A model generated the notes under the pieces. That model worked only from the letters and a program-made list of their open reading frames with translations. It was not told the DNA's origin and did no database searches. A stretch of DNA of 63,051 nt, filler included, from Olpidium bornovanus S191 (lineage: Eukaryota; Fungi; Olpidiomycota): the NCBI GenBank assembly GCA_017911155.1. It is 31 parts of 31 records of this genome, joined end to end, with 100 filler letters (N's around TTAATTAATTAA, not from the genome) between each part and the next. Parts side by side here need not be neighbours in the genome. Positions count along the whole stretch, not along the records: positions 20,334 to 22,968 come from JAEFCI010001529.1; 30 more parts are not named here. One strand, 5' to 3'. Positions within the stretch are counted from its first letter, which is position 1. Every line of letters starts with the position of its first letter. Below are positions 1 to 63,051 of the stretch, piece by piece. The position numbers were made by a program, and so were the translations under genes.

Positions 1-969
1 AGATGTCGGTCAAAAAGTCGCCCGGGGTGGCGACGGCAGGAGAAAGGGGGAGAGAGGGGGGAAGGAGGTGGAGGTGAGAGGTTGGCAAAGGGTGGCACCG
101 GCGAAAGGAATATTCCGCATGAAAGAGGTTCGCCCTGCCAGGTCACGATCCCCGCACGGGTTGAGGGAGTCTCGCGGACGAAAGGTTTGTCCAGTGGTTT
201 TTTAACAAACCGGAAACGGATGTCATTACTGGGCACATGCATATAATCAGGAAACGGGGAGGGCGTTGAAAAAGGGTTCTTTTCCCCACTCGAGATGCAG
301 AATAACGTTTTCAGTCGATCCTCTAATAAGTTATAGTCGCGGTGAGGGCCTCCAAGCATAACTCAGTAGAGGATATAACTTATGGACAATGCATGGGAGA
401 AATTAATTAGCTTGAGATACAAAGAAGCTGACCAGAAAGAAGCTCAACCCACACTACCTTTCTCTTCCCAGCCAGAAGCAAACAAAAAGAAAAAAAGCTT
501 AAGGCTCCCCAGACCCTCCAGGACAAGAAGACCATGGTTGCGCTGTAAAGTGCCACCGCACCCACCCCAGCAGGCGTGGTTTGCCACGTGACTTAATGTT
601 TGAGACATGCCCTAGGCCATTTTTTTTTCTGGTATCTAGCTTCTGCTTTGGCTTTGTTGCAGGCGCTGAAAATATTGGTGCCAAGTTGTGTTAATACAAG
701 CTGAATTGTTTCATACACCTAAGATGTCGCAGATGTGCCTCACACAACGCTTAGAAGCTCCAACTGTGCCAGCACCGTGCAGCCAACTCGTGGATGACTC
801 AGTTCAGCGTTGATCTTCCAACGGAATTTGCAAAACAGGGGAGAGTCTCCCTGCGGGTTTCCGGGGAGCGGTGCAAAAGGACCGCCGGGGGCAAGGGGGG
901 AGGGGGTGGGGGGAAGGCTGCGTTTGAGTGTTAAATCGAGGCGATCCCGGGTTTCCCAGCGATTTCTTT

Positions 970-2762
970 TCATTTTTTTCCCTTCTTCGGTGCCTTGGCG
1001 CTCTTCTTTCCCGAGCCCTTCTTCTTCGCAGACTTGGCGGGCTTCTTGGCGCTCTTGGCCTCCACCAATTTGACCGACCTGAGCCTCCTCCACCACCTCT
1101 GGATCCGTCTGCAGGCCTTATCCTTCACGGCGAGCTCGCGCTGCTCCTCTGCGACCTTCCTCCTCGTCTCGCGGTCGTCCTCGACGATTCGCTCAAGCTC
1201 CTCGTACTTAACGACGAGCTCTTCGTACTTGTCGAGGTCCTGCGCGCGCCTCTGCTTAAGGTCCTCTAACTCCTTGGCCTTGGCCTCGGTGTCCTCCTCG
1301 TACTTGACCATCCACTGCTGGATCTGCTGCTCCAGCTGCGAGCGCTGGTGGTTGAGAAACTCGACAATCTTATCGTGCGCCTTGAGCTCTTGCTCGATCT
1401 GCTTCTGCAGGTTGGCCTTCTCCTCCTGCAGCGCCTGCTCCTTCATCTGGCACTGCTGCCGCACGGACGCCTCGTGCGCCTTCGTCTCCTTCTTGATGTA
1501 CTTCTGCTCCGACGTGGTGAGCGCGTTGATCTCCTGGATGGTGTCCTTCAGCTGCTGGATCACCAGTGCCCGTTCGTTCTTCTCCTCCTCCAGCACGACC
1601 TTCTCGTTTCCCAGTTCCCTCTGCAGGCCCTTGAGCATCTCCATCGCGGCCTTTTCTCTGGCGAAATTCGTGCGGCACGAGCGGGGCGCACGGGGGTGTA
1701 CCCGTCAGGATCAGCGCAGGCAAAGGAAACAGAATTGGGACCCTGTGGAGGCCCCTCTGCCCCACTCATCCCGCCCTTGTCCTCTTTCTTCCCCGCCCGC
1801 GAACCCGGACGTACTGCTGGATGGTGTTTTTAAGGATGTTCTTCTTGCGGTACTCCTCCTCGACCGTCGCCGACAGGCTGTCGAACCTGTACTCCTTCAG
1901 CTCGCGGATCGTCTTCGAGATCAGTGCCTGCAGCGTGCTCCTCTCCGTCTGGATCTTGAGAAGGTTTTGAGCGACGCTGGGATGCGACTTGAGGTTTCTG
2001 GCGAGGACTGCCCTGACGGCGCAAGGAAATCAGGTCAAGGGACCAAATCCTGCGTTGACGGCTGACAAGGAGTTGGTGGAGGGGAGAGACGGGCCTGCGG
2101 GCGTTGTCACTGGCACGCATTGTTTCCGTGGGTCTGACATTTACCGTAGGTGTTCTGCTGGAGCTCGTTCGTCACGTCCATGATAGCAAGCTGGCTCTCC
2201 TTGTACTTGGTCTTGTTTGGCAGCGCCTTAAGCGTGTTCTGCTCTTGCACCAGTCGCTGATACTTTGACTCAAGCACCTTCTGGTCTTTCATGATCCTGG
2301 CGGTCTCGTCACCGCTCTGGCGCCGCAGGAGAGCGAATCGGTCAGGCCTGAGTGAAAAATCCCATCGTCTCCCCCACCCCATCCTGCCCCACCTATTTTT
2401 CCCTCCCATCACCGTTTCGGTCGGAAGGCGCTCGGGGGTGAGACGGTGGGGGAAAGGGGGAAGGGGGGAGAATACCCAAGGGACGATGATGATCCCTGGA
2501 GAGAAAACCTTACCGCCTGCTTCCCGTCGACGCGGGCGCCGACCTCGTGCGTGATGTCGCCAAGTACGGCGAGTTGGTCTAGCGCGTCCTCGAGCACGGC
2601 GATGTACGGCTGACTCTTGCCCGGCGGCAGCAGCAGTTTCTGGGTCGCCGGCGCTGGCGAGGTGTCCTGCACGCCGTCGCCTGCGCTGCTGCTGCCGCCG
2701 CCGCCGCCGTTCCCGGGCTCGTCGTTCGAGCGCGGGACGTGCCGCTGCAGCACGCTGGCCAT
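970..2762 (-). CDS. DRC9: Dynein regulatory complex subunit 9 (IQCG), 4 exons, apparently complete
   Basis: Exons splice in frame via GT-AG (approx. 2762-2514, 2316-2145, ~2010-1815, ~1660-970). The product is coiled-coil with IQQWMVKYEEDTEAKAKELEDLK, an IQ-like motif RIQRWWR and a Lys-rich tail, matching the IQCG/DRC9 C-terminus (FWMEKYDKDTE...LQAWWRG). Confidence 0.85.
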
Positions 2763-2880
2763 GGACTTTTAGGCGCATTTTAGGAGCACGGACGGAACGT
2801 TCGGGGAATAAACGCCGGTGGATGTTGATGGCGGACGATGTGGAAAAAATTCCGCTTTGACCGCGGAAAGCTTGCAGAGA

Positions 2881-2980
2881 NNNNNNNNNNNNNNNNNNNN
2901 NNNNNNNNNNNNNNNNNNNNNNNNTTAATTAATTAANNNNNNNNNNNNNNNNNNNNNNNNNNNNNNNNNNNNNNNNNNNN
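2881..2980. other. Artificial contig linker N44-TTAATTAATTAA-N44 (first of 30)
   Basis: The same 100-nt linker, with stops in all six frames, starts at 2881, 5427, 8908, 12406, 14634, 15751, 18361, 20234, 22969, 24496, 25888, 27062, 28265, 29792, 32824, 34290, 35632, 37138, 38523, 42291, 44545, 45710, 48202, 49559, 52577, 54026, 57364, 59143, 60377 and 61561. Confidence 0.99.
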
Positions 2981-3056
2981 ACCTCACGACAGCCGACCTC
3001 CTTTTCGTGTTTTTGGCAGTGGCTTCTTGATGAGATCTTTCGCGAATTCACTGCCT

Positions 3057-3197
3057 TGTCCACGGCCGTTCGGGAGCAAACGGTGGCGCGTCACGCCCAT
3101 GGGCTACACCGGGGTGCCCGCAGGTTTCGGTCGTCTCATGGGGAAAGTCTTCGCTGCAGAACCCGGCCGCTCTGTCGCCGTGTTCATTGACGACGTC
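3057..3197 (+). mobile_element. Reverse transcriptase fragment (Ty3/gypsy-like)
   Basis: PFGSKRWRVTPMGYTGVPAGFGRLMGKVF...VAVFIDDV corresponds to RT motifs up to the YxDD box. It is truncated immediately after DD. Confidence 0.75.
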
Positions 3198-3199
3198 AC

Positions 3200-3480
3200 T
3201 GCCTTCTCTGCCTTCGACCTCTGCTCGACGCCAGTGGGGCCCCCATACCATCGATCGATTCGCCACGGCGCGCAAACGGCAACTGCCGTGCTTTGCCTCC
3301 GCTACCCCGGAGGAGGGGGGAATTGCGCTTGACGCATTCTCCCTCGATTGGCCCGCGGAAAAGGCGGGGGCCATGTTCCTTCGCTTCCTCACGAAAATGC
3401 AAACGGACAATGCGGTGCTGACGCTGCTGATCCCCGCCTGGACGACGTCCACCTGGTTCGCCGCCGTCATGAAGCACACC
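3200..3480 (+). mobile_element. Degenerate DIRS/Ngaro-type N6-adenine methyltransferase-like domain
   Basis: RQWGPHTIDRFATARKRQLPCFAS...ALDAFSLDW...LTLLIPAWTTSTWF matches the DIRS MT pattern (WGP.TIDRFA...LPRF.S...DAF..DW...NPPW...LIVP.W...WW). The NPPW catalytic segment is missing. Confidence 0.7.
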
Positions 3481-4787
3481 ATCGCACCGCGTGTTGGAAA
3501 TGGCCCGAGACGGCGCAAATTACGCAACAAAAAAAAAACCATCCCCACCGTCCGGGTAAATATCGCTGTTTGTCGGCGGTATCTGTCAACCTGCTTTGAG
3601 GGGTCGTCGTCGAAATAAGGCCTCAGTCGGGTTTCATCGCCGTGATCAGAGGGGCTGTTTGGTGTCGGTGCGAGGGATCGCAAGGTGTATCGCGCGGGAG
3701 AGGCGAAACGGCGTCTTCCCGAGGGCGGAGCGTCGGCGGAGCAAGTCTAAGGTAGCTTGCACGTCGACAACAATGGCCCTGTCAGTTGTCCCCGGCGGGT
3801 CGCCTCCGCTGCTGCCTTCCATATTTCCGGAGACAGCCTTCGACAACCGTGGCCCCGCACCGTGCGAGGTTACCAGGAGGGGCATTCATCCGAGCGCCTG
3901 GTGGCCTCGCTGCGATGACTCGTCGGATGATGCGATGCTACGACCAGCGCAGGTTGGCCGCAGCAGGGCCCGGCCCGGCGTCACGGGCAGTGTGGATAAG
4001 AGGGTGGTGAACACGCGGGCATTTGCAGCCCCGCAGTGATGCGACGAGACATGGGGGTGGGAATGGGTGGGGCGGCACGGCGCGGGAGGTTTTGACATGC
4101 CCAGGTTTTTACGTGCCTTGATGAGCGCAGGTCTCGGGGCGGGAGACGCCAGACCGGCCGGAGCAGCCCTGCCTAACCGACCGGCCGCCCCGCCCCCGCC
4201 CGCTCTTCGCCCGCCCCCCGTCGTGCGCCGCAGGAGAGGAGATCACCCGCACGACGCAGGCCCGCCCCTCCCCACCCCTCCCCCCCTCCCCCCTCAGCGG
4301 CGGGCAGCAGCAGCAGCAGCGGCAGCGGCAGGCGAAACAAAAAGCCGCGAAGGTGTGGGGCTCCGCTGTCGGGACGCGTTTGGGTGTCTCGGACGAACCA
4401 ACCCTTTTCTCCCCCTCGCTCCGCCCCGCTGCGTGCCGTCCGAGGGCGGGTGTTCTGTCCTCCCTCTTTCCAATCTCCACGGCCGGGTGGGGGGCTGGGG
4501 ATGACGAATCCAGACGCCGACAAAGAGCCCCTCATGCACGCCGCCGGGGAAGGGGGCGAAAGCCCCTGGCCTCGTGTTGCAGAATTTCCGGCCTCCTTGG
4601 ATTGCGGTAAAGAGAATAACGGACGTTGCGATCTGACAAGAGTCCGTTCTGCCACACGACTTGAACTGCAGACCGAGGTCTGTGAAGCGGCGGCATTTGC
4701 TATTGGCGAGGTCGCTTTTTGCCCATCTAGACAAGGCCGAGACAGGCGGAACCCCCGAAGAGGAAAACAGCGGCGGCGACCGAGAAA

Positions 4788-5426
<639 letters not shown>

Positions 5427-6022
5427 NNNNNNNNNNNNNNNNNNNNNNNNNNNNNNNNNNNNNNNNNNNNTTAATTAATTAANNNNNNNNNNNNNNNNNN
5501 NNNNNNNNNNNNNNNNNNNNNNNNNNCATGTCCGCGGCCGCGGTGGAAAAGCTCACGGCCCTCGGGGAGCAGGACTGCAGCGAGGATCTTTTACATTCAG
5601 TACATAGAGAACGCGGAGCTGCCGGCTCCAAGAAGATGAAATTCTTATTGGCGTATCCTCCGCCGGTCGCGCAGGCAACCGCAAAAATCGCACGGGTCGC
5701 GGTGCTGCCGGACTGGACGTCCTCTTCAAACGGCCGAGAAGGGCGCGCGTGTGTGCATCGCAACTGGGACGTCGCAAGCCGCGGCAATGGTGGTATGACG
5801 ACTGCTGCCCGTTTTGCGTGCACAGAGGGCCCGCCGGCGTAGGCACGTGCCACGCAAGACAAACCGGACGACGTTTGCGCTAATAGCAACCGACAACAAG
5901 AATAGTGGGGAAACAGCAAATCGGACCGTCGGTTCCCGCCTGGTTCGCGTGGTTAACCTGCCAAGTGGGCACGGCGAGGGGAAATTCCGTGGACCTCTCT
6001 TGACGGCTTCCTTTTGTCAGGA

Positions 6023-7375
6023 TCACTGGGACATCTCGGCGGCGTTGGCGGCAACGACTGCGGCGACATTAAGCCGAACGGCCTTGACGGGCTCGTGCTT
6101 CCTCAATGTCATCCCAAGAGACCGGCACATCGCCGCTTGTGCTTGCGCAAGGTCCTAAAACAATATGCCCACAAGCAGTTTTGTCGGCCACGACCGCTCG
6201 GCCGATAAAAAAAAAATCGAAACCGCGGGATAATCAACGCGGCGGCGCGCAAACCTCGTTTGCCGGGCATCTGTTCAATTCGGCGAGTTGGAGCCAGAAT
6301 TCCCGGGAAGACCGGTTGATCCGGTCGATGGCTACGGCGTTTGCGCGCTCCATTTCGTCAGCTTCCTCTCCGGCTTTCTCCTGCAAATCAACGAGGGAAA
6401 CTTTATAATTAACGTCAGAGCGCGGGCGCGAGAGAGAGAGACAAACTCCTTGAGTCGGCATGCGGGGCTTGCCAACGAACCGCGTATCGTTTCAGCATGT
6501 CCTTCCTGTCGATAACGTCTAGCCTCGGAAACTTGATCGAACCTTTTTTTTTGGCGCCCCAAACGACAGCGGCGCACAGAGCAGAGAGTGGCTAATTGGT
6601 TACAGTTCCCTGTTGGACACACCCGGAGCCCGCGGCTGCAACTCACTCGTCTTGACCAGCGCGAACACCTCGGCCATCCATTCGTGGTGGCGCTTATACC
6701 GCTCGACGGCAACGTCTCGCTTGGAAACGACGATTTCAGCGTCTGGCAGGCGAGGGCACGACCCTTTCGTATAAGCGGACGAGTAACAGCGCAGTCAAAT
6801 ACAAAACGGACCGGCTACCAGAGGCACAGAGACTTACCGAAGTCTACGGACGGTTTGACTCCAACCGCGACCGGCTTCGGATGCTTGGCCTGAAGTCAGG
6901 AGGACCACACCAGGAAACGCCCTTCCGGTAGTTACTAACAAGCGTGCGGGTCGCGGTTATCCCCCATCCCCCTTTTCCCCATCCGCACAACCCCCCCCCC
7001 CCCCCTCCCCTCCACCCTCACCCGCTTGATAACAAGATTTTCTTCGATTCTGCAACTTTCTACCTTCTTAGCCCCCGTGGACTTTGCCGGCCCCGGAGCG
7101 ACCGCCAGCGCCGGCCCCGGAGCCGCTGCCGCCGAGGCGGCCGCTGCCGAACGCGGCCCGGGCGACGCGTGTTCGGTTGGAGACACGAGCGCGGGCGGCT
7201 GGCGGGCGACCGCCTTGTCGACGGAGTCCCCGGGCGTGCTGCCCGGGGGCGCCCGGCGGCAGTCGTCCAGGCGGACAGGCCTGGCAGGCTCCGGCTGCTG
7301 CGGACGGGAGTCGACGGCGTTCGTCTGTCCTTGACCGGTTTGCCAGGCGGCCGGAGGGGAGGAAGAAGGCGCCAT
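6023..7375 (-). CDS. Six-exon protein, possibly SWI/SNF-RSC subunit Ssr4-like (DUF1750)
   Basis: Six exons join with consistent phases into ...SVDFDAEIVVSKRDVAVERYKRHHEWMAEVFALVKTSSIKFPRLDVIDRKDMLKRYAEKAGEEADEMERANAVAIDRINRSSREFW...AEMSQ*. RYKRHHEWMAEVF resembles the RYKxHHEWMEEIF motif I recall from fungal Ssr4 proteins. The gene structure is better supported than the family call. Confidence 0.5.
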
Positions 7376-7918
7376 TTGCGCTTATGCCGACGAGCAGGGG
7401 TCTTTTTTTTTTTTTTTTTTTTTTTTTCCCTTTTTTCCAACGATGAAAAATCTCCGGGCCATTTGACGCGCGCGCACACTAAACCATCTTGCAAAAACAG
7501 AGGAAAAAAACCCCCCAAACGGCCTTTCTTCGCGCGGACAACGCCGGGTCTCCACGCAGCACGGCCGCTCGCCCCGCAGGCCGCGAACCGCACCGCGGGC
7601 AGCACCGAGTAGGGGTCGCAGCTCCTGCTCCCGAAGAAGAAACCCCGGGCCGGTCTCCGGCAAGGCGGGATACGGAGCGCACGGCAGTGCGGCGGCGTGT
7701 GCGGGCAGTCCCGCGAGACAGCGGAGACGCTTGAAAAAAAGACCAGGTTAGGGGTGGAAGGCCATCAAGACGGGGTGGAGCGGTGGGACGTTTTTTTTTC
7801 CCGGCGCACTTTCTCATCCTTCTCCCCTCCCCTCCTTCTCTACCCCGCGCAGCCGCCCTGCCGTGCGTCAAAAAAAGAAACGGGCGGGAAAAAAAAAACA
7901 GGTGGGAAAGCGGCAGGA

Positions 7919-8907
7919 ATGGACGAACTCCCGCTGATCGACACTTTTGAGAAGTCGGGTTCGGGCGCCCGGAGGTCGACCAAAAGCGGCTGCCATCTTT
8001 CGCAGTACCGCTGCCGCGCGGGCGCGGTCGTTCCCTGGCAGCCGGAGGAGCCGGGCTCGCGGGAGGAGGCGGTCGCCGCGGGAGCGCTCCGCGGCGGCCG
8101 CGCCGCTGAGCCGCCGCACCGGAGGGAAATCGGTGAGCACCCGTTCAACCACCGGGTGCAGCTCCTGTTCCCCGCCGCAGTCAGCGGCGGCGGCGGCGAC
8201 CGGGACTGGGAGGACCCGAAAGCCGAGGTCGACGGCGGCGCCCTTGGCCCGGCTCTCGGCGCGGGGATCCGGTTCGTGGAGGACCAGTTTTTCTACTACT
8301 GCACGGACCTGCCGCTGTCGTACTTCGTCACGAGCGCGTTCAGGACGATATGCCTTCGCGCCGGGACTGTGATCGCCCTGACCGTCGGGAGGAACATTGA
8401 CACCGACGACGTCGTGGCGATCGACGGCCGCGGTAGGTTCTTGCCGGAGAGAGTGGCCCTTCCGCACCTTCCCGTGACGCCCAAGTTACTTTTTTGCGCT
8501 TCCCCGCCCGCGGTCGGAGTGTTCCGTTCCTTAACCCCACCTCCCCGGCAAACCCCCCGCCAAAAGCATTGCGCAATAAGCGCCGACAGATCGTCTGACA
8601 GTGTGGACTTTTTCAGGGACGTTGATCCTTAGCCTGACCAAAGACACGTACGAGGTCGCCGGGCTATCGGGCCGCCCGGCCCGGTTCGGGAGAGACCGCT
8701 TCAGTACGGGCCACTGAACCGATCGTACGGCCGGCGGAGCTGCGCGGCCGCACTTGGCTTGGAAGGGCGCCAGAAACGCGGAGCGGCGCAACCCAGTATG
8801 CTGACCCTCGGACGCGTGTTCCACCGCGTAGCCGTTCAAGTCGACCTCCGCTCGCTCACCCAGAGACAGCTTGGCCGCCTGGAATGGTGCTTCAGCCACA
8901 CCATGAA
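7919..8907 (+). CDS. RPP40: RNase P/MRP subunit Rpp40, 5' part
   Basis: HPFNHRVQLLFP...FFYYCTDLPLSYFVTSAFRTICLRAGTVIALTVGRNIDTDDVVAIDGRG|TLILSLTKDTYEVAGLSG...VDLRSLTQRQLGRLEWCF aligns with RPP40 (HYYNYSISFLIP...YALTYNTHIDEDNTVALLPNGKLILSLDKDTYEETGLQG). Confidence 0.85.
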
Positions 8908-9029
8908 NNNNNNNNNNNNNNNNNNNNNNNNNNNNNNNNNNNNNNNNNNNNTTAATTAATTAANNNNNNNNNNNNNNNNNNNNNNNNNNNNNNNNNNNNN
9001 NNNNNNNCATGATTGAACCCGCGAGCAAC

Positions 9030-9075
9030 TTGGAACCACCGTATTGCAAAATTTGGAACCACCGTATTGCAAAAT
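9030..9075. repeat. Perfect 23-bp tandem duplication
   Basis: TTGGAACCACCGTATTGCAAAAT x2. Confidence 0.95.
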
Positions 9076-11899
9076 AAACAAAACCATACCGCCTGTGCGC
9101 ATTTTTCCCAGAGGACGGCTTGCGACTGCGACTCCCACGGCGGAGGGCGGCAGCTCCTTGGGTCCGGTAAGAGGCGAGAGGCGGCACGAGCTGAGTTTCC
9201 TTTAGGAGTTTTTTCGAGCCCTCTATCCGAGGTCCCTTCGAGCCCCTCTCGGTACGGGCATAAACGGCAATGGGAGAGGTCAGCTGACACCTTGGATGCC
9301 TTGCAGCAAGAGCCCCCGCTGTCCCTGTTTTCTCTCTCCTTCTTCTTGAGGTCGGGCCCTTCTAGGCCAACAGCGGCGCCATCTCGCCGCCCTTTCTTTG
9401 CGCCGTTGCAGCGCTCTGCGCCGCCGCCGCAGCGCGCGGCGTCATCTCGGCGCTCCCTCGGCGCCATCTCGGCGCTCTCTCTGCGCCATTGCGGCGCTCT
9501 CTCGGACGGGAACGCTGTTCCCGCAGGGCCGCCTCTTGCGGACCCCTGAAGCAACCGGCTCTCGCCCTTCCTCCAACTACGGGGTGTTAACCTGCTCGGA
9601 CGTACGGGTACTACTACGGGCAGCCGCCCGAGACTCGACGTAAACCTGGGCACGTCGACCACGAGGTTGCCGCACGACGCGGGAAGAAATGGGCTTGTGC
9701 GCGCTTGACGAGGATGGTCGACGGGCGTTGGCTCGGGATGGGGATGGGGATGGTGACGTAAATCCATTTGTGGAATGTTATAGTTTCTGGGAGCCGTTGT
9801 CGAAGCACGTGCCGTGCCCACGTCGTACGCATCTGCCGCGGAAGAGCCGTCTCTGGAAAAAAAACGTGCATCGGGGCAGTCGTGCCCTCTCTCCATCAAC
9901 CACGCGTGCCCGATTCCGAACCTGCCTGAGCGCATCGGCGGCAGAACCTGCGGCGAGCTTCCACCCGTAATCCTGCGTTATACCCTGCGCGCAACCTGAC
10001 TTCCCGTCCGCCGCCGTGTAGGGGCATAAGGCGGTGTTCTTTACTTTGAAAAAAAAAATCTGGTGGCAAAAGGGAATGGGGGGGTTGGACTACGGTAGAA
10101 ACGAGCGACAGCGCACATCACTTGTCTACGGCAAGACGTGCGACGCGCACAGACCCCCCCCCCCACGTGGCTTGGACAATCGGCGACCGGGAAAGACCGG
10201 GGGAACACAGGACAAGTTCAAGCGCGGCGCTGTTGTGAGAAAATAAGCGGTGCAGCTAAGAGCGAGGGCAAAGGAGTGAATGCCAGAACTCCACAGGGAA
10301 AAGCCAAAACTAGAGCATGGAAATCCAACGCGTAGAGAGTTAGGGTTGCTATGGAAGTGATTGCCTCCGGGCGAACGCGTCGCTTTCCTCTTCCTCCCAA
10401 AAAAGACAACGAAATCCTCCACTACGGTTAAAATTCCTACTCGCATTCACGGAACCCCCTCCCTCCCACCCCCACCCCCGAAGCGAACCGCGCGCGCGGA
10501 AGACGTAGAAAGAGAAAGAAATGCCCTATGGATTAAAGGGCCTGTGCCGCTCGTAAACTGCAACTCATTCTCTCTCTACGTCTTCGCGCGCGCGGTTCGC
10601 TTCGGGTGGTGGGGGGGATAATCCGGGAGTGCGAAAAGAATTTTCACCGTAGTGGAAAATTTCGCTATCTTTTTTAGGGGGAGGAGAGGCGACACGGTTT
10701 CTTTTTTGGGTGCAAGGGGGGGTGGGGGAGGGGGAGGAGGCGACGCGCAGGGGCCAAATTCGGGGAGCGGGGAGCGGAGCGCGGAATGCGGAGCGCGCAG
10801 GGCGCGGGGAGGAAGCAGCTAAGCGCGGGAGACGGAGAAGAGAGAGCGGGTTTCTGTTGTGGTGTAGTATTCGGGTGAGGATGAAGCGCGAGTTCACCTG
10901 TGGACGCGCCCGCCCCGAGGGTTTTCCCCTTCGCCAGGGGACCCGCCCAGCCCACCGGTGAAGGCGCCCTGAGATCGCAACTGCATCGAGCAGCTGACCT
11001 GCACCGGTGCGCACCGGGGCGCACCCAGGGGTATGGCACCGGCTTCGGCGCAAGCGCCGGTAATGGGAGGTGCTCCGAAGAGCACTGCAAAAAGCTCCAA
11101 AAAAGCTTTGAAGGTGAAGAATGCCGAGACTGCAGAACGTCAAGACAAATGGTCGCACTACCGGGACGCAGCCCCGGCTCACGCAGAAGCTTCCCCCACC
11201 CCCCGGCACCGTTTCGTTTTTCTTGTCATTTGCTTGCACGCAAGGTCGTCTTCACCACGAATTGTGGCTGTTTCAGATCTGCCAACATTGCATTGAAGGC
11301 CGTTCTCATCTGCGCCTGCGATTTTGTCCTAAGATTAATTTGTGTCCACCCACGCCCTGGACGAAAACATGAACATATGCAAATATATCACCGGCGACCA
11401 TTTGAACTCGTAAACATGCCGCCTTAAAAGGTGCTGTTTTCACGTTCTAGCCAGGATGGGGCTCTCACCGTCATCCTGCTTCCGCCGCAATACTCTTGTC
11501 GACGATTGTGATTCGGACCTTGGATTTGTAAGAGCTCGAACTGTACGTCGAAGATCCGGCAAAACATATGTCGACCTCCGGACATGCACACAACCAGCAC
11601 GGGACCTTGTGTGAGCTCCTGTTTTTTTGCGAGTAAAAGTGTGAAAAGTTCTCTTTTTGCAATTCTTGTCCACATTCCTGAATAACGCCGACCTTAGCCA
11701 TTTTGTTGGCCAAGGTTGTCTCTTTCTGCCGAAAAGCCGCCGCAACAACCAGTCCGAGAATTGGACACACGCAAATTGTTTCACGGACATTTTGATTTCA
11801 GCACCAGGAACTAGTTTCGTCGCAACTTCTTTTGCTGTATTCTGCTGAATCGGCACGTGTAGTGCTCCCTTTTCCGGTTGCATCACAGTTGACAAGCGC

Positions 11900-12030
11900 G
11901 CATTGTAATCGTCGTCTATGTAAACGACATAATCATCCCCGGATCGGACCCAAGGCCGTTCCATGAGATAGAGAAAAATCTTGGCGACAAATTCAAGATG
12001 ACTGGCGGAAGCGACATCTCTTCATCCTGG
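11900..12030 (+). mobile_element. Degenerate Ty1/copia reverse transcriptase remnant
   Basis: IVIVVYVNDIIIPGSDPRPFHEIEKNLGDKFKMTGG matches the copia YVDDIII.G......IK..L...F.MTD.G motif, with the catalytic D changed to N. Flanks contain stops. Confidence 0.8.
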
Positions 12031-12544
12031 AGATGGAAGGAGATGGAAGGGGGAAAAGATGCCGAGAAGAACAACGCAGCTGCAGCCTTCAGCGTTTTCA
12101 GGGGTGGGGTATGGGGGTATCGATACCTTCCTTTGTTAAAGGTTAAAGGGTGGCCCCAAATGAGGTTATATAAATATACATAACTCCGTTTGGGGCAACC
12201 CCGAAATTTCAAACGAAAGAAAGGGTCGATACCCTCATACCTTTGAAGTCGTTGCGATGAAGGATACCGCCGACAGCAAAGCTGTCCGGCTTGCGGTATC
12301 TTTAAATCTTTAACCTGCTCGATTTGATAGTCTGTTGTTCAGGTCATAAGCAGACCACAGCAACTGGCAACGGTTAATCACTAACAGTCATCGAAGTTAC
12401 GCATGNNNNNNNNNNNNNNNNNNNNNNNNNNNNNNNNNNNNNNNNNNNNTTAATTAATTAANNNNNNNNNNNNNNNNNNNNNNNNNNNNNNNNNNNNNNN
12501 NNNNNCATGCCGGGGATTTTCCTGGCTCCGACAAGTTTATGGGG

Positions 12545-12785
12545 CAGTCGCCGAGGACCGCACCCCAACTCCGCTGAAGATAGATAACCAGGGCGCCTTA
12601 GCTATAGCCCCTGATGTTCATCGATTATCCAAGCGATTAAGACCCGTCATCTCTGCGTTCCCGAGTGCACCACAGGCAGCAAAGTTGCGCCGTCCTGGGT
12701 CCCGTTGGCAGACAACTTTGCAGATGGCCTCAGAAAAAAGTCTCGGCGGTTCCGGCTTCGTCAAGTTCCGTGACTTTGTCAGCAT
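12545..12785 (+). mobile_element. Degenerate Ty1/copia RNase H remnant
   Basis: TPLKIDNQGALAIA...VHRLSKR and, after frameshifts, KVAPSWVPLADNFADGL..SLGGSGFVKFRDFV match copia RNase H (DNQGA; WVPT.DN.AD.LTK). Confidence 0.8.
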
Positions 12786-12965
12786 TTGCCTTTGTCCTGG
12801 TTCGTAGACGTTTTCGAAAGAATTCGTCAAGATGGGCATCCCGTCGAGGTCAAAGAGCTTGAGCAGGCAGGACCGACGAGATTTCTCCATTTCTCTTTCT
12901 TCACTTTTTCCTTTTTTTCTTTTATTCTTCCGTGAAGTTGAACAAATTCATAGTCACTTTCGCTC

Positions 12966-13172
12966 GAGGAGGGGTGTTGAGAATTACGAAAAGGCAAAGC
13001 TGGCGGTTTGGGCTCATACCTGTTGACTTTTGGAGGCCGGAAGGAAGACGGTGGCACAGCGGGCCCGCGGGAAGAAAGACGAAAAGAAGAAGAAAATAAA
13101 CCTGTATTCGGGGTGTATCGATGCTAAGCTCTAGGCCTGTTTTGCGTGACGCGGGGAGCTGGCAATTCTACA
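12966..13172 (+). mobile_element. Putative polypurine tract and 3' LTR of the copia remnant
   Basis: GAGGAGGGG (12966-12974) is directly followed by TGTTGAGAATT. There is an internal AATAAA and a candidate end AATTCTACA (13172) that is an imperfect inverse of the start. The end position is inferred. Confidence 0.5.
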
Positions 13173-13534
13173 ATGCTTGTAGAATTCCGGGGCTGGTGCG
13201 CACCGGTGCGCTTACGCCTCGGTTTCTTTCTCCTTATTCCCCGCATCTGCGAGAGGGGACGCGCGCTACTCCGGCCGGCAGCGTCGGCGACGTGAAAGCA
13301 ACCCTCTGCAGGCAAAGGCCTCTTCCCACGCGAAAACGACGCGAGCACTCCACGCCACGCCTCGCCCGCCGTTCTTGGCGGCTGCACGTGGCCGTCTCTA
13401 GTCGCCCAAGTAAGAGTCCCCTGGAAGCAGGGCAACGGATCGAGTTGCCGTCTCGCGGCAAAACCACGCAGCCTCCCGGCGGCGTGCGCCACTGACCACG
13501 GCCCTTAGGTCCCCACGCGCTTGCCCGTTCCCCA

Positions 13535-14594
13535 ATGGCCACGCAGAACACAAACAAGCCCACGATGCTCTCGTCGTACGTCGGCTTTGACACGATCCCG
13601 AAGCAGATCGAGCACAAGTTGAGGAAAAGGGGTTTCTTGTTCAACGTCATGCTAGTCGGTGAGCTTGCCGTTCGCGACATTTTCGCCAAATCCCGCCGCA
13701 AGACGACGTTTACTTTTGGACCGTGTTCTTCCCGAGACCACTGGTAAATGACGCGCCCGGAGCTACCCGGTGTCTTGGTGTATCCGTAATACAGGACAGA
13801 CCGGGTTAGGCAAATCAACGTTGATCAATACACTCTTCGCGACGCACTTGATCGAGAGCAAAATGCCGAAGAAGTCGTCTATCGGCTTCCGCCGGACCAC
13901 AGAAATCTTGACCTCGACGCACCGTGAGAGATTGCTTTCTGGGTGCGCCACCAGCCCACGCGAGCGCAGTTGAAAACAGTTGTTTGCTGACGTTGCTCGT
14001 CACTTGTGGGCGTTTATTCCATCGTATCCCGCTGGTGCGGTCAGTACTTGAGGAAAACGGCGTGCAACTGACGCTAAACGTGATAGACACACCTGGTTTT
14101 GGAGATCAGGTCAATAATGACAAGTGGTCAGTGTCAAGGAGTGCCCGAAGAATCTGGTTGTCCCCTCCGAGAGGACGCACGAGGTTGATCTTGCGTCTTT
14201 TACTTTGCATTGCACGTCTCGTAGTTGGAAGCCCATTGTGGACTACATTCGCTCGCAGCATGACGAGTACTTGCGCAAAGAGCTCAAGCCGGAGCGCGAC
14301 CAAAGCTTCAAAGACCCGCGTGTGCACTGCTGCCTCTACTTCATTGCGCCCACAGGGCATGCGTAAGTTAGAGGATATGCCCTTTTCCTCTTCAGTACAA
14401 GTTTTCTTCATGTTCGTGAAATCGGCTGACCTTGCGGCACGTGCCTATTTGTAACTTCGTTTGTCGTACGGCAAAGGTTGAAACCGCTTGATATTCTGGT
14501 CCTCCAGAAGCTCATGCAGATAGTGAATGTCGTTCCGGTTCTTGCCAAGTCCGACGCGCTCACTTTGGAGGAAAGAACTGCGTTTAAAAGACGG
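13535..14594 (+). CDS. CDC10: Septin, Cdc10/AspD type, 5' part, multi-exon
   Basis: [28 protein letters not shown]|[14 protein letters not shown] (P-loop), [31 protein letters not shown] and [18 protein letters not shown] are canonical septin motifs. Confidence 0.92.
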
Positions 14595-15407
14595 GTGCGT
14601 GTTTCGTACTTCCCAAAATGCCACGGAGGTTTCNNNNNNNNNNNNNNNNNNNNNNNNNNNNNNNNNNNNNNNNNNNNTTAATTAATTAANNNNNNNNNNN
14701 NNNNNNNNNNNNNNNNNNNNNNNNNNNNNNNNNCATGTAATGTCCACAGCAAGTGCATTGGCACATATGTGGCCAAGGAGACACGTGCACGCGCGCACAC
14801 ATTTCTCTCCAGCGGTGTCCCCACACATTTCTCTCCGCGCGGTGTTGGCAGATCCAGAAACTTACATTTTTCGAACGTTTAAACGCGCACGATGTACAGA
14901 CATAGTTAGAAAACGAGGCATTTTTTTTTCGCCTCCCTCCCCTCTCACCCCCTCCACGGCGCTTAAAATGTCGAAACCACCGCCAACCCCGGCACCAGCG
15001 CGAACGACATGGTTGGAAGAAGGGGGCGGTGGGGGGGTTCCCACGCCCTCCCCCCCCCCCTTTTTTTTCTCACAAGGCCAGATTGGGCAATCCCGTAATA
15101 AGTACACTTACCACCGGACCAGCGCGGAGTACACTGACGACCAGCGCGGAATATAGTGACGGGGCAGCCGCAAGAGAAGAAGCCCGGAGGGACACGTCCC
15201 AGGTCGGTCCGGTAGTTGCGATACGGGGAGGGCTGGCGTCGGCGGATATGAGGGATTTTTTTTGTTTTTTTTTTTTTTTTTTTTTTTTTTCAGGGGAAGG
15301 GGGGTCGCAAGGCGTTTCAAGCCCGCCGCCCCCGGGAAGAGGAAGGGAAGGGGGAGGGCGGCAGAGAGGGAGGGAAAGCACGTCGAGCGCCCCGCCAAGC
15401 GCAGCCG

Positions 15408-15408
<1 letters not shown>

Positions 15409-15488
<80 letters not shown>

Positions 15489-15489
15489 G
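15409..15489 (+). repeat. CAG/CAA trinucleotide repeat, 27 units, [(CAG)6CAA]3(CAG)6
   Basis: Read directly. It would encode polyQ in one frame, but exon status is unclear. Confidence 0.95.
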
Positions 15490-15676
15490 ACGCAGGCAGG
15501 CAGGCAGCCGAAGAGAGCCGGCCGCGCACAGGCCTCTGCCGCGGGGAGGGCAGGAAGGGGGGAGGAGTCGGGGGGGGAGGGAAAGGGGGCGCCCTTTTTT
15601 TTTTTTGTCTTTCTCTTCCTTCTTCGGGGGGAGAAGGGGAAGAGCGCGCGGGGGAAGGGCGAGGCGCGCTAAAAAG

Positions 15677-15716
<40 letters not shown>

Positions 15717-16258
15717 GATTTCTCTCCCCCCCCCCACACGGCAAAAAAAGNNNNNNNNNNNNNNNNNNNNNNNNNNNNNNNNNNNNNNNNNNNNTTAATT
15801 AATTAANNNNNNNNNNNNNNNNNNNNNNNNNNNNNNNNNNNNNNNNNNNNGGGGGGGGGGGGGGGGGTAAAGACGAGCACAAGGTCTTTTGCAAAGGCGG
15901 AAAAAGCTAAGATGAGAAAAAAAAATCTGAGGTAAAGCTCAAAAAAGAAGGGGGGGGGGAGCAAAGGAGAAAGATGAGGGAAAGAGCAAAAAGGAAAAAA
16001 ACGCGTTTTGCGAGAACAGACGGACGCGGGAAACGCAAAAGGAGGAAAAAAGGGAAAGGAACAGAAAAAGTGCGGGGGAAGGAGGGCCAGACCCTTGCCG
16101 GGTTATCCAGGAGTGTCGGTTTTTTTGCTGCTCCGCAAAAAACTTTTCTCCCCTCGAAAAAAAAAAACAAAAAAAAGGAAAGCGACCTCCGCGCGGCGCG
16201 GGCAGAGACGACGGCGGCCGCCGTTTCCCCTTTTCCTTTTTTTTTTCAATAGTTCGGT

Positions 16259-16580
16259 TCACTTGCGCTCCTCAGCGGCGGCCATGGCTTTGTGGCGCTC
16301 TTCCGCCCTCCTGTCGCCGATGCTGGCTTCCTGCGGCGCCGGAATGCCGCGGCGACAAAAAAAAAAAGAGGCGGGAGAGAGGGGAAGAGGGGGTTGGGGA
16401 GGAGAATAAGAGAAAGGAATTGTTTTTTAAAAAAATACCCCCCCTCCCTCCTGCTCACTCCCCTCCCCTCACCCGCTCACATATTCCGGGTCGATGACGT
16501 TGGGCGCGCCGCGGGCAATCTGGCTCTCCATGCACTTCTGAGCCGCCTGGCGGCGGCCCTCGTGCGTGTTGCTCGGGTTG
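16259..16580 (-). CDS. 3' exons of an unidentified gene
   Basis: ...PSNTHEGRRQAAQKCMESQIARGAPNVIDPEY|GTGAGC..CAG|EASIGDRRAEERHKAMAAAEERK* splices in frame. No family recognised. Confidence 0.35.
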
Positions 16581-17399
16581 CTGGGAAAGACCGCGGGAGG
16601 CGATGGCGAAAAAGAGAAAAATGAAAAAAGAAAGAGAGAGAAAAAAGAAAGAGGCGTGGCCCGCGGGCGTCAGCCCTCTTCGCTCGCTCTTCTTCCGACC
16701 CCGCCACACCCGCCTCCCCTTCCCCCCGCGCCCCCCCCCTTCTTCCCCCGCCCCGCGCGCACGCCCAAAAAAAAAACCGAGACAGAGCTCGGGAAGTGGG
16801 AAGAGAAAGTGGGGGAGCGTCAGCAGCAGAAAACGCACTGGGCGGACGCCAGCAGCGAAGATTCGCTGCCGGTGTGGCTGTAGGGGGCACCGGGCATTGT
16901 TTTTTTTTTGGTTTTTGGTTGTTTTTTTTTTTGGGCGGCGGCGGGGCAAGTGTTTTTTTGCCGGGGGCGGCGCGGACTGAAGGGCGCGGCGGGGGGGGGG
17001 TTTCTTTCTTTTCTTTCCTATTTTTTTTCCTTTGCCCGGGGGATTATGAGGCGTGAAGACCGAAAATAGCGAGCGAGGGACGGAGGACAAAGCCTAGAAC
17101 GATCGGCGGTCGGGAGAGCGGGGGAAAAGAGAAAAAAAAAACAACATAAATCCGCGGGGGGCGCGGCGGAAAGGAGGGAACGGGGGGGAAACGGCGCGCT
17201 CCCCTGCGTCGCCGGTGACGTCACCTCCCGCGCCACGGGGTGGGGGGAGAGGGCCAGGCAAAAAAAGAAGGAAAATTTCGGGATTTTTTAAAAACCCGGG
17301 GGCCCCCCCCCCCCCCCCCCCGCCCCCCCGCACAAGCTGCTCTAACTTCCACCGCTCCTTCCGACAGGCATCCATTCTCTCCCCGTGCGCGCCTCCGTG

Positions 17400-17594
17400 C
17401 CTCCGTCCCTCTTCCTCTCTCTGTCTCTCGCTCTCTATCTCACACACACTCTCTTTCTTTCTCTCTTTTCCTTCCTTTCTTTGCTCTCTTGCTCTTCTCT
17501 CCGCCCATACTTTTCTGCTCTCTCTTGTCTCTCGCTCTCTGTTTCTTTCTCTGGCCTGTGCTCCATTACCTCTCTGCTTTGCTCCCCTCCCCTC

Positions 17595-17631
<37 letters not shown>

Positions 17632-17700
17632 CCTTCTCTCTTCTCTCTCTCTCTCTCTCGCCTTTACTCTCTCGTCCGCCCCCTCTCGCGCCCGCCCTTC
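17400..17700. repeat. (CT)n/pyrimidine-rich low-complexity tract
   Basis: Long CTCTCT runs and C/T-only stretches upstream of the ATG at 18064. Confidence 0.9.
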
Positions 17701-18063
17701 CCCCCACCCTCCCCCCCACCCCTCACCCAACATCCCCCTTCTTCCCCGGGCCCTTTCCCTCTCCCTCTTTCCTTCCCCTCTTTTTCTTGTTCTCTTTCTC
17801 GCCCCGGCGCGCATAAACGAATCCTCCCCCATCCCCTTGCCCACAGACGGAAGGAAGGAAAAAAAAAAAAAAAAAAACAAACAGCAAGAGAGAAGAGAGA
17901 GAGGAGCCGCCGCCTTCCGCTCTCGCCAGGAGAGTGATAGAGAGAGAGAGAAGAAAAAAAAAGGACAACAAGAAACAAAAGAAAAAAAAAAAAGGAAAAA
18001 TCCAACCCCCCCTTTCCCCCCTCTTCCCGCCTCCTCCTTCCGGCCCTTGCCCGCGCGGAAACC

Positions 18064-18200
18064 ATGGCCGCCGCAGCCGCGCGCCATTCCGTCGGCGCGG
18101 TCCACGCCCTGCTCGTCTTGGCCCTGGCGTACGTCGCCGCGCGCGCCTGGATGACCACCTCCATCCGCAAGTGGCCCGAGCACATTTTCAGCGATCCGTG
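18064..18200 (+). CDS. First exon of a putative small membrane protein
   Basis: MAAAAARHSVGAVHALLVLALAYVAARAWMTTSIRKWPEHIFSDPW followed by a GTACGA donor. It has a hydrophobic helix and GC3-rich codons. Family not established. Confidence 0.4.
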
Positions 18201-18715
18201 GTACGAAAGAACCGAGAAAAAGAGAGAGAGAGAGACCGCTCGCGCCCGCTTCTCCCCTCGGTCCGGGTCTCCGGCCCACTCTCGCCCGCCCGCGCGCGCC
18301 CACCCCCCCCCCCCCCCCCCCCCCGACCGCCCCCCCCCCCCCCCCCCCTCCCCGACGCACNNNNNNNNNNNNNNNNNNNNNNNNNNNNNNNNNNNNNNNN
18401 NNNNTTAATTAATTAANNNNNNNNNNNNNNNNNNNNNNNNNNNNNNNNNNNNNNNNNNNNCATGGTTCTAGCCTCTTTTGTTTGCTTTTTTCTGCCGTAG
18501 GAGGGTGCCCGGCTCCACCCCCACAAAGGAAGCACTTTGATGGTCACGTGACCCCGCAGAGAGCATTGAATTGGTTCACAACAGCTGAGCTACAGTACTT
18601 CCTCCGCCTCAGCCCCCTTGCCGCCTCACCGACACCCCGCGCCCCACCGCGCCCCACGAGGCGACCGCCCTCGTTGCACAAAAAGGAACTGTCGCCGCGC
18701 TCATAAGGACGGAAA

Positions 18716-20233
18716 ATGGAGACTTCCATGCAAGCCGGCACTGCGGGAGGTACGGTGCAGGCGGTCGGCAGGGACGCGAGCGGACCACCTGGCGAGCTGT
18801 ACAAAGAGATTTACACATACCGCGCGCCGTGGCCGGTATTCGGCCTCGACTGGAGCAAAAGGCCAGGCAAAGAAGGCTTTCGTCTCGCCGTAACATCATT
18901 TCTGGAGGACTGTTCCAACAAAGTAGTCCAGTGTGCCAGTTATCGGACGACCAGCTTGCACGCAAGATTTTCGGCGCGGCGCGTGTTTCGCCGCTTCCGT
19001 CACTCACGAACGCGCCTCTGCTGCACGCGATCTCGCGATGCGGTCCTGCCTACAGCTCCAGATCATCGTCGTGTCCGAAGCTGCAGGGTCCCGTTTCGAC
19101 GGCGACTTCACGCGTCTCGCGGAGAGCGACCATCCCTACCCCTCGAGCAAAGTTCTATGGGCTCCTTACAAGGTGAACGGGCGAGAACTGGCCAGATGTG
19201 TTACACTTTGCAAAGTTGCAGCTGGGAAGCTCTGACGGAAATGAGTTGCCGTTTTATCTATGGTAGGGAGGAGGAGACACCCCAGATTTGCTGGCGACAA
19301 CCAGCGAGTATCTTCGGCTATGGGAGGTGCAACGGGACGTCCCAGATGCTAGCGTCCGGCACGTAAGAGAGAGGGCAATTCTACGCAATGTGGGTGAGAC
19401 GGACAAGTGCGCAGACCCCGCTTGTACGCCTGCACGCTGATGCCGGGTGTCGACTTCGGAAAACGCTGCGCCAGAACGCGAAAACCGATTTTTGCGCGCC
19501 GCTCACCTCGTTTGACTGGAATGATACCGACCCTACTCTGGTGGTAACATCGTCCATCGATACGACCTGCACAGTCTGGAACGTGGAAAGGGGCCAGGCA
19601 AATACGCAACTGATCGCTCACGACAAGGAGGTATACGACGTGGCGTGGGCCAGCGGGAGTGCAAACATTTTTGCCAGCGTTGGCGCGGACGGCAGTGTGC
19701 GCATGTTTGATCTCCGGTGAGCCAGCTTTCTGAGGTGTCCGGAGGGCACACGGGAACCCCAATCCTTGATGAACACTTTAACGAAACTATTTGCGTTCGA
19801 CGCGTTTTCTTGGTGCGGCAGATCTCTGGAGCACTCGACTATCATCTACGAAACACCAACGCCTACAACTGGCGCCGCTGCAGTAGGCCAACCAACTTCG
19901 ATCCCAATTCTCCGCCTTGCGTACAACCGTTGCGACCCCAATTATCTCGCCACCTTCCACATGCATTCGAAAGATGTCGCTATCCTTGACATCCGCATTC
20001 CCGGCCTTCCGGTCACTGAGCTGAAGGGCCACGAGGCAAATGTCAACGCTCTGGCCTGGGCTCCGCACAGCAGCATCCACCTGTGCACTGCGGGTAGGTG
20101 GCGTGCGATGTTTCATGCTTACTTCATTCGACTTGCTTGGCAGGTATTCACATTGTTTGGACCGTAGGAGATGACCAGCAGGTTCTGGTGTGGGAGGTAC
20201 AACATTTGGCAAAAGGCAAGCAAGCGCAGGAGC
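18716..20233 (+). CDS. DCAF7: WD40 protein DCAF7/HAN11/AN11 family, nearly complete, multi-exon
   Basis: [92 protein letters not shown]|[10 protein letters not shown] and [10 protein letters not shown] are hallmark DCAF7 motifs. Confidence 0.93.
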
Positions 20234-20726
20234 NNNNNNNNNNNNNNNNNNNNNNNNNNNNNNNNNNNNNNNNNNNNTTAATTAATTAANNNNNNNNNNN
20301 NNNNNNNNNNNNNNNNNNNNNNNNNNNNNNNNNGCGGAGGGGGAAGGAGATTATCCGTCCAAAAAAACAAAAAAAAAATACACGGGCAAGTGGCCTGAAA
20401 AGCAATTCGATGAGATAAATAATTAAAAGCGAAGTCTATGCGTGTAATGCATGTTTTGTTCTGCCGCGGGGCGGCCCGAGTGCGCTTCGGCGCCGAATTC
20501 CTCGCCGGCGGAAAATTAGCACTTTTGCGTGTGCCGGCAGGGGCCGGGCGGTGGGGGAAAGCCGCTCTCGCAGAGGTGGAAAGGGCGGGTGTCGTCCGCT
20601 CGAACTTCCTCGTGCGGCCGTTTTTCCCGCCGATGGGCACACTCCCCCAGAGAGCGCCCCAGGGAGATCTTTCGCAAGCCGGCGTGAAAGCTTATTTTCA
20701 AAATCTCCGCCGTTTGCTGGTGCTGC

Positions 20727-22587
20727 TCAGACGTAATGCGCCTCTTTCTTGCGCTCATCGTCCAAAGACTCAGGGTCGTCAAACATGTGGTCTGCCGGCG
20801 GCGCCTTGAGGCCCGTCGCGACTTCCATGTCCATCTCTCCTTCCCAGACTGCAACGGCCATCGCAGCGATGCAGTTTCCGCAAAGGTTGACGACCGTTCT
20901 GGAACAGAAAAAGAGTGTTTACGCTCACGTTGTCAGGATTAAACGGCACAAAGGACGCGCAACCTGGCAAGATGGTCCTCAGCCGTCTACTAACCGTGCC
21001 ATATCCATGAACGCGTCCACACCAAGAATGATGTTGACGGCAGCGACGTCCATACCGAATGGATCGACCATCGACAACAGCAGCATGTAAGATGCTCGCG
21101 GGACCGCCGCGACGCCCTTGCTTGTAAGCATGAGCATCAACATCATCTAGAACGCAGAAAATCCAGCGGACGTATTTGTAATCAGTTCCGAAGTGACGCG
21201 GTAAGCAAGCAAACACCCTCCACGTACCTTCAACTGTTCATTAAGAGGCATATCCATCCCAGACGCCTGGGCAGCAAAAACGCTCGCGACTCTGCGGGTT
21301 TTAATGGTTACGCGGAGTTAGCGTCGGTCGGGCCGACTAAAACAAAAAAGGAGGGCGGAAACGACACTGGCGTCTGAAGAAACGTCGAGACGGCTTACGC
21401 AAGGTGAAGCGTTGTCCCGTCAAGGTTGAAGCTGTGACGAGGAAGCGACGAGTCAGCGACGAGTACAAAAAATTCACAATCCGAAAGCCGCCAGAAAAAA
21501 AAGCGCTTTTATCGAACCTATATCCTGTCGGCAGCACGAAGCGCACAATGTGGCTGGGAATGCCGAAACGCTCGAGGTTCACCATCGCCTGCGGCAATGC
21601 TGCCTCGGAACTGGTGGTGCAAAACCCGATGAATGCGGGCCGGCGCAACGTTTTCAGGGCATTCGTGAACGGGATTCGGCACAGTAGGAGGACCGGCACG
21701 AAAACGATGATCACGAAGATGAACAACGAGAGGAAGAGAGTGGCGACGAGCTTCGCGAGGCTGGCAAGGATAGCGATGCCGACTTTGGAGATTGTAAACG
21801 CCAGAGAGGCGGCGACGGCCACGGGGGCAAACAGCATGACAAGGTTGGTGACCTTGAACATGATTTGGGAAAGGCTGTCGAGGAACTCGAGCATGGGCCT
21901 GCGGTGTTGGGCCGGCGTCATAACCGTGGCTATGCCGAAAAGGATGGCGCACATGACGACGTGAAGGACATTGTTTTGGGCCGCGGAGTGGAAGAAGCTG
22001 TCTGTGACGACGTGGCCGACGTTCTCTCCAAACTCGGAGTTCCAATTCAAACGTTTCCCCTTGGCGGCTTGGGCTTCCCTGGAGACTCCCTCGAGGGACA
22101 CGCCGACGCCGGGCTACTCGAATGACCCCCCCCCACCCAACCGCGACGCCCGGCCCCAAAAACCGAAGAGCAAAGTCAGCGACCGCCGGTTCCGGGCTCA
22201 GGGCAGGCGAGAATAACGCGAGTTGCTCAGCCGAAGCGCTCGCCAGTCCTTCACCTTCAAGATGTTGACCATGGTGAGCCCAACCGCGAGGGCGATGGTG
22301 GTTGCAACTTCGAAGTAGATGAAACTTTTGAGCGCCAGCCTACCCAGCCTCATAATGTCGTCTCCGTGGCCTGCTATACCAACCACGAGCGTGGAGAACA
22401 TCAGCGGGGTTATCAGGCACTTGACGGCGAAGATGAACGCCTTGGCGAGATCTCCGAACACGGCATTGAAGTCCGACGGGAGGAACAACCCAGACAGGAC
22501 GCCGGCCACGGCTCCCAGGAAGATGAACACGGAGAGGTTCAAGCCTCGCCGCAGGAAGCGGAGCACTCTGGCAACGATCGACGCCAT
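20727..22587 (-). CDS. Dicarboxylate/amino acid:cation symporter (DAACS/SDF), bacterial GltP/DctA-like, 6 exons
   Basis: Complete spliced ORF MASIVARVLRF...PLMFSTLVVGIAG...GRLALKSFIYFEVATTIALAVGL..VNILK|PGVG...FCTTSSEAALPQAM..LERFG...FVLPTGY|SFNLDGTTLHLA|VASVFAAQASG...|MLMLTSKGVAAVPRAS...ILGVDAFMDMAR|TVVNLCGNCIAAMAVAVWEGE...HYV*. All five introns are GT-AG. Confidence 0.92.
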
Positions 22588-23082
22588 CCAGAAAAAGACG
22601 GAGGCGAACCACGGCGGGAGGGGAGCGTGGAGACGGAGGGGTCGCGAGCAAAAAAAGCTTTTTGCGTATTTGACCGCGGCCGCAGGCAACGGAGAAACAG
22701 TGGAAAGGTGAGGCCGCGGCGGGCGGAGAGGCGCGCCTTCTTATGTGCCCGCCGGGCCCAGTGGGCCGGCGCGCATTCCGGCGGGCGGGAGGCTCGGAGA
22801 GGGCGCGGCGCCCCCCAAGGAATGGGGACAACGGGGGGGGCGCCGGTGTCCGCTGCGGACGAAGGGGGGCGGGAGGGGTAAGGGGGCCGTCATAAGAGAG
22901 AATTTTTAAGGGGGCGAAAAATTCTCCCCGCCAACCCGCGCCCCCCCCCCCCCCCCCCCCCCCCCCCCNNNNNNNNNNNNNNNNNNNNNNNNNNNNNNNN
23001 NNNNNNNNNNNNTTAATTAATTAANNNNNNNNNNNNNNNNNNNNNNNNNNNNNNNNNNNNNNNNNNNNCATGGCTTGTTCGG

Positions 23083-24495
23083 ATGCGCTCTCAAGGAGCG
23101 ACCAAAGACGTTAAGCGCCGGATCCAAGAGCTTTTAACGGAAAGTTTATCAGCATTGGAACCTCACCGTCGTGCGAACTTGGAAATCACGCTGCTGCCTA
23201 CGATGGGTGTAGATCAGGCCGACACGTGGGACTGCCGGAACAAGTCCAAGTCTGTGCAGGTTTCGACCGTGGCCTGCTGTTCAGTGCTCCTTGTGGAACT
23301 GCTTATTTGCGGGACCGGAGGGTTGAACGATATGGTTAAAGAGACCGTTGAATACATCATCCGTGAAGATCCTGCAGTGTTTCTGCGCGTCTACTTCAAT
23401 GATCTTGTCAACGTCACCGGCAAACAACAGCGTGAGCTCCTCGCTTACCTTCGATTGCTCATGCAGACAAGGACTCGGCTTCCCCCGGAGTTTTCTTATC
23501 TCCTATTCAATTATCTCACCGGCCTCCTTCGGTATTTACGAGACCTAAGAAAGGCAGCGGTGGACGGTCCGGAAATCATGTCCAACGTACTACCGGTGTT
23601 CGCCCAGCTCGCGTCCAGCACAAACGGCCTTTTGATCCGCGACCTCAAAAAGAGCAAGCTAGACAATTTTTTCCTTTCTTCTGGATCGTTCTGGTTTCCG
23701 GAGGCGGGGTCTACCGCGATGTTCCCTCACACTTACGTTGCCGTTGTTCCCCCGCCAGACGACGGCGTCAAGGGCGGCGAAGTCCAGACGCAAATTGCCC
23801 CGTCAAGGCAGATGAAAGTACTGGCTATTCCAACCCAAATTTTGCACATGTGCTTACTCCGCACATCCCAACTACTCTTCATGGTTTCGTACCTGAAGCG
23901 CTACCCACAGCAGGATCTGGACATTAAGAAGGCTATCAAAGGGTACATCATCGTACCGGAAGATTTCTCACCCGGGGTTGGCGACGACGCGGGGGCGCTT
24001 CCGGCGCAACTCGTGGCGTCCCACATCCCCGTGCCGGAAGATTTCTCACCCGGGGTCGGCGACGACGCGAGAGCGTTTCCGGCGCAACGCGTGGCGCCCC
24101 CGGGTCCGCTGCAAAGCACGTGCGACGTCTTCGGCGGGTTCGCGGGCATGTGGCGATCTCGGTGCATCTCCAGGAAGCAGCGCGATCTCCGCGTGCTGTC
24201 AGCGCTGCGAGACCGTGCGTGGATGATGTTGAGCCGAACGCTGTTCCCGGCTTCCGGACAAACGCCGAACGAGTCTTCCGAGATTGCGAAGTTTGTCGTT
24301 GCGATCAACGACATCGTTCTCCAAAGGTCATCCGACCACGGCATCATGAGCCAAGCCTTACAATTCTACATCAACATATCCCGGAGGTTTCGCACGTTCT
24401 TCGTGTGGCACAAGGGATACACGTTGTTCGTCCCGACGCTGTTCAGAGCGTACTGTCATGTCGCGCACTTGCCTGCGATTCGATCGGCAGTGGAG
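23083..24495 (+). CDS. UNC80: UNC80-like protein (NALCN channel complex subunit), internal fragment
   Basis: IIREDPAVFLRVYFNDL...QQRELLAYLRLLMQTRTRLPPEFSYLLFNYLTGLL...NGLLIRDLKK resembles UNC80 (LIEDPTLVLRHFLEKL...QDELMYMLRKLL..FPAQTSHILFNYLVGLI...GLFFKDLKQ). The end KGYTLFVPTLFRAY...PAIRSAVE resembles SGYQWILPTMLQVY...PQLRQAIE. Confidence 0.75.
23953..24108 (+). repeat. In-frame 78-bp tandem duplication inside UNC80-like ORF
   Basis: VPEDFSPGVGDDAGALPAQLVASHIP / VPEDFSPGVGDDARAFPAQRVAPPGP, with copies starting at 23953 and 24031. Confidence 0.9.
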
Positions 24496-24600
24496 NNNNN
24501 NNNNNNNNNNNNNNNNNNNNNNNNNNNNNNNNNNNNNNNTTAATTAATTAANNNNNNNNNNNNNNNNNNNNNNNNNNNNNNNNNNNNNNNNNNNNCATGC

Positions 24601-24665
24601 TGAGGGGACAAAAGAACAAATGTTGAGGGGACAAAAGAACAAATGTTGAGGAGGGGACAAAAGAG
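24601..24665. repeat. 23-bp tandem repeat (two full copies plus a partial)
   Basis: TGAGGGGACAAAAGAACAAATGT x2, then TGAGGAGGGGACAAAAG. Confidence 0.9.
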
Positions 24666-25639
24666 AAGGAGAGCCGAAGACAGTCCGGGAACGGTTCGGA
24701 GCAGCGAAAATTAAAAAGCGCAGAGGTGGTCCGCCAAGAGGTATCCGCCTGACGGGGGCTGTTGTGGACGAAGAGAGGCGCAGGGCGGCGTCTGTTTTCC
24801 AACTGCAAGAGAAAGAAATGGCGCGACCTGCCGTGCTTGTTATATATGTATACATATCGGGAAGCAGGATGTCCAAGATCGACAGATAGACCAAGGACCA
24901 GAATGAACTTTTCTGATTTGCTTTCCCTTTTTCTGCCCCGCCGCATTTTTTTTTTTTTTTTTTTTGTTTCCGTCGCGTGCGGCGGCGGCGACAGGACTTT
25001 CTTTTCGTTGGGGTTGAGAAGGCAGCGGGCAGACAGCCGCATCCTGAAGGACGGCTGGTCACCGGGCGCTCGCGCTACTGCCAAAAGGCTTCACTTTCGA
25101 AGATCCATTCAATCTAACGACTTTTGCAGGTGGCCCTATTCGGCGGCTCGACAGGCGCCGTTTAACTGTACGTTTTGGGGGCCCGCAAAGCGATGCCGGT
25201 GGGATCGCAGGAGCTCGCAAAGCGATGCCAGAGGGATTGCAGGATTCGGCAGCCGTTGATAGCCGGGTCGCTCGCACGCCTTACTGGATTTCAGTCGTGT
25301 TTGAACGGTAATCCCGCGAAGGGACGCAACGCGGGCGCAGTTTTTCCAAATGCGTGGATGGGGGCAGGTCTCGCCCGAACTGCGGGCCGGGTACTGCGAG
25401 GATGAGCGGACCTCTTGAGCAGCCGTCCGACCGGGCGCCCGTGCGGTTAGATATCGCCCGCCCCACACACCACCCGAGGCCAACAACCCGCGATAGAACC
25501 AAATGCGCCGGCGTCGCGCACGGCGTTGACCTGCTCTGCCGTCGGCTCTCCGTCCGCCGATTGCGCCAGTGATGACTGTCGGTGGCCCCTTCGACTTCAC
25601 ACATCGCAGACGACGCGTAAACTTACAGCACCGCTAAGG

Positions 25640-25672
<33 letters not shown>

Positions 25673-25987
25673 CGCGCGCGCGCGCGATGCCCGGGCAGCA
25701 CCCGTGAACGAGCAACAGCGCGGTCGAGACGCGAGACCGCCGGGACTGCTGCGAAAAAAGATTTCTCATGCATACGTGCAACAGGAAGGGGTTCGTGCGG
25801 TTGGGTTATTCAGCTGATCGCCGCTTGCAGCTTACAATCTCGGTTCCCGTTCACGCTCCAAACCGCTTTTTTCCGAACTCAAGCCCGNNNNNNNNNNNNN
25901 NNNNNNNNNNNNNNNNNNNNNNNNNNNNNNNTTAATTAATTAANNNNNNNNNNNNNNNNNNNNNNNNNNNNNNNNNNNNNNNNNNNN

Positions 25988-26088
25988 GACGCATTGCCGG
26001 AAGTTGCGGTCGAAAGCCTCTTGTCCGTCGTAATACGGGTCACGAATGATGCGGTCGCCCTCGGCATCAAATTCGCCAAAGAGTTGAA
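25988..26088 (-). CDS. LTP1: C-terminal exon of low-molecular-weight protein tyrosine phosphatase
   Basis: VQLFGEFDAEGDRIIRDPYYDGQEAFDRNFRQCV contains the LMW-PTP DPYY loop ([21 protein letters not shown]...QQCV). No upstream P-loop exon was found in this contig. Confidence 0.75.
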
Positions 26089-26163
26089 CTACCGAAACGG
26101 CGCCCATGTAATTACCGTTTACCACACTCCAACGCTTCCCTGGTATTCGCACCGGAGGGGGTT

Positions 26164-26202
<39 letters not shown>

Positions 26203-26756
26203 AAAAAAAAACATAGGAGCGCAACGCAAAACCGCCGGGGGGAAGTGTGGAGAAGGAGGGTCATTTTACACCGGTCGGAAGGGGCGGGGAACGGGGCCAG
26301 CCCCGCACACGCAAACCTCGGGGGAGGTGTGCCCAATGTTGTTTGTTTTTTTATTTTGGGTTACGGCTATGGGGTGCAGAGGGTAACAGTCCAGAACAGC
26401 GGGGGTCTAGCGATTAAAAGCTAACGCCCGAAACCGCCCGGGGGGGGGATGTCGGGGATTCCGGCCACCTCCTCCACTACCTCCCCTCCCACCACCCCCC
26501 AGGCGCGAAACACCCACCACCGAGCACACGGAGCACATTGATCTGGGTGGTTTTTTTTAGATTTTTCGCTCGAACAAAATATATTTAAGATTCTTTTTCG
26601 AATGACAGGGGAAAAGGCAGCCAAACGACGGAACGAAGCGGCCGTAAAAAAAAAAACACCAGTGCAAAAAGCGCAACCGCGTGATTTTCGATAGAAATTT
26701 CGGGTTCCAGTTGGCGTTTCCGTTGTTTTTTTTTTTTTGCTCCCACGAAAAGCCCC

Positions 26757-27022
26757 TCACTTCATGGCCTTGACCGTCGCCCAGGCCGGGCGTGCGCTGC
26801 GCGGATTCGGGGCGGGGCGGGGGATTTGCAGCAACGTTTCGGGGGTCAGCAACGGGCTCGAAACAAGCGGAGGGGCAAGCGGGAAGCGAAAACGGAGATC
26901 AAAATCCGGCTCACGTGATCGTTTTCCACCACTTGCTGACGTTCGGGCGCTTCTCCCAAAGGTCGCCCTGGTTTGCTTCGACGCAGTACACGCCGTAGGG
27001 GACGTGGAAAATGTCGGCGATC
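26757..27022 (-). CDS. Glutathione S-transferase, last two exons (Phi-like C-terminal domain)
   Basis: Exons 27022-26915 and 26796-26757 splice to IADIFHVPYGVYCVEANQGDLWEKRPNVSKWWKTITARPAWATVKAMK*, matching the GST C-terminal pattern LADLFHLPYG...RPNV..WW..I..RP.W. Confidence 0.85.
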
Positions 27023-27274
27023 CTGGCGAAAGCGAAATACGGGAAGGAGAAAAAAAAAAAANNNNNNNNNNNNNNNNNNNNNNNNNNNNNNNNNNNNNNN
27101 NNNNNTTAATTAATTAANNNNNNNNNNNNNNNNNNNNNNNNNNNNNNNNNNNNNNNNNNNNGGGGGCCCCCCCCCCCCCCTTCCCCCCCGCCCTCCCCCC
27201 CCGCCACCCCATCCTAGTGGTCGAGTCGGAAAATCACACGGCGGAGTGCAAAAGAAGAAAGAATTTTTTGTTGT

Positions 27275-28264
27275 TTATGAATGGCCCGCGCTGGGCAGCG
27301 CGGCCTTTGACGTCGCCGCTGCGGCAGACGCGGAGCCTGGCGGTGACGCTGCCGGTTTCGGAACCGCGGCGCTTCTCGGAAGGAACGCGAACGCGCCGCC
27401 AGCGGGCTTCGCGGACGAAGTAGGAGAAGCGGCGGCGCCGGAGTTTTCGGGCGGGGCGCGGCAGGCGAACGGCGGCTGTGGCGTGTCGCCCGCCGTCACC
27501 GGCGACGACCCGCTTGCCGTGTTCGCCGCGTGCACATCGTCAACCCAGCGAACATGAGACGCAGCTTGATTCGCTAGCCTCGCGAGGGGGTTGTCAACAA
27601 AAGTAAGGACATCCGCACTGCCCAGAGACGTCGGCGGCTGCGCGTTGGCCGAATCGGCGTCCGAGGCGGTCCCAGAATTTAGGAAATCGTCCTTTAGGAA
27701 GTAGCTGTCTAGATCCGGAAATTGCAGTTCGGGCCCTGCGTACAGGCCGAGCTGCCTCGCCAACATCTCGATGTTCGCCTGGAGCGTGTCGATCTCAGAC
27801 TGGATCGCTTCAACCGTCCGATGGCCGGAAATTGGGGCGTTGACGGCCTCAGAAACAGAAGGCGGGGTAAAACCTGGCGGGCGCAACACTTCTACAGTGG
27901 CAGGAGCGACCACTGTCCCGCAAGACGAAGAAGGTTCTTGAGTGGAAGGCGTCGACAGCTGCGCCGCCGACGAGCACGTCGGCGCTGCGCCAGGTGGGCT
28001 GCTCGTATCCGACCGGCCCGTCGCCGGAGAGACGAGGGCCGGGTCGAGCTCCATTTCGGCTTCCAGGATCTCCCTCATTTCTGGCGAATCCGGCAGCTGG
28101 ACCAACGGCGTGGAGCCGCGGGACCCGCTGCCGTCTGTCCTAACATGGCTTGTCTGTCCGTCGTCGATGAGAAACCTTCGCCGCTTATTTGGCAGCGTAT
28201 TCCCTGCATTGTCCTTGTTGAAGTATACAAGAGATGCTACAAACCGAAATATTTGTTTGATGAC
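27275..28264 (-). CDS. Heat-shock-factor-like transcription factor, C-terminal part
   Basis: VIKQIFRFVASLVY...KRRRFLIDD resembles the end of HSF HR-A/B (INKLIQFL.SLV...KRK..LML.D). IQSEIDTLQANIEMLARQLG resembles HR-C. The DNA-binding domain lies outside the contig. Confidence 0.55.
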   Translation of the reverse strand, partial: VIKQIFRFVASLVYFNKDNAGNTLPNKRRRFLIDDGQTSHVRTDGSGSRGSTPLVQLPDSPEMREILEAEMELDPALVSPATGRSDTSSPPGAAPTCSSAAQLSTPSTQEPSSSCGTVVAPATVEVLRPPGFTPPSVSEAVNAPISGHRTVEAIQSEIDTLQANIEMLARQLGLYAGPELQFPDLDSYFLKDDFLNSGTASDADSANAQPPTSLGSADVLTFVDNPLARLANQAASHVRWVDDVHAANTASGSSPVTAGDTPQPPFACRAPPENSGAAASPTSSAKPAGGAFAFLPRSAAVPKPAASPPGSASAAAATSKAALPSAGHS

Positions 28265-28483
28265 NNNNNNNNNNNNNNNNNNNNNNNNNNNNNNNNNNNN
28301 NNNNNNNNTTAATTAATTAANNNNNNNNNNNNNNNNNNNNNNNNNNNNNNNNNNNNNNNNNNNNAGGTGCTAATCGACGCGTTTTGCACCTTGCAGAATC
28401 CCGATAAAACCCCGATACAGCCCTCAAAACCGCCTTATGGGCCCGATCCCTCGCAATAGGAACTTTTTGGCCTGAACCGCTAG

Positions 28484-28975
28484 GTGATTGCGGCCGGCCC
28501 TGATCCGCAATCTGGGCGGCCGAGTCCCGGCCCGGCTGAATCGAGCGCCCGGCGCGCGGCTGCTTCGCCTGGCTTCGCCGACGTCAAGAAGCTCGACGAG
28601 CTCCCCGCCCACGGCCTGTGCGCGCTGGTCCCGCTCCGCCGCACCACGCCGGGCGAACGCCTTCGGCGCATCGGCTACCGCGACTCCGGCGGGCGGGGGG
28701 GGGGGGGGCCGGGGGAAGAGGTGCCCGTGAGGGCAACCGAGGCCAGCTTCAACGGCCGCGCCTACGAATGCTGCATGTGCTACCGCGAGTTCCCCGCCCT
28801 CGGCCAGCTTAACTCCCGCCTCGTGACCCACGAGCCGAAGGACTACCGCTGCGCCGCCTGCGACCGCAGGTTCAACCTGCTCTCGGCGCTGATCCAGCAC
28901 TGGGAGAAGTCGGGGTGCGGAGGCGGAATCGCCTCTGCCGCTAGGGACCTCACTAGGCTCCGCATCGCGTTTTAG
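28484..28975 (+). CDS. C2H2 zinc-finger protein (fungal 'NGRxYECxxC' type), possibly degenerate
   Basis: FNGRAYECCMCYREFPALGQLNSRLVTH..DYRCAACDRRFNLLSALIQHWEKSGC contains two fingers. The first has Arg at the first His ligand position. Confidence 0.65.
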   Translation: MIAAGPDPQSGRPSPGPAESSARRAAASPGFADVKKLDELPAHGLCALVPLRRTTPGERLRRIGYRDSGGRGGGGPGEEVPVRATEASFNGRAYECCMCYREFPALGQLNSRLVTHEPKDYRCAACDRRFNLLSALIQHWEKSGCGGGIASAARDLTRLRIAF

Positions 28976-29702
28976 TTGAAAGTTCCCCGATTCCTTGTTG
29001 GCAGGAACCACCAAAAAAATGATTAGGGATTTCATATGTATTTTCTTTTTATTCGTTCTACTTTATGTTTCTTTGGCCGCGTCCAAAGTGTCTTTTTTTT
29101 CCATCCGAATTTCCTGAATTTCATTGCGGTCACTAAAATAAAATATAAAATTGTCCAGCACCGCAGAACTCATCCCTTCGGCAAACGGTTTACTGAGCGT
29201 CGATTGTGCGAACGACGAGTCGGCGGCGACAGTAAAGGCAGATCCCGAATTTTTCACGTACGGTCGCCCCGTTTCAATTTGATCCTCTCGTCTCTGTTAT
29301 TTGTAATATCCAATACCCAGGCTTGGTTGGGTCGACGCGCACAGCCGGCCACCCCGGTTGAGCCGCCTATCGACGACCGTAGTTTCTGCGACGCGGTATG
29401 TCCGTAAGAAGACCCGATATCTGACGCGTAACCAGAATAAAAGTCGAGGGGGGGAAAGAAAAAATTTGCTGGCGAGACTAACGTCCGCTTCGCATCAAAA
29501 CACAGACGTGGCCGGCGGAAAACACCGGACCAAAGATGTCCAGTGCGGCGTAACGGTATTTAAGAAGTATTCACGTTTTCCAGGGGGAAGTAACGTGCGT
29601 AACGGTCCTTGAGAAGTATTCACATTTTTCAGGGAAAAGGGAAAGAAACGTGCGCGGGGAAGCAATTACATAAGATCTAGGGAAAACGCAAAACGTGCGC
29701 GC

Positions 29703-29746
<44 letters not shown>

Positions 29747-30169
29747 GGGGGGACCACAAACTTCTCCGGCCGGCGCGCGCGGCGCCTTTGCNNNNNNNNN
29801 NNNNNNNNNNNNNNNNNNNNNNNNNNNNNNNNNNNTTAATTAATTAANNNNNNNNNNNNNNNNNNNNNNNNNNNNNNNNNNNNNNNNNNNNCATGAGAAA
29901 AAAAATAAAAGGTGCGTGTCTGGGTAAATTATGGAAACACGTAAACCCCACCCGCTTTTTGCTACAACCGTTGAATTATATACAGTTTATTGAGAAAATC
30001 AAGCTTTTATAAAATAAATGGTTTTTGTAAAAACCACACCGCGACACCGTAAACTTCACTCCAAACATTTTTTAATTTTTTTTATCGAAGGTGTCATCGA
30101 GTAAAAGCGTTCCAGAGTGTTTATTTGTAACGATCCGATCGACAGAAGAAAACAATGCAAACAAATTGC

Positions 30170-30350
30170 TTTGTGTGGGATTTTACGACATGAGCTTTGC
30201 TGTGGGAATGGTTTGTTGGGAAGGCAGAGACCATGGAGATGATTGACATGGAGATGATTGAGGATGAAAAGCCCAAGATTTGAGAGGTCCTGGACAAGTA
30301 CGAGCTTGCGGACATTTATAACATTGGATGAAACGGGCCTCTTCTACATT
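30170..30350 (+). mobile_element. pogo/Tigger (DDE_1) transposase remnant
   Basis: IDMEMIEDEKPKI*EVLDKYELADIYNI[frameshift]DETGLFY matches the pogo YNxDETGLF first-catalytic-D motif, with a stop and a frameshift. Confidence 0.75.
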
Positions 30351-30608
30351 TTGAACTCCTGTGCAATTGTTCTCTCAAAGAAGTATATAACCAGGGCTTC
30401 TGTTATTAGGCCGATTACTCCCATGCGCCCATCCGACTTTTTCTTTAAAAAAAAAATGAATTCCCGAAAGTCCAGTGGCGCATTATTGTTCCGCCGCCCC
30501 CCCCGCCCTCCCGCACCAGACGCCGCCGGGAAGGGGCAAAAAAAAAAGACGACAGGAAAACCCGCGCTCGGTCCGGGGGGGAGAAAGAAAAGGAGGAAAA
30601 AAAAAAAA

Positions 30609-31241
30609 ATGTCTCTGGCCGCGGGCTCCGTTCGCCGCGGCATCCTGCCGTCTGCGCTCGCGCGCCGCCGGCCCCCTCCTGCGGCCGCCTCGGTAGACGA
30701 CGTCCGCCGGTGCGGCTCGAAGCGGCGCGCTCACGCCGCCGCCTCCGCGTGTTGCGCCGACGCGGCGGCTGCGGCGGGCGGTTTCCCTCCCGCGGCGGCG
30801 TCCGCGCACGCCCCGGAGCCCCCCCGGAGGCTGGCCGTGGCGCTTTTCTCCATCGGGCTTCCGGGCTGGACGACGTCGGTCTCCGCCAGCCTTTTCCTCC
30901 CGCACCCCGCGGGGCTCCTGCCGCGGGCCGGCGCCGGCCTCTCCCGGCTGCTGGACGACCTCGCCGAGAAGCTCGGGGACCTCCGCGCGCTCCTGGCCGC
31001 GCCCAAGCAGAAGAGCTCGAGGAGGAGGACGAGGCAGGACCAGCTCGCGATGAGGATCAGGGAGCGGAGAGACATCGTGCCGTGCCCGATCTGCGGCCGG
31101 CCGTCCCTCCGCGACAACGTGTGCCTCTCGTGCGTTGACGAGGTGCGCCGGCAGTGGAAGGCGGAGGACATGGTCGCCAACCAGGAGCAGAAAGAGCGGG
31201 AGAGAGCGCAGGACGCGCTCGCGGGCGGAGAGCGGAAGTAG
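30609..31241 (+). CDS. MRPL32: Mitochondrial ribosomal protein bL32m, intronless
   Basis: Long Arg/Ala-rich presequence, then LLAAPKQKSSRRRTR...IVPCPICGRPSLRDNVCLSCVDEVRRQWK with CxxC...CxxC. Confidence 0.85.
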   Translation: MSLAAGSVRRGILPSALARRRPPPAAASVDDVRRCGSKRRAHAAASACCADAAAAAGGFPPAAASAHAPEPPRRLAVALFSIGLPGWTTSVSASLFLPHPAGLLPRAGAGLSRLLDDLAEKLGDLRALLAAPKQKSSRRRTRQDQLAMRIRERRDIVPCPICGRPSLRDNVCLSCVDEVRRQWKAEDMVANQEQKERERAQDALAGGERK

Positions 31242-33704
31242 GGCCCGTGCAGGACATGACGCACGCGCGCCGCGCGCACGCCCACACCCGTCGAAGCGGA
31301 GGGGCGGGGCTCCGCTCGTTTGCTCCCCTCGTCCGCGCGAGCCTCCGCCGCCGACCCCGCCGCAGCGGCCCCCGCACCCTCGCGCACCCGCAAGCACGGG
31401 CACGCACGCACGCACGCGGCATCGACGGCCGCTGCCCTCACCCCGGCCGTGGCGAGCGTCCAAAATAGAATAAAAGGCGTCTAAATTGTGTTGTTGCCGT
31501 CCGCGCGTTTTTTTTTTAGCGCTTGCTGCGGCATGAGAACCGTTCCCGGGTTTGCTCTCGCCACCCGGCGACTTCAAGCTCCCCTCCTGCTTCGCGAGTG
31601 AGCTTTTGATTCCGTTTTCTGGAAAGGAGAGACATTTCACGGGATGTTTTTTGTGAGGCCGTCTCACCCTCATTCCAGCGGACTGAGAAACCCGCGAACA
31701 AGACGGAGACTGTGACGTCTCCACGGAGAGACTGAAAGAACTGGTTGGTGCGCGCAAGTGCGAGAGTTAAAGCCACAATGGGCTGAAACGCACGTGCCAC
31801 GTATGATGGGCGAAGTTTTCGTGGCACGGACGCGTCGGGCGGCGGCTCGGGTGACTGGTGCGGAGGGATAGAATGGAACCTCGCCATCTCCGACATTTTC
31901 TGGCCCATCACGGCGCACAACCTCCACCATATTTCCTGTGTTTTTTTTTTTTCTTTTTTTTTTTTCCTCGTTCTGGATTTGTTCCGGGGAGGAAGGTGTG
32001 GGGGCAGAAGGCGGGGAATAATGGCGGCAACGAAAAGCGGTGCGACACAACATTCAGTTAGTCGAGTATTTTATGCCGTCTACTAGATTTAAGGCGAGCA
32101 GCTGAGGCGAAACATGCGGCGGCGGCAAAAAATTTTTTCCCCCGCCAGTCAGCTTCGCGATGTCCTGCCTTTTGGAGATCCGGCGTTTCGCAACGCGGGG
32201 CGCAGCGGACCGAGTCATCCATCCGGGGTGGGGTAGCCTATTTTTGACTTTACAGAAGGTCAAGCCCGGCGCCGCCTTTGCCACGACGGTTTGTCTGCGA
32301 AGCACGCGCGTTTGCTGCCGCGGGTTGCCTTTCGCAATCTCCCTCTGCCTTCTTCGAGGCTGCGGGCCAAGTTTGCGAGCGTGTTTTCAAGTCTCGCCGC
32401 GGGACGATATGATCCCCTTGCCCTTCGGCACCCCGCTGATGCCGGTTCCGTCCGCAGCGTTTTGTGAAGACCGACGTTGCGGGCCCGTTGGCCTGAGCCG
32501 CCAGGTCCTGTGACTCCGCTGCCGAGCCGCACAATTTCTTTATTTATTGATTTGTTTCTATTTTTTTTTAGGCCGGGAGAGGCGAGATGGGGGGGCTGCG
32601 TGTGGTTTTTTTTTTCACAGGCAAAAATTCTCCGAGAGCCGGACAACCCGACTCCTCCCCGTCGGCGGGGACGAACCCACCGGGACGGTGCTGCCCCTCC
32701 GACGCGCCGGGTCCAGCCCATCGCCTTCGCCGCTGCTGCCGCCACCGCCGACGAGGCCCGCCGCCTCATCCTTTCCCGGGGAGAAAGGACGGAGCAGGGA
32801 GGTGGAGGGGTCCGGGGCCATGGNNNNNNNNNNNNNNNNNNNNNNNNNNNNNNNNNNNNNNNNNNNNTTAATTAATTAANNNNNNNNNNNNNNNNNNNNN
32901 NNNNNNNNNNNNNNNNNNNNNNNCCCTTGCTCCCTGCATTTGCCAGAGCCTGCCGCAAAAAGCCTGCCGCTCACTTTTTCGTGGAGGCGACCTGACTTAC
33001 CCAAACTTGGGTCAATGTCGATATTACAGTACGAACGCTCTTGGGAACTGCGTTCTACAACCGTGCAGGAACACGAAGGGGTTCGTCGGGAACGGAACAG
33101 GTATAGTTATGGGAAAGGAACACTTCCGGGGGCACGGCAAGCTAGCTTCGTCGTGAAAGGAACGGGGGTCGCTCGAGATAAAACCAGCAGTTCTTGTCTC
33201 TGATTTATTCCCTGTCGCCGTATTTCTCGCAGAATACGCAGACAGCCCGGACCTCTCGACGCCCGTATCAACGTACCCAGTGACATCAACGCCTACGCGG
33301 ACTTCGAGTCCCGGAGCTGAGTCATTCCCCTTCGAAACGTTTGTGATCTCGCTGGCGTCGGCGGCCTTCACGGGCTCCAGCACAACAAGGACGTTGGCGC
33401 AGGCGCCGATTTCCGCGACGGAAGACGACGGCAGCAGCGAGAATCGGCAGCCAAATTGCAGTAGGTCCAAGCGTTTTCATATCCAGGCTTGTGATCCCGC
33501 TGGCCATTGCCGCGGCGTGCGCGGCATGCCCCTGCCTGCTGTTCTGAGTGAGGGACCGGAAACGCCGACAGTTCACGTCGGAGCGGCAGATGAAGCGGCG
33601 GCGGCAGAGCAGAAGCCAGGCTGACCCCGGCGGGAGGCTGCCGCCGACCCGGCGGCCGGATCGGCGACGGGCCGAGGCATACCAGAATCACGCGTTCCGC
33701 CAGC

Positions 33705-34007
33705 ATGAAGGAAAACGCGGGGGGCGCCGATGACGAGGACGCACCGCTGGCCGCCGCCTTGCCCGCCGGGTCCACCTACCGTCCGGCGTCCCAGGAGTTT
33801 GCCGTGCCTAAGCTCGTCCGTGCTGCGTACGACTTTTCCAGCTCCAACTCGGACGAGATGAACTTCACGACCGGCGACTGCATACTACTCCATGAAGTTT
33901 ACTCGGACGGATGGGGGCGCGGTATGTTGGCAACGCCTGCTGGCGAGCCGTTGTCCGAGAGCCCGGAGCTCATGGCCTTGCCGATGAACTACGTCAGACT
34001 TGTTTGA
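33705..34007 (+). CDS. SH3-domain protein, C-terminal part
   Basis: VRAAYDFSSSNSDEMNFTTGDCILLHEVYSDGWGRG...ALPMNYVRLV* is a canonical SH3 signature (AxYDF, EL/M.F, GW, P.NYV). Upstream exons are unresolved. Confidence 0.8.
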   Translation: MKENAGGADDEDAPLAAALPAGSTYRPASQEFAVPKLVRAAYDFSSSNSDEMNFTTGDCILLHEVYSDGWGRGMLATPAGEPLSESPELMALPMNYVRLV

Positions 34008-34604
34008 CAATTTATATACGATACCCCCCACCCCCCCTTCCCCCCCACATTTCTCACACAGAATACGGCTTACTCTAATCCATCGAACGTGGAAATTCTC
34101 GAAGTAGTTTTCGCTTTTTTGCCCTATGTAATCCCACTTACGCGAATTCTCGCTCGTATGTTTACTAACATGAGAATAGTTGGCGCCCCATTATTTTTTT
34201 TTGTCCATCCCCACAAACTGTTACCTGTACAAATCGTTCGCAATGCAGAACGCGGGCCGTCGGCAAACACTGCCGGGCGGCGGCTTTGANNNNNNNNNNN
34301 NNNNNNNNNNNNNNNNNNNNNNNNNNNNNNNNNTTAATTAATTAANNNNNNNNNNNNNNNNNNNNNNNNNNNNNNNNNNNNNNNNNNNNCCCCCCCCCCC
34401 CCAACCCTTCCCCCAGCGAGAACGCGCGCCTTCGTTGCTCGCTTGCACAGCCTTGCGGGTGGCCCGCTTCCGGTCGGCCGCGTGGTGTGGAGGACTCGCG
34501 GGACTTCGGCTCCGCAAACGTTGCGCGGCGCCCGCCCGCGCACGACGTCGGGCGTCTTGTTATTTTTTATGTCCCCCCCCCCTCCACCTTCCCTTTTGAC
34601 GCAG

Positions 34605-35449
34605 TCCCCGCTCTGACAGGCCCCCAGAATGTGGCGCCCGCCCTCCAGCAGCAGGCCATTGACCTCGAGCGGGCGCGTGTTGGAAACTCGCTCGCAAAGG
34701 GCCTCGAGCGGCGCCCCAGCGTCGAAGCGCTCGTGGAACACAACATCCTAAAGGGGCCGGCCGCCCACGGCGTCGCCGCCAGCCTGCAGTCGGTGCAGGG
34801 ACAACTGGCAAAGAAGATGGTCGAGGACAAGCTGGAGAGCAGCCTGCAGAAGCGTCCGAGCCAGAGTGACCTGGTTCAGCAGCACATTCTGTCCGCCGTT
34901 GGTAATATATGCCAGGCCGCGGTGTGCTGGAGAGGCCGCTGGGGGAGGAAGGGAGGGAGGAGGAGGGGGCGGGGGGGGGTCTGTCGAGGTTTCGTGCGCA
35001 GTCAAGCCTGCTATTTGTCTGCCTCTTCGGCTTTCGGTCTCGCTGGCTTTTCTGGCCTTTTTCCGCCTTTCTTCTTATTGCAACGTTATCGGTCGATTGC
35101 CGCACTCTGACTTCTCTCGTCCGATGTTTCCTACGCCGTCATCGACATCCACGGACCCTTCGCGCGCCGTTTGCTGCGCGAGCAGACTCGAAGCTGGCAT
35201 CCTCGCTTGTCTCGAACGCGCTGGCGTTCGAAAAGGCCCAGCTCGAAAACCACCTGTCGAACAGCCTAAAGGAGCGTCCGTCCAAGGACGAGCTGATCGG
35301 CCACAACATCCTGAAGCAGGAGGTCAACCTGGCCCCGTCTCTGCAGGCCAACGCGGCCGAACTCAAGCGGCGCCAGATCGCCGACGAGGTCGACCACAAC
35401 GTCAAAGAAAAACTCCACGACCTGAAAGCCAAGGGCGTTCTTGCGGGTG
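34605..35449 (+). CDS. RPEL-repeat (G-actin-binding) protein, partial
   Basis: Three RPEL motifs: LERRPSVEALVEHNIL, LQKRPSQSDLVQQHIL and LKERPSKDELIGHNIL, separated by VA(P/A)SLQ spacers. One intron lies near 34900-35180. Confidence 0.85.
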
Positions 35450-35832
35450 GTAAGTTCCCCGGGTCTCCAATACGGGTTTGCCGCTCGTTTCCGTCCTTTT
35501 CCTTTGCTCCAGCTCTCGAAATGCGAACCGAAAGCAGGACGCAAGCGACAAAAAAAAAAATTGCTGCTTCCTTGTCGCTGCTCTCCGGAAGCGGACCAGA
35601 TTCTGCTCGTTTTAGTGGCGGCGTTGCCGGGNNNNNNNNNNNNNNNNNNNNNNNNNNNNNNNNNNNNNNNNNNNNTTAATTAATTAANNNNNNNNNNNNN
35701 NNNNNNNNNNNNNNNNNNNNNNNNNNNNNNNACGTGGGTACGCCCTAGCACAAAGATTAAGGAAAAAAAAAAAAAAACCCCCGGACTCGCTTCCCCCCGC
35801 CGCCCTTTTATACCCGGCGCTTTCCCCTGTTT

Positions 35833-35867
<35 letters not shown>

Positions 35868-36543
35868 CCCACAGCGCCTGCGTAGCCGCCGGCCCCGCGA
35901 GCGAGCCCGCGTGAATGCCCTTACTCTTCGGGGCGGTGTTTCCGAGGGGGTTCCTTCAAGAAAGCCTTCCCCGCTTTCTTTTCTCGGTTCGTTCGGTCGG
36001 GTGTGTGTTTGCAGGGTGCGCCCTTGGGGGCGGTGGAAGGGGAAGGAAAGGCCGGGGGGCTTCAAATCTCTCTCTCCCCCGCCCGCCCGCAAAACCCGGC
36101 TGGCCTCCCGTCCCCGCGTCCCCAACGGCGAGTCCCATCCATCAACTTGGAAGACCGCCGTGAGACGAGCGGCATGAGAGCACTCCTCCTCCATCACAGG
36201 GCTACCGAAATGCTTTTGGGGTGGAAGGCCTTCATGATGATGGCCGCCGCCTACGTCTGGCTGCATTCGACTGCAACCCGGGGATCCGCTCCAGGGCCAG
36301 GCAACGGGTAGCAAATGGCGACGGGCTCCGTTGATGTGCCTCCGATAGGGAAACTCGGCGCGGCGCACGACGTTGGAATCGCGACCGTGCAAAGGTCGAG
36401 GGCACGCTTCGCGAAAACGTCGAGGTTCCGTTGATACCCGGCTTGCCGGAACGTTGGATTTGTCAACGTTTGAATCAACGTTGGTCAACTTCCACGCTTC
36501 CCCAACGTGTCGCACTACATAAGTTGTCCCAAGCTTGTGCCGG

Positions 36544-36577
36544 ATTTCCCAACGTTGTGGCAAAAACGTTGGGAAAT
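36544..36577. repeat. Perfect 13-bp inverted repeat in an AACGTT-rich cluster
   Basis: ATTTCCCAACGTT-gtggcaaa-AACGTTGGGAAAT, with further AACGT(T) copies between ~36410 and 36570. Confidence 0.85.
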
Positions 36578-37020
36578 TTCGTGCGGTGTACGGGGAAACC
36601 CCTCCTGCCCCTCCCGGGAGGACAGAAACTCTCCCTCTCTCGCTCTCGCTCTTTCTCTCTGGCGCGCGGTCCCCACCCCGCGTATCGACCGCGCAAGGGA
36701 CCGCGGGTTCGGGCCCCCTCCCGAAGGGGGCCCGTGTGTCGGCGCAACGGCGGACTCAAAGCCCGCAAGGCCGAGAGGACGCCTTTTTGGCGGTGCGGTT
36801 GGGTACACGTGGGCCGCCACCGAACCCCCGTCGGCCCTTCTTGAAAGGGGCGGACGGGGAAAGCCGCGCACCGGCGGGCGCGTTGCGGGGCAGGGCGACC
36901 TGCCGGGCGGGGGAACGCGGACGGTAACAGTCAAAAATCCGGGCCCATCCACCGTTAGCCCGTTGTCGCAGGGCCCCGCCGGCAAAATAGGTGAAGCACC
37001 GCAAAAGCAAGCCGAAAAAC

Positions 37021-37057
<37 letters not shown>

Positions 37058-37299
37058 CCCCCTTCCGACCCTAGGCATAATTTTCCCGGCCCGCGCGGGA
37101 ATTTCCTTCACTGTGCCGGTGGTAATAAAAGTGTGCANNNNNNNNNNNNNNNNNNNNNNNNNNNNNNNNNNNNNNNNNNNNTTAATTAATTAANNNNNNN
37201 NNNNNNNNNNNNNNNNNNNNNNNNNNNNNNNNNNNNNCACCCCCCCCCCCCGCCGCACCCCCGACTTTCTTGTTTTCTCGCCCGAAAAAAGCACATCAG

Positions 37300-38425
37300 A
37301 ACTTCCTGGCGTTTGACAGTCCGACGGGGCCCCTGGCGATATCGGTGATCAAAGACGGAGACCGCGGGTACAAGGCCCTCGTGCGGACCACTAAAGGCAG
37401 CGAGCGGATCTTGGTCCCGGCCGACGCGGTGAAAGAGCCCGTGCTGCGTAAACTGTTTGGGTTGGGCCCGAGCACGACGGCGATCCTACAGTCCGTGAAC
37501 CCCTCCCTGCCCGTCGGCCTCCTCAAGCAGTGCAAAGACACAAACCTGCCAAACGAGCTGCTCGCCATGGAGGAGAGACAAGTTGGTTTCTTTTTTTTTG
37601 GTAGAGCGTGAAAGGGGGAGGAAGGGGGGAGTGGGGGGGGGGTTAAGAATGAGTTGGCGGGAAAGGCAACCTCGCCCGCGGGGCGGTCGGGCGGAATTTG
37701 AGCCGCCGGTCGGCCTTTCCCGATCCTACTTATATAAGTAAATACGGTAGTGTCAATAGCTGAAAAAAAAGGTTCCCTGTTCCTTATAATAAAAAAAAAC
37801 TGCAAAAAAAATCCAGGTCATCCGCAGTTACAAGTTCGGCCTTACCTACCTGGCTAAAGAACAATGCAAAGAGGAGGAAATGTTCCGCAACAGGATGGGT
37901 AAGTCTCGCGTCTGGCCTCCCCGTTCGACGTCCGGCCGCACATTTTGTTTCGTTTCCCCGGGGGGCGGTGCGAGGGGGTGACGGAGAAGGGGGTGCCCTG
38001 AGAAACAAGAAAAAATAAACAAAAATTAAAATCCCCACAAAAACCTCCCCCTTCCTGTGGTGGGCCCCCCCCCCCCCGCGACCCCCCGGCGCGCGCGCGC
38101 AACGCGCGCGACCCTGCAGAAGACACCTCACCCGAGTTCAAAGAGTTCCTCAACTTCCTCGGCGAGACGATCGAGCTCAGGGGCTGGCGAGGGTACCGGG
38201 CGGGGCTCGACGTCGTCCAGGACCACACGGGGAAGCAGTCCGTCTACACAAAGTGGCAGGGCTACGAAATCATGTTCCACGTCTCGCCGATGCTCCCGTT
38301 CGCCGAGAACGACAGCCAGCAGCTGGAGAGGAAGCGGCACATCGGGAACGACATCGTGATCATCATCTTCCAGCAGGAGGGCTCGGTGCCTTTCAAGCTC
38401 GAGACGATCACCAGCAAGCAAAACC
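37300..38425 (+). CDS. Rap/Ran-GAP domain protein, internal exons
   Basis: VIRSYKFGLTYLAKEQCKEEEMFRN|...SPEFKEFLNFLGETIELRGWRGYRAGLDV...IMFHVSPMLPF...QQLERKRHIGNDIVIIIFQ is the RapGAP signature (KRHIGNDIV). Confidence 0.92.
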
Positions 38426-38430
38426 GTGAG

Positions 38431-38502
<72 letters not shown>

Positions 38503-38622
38503 CCCCCCCCCCCCCCCCACCCNNNNNNNNNNNNNNNNNNNNNNNNNNNNNNNNNNNNNNNNNNNNTTAATTAATTAANNNNNNNNNNNNNNNNNNNNNN
38601 NNNNNNNNNNNNNNNNNNNNNN

Positions 38623-39100
38623 AAGAAGGACGAGCACGAGGGCAGCTGCTGCGCGTCAAACCTCCTTGATGTTCAGCCAGACTTCAAGGAAGCAACCACT
38701 GCCATTGTCAAGGCAGTCGAGAAAGCAGGCCAGGTCTTCATGTTGTATCCTAAGTATCATTGCGAATGCAATTTTATTGAACGGTACGCTGCTTCTTGTT
38801 CCGCGTTTTGGGTTAGAAGACGCCCAGAACTGACGGTTATTTTCTGACAGGTTCTGGGGTGCAGCCAAGCGCCTTGCTCGTCAGCAATGCGACTACTCCT
38901 ACAAAGGTCTCTGCGATCGTGTCCCAAATATTATCGACAACATTTCTCTTGCTCAGATTCGGCGCTTTGCTGGGAAAGCCTGGCGATATATTGAGTCATA
39001 TGCAAATGGCCTTGACGTACACCAAGCCGAAGACGTTGAAAGGAAGTTGTGTGCTGAAAAGAATTTCAAGTCCCATCGCCACATCTGCCAGGATGATTAG
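38623..39100 (+). mobile_element. Tc1/IS630-like DDE transposase C-terminus with an intron
   Basis: CCASNLLDVQPDFKE...AGQVFMLYPKYHCECNFIER|GTACGC..CTGACAG|FWGAAKRLARQQCDYSYKGL...IRRFAGKAWRYIESYANGL...KNFKSHRHI* matches the fungal Tc1-like pattern (LPKFHCELNFIE.FWG..KRY.R..CDY). The frame is intact after splicing. Confidence 0.82.
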
Positions 39101-39808
39101 GTAACCCTCCGTGCAGTAACTAAGTCAAATAAATCAATTTATCAATACTTTTGTCAATATATATATTTTCTTCGTGGTATATTCGGGGGAAATTTGATGT
39201 TTCAAATTCGGTCCGCCACCATATAAAACCGATCACTGGTGGCCAACTTCAACGTCTATCTACTTCGTTAAAACTTCACCGATCTGAGATTTGTTTTATA
39301 CAATCTTTCCAGGACACACAGCTCTTCAATTCCTATAGAAAAGAATCCAGACATCTGTCTTTTCTGGTGAGGAGTAGCGGTTGCCGTTCGGGTCCGAAAA
39401 TGAGTCTAAGCTTGTCGCACCATACTATGCAGACCATCAACGGCTTGCCCACCTCACTGTTTGGCCCACTCTTATCTCAGTTCCCCGATTCTCCGTTTCA
39501 CAATTCTGTTCCACGCGCTGTTCGCCCGCCGAATCTCTTGCCGCGAAACGACACCCAAAGAGGGGCCAAACTTGGTCTAACTTTTCATTGACAGCTTCAT
39601 TGACAGTACTTCATGCTTTAAAAAAAAAAAAAACGCAATCCGAAGCGACTCCTGGAGACGTCGATTGAACGGGACGATTGCGCGCATTCGCTGTTTCCAG
39701 AACAAACACGAAAAAGCATTTTTCCCCCCCGCAGCAAAAACTTTTCCCCGTTTGACGGGTTGGGTCGCCCGCGAGGCAACTGAGAAACAAAAAAACGGAA
39801 AAAAAAAT

Positions 39809-39844
<36 letters not shown>

Positions 39845-40224
39845 AAATAAAAAAGAAAACTAAAAGCACAATAAAATAAAAGAGATAAAACAAACACTCG
39901 GAAACCTCCCCGCGAACAAGTCGAATTATTCATGCAGCGGAAAAAAGGGACGGAAAAACCGCAATGCCAGAGAATGCCAATATTGCTATAAAATATTCGG
40001 GGGGGGGGGAGTGGGGAGGAAAGGAAGTGAAAGGGGACGGGACAGAGACAAACGCAGTCATGGGCAAAGACGTGAGGCGCTCAGGTTGAAACAGCCCGGA
40101 ACAGCGGGTAAGAACAGCCGTCAGGAAGAAGGGTGGGGGCGCCCCCACGGCAGCGCAGCGGTCTCTCGCGCGAATTGACGAAAATGCTTATGCACATGGT
40201 CGCGAGTGATGAGTCGCCCTGTTC

Positions 40225-41920
40225 TCACAACAGCACGCACATGCCCCCGCAGCAGTCTTTGTCCCTTCGGTCTCCCGCGGCGCCTCCCGAGCCCGCGGCG
40301 CCGCCGGCGCCGGACGCGCTCCCGCCGCCGCCGTCGTTAGTGTAGCGGCGGATTTCGAGCACGAGATTGTAAAATGCTTCGTCCACGTTGATCTTCCGCT
40401 TGGCGGACGTCTCGATGAATCGGCAATTGAACTGCTTGGCGAGGTCCCGGCCCTCTAAGGAGTCAAGCCAAAACGAAAAAAAGAAAGCAGAATCGTCTAA
40501 TAGGTGGACATGCGATGAGCATAAAAATGGGCGAACAAGGGGAAAACTCGCACGTACCTTGAGTGCTGACCTGCCTCTCGCTTTCAAGGTCACACTTGTT
40601 GGCCACTACGATCACGGGGAAGTAATCCTTGTCCTTCACCCGGAGGATCTGCTGGTGGAAAGTTGCGATCTCATCGAACGAGTTGCGCGAAGTGATGGAG
40701 TAGACGAGAAGAAACCCTTCGCCGGTCCGCATGTACTGCTCCCGCATAGCGCTGCGAAAGAAATGTCGGATCCCAGCCGCTGTGCTGTCAACATGCGAAT
40801 CGGGGGGCTCGGCAGCGGACCCCCCCCCCTCCCCTTTCCGCCCCACCCCTCCATCAGCCAGAGCCAGGTCTTACACACCTGTACTCCTCCTGGCCGGCAG
40901 TATCCAACACGTCTAAAAGCGCCACTTCCTCGTCGATGACGCACTGCTTGCGGTAAGAATCTGTTTTTTTTCGGATTCCGACAGAACAAGATAACCGGGG
41001 TGGTAGATCAGCTAATTGCCGACCTCGCCAGGATTTCGCCGAGATAAACCTTTTGCAAAGTTGACGCCACGAGAGTTGATCCGCGACGTCCTATCGCATC
41101 CAGTCGACAAAGCGGGCCAGTTTCCATCAACAACGACCGTTGGAGTCATATCTGCCCGCATGGGCATCCCCCGCTTCATAAGCACGGATCAACCCCCGAG
41201 GGTACGTCAACGACGGCGTCTTCCGAGCTTCAGCGTCCCGCAAAAAATTCCCGTATTGTGGCATCGTCCGGTTTCCGCGCACCCAATCGCTCGCCGATAA
41301 TGGCGTCCGCAAGCTACGCCCATCACAGAGTAGCACACCTCCCCTTCAAAACGTACCTTCTATCGTTGGGTCATACTCGTCGACGAAGTGCGACTGAATG
41401 AACTGTATCGTCAGCGCTGACTTTCCGACACCTAGCGGGTGACAAACGGCGGCAGAAAGAGTTTGGCTTCTGCTCGTCGCGGTTTTCCGGGGGGAAGGAA
41501 AGGGGGGACTGGCACCCGACAGATCCCCGCGTGCGGTTATCAGAAATCCCAAGCCCCGCTTCGTCTGATTGCTTGACGAGTCAAACCCAGATCCGTTTGT
41601 TTCTCGCGGGTATCACCCGGAGTTTGAGGGGAGGAGGGAACGGGAAGTGGGGCGGAGGCGGGAACACTCCCGCTCCCACAACCTCTCGTTGACGACCGTC
41701 GTAGTGCATCACGAACGCCGGGTACCGGCAACATATCCGTCCCCACTTGCTCCCCCGTCCTGTCCAGTGCGTTCGTGCGAGATCGCTCGGCCTCCTTCGA
41801 TCCGGGGCGTGCTCCTATCCCTCCTTTTTTTCGTTTCCAGTGTTTTTCTTAATCTCGTTCCGTACCTCCCCCTCCGACCACAACCAACTTGTACTCTCGC
41901 AAGAACTGCGCCTTCGACAT
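40225..41920 (-). CDS. RAS1: Ras GTPase, complete, 5 exons
   Basis: [18 protein letters not shown]|[25 protein letters not shown]|[27 protein letters not shown]|[14 protein letters not shown]...NKCDLE...|ETSAK...CCGGMCVLL* (CAAX box). Confidence 0.97.
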
Positions 41921-42240
41921 TGCGGGCGGGGACACCGGCTCGGAGGCGCACGCGGGGGGTGGGGGAGGGGGGGGGAGAGGGGGGGAGGAGGGGTGGGTGG
42001 CCGAGGCTGGCCACCGCTGCCGTGCGGCCTGTGCCGGCGGGCGGAGGCTGCTCTGATGCCCGCCGCCCGGGGAGCCAGGAGTGGGGGGGGTGGTCGCGTC
42101 CCGCCTTGCCGAACGGACTTCGGGGCGGGGGGGGGCTGCGGGATTCCTTTCGGCCGGCGGGGAAAGCGGACGGGCGGGGGAAGAGGGGAAGGGTGCCTTG
42201 ATTCTCTGCCTGGGGGTGGGTGGGAGTGGGCGGTGTGGGC

Positions 42241-42272
<32 letters not shown>

Positions 42273-42390
42273 TTTCCGGGGGGGCTTTGTNNNNNNNNNN
42301 NNNNNNNNNNNNNNNNNNNNNNNNNNNNNNNNNNTTAATTAATTAANNNNNNNNNNNNNNNNNNNNNNNNNNNNNNNNNNNNNNNNNNNN

Positions 42391-43451
42391 GCCGAGTTGT
42401 TGGAGTTCCATTGCGTGAAGACTCACTTGGCCGATGAAGTGTTCCACCGTCTCATTCTCGGCTTGGTGCATGGTCAAAAACTGTGACTTCAGGTGGATCC
42501 TGTTTGCTTTGGAAGCATGACGGTGAATATCTTTGAGGATAGTCCACGCCTCTCTGGCGGTTCTCCCGTGCATGATATGCATTAGTTGGTCATCTTCAAC
42601 TGCAAAGACTAACTCCGCCAAGGTGTCACCGTCTTTTTCCGGATCCAAGTCGGTCATGTCACGTTTGATGTAGAGGTCCAACTTGCGTTCTCTGAGGAGT
42701 AGGCGGATTTGCAGACTCCAGCAGGCGTAGTTCTTGCTGTTGAGCTTGGTGATTTGGCGGCGAGTAGACATGGTGAACCACGGTCTTCGCTGTGAAGCTT
42801 CTGTTCGTGGGCGAAGAACTTCTGTTCGCGTTCGCGGTCTTAGCAGCGGCGGCGGCGACGTTAGCTTTTGTTCGCGGCGGCGGCGGCGTTGAGTCTTCGC
42901 GGCGGCGCGTAGGAACGCAGGCGAAAAGCGCAGCTCGCGGCGGCGCGTGGAAGCACAGGCGGCGGCGCGTGAAGCGCAGGCAAAGAGCTTCTGTTCGCGT
43001 TCGCAGTAGGAGCGCAGGCGGAGGTTGCGCAGATCGCGGCGGCGCGTGGAAGTGCAGGCGAAGAGCTTCTGTTCTCGTTCGCGGTCTTCTGCGGGGCGGC
43101 GCGTAGGAGCGCAGGCGAAAACCTCGCGGGCAAAGGATGCGCAGCTCGCGGCAGGCGGCAGCGCGTGGAAGCGGGGTCTCTTCGCGGCGGCGCGTAGGAG
43201 CGCAGGCGGAGAGCTTTCGCGGCTCGGTTCTCGCGGGCAAATGATGTGCAGCGGATACTCGATCCTCGCGGCAGCGCGTGGAAGCGCAGGCGAAAAGTGC
43301 AGCTCGCGGCGGCGGCAAAGGATGCACAGCTCGCGGTCACTTTGTGCTCATAACCTCTTAGTTTGGACAGGTTATGTGTATTCGTCACGGGAGGAGAAAG
43401 GGGAGGGGTGTACGTTGAGCGGATACAATATTCGATGATTGCTATCTAACA
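42391..43451 (-). mobile_element. 5' end of Ty1/copia element: short LTR, PBS, repetitive leader, gag
   Basis: The LTR candidate 43451-43356 starts TGTTAG. The PBS GGTTATGAGC is at 43355-43346. The gag ORF from 42771 reads ITKLNSKNYACWSLQIRLLL...AREAWTILKDIH...NRIHLKSQFLTMHQAENETVEHFIGQV (copia UBN2-type gag). Confidence 0.85.
42790..43340. repeat. Degenerate GC-rich tandem array in the copia leader
   Basis: Repeated variants of GCGGCGGCGCGT(A/G)G(G/A)AGCGCAGGCGAA and GAGCTTCTGTTCGCGTTCGCG. Confidence 0.85.
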
Positions 43452-44126
43452 AGATCACAAGCCGGACAGTCACCAACAGTTTTCGTCATACTGGTCTGCT
43501 TGAGCAAGAAGAACTGCAGGAAGCAGCACAGGCACCTGTGGAGGATCCTGATGAGCTAGCTGTTGGGCAAGAGCTTCAGGCCGCCATCGATCAACTACCA
43601 CTGCGCAATCCAATGTCTGTCAGAAACCTCCTCAACCCCATTGAGGAGGATGGGGCAGCCCACCCTGAGGTGGCTGATCACGGTATCCTCACTTATGTCC
43701 AGGACGCTGAGGAGCAGGACGACGAGGATCCTGAGAAGGAGATGGTGACACTCACAAAGGTGGACAAGTTTCAGGGAATCGGCTTCTTTGCTTCATGTTT
43801 CCAAACCCAAGCACTGCAATGCCCTTAAAAGTAGCTCGCAAAATGCAGCTTGATCTCCGCTATGGTAGCACTGTCCAACGCACACTTGATTCGTGGATTT
43901 CTTCATAGTTTGGCTCAATTTCCCCTACTTTTGCACTTGCTTCTCCTGACTCCTCTACCACTTTGTTATTTAACGTCTCCTTCTGTTACTTTATATTCTC
44001 CTTCAAAACTCATAAAGTATCAGGTATAAGATTTACGCAGAAGAACGATGACTATGGATGACCAAATCCATAAAGTACCAGAGGTTATTAAAAACTGGGG
44101 GATAAGATTTCAGAGGGATGACTGTA
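43452..44126 (+). mobile_element. 3' part of pogo/Tigger DNA transposon with terminal inverted repeat
   Basis: KITSRTVTNSFRHTGLL...LPLRNPMSVRNLLNPIEE is a pogo C-terminus. The element ends AGAGGGATGACTG|TA (reverse complement CAGTCATCCCTCT, Tigger-like TIR) followed by a TA target dinucleotide at 44125-44126. Confidence 0.75.
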
Positions 44127-44473
44127 GATTCCGGTGACCTCTGGAAAAAGGAATGTTATTTTTTCTTCCTCACCAACTGCTCCCCCCACACCCTTGAACC
44201 CCCTCCCCCCTTCCTCCCTTCCGGAGGGTGGGCAGGCGGCCGGAGCGTGGTGGGAAGGAAGAGTGCTGCAAGGAAACGACCTCCCCTTTAAAAAAAAAAA
44301 AAAAAAAAAAAACAGAAAATAATGTTCCCGCGCCGCGCGTTTGCTGACCGCCTCCGGCTGGTCCCGACGACAAAAAATCGCCGGCCCGCCCACGCCTCCG
44401 TTTGAGGGCGCGGAGATAATGAGGAGTTTGAGGAGGCCGCTGTGGGGGACAAAACGCTCTTTCTTCCCGACCT

Positions 44474-44509
<36 letters not shown>

Positions 44510-44684
44510 CCCCCGGAGTTTTTTCTCCCGAGACATGCGGACGANNNNNNNNNNNNNNNNNNNNNNNNNNNNNNNNNNNNNNNNNNNNTTAATTAATTAA
44601 NNNNNNNNNNNNNNNNNNNNNNNNNNNNNNNNNNNNNNNNNNNNCTGGGGTTGGGGGGGGGGGGAGGGGGGACGGGGGGCTTAC

Positions 44685-45283
44685 TTGCGGCTCAGGTGTG
44701 ACGCTCCCAATCTCCACTATTCCAAAGCCCATGTCTAGCAGTGAGTCAACCGCCTCCCCATTCTTGTCATACCCTGCGGCAAGGCCAATCGGGCTCGACA
44801 AGGTTTTGCCGAAAAGCTGCGTGCATTCAGACGAAACCGTTTCAAAGGCGGAAAGTCAGGCCGCGTCGCGCGGCGCGGGCTGGCCCCAAAAATCAGTCCG
44901 AGCTTCGCTCGTTCTACCTCGACACGCAAGCTCTCAGGCTCGGTCCACGTGTCTTTCGGACACAGTCCGGCCCTTGCGGAACGGATCGACACTCTGTGCG
45001 CGTCCTCCGCGTCGAGCAGGCTGTGCATGAGCGGCATCACCATCCACTTGTAGATGCCGGCCCGTGAGTCACCCGCGTAGGCCACAAAGAAAAGCGTCCC
45101 GGCGGCCCCGGCGACCGTCAGCGCGGCGGCGCTCAGGTTCGCCAGCACGCCCGGGTTCGTCCGGGCGGTAGCCAGAGCGCGTCGGGGGGCGGGCTGGGCC
45201 GCGCCCGCGGGCGACGAGAAGACAAGGGCGGCATGGCGAAGGCGAAAGCGGCCGGCACCGCGCAGCGCTGCAGGGGAGGCCAT
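44685..45283 (-). CDS. URA9: Mitochondrial class 2 dihydroorotate dehydrogenase, 5' part
   Basis: Presequence plus TM segment, [11 protein letters not shown], then [44 protein letters not shown]. Confidence 0.93.
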
Positions 45284-45396
45284 GTGGCAGCCGGCCTGTG
45301 TCTCGCCTAGTGGCGCGGCGTCAGGCGTGACCACCAGGCTGAGCGGTCGGCGGGGCGGCGACGCGGGGGCGTCCGGAGGGGAGAGGGGGGGGGGGG

Positions 45397-45439
<43 letters not shown>

Positions 45440-45862
45440 GGGGGGGGCGTGGTGGGGGTGGGAGCCGTTCTTCTGGTTTCGTCTACGCAGCGGACAGCAG
45501 CCCGCCACGGAAAGGAAAACGTTGGCCGGAGGAAAAAGAAAAAAACAGGCGGCTAAGGACATGTTTCACGCCGGCACGCACGCCATCCATCCCGTGCCTT
45601 AACTCACCGCTCTCCCACCCGCAAATTTTCCGTGGGTTAGGATGAGTTGGCTCCCAAAATTCTTCTTTCGCTGGCAGGTATCACACGCGGAAGCGGCACT
45701 GACTCATGCNNNNNNNNNNNNNNNNNNNNNNNNNNNNNNNNNNNNNNNNNNNNTTAATTAATTAANNNNNNNNNNNNNNNNNNNNNNNNNNNNNNNNNNN
45801 NNNNNNNNNCCCAAATTTTCCCGGGTTTGTGCAAGAAAATTTCAAAAGGGGTATCCCAACAA

Positions 45863-45894
<32 letters not shown>

Positions 45895-46298
45895 CTAAGC
45901 GCGGAGAACAAAACCTCAGTGGGAAAGAGGGAGGAAAGGGGAAGGCGAAATGCGGCTTACGAGAGACCCCGCCGGTGGGGAAGGGAGATGGACCTATCGA
46001 CAGCGAAGTGGCGGGCGGCGGGCGGCGGGCGGCGGCGCGGGATTTGGGGTGTGTGTGTGTGTGGGGTGGGGGGGGGTGTCTAACTGAAAGGTAGACCCCT
46101 CTGCATGTATGGTGACAGCGCAAGAAGCACTTGGCGTAAGATGAGGGGAAGGGGAAGAGAGAGATACGGACGGTAAGGGAAAAAAACGATACAAGTGAAA
46201 GCAAGAGGGGAAAGGAGCGGGGGAAAAAACAACAGAAAAATGCCCAACAAACCCGGCGGAGGGAAGAAAGAAAAAAACAAGCCGAACCGCTGCTATTT

Positions 46299-47762
46299 TT
46301 ACGCCCCCGTCCTGGCCTTTTTCCTGGCGTGTGCCGGCTCGTCTTCTTGGCCTTCGTAAAGAGACGGGCGGCGGTCAGCCACGGCTGCGGCCGCGGCGTC
46401 CTCTTCGGCGAGGCCGGCGGCCAGGGCGGCCGAAAGCGCCTCGGCTTCCGCGGGCGCCAGGTTTTGGATGAGCGCGGAGCCGACCCTCTGCAGCGAAGAG
46501 AGGCCGTCGGTCATCCTCTTCCGCAACGCCACGTTGTCCCTCTGCAGCCGCACCCTCTCGGCGGCGTATGAGTCCGTCTCCCGGCGGAGCTCCTCGTACT
46601 TCCGCCGCTCTTCCTCGAGCTGGGCGCGCAGCTCCAAGTTCGCGGCGCGCTCCTGCTCGGCCCGGTCCTGCAGCTCGCGGACGTAGGCCGCCGCGCGGTC
46701 CAGGATCGCCCGCTTGTTTTTTTCGCAGCCGGGCACCACCGCGACGAGCGCGCTGATCCCCTCGTTGATCCCTTCCCGCCGGCGCCGCTCCACCTCCTTG
46801 TGGAGCTCGCGCCGCTGCCGCGCCTTCTCCACGGTGCTCACCGGGGTGCCCTCCGGCTGCTGGTACTGCCGCGGCTTGTGGTGCGGGCTGTTGGGTACCG
46901 ACGACGGCGTCCGCGGTTCCGGCGTCTGCGAGCCGTGCGGGTGGTGTTCTGTGCTGAGGGCGATTGGTGCTTGGGAATACGCCTGGTCGGACGGGTCGTA
47001 GGGGTCGTGCCCGTTCAGGCTGGGGAAAACCCGCGGGTCGGGAGGGGAGGAAACGACACGCACGCGCGAGGGTGAGCGGCGCGAGCGAGGGAACGCGCGA
47101 GGCCGAAATTTTTATTTTTTTATTTTCGGCTTTCGAACAGGACGATACCCTTCTCTACTTGAGGCGACTCCGTCCGGATCGTCGGACGCGCCGAGGTGGG
47201 CGCTCGCGGAGTCGGGCTGGTAGAACTGGAACTGCGGCGCCACGACGTCCTCGTGCTCCTCCGCGTCCTCTTCCTGCACGTGGTGGTGCGCGTCGGGGTG
47301 GTGGTGATGCTGGTCGTGGTTGTGCTGCTCGTGCGGCTCCTGGTAGAACGCCGCGGCGCTGAGCGCCTTCCGCAGGTGGGGCGTGAGCATCATGCCGCCG
47401 CTGTCCGCATCCCCCTCCTCCGGCACCACCACCACCACCTCCTCGTCCTCCTCGTCCTCCTCGTCCTCTTCCTCCATCGACCGGAGCCCGCGCTCGCCCC
47501 GGCGCTGTTCCGCAGCCGTGGCGGCGGCGGCGAGTTCGATCGCGGCGGTCGCGGCGTAGTCGGTCATCGGGTAGGCGGCCACGTGCGACGTCGCCAGCGC
47601 CTGCGAGAAGCGCATCAACCGGGGGGCGTTCGGGAGGGCCTCCGGCTTTCCTTCGTCGCCGCCCTCCGATGCGGCCGCCTGTGGTTTCGCCGACGTGGTG
47701 GGGGTGGGAAGTACTGGCAGCTTGACCGGCCGAAAAGCGCCGCCTGACCGGGGAGGTTTGAC
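46299..47762 (-). CDS. CBF1: bHLH-zipper transcription factor, Cbf1/USF-like, 5' end missing
   Basis: RRELHKEVERRRREGINEGISALVAVVPGCEKNKRAILDRAAAYVREL matches fungal Cbf1-like bHLH (HKEVERRRRETINEGI...VPGCEKNKG.IL). The upstream exon is acidic and His-rich. Confidence 0.75.
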
Positions 47763-48128
47763 CTGCACGCTTTCCAAAGGCAGAAGAGAACCGGGGTGCG
47801 GGAGGGGGAGGGAAGAGAGATGGAGGGGGGGAAGGATTTGTCCGGGGGAGGCGAGAAATCGGAAGGAGAGGGGGAAAAAAAACAGCGTCAGGCGGGAGAG
47901 CAGTAGGAAAAAAAAAGGAGGCGTGCGCGGGAAAACTGACGGCCGCGCGCCGCCCACCAAGGTGAGGGGCGGTTGCTTTTGCGGCGCAGGCGGAAACAAA
48001 CAACCACGCCGCCGGGGGGGAGGGGAGGGGGGGAAAGTGCACGTTGTGCTTCCTGGCGCAACGCAGAGGGTGGTAACACTGCGGGGCGGCCGGAAGGGAA
48101 GGGGGGGGGGGGGGGGGGGGGGGGGCAA

Positions 48129-48193
<65 letters not shown>

Positions 48194-48301
48194 GGAAAAA
48201 ANNNNNNNNNNNNNNNNNNNNNNNNNNNNNNNNNNNNNNNNNNNNTTAATTAATTAANNNNNNNNNNNNNNNNNNNNNNNNNNNNNNNNNNNNNNNNNNN
48301 N

Positions 48302-49300
48302 CATGACGTGCTTCCGTCCGTTCTCGCGAGGTCTCCGCTTCGTCTCATCACCGTGCGACGCCGGCCAAATGACCTCCTGGTGGCCAAGCCGCGGTCCGAA
48401 AATGCTTTTTTGCGCCCTTCCTCCCTTTGCGTTCCTGCGTTCCTTTCCGCGGTAAATAAGACAATGCTCGGATGTAAGTTCCATCACCCTTCTGGCAACT
48501 TGTAATTCTCTTTCCTGAGTCGACGCGTTCCCTGCCGACGTTACCGTGCGTGTCACAACTGGATCCGGGGTTCCCTGGAGTTCTGGTTAACGTGCCCCTT
48601 AGTGTGTTTCCTCGCCCCGCAGTTCTCCCATGGTTGCTCCGTGAGGAGCTGCTCCAGCTCGCGCGCAGCGTCCTCCACCCTTGCGTTTGTTTATCCTCCA
48701 CTCCAGGTCCTGATCTACCTAGTAGCCAACACCATCTCATCGGTTAAACAACTTAACCCGCTTTCCTGCAACCTGTCAGCAAGTGGCGTCCCGTCGAGCT
48801 CCGGCAGAGTGTACGTTACGCCATGGCACCTCCGCGTTCTGTTTACCCGACGGTGAGACTGCGGCTGTCTCAGAGTGCGATGCGGAAGGTCTGTGGTTTA
48901 CGGGGCCAAGCGAGAAACTTGCAAAGTTTTGTTGACATTCGCCAAAATGGCGAGACCACTGGTTGATTCTAGGTAAAGATAAGTAAAATCACCGATACCG
49001 CATCGTGTCGTTGTCAATTGAGTTGAGGATCCACCTACCATGCATCGAAGGCCTGTTTAACGTGAATGCTAAGGCGAGGTCGGCAAGATCACCGACACCG
49101 CATCGCCCCGTTGTCAATAAACCATGCACCGAGGGCTTGGTCAACAAAGACGAAATTGACATCACCCAAGGTGGACGGTCGCAAATTCTGTTCGTTTATG
49201 TTTCGCATTTGACTGGTCACCTGAACGGACGTCGCGCGTCCGCCACGCCCGCTAATACGGGAAGCGGCTCGAACAAAAGCTCTTCGAAAGCGTTTGCGTC
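48302..49300 (-). CDS. Possible multi-exon gene of unknown function
   Basis: Several AG/GT-bounded protein-like segments, e.g. RRCHGVTYTLPELDGTPLADRLQESGLSCLTDEMVLAT, VEDAARELEQLLTEQPWENCG and ERELQVARRVMELTSEHCLIYRG. The full splice path is unverified. Confidence 0.3.
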
Positions 49301-49444
49301 TCGAAGCTTCGCTTCGGGCCCCACCTACGTTGGCTTATCTCCGCTTGAAGCATACGGCCCCCCGCGTGCTGATTGGTGCGACTTGCGGGGTCAGGCGTCG
49401 GAAATTAACGCAGCTGTCGGGAATTTTGATCGTTGGCCGCAAAA

Positions 49445-49536
<92 letters not shown>

Positions 49537-49689
49537 ACCCCCCCCCCACCCCCCCCCCNNNNNNNNNNNNNNNNNNNNNNNNNNNNNNNNNNNNNNNNNN
49601 NNTTAATTAATTAANNNNNNNNNNNNNNNNNNNNNNNNNNNNNNNNNNNNNNNNNNNNCATGACGTATATTGAGGCAATCCGGGAGAGA

Positions 49690-50110
49690 CGGCAAAAACG
49701 CGTCCCAAAAAAATCGCGAAAAGGAAATTGAGAAAAGAAAAATCTTGGAAATAAAACGAAAAATTAAGTGAGAAAAAAAATCGCGAAAAAAAATTGAGGG
49801 AAAAATCGCGAAAAAAAATTGAGGGAAAAATCGAAAAAACAAAATCGCAGGAAAAAAAATCGAAAAAAAATCGGAGAAAAAAAATCGAGAAAAAAAAATG
49901 GAAAACGGAAGATCGACGAAAAACATCGAAGAAAAATATTGGCGAAAAAAACCAAAGGAAAAAAGTCAAAAATAAAAATCGAAGAAACAAAATTGAGAAA
50001 TGAATTGAAAAACAAATTCGACGAAAAAAATTGAGAAAAGAAATCGAGAAGAAAATTGGAAAAAAAATAATCGAGAAATAAGGCCGACAAAACAAAAAAA
50101 AGTCGAAAAA
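49690..50110. repeat. A-rich degenerate minisatellite (A-runs punctuated by TCG/TCGCG/TTGAG)
   Basis: Units such as AAAAAAATCGCGAAAAAAAATTGAGGG repeated with variation, downstream of the donor at 50131 of the transporter gene (T-rich on its sense strand). Confidence 0.85.
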
Positions 50111-50131
50111 CCGGCGACTTAACACGCACAC

Positions 50132-50712
50132 GCGTAGTTCCCGCACGCCAGCGTCAGCGAGAAAAGGGCGCCGATCGGCAGCACTCTCCGGGCCCACTTT
50201 CTCCAGGTGAGGCGGGCGTCGGCGGCGGCCGCCCCGGGCATCAGGCGGTGGTCGGCGGCGGTGGCGCGCAGCAGCCTGGTGGCAGCCGTCGCGATGAGCA
50301 GGTGGATCGTCGTGAGGGAGAGCGGGAAGGAAAACCCTCGGTCCACCAGGATGTACCGGTTGCTGAAAATGAGCGTCGTCGAGAAGAGGAACCACGCGGC
50401 GACGTAAAAGGCCGGGCCCAGCAGTCGCTTCGCCCGGCCCAGCAGGCCCCGCGGGCCGCCCGCCGCGGGGTCGTCCCTCGGGTCCCCGCAGTACTTCTTT
50501 TCCGCCGCGCGGTCGACGGCGTCGCCGAGGCGGTGGTCGTCCAGAGCCGGCGGCGAGGAAGGCGGCGACGGGGGCCCGCCGGCTGACGGGAAGAGGAGCG
50601 GGGGGACGCCCCTGCCGGCGTCTCCCGGAGCAGCCGCCGGCCTCCCTGGCAGCTCGCTGTACATTCGGTATTCGGCCGCCGCCGCTGCTGCTGCTGCTCC
50701 CGGCAAGTGCAT
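50132..50712 (-). CDS. Triose-phosphate/nucleotide-sugar transporter (TPT, SLC35E/C-like), first exon
   Basis: FYVAAWFLFSTTLIFSNRYILVDRGFSFPLSLTTIHLLIAT...LTWRKWARRVLPIGALFSLTLACGNYA is a typical TPT N-terminal half. Confidence 0.88.
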
Positions 50713-51424
50713 CGTGTGGACGCTTTATCTTTTAACCGGTGCCTCTCGGCCTCTTTCTCTTTGACAGGTTGTCTTTCGCCTGGCGATGGAAATGGGAGTT
50801 GTGGTTTTTTGTTTTTCGTTGCCAGTTTTCTTCGTAGTTCCTCTTTTTTCTTCTGCTCCTTCTTGCACTTCGTCTTCTTTCGCTTCACACAAGCTCTTTT
50901 TTCGGAAGGCCCCTCTTTCCGTCGTCTGCCGCCCGTCGTTCGCTGTCGTTCGCCGTCGTCGTCGTCGTCGTCCTGGCCTGCACTGTCTCTCTCTCTCTCT
51001 CTCTGTCGCTCTCTCTGCTCTCTCTCTCTCTCTCTCTCGGGAGAGGGAAGGAGAGGAAGCGCCGCCCCCTTTTTTCTTCCTCGCCGGGAGGGGAAGGGCG
51101 GACGAGTCCTGCCGAGGGACGGGAGGAGGAGGAGGAGGAGGAGGAGGAGGAAGGGAAGGAGGAAGAAGAGGAATGAGGAAGGAGGGCCGCTTGGGATGGA
51201 GGGAGGGATGGAGGGAGGAAGAGAGGCCCGCTTCGGCTTTACGTGCGTGGGCAGAGGCGGGGAACGGGAGCGGGGAAGAAGGAAAAACCGGGCGCGCGTT
51301 TCGTCCGCCGCCCGCATCTACCCGCGCCCGTCAAATGCCAAATTCCGCGCCTGCGCCGTCTCCGCCGCGAAAACACCCGCGCACGCACATCAAACACACA
51401 CACACACACACACACACACGCACT

Positions 51425-51462
<38 letters not shown>

Positions 51463-52234
51463 GAGAGAGTAAATCACCCTTTTTCGAAATGCAACATGCA
51501 CTCCGGCCCCGCCCCCAGAAAAGGGCAGTGCGGGAGTAGAACAAAAAAAAAAACCGGGACATTATTGTGCGAGGCCCTTTTCTTCTTCGCTGGGCCGGTG
51601 GGGGGAAATCGCGCGCCTCTCTTTCTCTTGCTTCCACCTGCGGAAGTTCCCCCGCGGTATGCAGGGGCGCGGACTTCTGGGAGAGAGGAATCCGGTGCGA
51701 AACCACAGTGTGGGAAGCGGATGAACGGGCGGGGGCCAATGCAGCATCCCCTCCCGTTGATCCATCGCAGTCCGCCGGACGCGTTTTTTTTTTAAAAGTG
51801 CGCATTTGCCGCTGTCCTTCGCCGCTCATGCATAAGCGCGCGAAGCGGAGTTGCGGGCGGGGATCGAACTCAACAAAAGAAAGAAAAAAACCCCCCCTTT
51901 GTCGCAAGCGGGAGGGGGCGGGGAGGGGAGGTGCTATTTTTACGCCGCGGACAGCGGAGGGCGGGAAACTGGGAAAACTATTTTTGAGCCGCGGGCCGCG
52001 GAGGGCGGGAAAGGCCGGCGACGTACGCCGCTCTCGAAGAAGGGGCAGCCGACGCAGCGCGAGTTTGACGCGGGCTGTGGAAAATCCACGCGCGCACACC
52101 CTGCGGAAGTGCAGGTCACGGAGGGGAGACGGCTCAAAAGTGTGACTCCACGGGCCCTGCGGAGGCGGAGGGCGGAACGCGCAATGGAAGTCGTGTAAAT
52201 TGCCATATCTACGATGCCATTGGACCGAAGCGCC

Positions 52235-52308
52235 GGTCTCTTAGCTCAGTTGGTTAGAGCGTGGTGCTAATAACGCCAAGGTCACAGGTTCGACCCCTGT
52301 AGGGACCA
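52235..52308 (+). tRNA. tRNA-Ile(AAT)
   Basis: GGTCTCTTAGCTCAGTTGGTTAGAGCGTGGTGCTAATAACGCCAAGGTCACAGGTTCGACCCCTGTAGGGACCA folds to a cloverleaf with anticodon AAT and A/B boxes. A T5 Pol III terminator lies at 52315-52319. Confidence 0.97.
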
Positions 52309-52676
52309 TAAATATTTTTACTAAAATGCGCGACTTTGTTCCGGATGGGAAAGAAAATTTTGCGCTGCCAACGGTGCCGCGAGAAACTTTTGTCGAGGGA
52401 AGTTTCAGCGAGATCCGGAATGGGAAAGGAAAAAAAAAAACCGCTCTGTTTTTTGTCTTTAGGGACCAAAACCCGGGCGCCAGTCCGGCGCCAACGCGGC
52501 TATGTACGGCTCTTATCCACTATGTACGTTTCTTATCCACCAGGTGATTCCACTGGCAGAACCGCGCGTCGGTCGCNNNNNNNNNNNNNNNNNNNNNNNN
52601 NNNNNNNNNNNNNNNNNNNNTTAATTAATTAANNNNNNNNNNNNNNNNNNNNNNNNNNNNNNNNNNNNNNNNNNNN

Positions 52677-53368
52677 GTTGTCCGTGCGAGCGAGCTCTTG
52701 CCGCGTCTGGTCGAACATACGACGAACTTCTTTGGCCGAAACGAACTCGGAAGTGTTCTTCTCGATGGCCGGGGAGCCAGAAGCGCTGGTTCCCTGACGC
52801 TTGAGGCGTTCCACGGCTTGTGGAGCTGAGGACAGAAGCGGGGTTGGCTGCGCAGCGCTTTTTGGTCCGGGCTTCTCAGGACCAGACGACGCGCATGACT
52901 CCGCTGCTGCTTTTCCTTTCTCACGAGAGGCAGAGGCGTAGCCAAGGCCAAGCTGAGAGTTCTTCGTCCCGCGGCCGCCAAGGCGCGCCGCGTCCTTCCT
53001 GGCCGCAAACGCGCGGGGAGAAGGGCTCCTCCCAACGGCCATGGTCGATCCGTGATCGAAGGTTGAGCTCGTTGTCGAGGAGAGAAGATCAGAAAAACAC
53101 GTAAACAAACCAGGGTACGCTCCGGACAACGAGTTCCTCAAGCCCGTCGCCTTCCGGCCGGCCCCGTACTTGACAGGAAAGGAGAAGTAATCGAGGTCTC
53201 TCAGAGAGTCTTTGGGCTCATAACCTCTGAGCTGAGCGGCTCTGAGGACAGTGGTGTAGGGTCTGATTTTGTTTACTTTTATTGTGTATGGTAATACGAC
53301 TATGGAAAGGCGCCTTGAGAAGCCCTGTTTGGCTGGGGTCACCCAAAATCAGAGTCACGTGACCAACA
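52677..53368 (-). mobile_element. 5' end of a second copia-like element: LTR, PBS and start of probable gag
   Basis: The LTR candidate 53368-53226 starts TGTTGG and contains AATAAA. The PBS GGTTATGAGCCC is at 53225-53214. An open frame follows (MAVGRSPSPRA...SEFVSAKEVRRMFDQTRQEL). Gag identity is inferred from position. Confidence 0.7.
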
Positions 53369-54025
53369 CAGAAAAGTCCGTCAACAGAGGAGCCCTACAG
53401 CGGAGGAGACCTCCGACGGTGGGCCGATCGACCGGACTTTCCGTGCAGAGGATTATGAGCCCGCCTTGAGGCAAATAGGAGAGTTTCTGCTCGCGGCGGA
53501 ACGCCAACTACATACTCTAGCGCCAAAAGGGGCAAACCGGTACTTTTTGGAGAGCGGCCATCTATGGAGGAAGCCAGGGCTGCGGTCAGACAAGCCGCAA
53601 CGTGTGGTCGGTTGACAGGACGAACGAATGGCGGTGCTGGCCGGCGTCCACAATCATCTCGCCACAGGTCATTTCGGTGTCGAGAGAACATATCAAAAGG
53701 CCAGAGAGCGGTACTATTGGCCCAGTCTTCGCGGTGATGTGCAGTCCTATGTGAAGGGGTGCCCCACCTGCCAGGGGTACTCCAAGACCCGATACCACAA
53801 GGAGTTGCGGCCCTCGTTTCCACCTACGATTCACTTCGAGTGGTATGTGGACTTGGTCGAACTTCCTCGTTGTCGCGGTTTTCGCTACGCGGTTTTGGCC
53901 CGCAAGGGGCTGTCAAACTACGTTGAGGGCCGTCCGTTGCGTTCTAAGCATACAGCTAGTGTGAGTCGGTTCATCCTGGAAGACATCGTGTGCCGTTATG
54001 GCCCCTGCGTCCGCATACGTGCCGA
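53369..54025 (+). mobile_element. Ty3/gypsy pol fragment (integrase zinc-binding and core start)
   Basis: VHNHLATGHFGVERTYQKARERYYWPSLRGDVQSYVKGCPTCQ (HHCC), WYVDLVELP and LSNYVEGRPL..ILEDIVCRYG. There is one in-frame stop upstream. Confidence 0.92.
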
Positions 54026-54161
54026 NNNNNNNNNNNNNNNNNNNNNNNNNNNNNNNNNNNNNNNNNNNNTTAATTAATTAANNNNNNNNNNNNNNNNNNN
54101 NNNNNNNNNNNNNNNNNNNNNNNNNCATGCAAATGACGCTCTAGGACGTTTTGAGATATAC

Positions 54162-54969
54162 CGGCAGCGTCGACCAAGCTCTCGCTCCCAGAAGGAGCAG
54201 TCCGCGGCACCTCCGGCCATGGTACCAAGAAGGTACGGATTGATCTCGATGACTTTCTTTACGGACTGAGATGCTAGAAGTTTGGGCGTCAACAACGATA
54301 TAACGGGAGGAACGCGCTCGTTAGACCTAATATGGCTCAAGAAAAGTTCCAACGATGGTTCGTTGGAGAGCCTTTGCCCTTGCGTAGAAATGGCACGGGC
54401 GCCAGTCGCGTACCAATGTACGACCCAGCGGTGGCACGGGAATCAACTGCGATGACAACGCCCTCTTTGAACTTGAAAGCCAAAGTGGTCGTCCCGTGTT
54501 CAATCTTTATGCGACAGTTTTCGGCCGAGGAGGTGTCACACTGGCTCTTAAGGAACTCCACCGGCTGCATTCAGAACGTGTCCGGCGAACGGGATCAGCC
54601 GGTGGGAAGCGGCGTAGGGCAAAGTCCCGGGCCGGTCGGGCCAGCGCGTCCCCGAACAACAGACGACGCCGAGCGTGCTTCCCCCGCTATACACGACTCC
54701 GCGGTTTTCTTCTATCCGCCTCGCCGTCTCAAGGCAGGCGGCGGAGTCAAGAGCGTGTCGCCTGCGTTACGTTGGAAATGCGTGCGGCCTGCTCCGGGAG
54801 CGAGGAGCCCCGCCCAGCGGTAACTCACGTCGTGGCAGGCGGGGACATGGAAGGACGGCAGGCAGTCGAAATCGCGGACGGCCCCGCCGCCCAATGGGCC
54901 CACCGCATCCAGCAGCGCGTCAGCTCGCGGCAGCCGGGGCGCGGAGTACTTGGCAACGAGCACGTCCAT
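54162..54969 (-). CDS. PRE2: 20S proteasome beta-5 subunit, 5' part
   Basis: Propeptide [11 protein letters not shown]...|PVEFLKSQ...[31 protein letters not shown]|[38 protein letters not shown]. Confidence 0.96.
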
Positions 54970-55304
54970 CACGGCGATGTCCGTCAGGCGGGGAGGGTTT
55001 CTTTTTTTCTCTTTTGCCTCCGCCTCTCCGCTCCCGGTGCCCGTCCGCAGCCGAGGACTGCCCCCGGCAAGTTCTGTTCCGGACGGCACTAGGCTGCCGC
55101 GCGGGCGGTGTCTCTCGTCGCTCTCTCTCTCGCTCTCTCTCTCGCGCGCGCGCGGGGGAGCGGCGGCGTGGGCGGGGCGGGTGCGTTTGGCGGGCGGCGG
55201 GGGCGGGGCCGGGCGGTGCGCGGCCGGGGCGAGAGCGGGCGGGGGCGTCCGCCCTCTCCGCCTGCCTTTCTGCACCGCCACGCCCCCACCGGCTGTTCCC
55301 TTCC

Positions 55305-57363
55305 ATGGCGGGCGCCGTCGCCTCGGCCGTTTCGGGCCGGGCTCGCCGCGCGGGCCTCCTCCAGGACTTGCTGCTCGCCTTCTTCCTCTGCCGCTTCGCC
55401 GCCGAGGCCTTCGCTCACGTCCGCCGCTTTGGCCTGCGGGGAGCCGTCGACCGCCTGGGGCGGGCTTTCGGAGGGGTAAGGTGTGCCGATGCCGTCCGCG
55501 CGCGCGAGGAGCCGCCAGGCGTGAGTTCCGCGACGCGGGGCGCGGAGGAGAAGCCGTGCGCGACTAACGTCTCCGTCTCTTCCTTCGCCTCCCATCGCGG
55601 CGGCGTTTTCTGCCGCTGCCGATCCTCTGCCTTCCCCCGCCTCCCGCCCGACCGGTACCTCCCGCCCCCGAAGAAACTGATCCGCGCCGCGCGCAAGGTT
55701 CCCGGCGCCGGCACCAATATCCAGGCCAAGGTCGATGAGGCCGTCGCGGACATCGAGCGGAGGCTCGCGCCCGTCCAGCAGGGCGAGCCGCGGTACCTGC
55801 GCCTCCCGGAGAAGGGGTTCGACGAGGGAAAGCTGGATGCCGAGCTCCGGCGCTACAAAGGCAAGGCGGAGGTCGACTACCGCGAGGGCAAAGTCTCCGG
55901 CGCGGTGTACCACGGCGCGGAGAAGCACGACACCCTGCTCGTTCGCGCGTACGGCATGTTCTACTCAGCCAACCCGCTGCACCCCGACATTTTCCCGGGC
56001 GTTCGCAAGATGGAGGCCGAGTGCGTGGCCATGGTCCTCGAAATGTTTCACGGGCCGGCCGTCGCGGGGGGCGTCATGACTGGCGGCGGGACCGAGAGCA
56101 TCCTGATGGCCTGCAAGGCCTACAGGGAGTGGGCAGCTGACGTCAAGGGAATTACTGAGCCTGAGATGTAACGCGATTTCGTAAAATTTTGTGAAAACAG
56201 CGAAGGCTCCAGGCGGGCAGAGTCGTCGTTTTTGAAGGGCTAATCGAGAACTTTTGCTTTGTTGTGGCCGGTGCCCATTCCAGGGTCGTCGCTGAATCGG
56301 CGCATGCTGCTTTTGACAAAGCCGCCCATTATTTCAAGATCAAGCTCGTGAGCATTCCCGTCGACCACGAGACTGGTGGCTTTTCCGTCAAGAAAATGGA
56401 GGCCGCTATTACCAGGAATACGATAATGGTAAGCCTCTCCTTTGCCTCTACGTTTTGGCGGAATTTTTGTCTTCCCATTATGTGGTTTTGGTCTTGGCGA
56501 AAAGCCGCCTGATTTTGTGTGAGTCCATTTAAAAGATCGTCGGATCAGCTCCGGGCTTCCCTCACGGCATCATTGACGACATCGCATCCCTCTCCGAAGT
56601 TGCCAAACGGCGGGATATCGGCCTGCACGTGGACTGCTGCCTCGGAGGGTTCATCCTGCCATTCCTGGAAAAGGCCGGTTTCTCGTGTCCGATGTTTGAC
56701 TTTCGGCTGGAGGGAGTGACTTCGATCTCTTGCGACACCCACAAGGTAGCTTTTGGAGGGTTGCTGAAGCGCGGCCCGCAGATCGATTGTACCGCAATAA
56801 ATGTTACGGACTGCTGGGTCAGTACGGATTTGCTCCCAAAGGCACGTCGGTTGTCATGTACCGCGCCAAATCGATGCGCCACTACCAGTATTTTGTGACA
56901 ACCGAGTGGATCGGCGGAATCTATGCGAGTCCGTCTATTGCCGGTTCAAGGTGCGCCCGCCCGGTCCGCCGTGCACTGCTTGCCTCGCTCGTTTCCCAAA
57001 AGCAACGCTTAACCGCCCTCCCCATTGCCAGGCCGGGAGGGCTGATAGCCGGCTGCTGGGCCGCGATGATGGAAATGGGACTTTCGGGCTACGTCGAATC
57101 AACCAAAAAGATTGTTGGCTGCGCGCGCACCATCAAAACTGGGTACGCCGCATCGGAGGGACCGATCCCGCAATTGTCTAAATTCTGGGGGCAGTTACGG
57201 ATGCCAGTATTATTTTTTTTTTAACGGAGCGCCCGAAATCGACAAAAGCATCCGGAGTTCGATCCCCGAACTGCAGGTGATTGGCGAACCGCTGGCCAGC
57301 GTGGTGGCATTCCGAAGCGCGCCCGGCACCAACGTCAACGTTTACGCGGTGGGCGACGCCATG
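55305..57363 (+). CDS. DPL1: Sphingosine-1-phosphate lyase, 3' end missing
   Basis: N-terminal [79 protein letters not shown]|YGFAPKG (PLP lysine) and [13 protein letters not shown]. Confidence 0.96.
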
Positions 57364-57474
57364 NNNNNNNNNNNNNNNNNNNNNNNNNNNNNNNNNNNNN
57401 NNNNNNNTTAATTAATTAANNNNNNNNNNNNNNNNNNNNNNNNNNNNNNNNNNNNNNNNNNNNCCCGGGGGCGG

Positions 57475-57525
<51 letters not shown>

Positions 57526-57846
57526 CGCACGGTCCGCTTTCCCACACCGCCGCCGCCGCCGCCCCGCACACGGAAGGAGGAGGAGGAGAAGCAGGCGCGC
57601 GCCCGCGCGCGAAACATTGCCTCCTCTCTCCGGCCCACACTCCCCTAGCCGCCCGCCCGCCTGGAGGCTCCTCTCGGCCCGAGCAGGACGCAGAGGAGAA
57701 CGAACGTCTCCGGGGTCCAATTTCCGCGCGAGCAGCCCCGCCAACCGCAGCCTGGGAAGAGGGGGCTGCCCGGCCCCCGCCCACCCCACTTGGACCGCCT
57801 CTCTCGGGCGCCGCGGGGGCAAAAAGCCCGAAAAGACTACTTCCCC

Positions 57847-59142
57847 ATGTGGTGGTGGGCGCCGCTGCCGCGCGGGCCGTGCCGCCGCCGCCGCAGCCGC
57901 CGGTCTCGGGCCGCCCCGGTGCTGCTCTTCTTTCTGGCCCTGCACAGCCTCGTCCTGGGCGGCGGCAGGACGCACGCGGAACACGAGCGGGAGGCGGCCG
58001 CCGGCGCGCCGCGCTGGGGGGCCACGCGCAAGCCGAAAGGCCCCGGCGGCGGGCAGTCGCTTTTCGCCGCCGCGGCGATCGTCGTGCTGGTGAGTCTCGG
58101 CTTCCCCCCCTTCCCCTCCCCCTCTTCCTTCTCACATTACAAAAAAAAAGTAGTCTTCTTAGACGCGTGCCGGCCCCCTCCCCCGCTCCTCCGGCCACAC
58201 GCACACACGCACGAACACGCAACCCCGCCGCCCGCCGACGCGGGCGAGCGACTGACTTCCTGGGAAAGGCCGGAAATTCCTGGAAAACGGCCGGGGGGCC
58301 TGCCGCTGCTGCGGAGAGAGAGGACCCGCCGAACGGGAAAAAAGACCGACCGCGCTGCACCGGCGCCCGAACGGATGTTCTCGGCAGTCCTTGCGTCCAC
58401 TCCCCCCTCACCTTTCGATTCCGGGTGGCGGTTTTTTTTTCTTCTTTTTCTGGCGAGGCTTCTGAAACCGCGATGCTAACCGTTCCCTTCCCCCCGCCTT
58501 TCTTGCTCGCAAACCCCAGGTCACGAACGAGACGCTGCCGGACAGAACCGCGGCCTTCGGTCCTCGGCTCGCCGACCGTCCGGGACTGGTGGCCCAGCTC
58601 ATCTCGATCGCGCAAATCGACCCAGAGAACCAGAAGGGCTGCAGGCCTCTCCCGGCGGCGGCGATTCCGCCGCCCGCGGCCGGACCCTGGATCGCCATGA
58701 TCGAACGAGGGGGCTGCTCTTTCATCGAAAAAGTCAGGAACATGCAGGCCAGCAGGGCTGACGCTGTCATAGTCGGCGACCCGGAGCGAAACGGCCTCGT
58801 CACGATGTTCGCGACAGGTCGGCGGGAAGGAGGGGAATGCTCCGCGGGTCTCGGCGCGTGTGTTTCTCTGAATTCGCGAGCGCTGGCAGAAGCAACGGAA
58901 AAAAAAAAAAAAAAAAAAAAAAGAGAAACGAACCAGGCACACGGGAGCGTGCGAATATCTGGGAATCTCCATCTGTTTCACATACAGACACGCTGACGCC
59001 TTGCGTCCTCACGCTCCTTATCTCGATTCAGGCGACCGAAGTGATGTTACGATACCGTCTGTCTTTGTCGCCCAGACCCAATACCAGCAGCTGAGACATT
59101 TTGTCACGGTACTCGCTCAAGCTGGCGGCAGCGGCTTGAAGG
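57847..59142 (+). CDS. PA-domain membrane protein (probable PA-TM-RING E3 ligase, RNF13/GRAIL-like), 5' part
   Basis: Signal-like N-terminus, then DRTAAFGPRL...KGC...WIAMIERGGCSFIEKVRNMQASRADAVIVGD...LVTMFAT|GDRSDVTIPSVFV. The RING is not in the contig. Confidence 0.8.
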
Positions 59143-59261
59143 NNNNNNNNNNNNNNNNNNNNNNNNNNNNNNNNNNNNNNNNNNNNTTAATTAATTAANN
59201 NNNNNNNNNNNNNNNNNNNNNNNNNNNNNNNNNNNNNNNNNNCCCCCCCGCCCCCCCCCCT

Positions 59262-59303
<42 letters not shown>

Positions 59304-60039
59304 TTCCCCCCGCCGACCGGCCCACCCTTCGCAATTGTCGGTGCACCCGTGACAAACCATTTTCAAATTCTTAGAGTTCCCACGTCAGCGCGCGATTTCC
59401 GCGTCCGCACGTTTTCCCTGCCGATGTTTCGCAGATCCAATTTACAGTTATTCTCGACCAGATTTAATTTCCCTTTTTCCCTCTCCCCAACCCTCTCCCG
59501 CCTACACCCTTCCACCCCTTCTCGATCCCCCGATCGTTTCCCACGTAAAAAGACCAATTGATTCTACAGTAGGATCGTTGAGCGCAGGCCGAAACTCAGC
59601 AGGAGCGGAGACAAAGATAATAGCAGGTCAGGCAGGGCGAGCAAAGCAGCTGAGAAAAATTTCCAGAGAAACGCAAAGTTTCTGGCTGGGTTTTGGCAGG
59701 CCGGGGGTTTGTGTGTGTGTGGGGGGGGGGTATTGTATTTTGGGCAGCAGGCACGGCGCCGAAAGGGAGACGAGCAGGCATATGGAGAACGTTTCGTTGT
59801 TCGTGTTTCTGTTTTTTGGGTCTAGCTACGTCAGGCCTATTTTATATTGCAGTCTCCTAGGAACTGCACGGGCTAAAGAAAAGGAGAGAGTCGATACGCG
59901 TAGTGTCTAGTCGTGCCAGGGGCACCCTTTTTTCTTCAGAAGGAAGGTAGGTTAATTTTTATCATTTGTTTTTCGCACTCTTTGATTATGGACACTGGGT
60001 TTGGCGATGTCGCCGTCAGCACCCTCGTGCCTCCGCCGA

Positions 60040-60135
60040 CGTGCCCTCTCCGTTATGCGCCGTCGTGCGGCCGTCGTGTGCGGCCGCCGTGCGGCCATCG
60101 TGTGCAGCCGTCGTGCAGCCGGTCGTGCGGCGCCT
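60040..60135. repeat. Degenerate short tandem repeat (CCGTCGTGCGG-like)
   Basis: gccgtcgtgcg gccgtcgtgtgcg gccgccgtgcg gccatcgtgtgca gccgtcgtgca gccggtcgtgcg. Confidence 0.8.
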
Positions 60136-60571
60136 GAGCCGGAGGGCTAGCGTACACGTTGCGAACGTTGCAAACAACTACAGATGGCGCGCGTTGCGGC
60201 TCACAAAACGTTCCGCGTTCCTCCCGTTGCTACGTCGAACGCGCACGTAAAAGCGGCATGCCGCGCGCACCCGCCATCACCCCGATTCGCAGGTCTCTCG
60301 CGGGCAATTCTTGCGGGGAATTCGCCGGATTTCTGGGTGATTTCGCATATTCTGCGGGGGGGGGGGGGGGGGGGGANNNNNNNNNNNNNNNNNNNNNNNN
60401 NNNNNNNNNNNNNNNNNNNNTTAATTAATTAANNNNNNNNNNNNNNNNNNNNNNNNNNNNNNNNNNNNNNNNNNNNAAAAAAAAAAACCAACACGGTAAA
60501 CAAACGTCCCGCCACTCCTCATCCAGACAGAACCCGCCCATCCGTCCGCCCTCCCCCGTCGCAACCGCCGC

Positions 60572-61560
60572 ATGTCGCGCTCCAGCCTCTCTTCCGCCGT
60601 CCGCTTCACGGCAACCTCCGTCGCGGCGTCCGTGAAGGGGAGCAGCACCGCCGCCCCTAGCCTCCCCTGCCTCGCCGGCGCTCTTCTGCCCGCGGCCGCC
60701 AGAAGGTCGTTCGTTTGCGCTTCGGAAGGCGCGGCTTTAACTCTCCGCGCGGGTGCCACGCCGTCGGCGTCCCTTGCCACGCCCTACTTGGTAAGGTGTC
60801 GGCGCCAGACCCCACTGCCATTCTTTCTCGTCATCTACAGCGCGTCATCCGCCCTGCGCATGCCGTTCTGTCCCCGCCGGCGAGCCGCTCCCGTCGTCTT
60901 CCCGCCCCCACATCCCCAAACCCGATCTCTTCCGCGTCGTTTTCCTCGCGTTTTCGCCGTGCAAGCCGAGTCATCATGGCAGTCAAAAAAGTAAACCAAT
61001 GTCCTTTTCAAACAACAACCAGAAGTTCCAGTCCACCCGCGGGATGAAGACCCTTGACTTCGGCGGGACCAAGGAGGTCGTATTTGAGCGCTCGGACTTC
61101 CCTAGGGACAAGCTGCTCGCGACCTTTCAGAACGACACGCTGGCCATGATCGGGTACGGCCCCCAGGGTCGTGGACAAGCCCTGAACGCGCGGGACCAAG
61201 GTCTTGACATCGTGGTCGGCGTGCGGAAAGACGGCGACAGCTGGAAGAAGGCTGTTGCAGACGGTTGGGTAAGCGGTGCGATGACTTTTTTTGCAGGAGA
61301 TTTTACGGAGGTGTTGACGCTTTGACTGCCCGGGACCCGTAGATTCCCAACAAGACTCTTTTCTCCATCGAAGAGGCCTGCAAGAAGGGTACCATTATCC
61401 TGTACCTCCTTTCCGACGCCGCCCAAAAGTCCGAGTGGGGCATGGTCAAGCCGCACCTCACCGAAGGCAAGACCCTGTGCTTTGCCCACGGGTTTTCCGT
61501 CGTGTACAAAGACCAGACCAACATTGTGCCGCCTGAAAACATTGACGTGATTTTGGTCGC
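60572..61560 (+). CDS. ILV5: Mitochondrial ketol-acid reductoisomerase, 5' part
   Basis: Presequence, then [25 protein letters not shown]...[31 protein letters not shown]...DGW|[12 protein letters not shown]...LLSDAAQ...HGFSVVY...DVILV. Confidence 0.96.
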
Positions 61561-62112
61561 NNNNNNNNNNNNNNNNNNNNNNNNNNNNNNNNNNNNNNNN
61601 NNNNTTAATTAATTAANNNNNNNNNNNNNNNNNNNNNNNNNNNNNNNNNNNNNNNNNNNNCCATACAACAAGACCACGTGAGGCTCCGTCGTCGACAAGG
61701 TTCCGTCATGCGAGACACGAGCCGGAGCACCAAACTGTTCCCTTTTCTTTTCTTTTCTCTCTTCCCCTTCATCCTTTTTGTTTGTCAGACATGATACGAA
61801 CCGAGAGTACTGCAGAGAAATTTCCGCAATTTCTTCTCCCCTTTCTTTTATCGCCGAATCCTACTCTTTTTTTCTTTTTGCTTGAGACATCTTTTCTCCC
61901 TTCCTGTTCTGTGGACTCGGACTTGCGGGGGGGGGTTGGTATTCAAGCCCTCACTGCCCTCAAAGTAGTTACCGCCCGAACCCCCAAAAATAAACAAAAC
62001 ACAAAACCAAACCACAGCTCGACTTGCGGACCCATCGACGACCGTTCGCCCGTCGACCGCAACCGCGCGTATTCCATCTCACTCGCCCCCGGCTCGGTCT
62101 CGTCACCGTTCT

Positions 62113-63051
62113 TTGACGAACCGCCGCCGCCACCGCCGACGATCGTCCTCCTCGTTGCCCGACAGCTCGTCCGAATCGCCGTCTTCCGATTCGGAGGAAG
62201 ATCGCTCGCCGTCCCCGATCTCCCGCCGTCCCTCTGGTGGTGCTGCGTCGATTGGCGTTTCCCGTGTCGTCCCTCACGGCTGCCGCGTCCGCATGTCTCC
62301 TGTGTGGGACAACGCACTCCAGTGCGGAGGCGGATGGATCGCGTGGAAGCAGCGCTTCCTTTCCGAGCTCGAACTCTCTGGGACCTTTACCGAGGCCCAG
62401 AAGCTCGCCGAACTGCACAACAACGTCGTCCCCGAGTTGTGCAGCTTCCTGAACTGGGACATGGAGCGTCATCGTCCCCTTTCGACGCTCCAGGAAGGCC
62501 TCGATGTGCTCGCCAATCTGTACGCATCGTCCTACGCGTTGAACCCGAAGCAGATTTTCGCATCGAAGGTCGCCCAGCTCCGGCAGGAGCCCGCCAAAAG
62601 CATGGCCGCGTATCTCGCGAAAGCGAAAGCGCTATGCATCGAATATGCTGCGGAGAGCAACCTCCGACCTGACCGTCACCGCCGCCATCAGAAGGCGATC
62701 GACTCGTGGGCCCGCGACTACCTGATGCCTGCGGTTTTTGCGCGGCCTTCAGGAGCGTTTCGCCCACTTGCGTGACGACCGTTCGAAACGCTGGGGTAAG
62801 TTCTGCAAGCGCATGCTTCGCCGATCTGTCGATGTTCAACGGCAGTTCGCCCCCATTTCGCTGTCTTCGTCGGTTGCGCTGTCCTTCGCTTCCGTCGCCG
62901 CTCGCCCGCTCGCCCGCGCCCGCCTGCGCATGTCCGTCCGCACGAGCAGTAACGTCCCCCACTGCTCGGCCGGTGACGCCTGCATCGACGAGAAGTGCCG
63001 CATGTGGCACCCGTCGCCGCGTTCCCGTCGACTCGCCGGCGGAAACGAACC
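62113..63051 (+). mobile_element. Gag-like ORF with one frameshift and a C-terminal CCCH finger (retroelement, possibly DIRS-like)
   Basis: WIAWKQRFLSEL...AQLRQEPAKSMAAYLAKAKAL resembles a capsid major homology region. Removing one T at 62735-62739 extends the frame through VLRGLQERF to CSAGDACIDEKCRMWHP (C-x5-C-x4-C-x3-H, 62963-63010). Confidence 0.55.

Follow-up and report, generated by a model that had tools for sequence, protein, structure and literature searches.

A spliced gene for a GltP-like, predicted acidic amino acid transporter in Olpidium bornovanus and its probable origin in an old transfer from a bacterium to an early fungus

A DAACS transporter gene of Olpidium bornovanus is intact, transcribed and correctly spliced, and has six exons. 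The explanation that best covers the whole of the evidence, and which we regard as probable, is that it encodes a GltP-like H+-coupled importer of glutamate and aspartate, and that the gene would go back to an old transfer from a bacterium to an early fungus. The window, i.e. the whole stretch of DNA that was analysed (63,051 nucleotides, filler included, from assembly GCA_017911155.1), holds the gene on its minus strand, from an ATG at 22587 to a TGA stop at 20729-20727. The span 20727-22587, five GT-AG introns and intact frame given in the first-pass annotation are all exact. The coding sequence of 1350 nt yields 449 aa and a stop, and the product is identical to KAG5462846.1 (P0121 here), an O. 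bornovanus protein that has been deposited under the name "glutamate-aspartate carrier protein". Protein-level analyses were run on this deposited sequence, which was verified one exon at a time against the window DNA: the translation of each exon occurs in it unbroken and without mismatch, and the split codons give S310, A321 and R393. The features of the locus are as follows.

20727..22587, minus strand: complete coding region of the DAACS transporter gene, 449 aa (exon translations, identity with P0121, Pfam PF00375)
22588..22807, minus strand: transcribed 5' leader of at least 220 nt (run X1 contig covering 22255-22807)
22255..22587, minus strand: exon 1, 111 codons, phase 0 (translation, PF00375); the A95 codon (GltPh T92) is at 22305-22303
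22114..22254, minus strand: intron 1, 141 nt, GT..AG (junction 22113>22255 in runs X1 and X2)
21518..22113, minus strand: exon 2, 596 nt, ending within the Ser310 codon (translation, PF00375, GltPh alignment); HP1 motif SSEAALP at 21612-21592, with its Glu at the GltPh S279 position
21432..21517, minus strand: intron 2, 86 nt, GT..AG, phase 2 (junction 21431>21518 in run X1)
21399..21431, minus strand: exon 3, 33 nt (translation, GltPh alignment); N312-H319 (NLDGTTLH) at 21427-21404, holding M311L and Y317H in GltPh numbering
21292..21398, minus strand: intron 3, 107 nt, GT..AG, phase 2, interrupting the Ala321 codon (junction in run X1)
21228..21291, minus strand: exon 4, 64 nt (translation, substring of P0121)
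21147..21227, minus strand: intron 4, 81 nt, GT..AG, phase 0 (junction 21146>21228 in run X1)
20995..21146, minus strand: exon 5, 152 nt (translation, PF00375, GltPh alignment); HP2 motif SKGVAAVPRAS at 21122-21090, and the start of the TM8 motif, with D390 (GltPh D394) at 21005-21003
20899..20994, minus strand: intron 5, 96 nt, GT..AG, phase 2, interrupting the Arg393 codon (GltPh R397) (junction 20898>20995 in runs X1 and X2)
20727..20898, minus strand: exon 6, 56 codons and TGA (translation, GltPh alignment); T394, N397 and N401 correspond to GltPh T398, N401 and D405, with the N401 codon at 20876-20874
20334..20726, minus strand: 3' untranslated region of at least 393 nt, transcribed up to the edge of the piece (run X1 contig 20334-20847, continuing beyond the piece end)

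All five junctions were found at the predicted borders in assembled contigs of the public run X1, and two of them also in run X2; the raw-read RNA runs X21 and X24 gave no aligned reads. An intron-free transcript contig from a relative of ~93% identity (P0001/L087) reproduces every junction. A scan for upstream ATGs found one in the 5' leader, at 22776, that starts an 11-codon uORF. Three versions of the gene exist, 93-94% identical to each other, two of which were binned to O. bornovanus by their depositors, and the sequence was found again in runs of several studies, including root metatranscriptomes. Compared with L087 as an exon-by-exon sum, the gene has a dN/dS of 0.154, which indicates purifying selection, and over 99 highly conserved alignment columns the protein deviates from the consensus only 6 times. 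A decaying gene is rejected on these two figures.

By its sequence, the product is a transporter of the trimeric elevator type, a member of DAACS/SLC1 (TC 2.A.23) in the bacterial proton-coupled glutamate/aspartate (GltP-like) class. Exon 1 (54.1 bits, 1.7e-14), exon 2 (143.6 bits, 1.1e-41) and exon 5 (35.5 bits, 7.8e-9) each match PF00375 above the Pfam gathering score of 27.9 and jointly cover profile positions 1-368 of 387, and a feature search of the ESM Atlas returned "PF00375, Bacteria". The motifs described earlier as bacterial in type are all present (FNLDGTTLHL at 21430-21401, TTSSEAALP at 21618-21592 and TSKGVAAVPRAS in exon 5). The protein aligns end to end with the solved transporters Anc-Int (6e-76; PDB 9BGZ), GltPh (1.2e-45; 1XFH) and GltTk (6e-43; 5DWY). 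With Anc-Int and GltPh the alignment runs over residues 20-420 and takes in HP1, HP2, TM8 and the N-x-D-G-T motif of TM7, and an elevator mechanism is therefore expected. An N-terminal organelle-targeting extension was considered, but nothing speaks for one, as the start of the protein lines up with the short, basic start of bacterial members and adds nothing to it.

The residues of the substrate site are kept throughout: T314, D394, R397, T398 and N401 of GltPh are T316, D390, R393, T394 and N397 of P0121. In solved structures, D394 binds the amino group of the substrate and R397 its side-chain carboxylate (PMC12668577). The published signature of the proton-coupled ('Ext-H') class consists of a hydrophobic residue in place of [T/S]92, M311L, D405N and S279E, the last a putative protonation site (Reddy et al., 2025, PMC12668577). 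P0121 has all four states (A95, L313, N401 and E281, i.e. T92A, M311L, D405N and S279E), each of which is also present in 28-29 of 29 eukaryotic and 38-39 of 39 bacterial alignment rows, a true GltP (L075) among them. Judged by its conserved substrate-site residues and this signature, the product is most likely a carrier of the fungal plasma membrane that would import L-glutamate and L-aspartate with protons.

The closest known systems are the bacterial H+ Glu/Asp symporters of the Ext-H class, such as E. coli GltP and Bacillus GltT, with which P0121 shares Pfam family, length, the lack of extra domains, D394, R397, T398, N401 and the four proton signatures, and inside which it falls phylogenetically. 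It differs from them by a His at Y317 and by four additional residues, FGEN, inserted in the loop that follows TM3. Nor is it an orthologue of GltP itself: it scores 289.9 bits against the GltP equivalog NF008440, where the cut-off is 638 and a Pantoea control (L075) reaches 770.6, and its gene is spliced and eukaryotic. The archaeal GltPh and GltTk are Na+-coupled (NMDGT, D405, T92), whereas the window protein is of the proton type at each of these sites. Animal SLC1 proteins (EAAT1-3, ASCT1/2) belong to the same superfamily and share the core fold, and their TM7-HP2-TM8 region aligns with P0121. However, they are much more distant, with E-values of 1e-32 to 1e-24 for an alignment confined to residues ~158-408, and ~100 aa longer, and they retain NMDGT and an Asp at 405, where P0121 has NLDGT and Asn; the fungal clade is not derived from animal SLC1. 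The His noted earlier in place of the usual Tyr of FNLDGTTLYL is real (H319 of P0121, equivalent to GltPh Y317). This change recurs elsewhere, and among the fungi compared it is common only to Olpidium and Cladochytrium.

Relatives of the gene occur in Chytridiomycota, Blastocladiomycota, Zoopagomycota, Mucoromycota and oomycetes, with Olpidium inside their clade, and the domestication peculiar to this lineage that the first-pass annotation had suggested does not hold. No Dikarya, animal, plant or other protist member appears among the best 120 or 150 matches listed, in line with the earlier remark that DAACS transporters lie outside the usual Dikarya repertoire. The eukaryote clade received support of 100/100 and 100/99 in the two careful trees, and comprises 43 rows in the second of them. 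It includes orthologues from Neoconidiobolus thromboides (P0224), Basidiobolus (P0161), Syncephalis (P0018), Cokeromyces (P0257), Blastocladiella (P0262) and Phytophthora (P0274); the early-fungal and oomycete orthologues are 46-54% identical to the Olpidium protein and have the same site residues and length class, whereas Olpidium has Y317H, five introns and a long branch (1.6-1.7 substitutions per site). The orthologues are truly fungal, as they lie on large contigs, beside a Vps35 or DEAD-box helicase gene, and have spliceosomal introns at other sites. Olpidium pairs with Neoconidiobolus (95/95 and 100/94) and, together with Basidiobolus, forms a group supported at 98/92. The published position of Olpidium is beside the non-flagellated fungi (PMC7865070). 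Oomycete copies are nested among chytrid copies.

With the root placed on two Na+-type representatives and GltP, in a tree that contained no archaeal or animal SLC1 sequences, the eukaryote clade lies ~11 nodes inside bacteria, deep among their proton-type transporters, along a path that includes nodes of 100/100, 100/99 and 99/99. Its neighbours are Gemmatimonadota, Planctomycetota and Verrucomicrobiota, the exact sister being weakly resolved (86/77; one node deeper, 55/15). An AU test, for which the group was chosen after the tree had been seen, rejects a single clade of the bacterial rows that excludes the eukaryotes (delta lnL 80.6, p = 0.0009). In a first tree, limited to proteins of 142-451 aa, Olpidium was unresolved and stood beside Planctomycetota, and its position changed when the sampling was widened to Zoopagomycota, Mucoromycota and chytrids. 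The sequences of Phytophthora and Phlyctochytrium bullatum, which form a pair, lay outside the eukaryote clade in one early tree and inside it in later ones, settling there only once more oomycete and chytrid copies had been included. The first-pass annotation had set grouping with a broad eukaryotic clade against nesting within bacteria, and both are true of this gene.

Several other readings of the locus can be weighed against these results. That the sequence is bacterial contamination or an annotation artefact deserves almost no credence, even though its nearest non-fungal relatives among the matches listed are soil and freshwater bacteria at ~50% identity: the five introns are spliced out in transcript contigs, a scan found no single bacterial-style open frame spanning the gene, the untranslated regions are long, and the product groups in one clade with other fungal genes. 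The first-pass annotation was right to set contamination aside. The contig might instead belong to some other eukaryote that was present in the zoospore wash, for instance a chytrid or zoopagalean fungus. The source assembly is a binned metagenome from non-axenic zoospores (PMC7865070), the contig has 2635 nt and carries this gene alone, and the three versions differ by several percent. Yet the tree places the gene beside Entomophthoromycotina, near where Olpidium is expected, the sequence recurs across several studies and two versions were assigned to O. bornovanus bins, and we consider a foreign source quite improbable. It is the tree position that ties the contig to Olpidium, rather than linkage to marker genes. 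As regards function, a DctA-like carrier of succinate, fumarate or malate, instead of acidic amino acids, is unlikely. DctA belongs to the same family, and both proteins have NLDG, GN and an HP2 of the Ser-Lys-Gly style; the DctA subfamily profile (NF002461) is the top NCBIfam match of P0121 (312.3 bits, against 290 for GltP), and some oomycete relatives carry the source label 'C4-dicarboxylate transport protein'. The score is nevertheless well under the DctA cut-off of 513, which the controls P0289, P0287, P0301, P0286 and P0329 pass with 539-673. In all five of these, position 394 is Ser and position 398 is Ala or Ser (S-x-x-R-A or S-x-x-R-S in TM8), so that the amino-group ligand is lacking, whereas the window protein (D-M-A-R-T) retains Asp and Thr, like GltPh, Anc-Int and true GltP. 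The earlier proposal of glutamate, aspartate or C4-dicarboxylates as substrates can therefore be narrowed: the site is of the glutamate/aspartate type, and import of C4-dicarboxylates is unlikely.

Concerning the origin of the gene, the earlier suggestion had been an ancient horizontal acquisition that would matter to an intracellular parasite. That the Olpidium lineage itself received the gene from bacteria, with introns gained later and adaptation to intracellular parasitism, would fit the bacterial-type motifs, the five introns missing from most orthologues and the long branch. We judge it highly improbable, as Olpidium is nested in a eukaryotic clade with members from five fungal phyla, groups there with Neoconidiobolus and Basidiobolus near its published position and shares one intron site with Blastocladiella. 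In addition, the gene is carried by members of free-living genera, i.e. Mortierella relatives, Basidiobolus and many chytrids, and nothing links it to intracellular parasitism. At the other extreme, the gene could be an ancient vertical one, inherited for example from an opisthokont or eukaryote ancestor, the nesting being a rooting or long-branch artefact or the result of transfer from eukaryotes to bacteria. The eukaryotic sequences are indeed monophyletic, they take in both fungi and oomycetes, and in an unrooted tree their clade is merely one side of a branch. This history is nonetheless improbable in view of the depth of the clade behind well-supported nodes, the AU result against bacterial monophyly, the nesting of oomycetes among chytrid copies, rather than as sister to all fungi, and the restricted range of eukaryotes among the best matches listed. 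Moreover, the clade has all the derived proton-type substitutions, which are dated after the split of bacteria and archaea (PMC12668577).

What stands of the horizontal acquisition is the nesting within bacteria; what does not is its restriction to Olpidium. Because the family is broad in fungi and its clade lies within bacteria, any transfer would be older than the divergence of these phyla, and a bacterial origin earlier than the split of the fungal phyla is likely on the strength of the trees. The simplest history would be a single transfer from a bacterium to an early fungal ancestor, followed by vertical descent among Chytridiomycota, Blastocladiomycota, Olpidiomycota, Zoopagomycota and Mucoromycota, by lineage-specific intron gain, five of them in Olpidium, and by probable loss in Dikarya. 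In the intron map, most orthologues have 0, 1 or 2 introns, at other sites, and the introns of Olpidium look lineage-specific, with the exception of intron 3, for which the orthologue of Blastocladiella britannica has an intron of identical site and phase. A fuller scenario can be offered tentatively. A soil or freshwater bacterium related to Gemmatimonadota, Planctomycetota or Verrucomicrobiota may have passed the gene to a very early fungus, with retention in all sampled zoosporic and 'zygomycete' phyla, a relay from chytrids to oomycetes and loss in Dikarya. In Olpidium, fast evolution and intron gain may have been accompanied by the exchange of the Tyr clamping the Arg that binds the substrate for a titratable His, a change that might adjust affinity or pH dependence to life in root cells.

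A literature search for this fungal and oomycete transporter clade found no paper describing it. For Olpidium, the results remove the story of a parasite-specific bacterial acquisition. Early-diverging fungi and oomycetes would instead have in common a bacterial-derived, proton-type importer of acidic amino acids, with no Dikarya member among the best matches listed. The family may thus serve as a dated example of an old transfer of a transporter from prokaryotes to fungi, in which independent intron gain can be compared between lineages. Olpidium is an uncultivable, virus-vectoring root parasite, and the carrier is a concrete candidate route by which it may take up glutamate and aspartate from its host.

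A single gene lies on the minus strand of the piece at 20334-22968, as read from the reverse complement by exon-by-exon translation, and its six exons together span exactly the coordinates in the first-pass annotation:

22587-22255, minus strand, exon 1
22113-21518, minus strand, exon 2
21431-21399, minus strand, exon 3
21291-21228, minus strand, exon 4
21146-20995, minus strand, exon 5
20898-20727, minus strand, exon 6

Introns 1 to 5 (141, 86, 107, 81 and 96 nt) all run GT..AG, a frame scan of the gene found no open frame spanning it whole, and the coding sequence of 1350 nt specifies 449 amino acids and a TGA stop. Contigs of public run X1, compared with the piece, carry the junctions 20898>20995, 21146>21228, 21291>21399, 21431>21518 and 22113>22255, each of which coincides exactly with its predicted borders and skips CT..AC (plus strand). 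Run X2, with 11 substitutions relative to the window, has 20898>20995 and 22113>22255. Splicing of the transporter gene is demonstrated, beyond prediction, and every detail observed at first pass is borne out. Since the X1 contigs also span 22255-22807 and 20334-20847, the leader of the mRNA measures 220 nt or more and its 3′ UTR 393 nt or more. Upstream ATGs sharing the register of the main one lie at 22776 and 22893, in or near the transcribed leader; that at 22776 opens an 11-codon uORF (22776-22741, TAA stop), which may be present in the mRNA, as an X1 contig extends to 22807. Intron 1 holds a homopolymer of nine Gs on the minus strand (window 22120-22140), and the contig end (22940-22968) has a run of ~25 Cs, where reads are seemingly cut and which is probably the cause of the assembly stop.

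The protein already has a named database entry. A cluster look-up led to P0121 (KAG5462846.1, 449 aa), encoded on a contig of 2635 nt, as long as the piece itself. Each exon translation occurs in P0121 unbroken and without mismatch, the three split codons encoding S310, A321 and R393; P0121 was the full-length protein used in comparisons. A word search with exon 2 returned P0001 (439 aa, Logan contig, 92%), whose source is an intron-free transcript contig (L087:109-1428), and an O. bornovanus fragment, P0002. The genome was binned from a metagenome of non-axenic zoospores that had been washed off cucumber roots (PMC7865070). The three Olpidium-type versions share 93-94% mutual identity, two being binned to O. 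bornovanus and the third found in the Logan contig of SRR10938836, and may represent paralogues, haplotypes or strains. The P0002 model as deposited omits the sequence between the end of exon 2 and the end of exon 4, probably an annotation gap. Summed exon by exon, the P0121 gene against L087 gives dS 0.229 and dN 0.035 (ratio 0.154), and of the 99 columns conserved at 90% or more, Olpidium is off consensus at only 6 (P148T, G210A, Y238F, Y319H, P375D and V407A). Judged from its sequence, the gene is functional.

The PF00375 profile matches exons 1, 2 and 5, and residues 20-420 of P0121 align with the solved transporters Anc-Int (9BGZ, 6e-76), GltPh (1e-45) and GltTk (6e-43), whereas EAAT/ASCT chains match more weakly (only 1e-32 to 1e-24). 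In the GltPh alignment, D394, R397, T398 and N401 are kept (P0121 D390, R393, T394 and N397), and T92, S279, M311, D405 and Y317 are changed (to A95, E281, L313, N401 and H319). A hydrophobic residue in place of [T/S]92, M311L and D405N form the signature of characterised proton-coupled transporters, S279E is a putative protonation site, and D394 and R397 are ligands for the substrate amino group and side-chain carboxylate, respectively (PMC12668577). P0121 falls below the cut-offs of both the GltP profile (290 vs 638 bits) and the DctA profile (312 vs 513 bits). Five proteins above the DctA cut-off all have S-x-x-R-A/S in TM8, while a Pantoea protein above the GltP cut-off has the D...R-T motif in common with P0121. 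Because the signature residues are present, the D394/R397 ligands are kept and the DctA-type TM8 differs, we read P0121 as a putative proton-coupled glutamate/aspartate symporter; a dicarboxylate carrier is unlikely, given the same TM8 difference and the sub-threshold DctA score. The Tyr-to-His change noticed at first pass is real, and is found also in Cladochytrium and one bacterial representative. In GltPh this Tyr (Y317) makes a cation-pi contact with R397 (PMC12668577), and the change could therefore possibly alter affinity or pH dependence. Both Olpidium versions aligned also carry an FGEN insertion (P0121 residues 139-142, window ~22032-22021) in the loop after TM3, missing in the other six aligned sequences (four fungal, two planctomycete).

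Homologues at 46-54% identity were obtained by profile search from Syncephalis, Thamnocephalis, Basidiobolus, Neoconidiobolus, Dimargaris and Dispira, among the matches listed. An exhaustive representative search added, again among the matches listed, Mucorales (Cokeromyces, Cunninghamella, Dichotomocladium), Mortierellomycotina (Modicella, Podila, Lunasporangiospora), Blastocladiomycota (Blastocladiella) and chytrids (Phlyctochytrium, Clydaea, Cladochytrium). No Dikarya, animal or other protist homologues were seen among the matches listed. A Phytophthora member as query revealed a large subfamily (P0274, P0425-P0517) common to oomycetes and chytrids; its oomycete members span Phytophthora, Pythium, Saprolegnia, Aphanomyces and downy mildews, and are 57-68% identical to chytrid copies. 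Named bacterial relatives (40-54% identity) are mostly Gemmatimonadota, Verrucomicrobiota, Planctomycetota, Bacteroidota and Acidobacteriota. In the 1039-aa Phlyctochytrium bullatum protein P0283 the transporter domain lies at residues ~567-991, which reflects either a merged gene model or fusion to an N-terminal portion exceeding 550 aa. Among the members of a bacterial cluster (P0264, including a Crocinitomicaceae MAG) are 576-aa versions with a ~150-aa N-terminal extension ahead of the domain.

Intron content varies among orthologues: none in Neoconidiobolus thromboides, Basidiobolus meristosporus, Basidiobolus ranarum and Dimargaris cristalligena, one each at a common site near the N-terminus in Syncephalis and Thamnocephalis, one in Phlyctochytrium arcticum, two in Cokeromyces recurvatus and six in Blastocladiella britannica (L090, gene 1001-2856). 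The two Basidiobolus genes sit on 172-kb and 31-kb contigs, adjoining Vps35 and a DEAD-box helicase gene. Olpidium intron 3 (window 21292-21398) occupies the same site as a Blastocladiella intron, in phase 2 within the Ala codon that follows NLDGTTL(Y/H)L; no site coincides among the remaining 14 mapped introns. The chance of one shared site is ~4% under uniform insertion (5 Olpidium vs 10 other sites, ~1260 positions), and higher if insertion is biased, and the shared intron may be an old one or a coincidence.

The eukaryotic sequences come out as a single clade in both careful trees (LG+C20+F+G4 PMSF), supported at 100/100 in the first and 100/99 in the second (43/43 rows). Olpidium groups with Neoconidiobolus (95/95, then 100/94 in the second tree), joined next by Basidiobolus (98/92), which is near the published position of Olpidium beside non-flagellated fungi (PMC7865070). 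Rooted with Na+-type representatives and true GltP, the tree places the eukaryote clade ~11 nodes within bacterial sequences, the path including nodes of 100/100, 100/99 and 99/99; the nearest bacterial group is Gemmatimonadota-rich, with a join supported at only 86/77. Constraining 57 bacterial rows to be monophyletic without eukaryotes, a group picked after the tree was seen, costs 80.6 lnL (AU p = 0.0009). A bacterial origin is the best reading of these trees, and the transfer, if real, is older than the divergence of five fungal phyla. We found no literature on the origin of this fungal and oomycete clade. Oomycete copies are nested among chytrid copies (89/72 in the second tree), which looks like a transfer of the gene between chytrid fungi and oomycetes.

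The first-pass view of a bacterial-type transporter gene that is not contamination stands, but an acquisition particular to Olpidium does not, since five fungal phyla and oomycetes carry the gene, and for the proposed tie to parasitism no evidence was found here. The transporter gene belongs to the normal gene set of early-diverging fungi and oomycetes and is not an Olpidium innovation.
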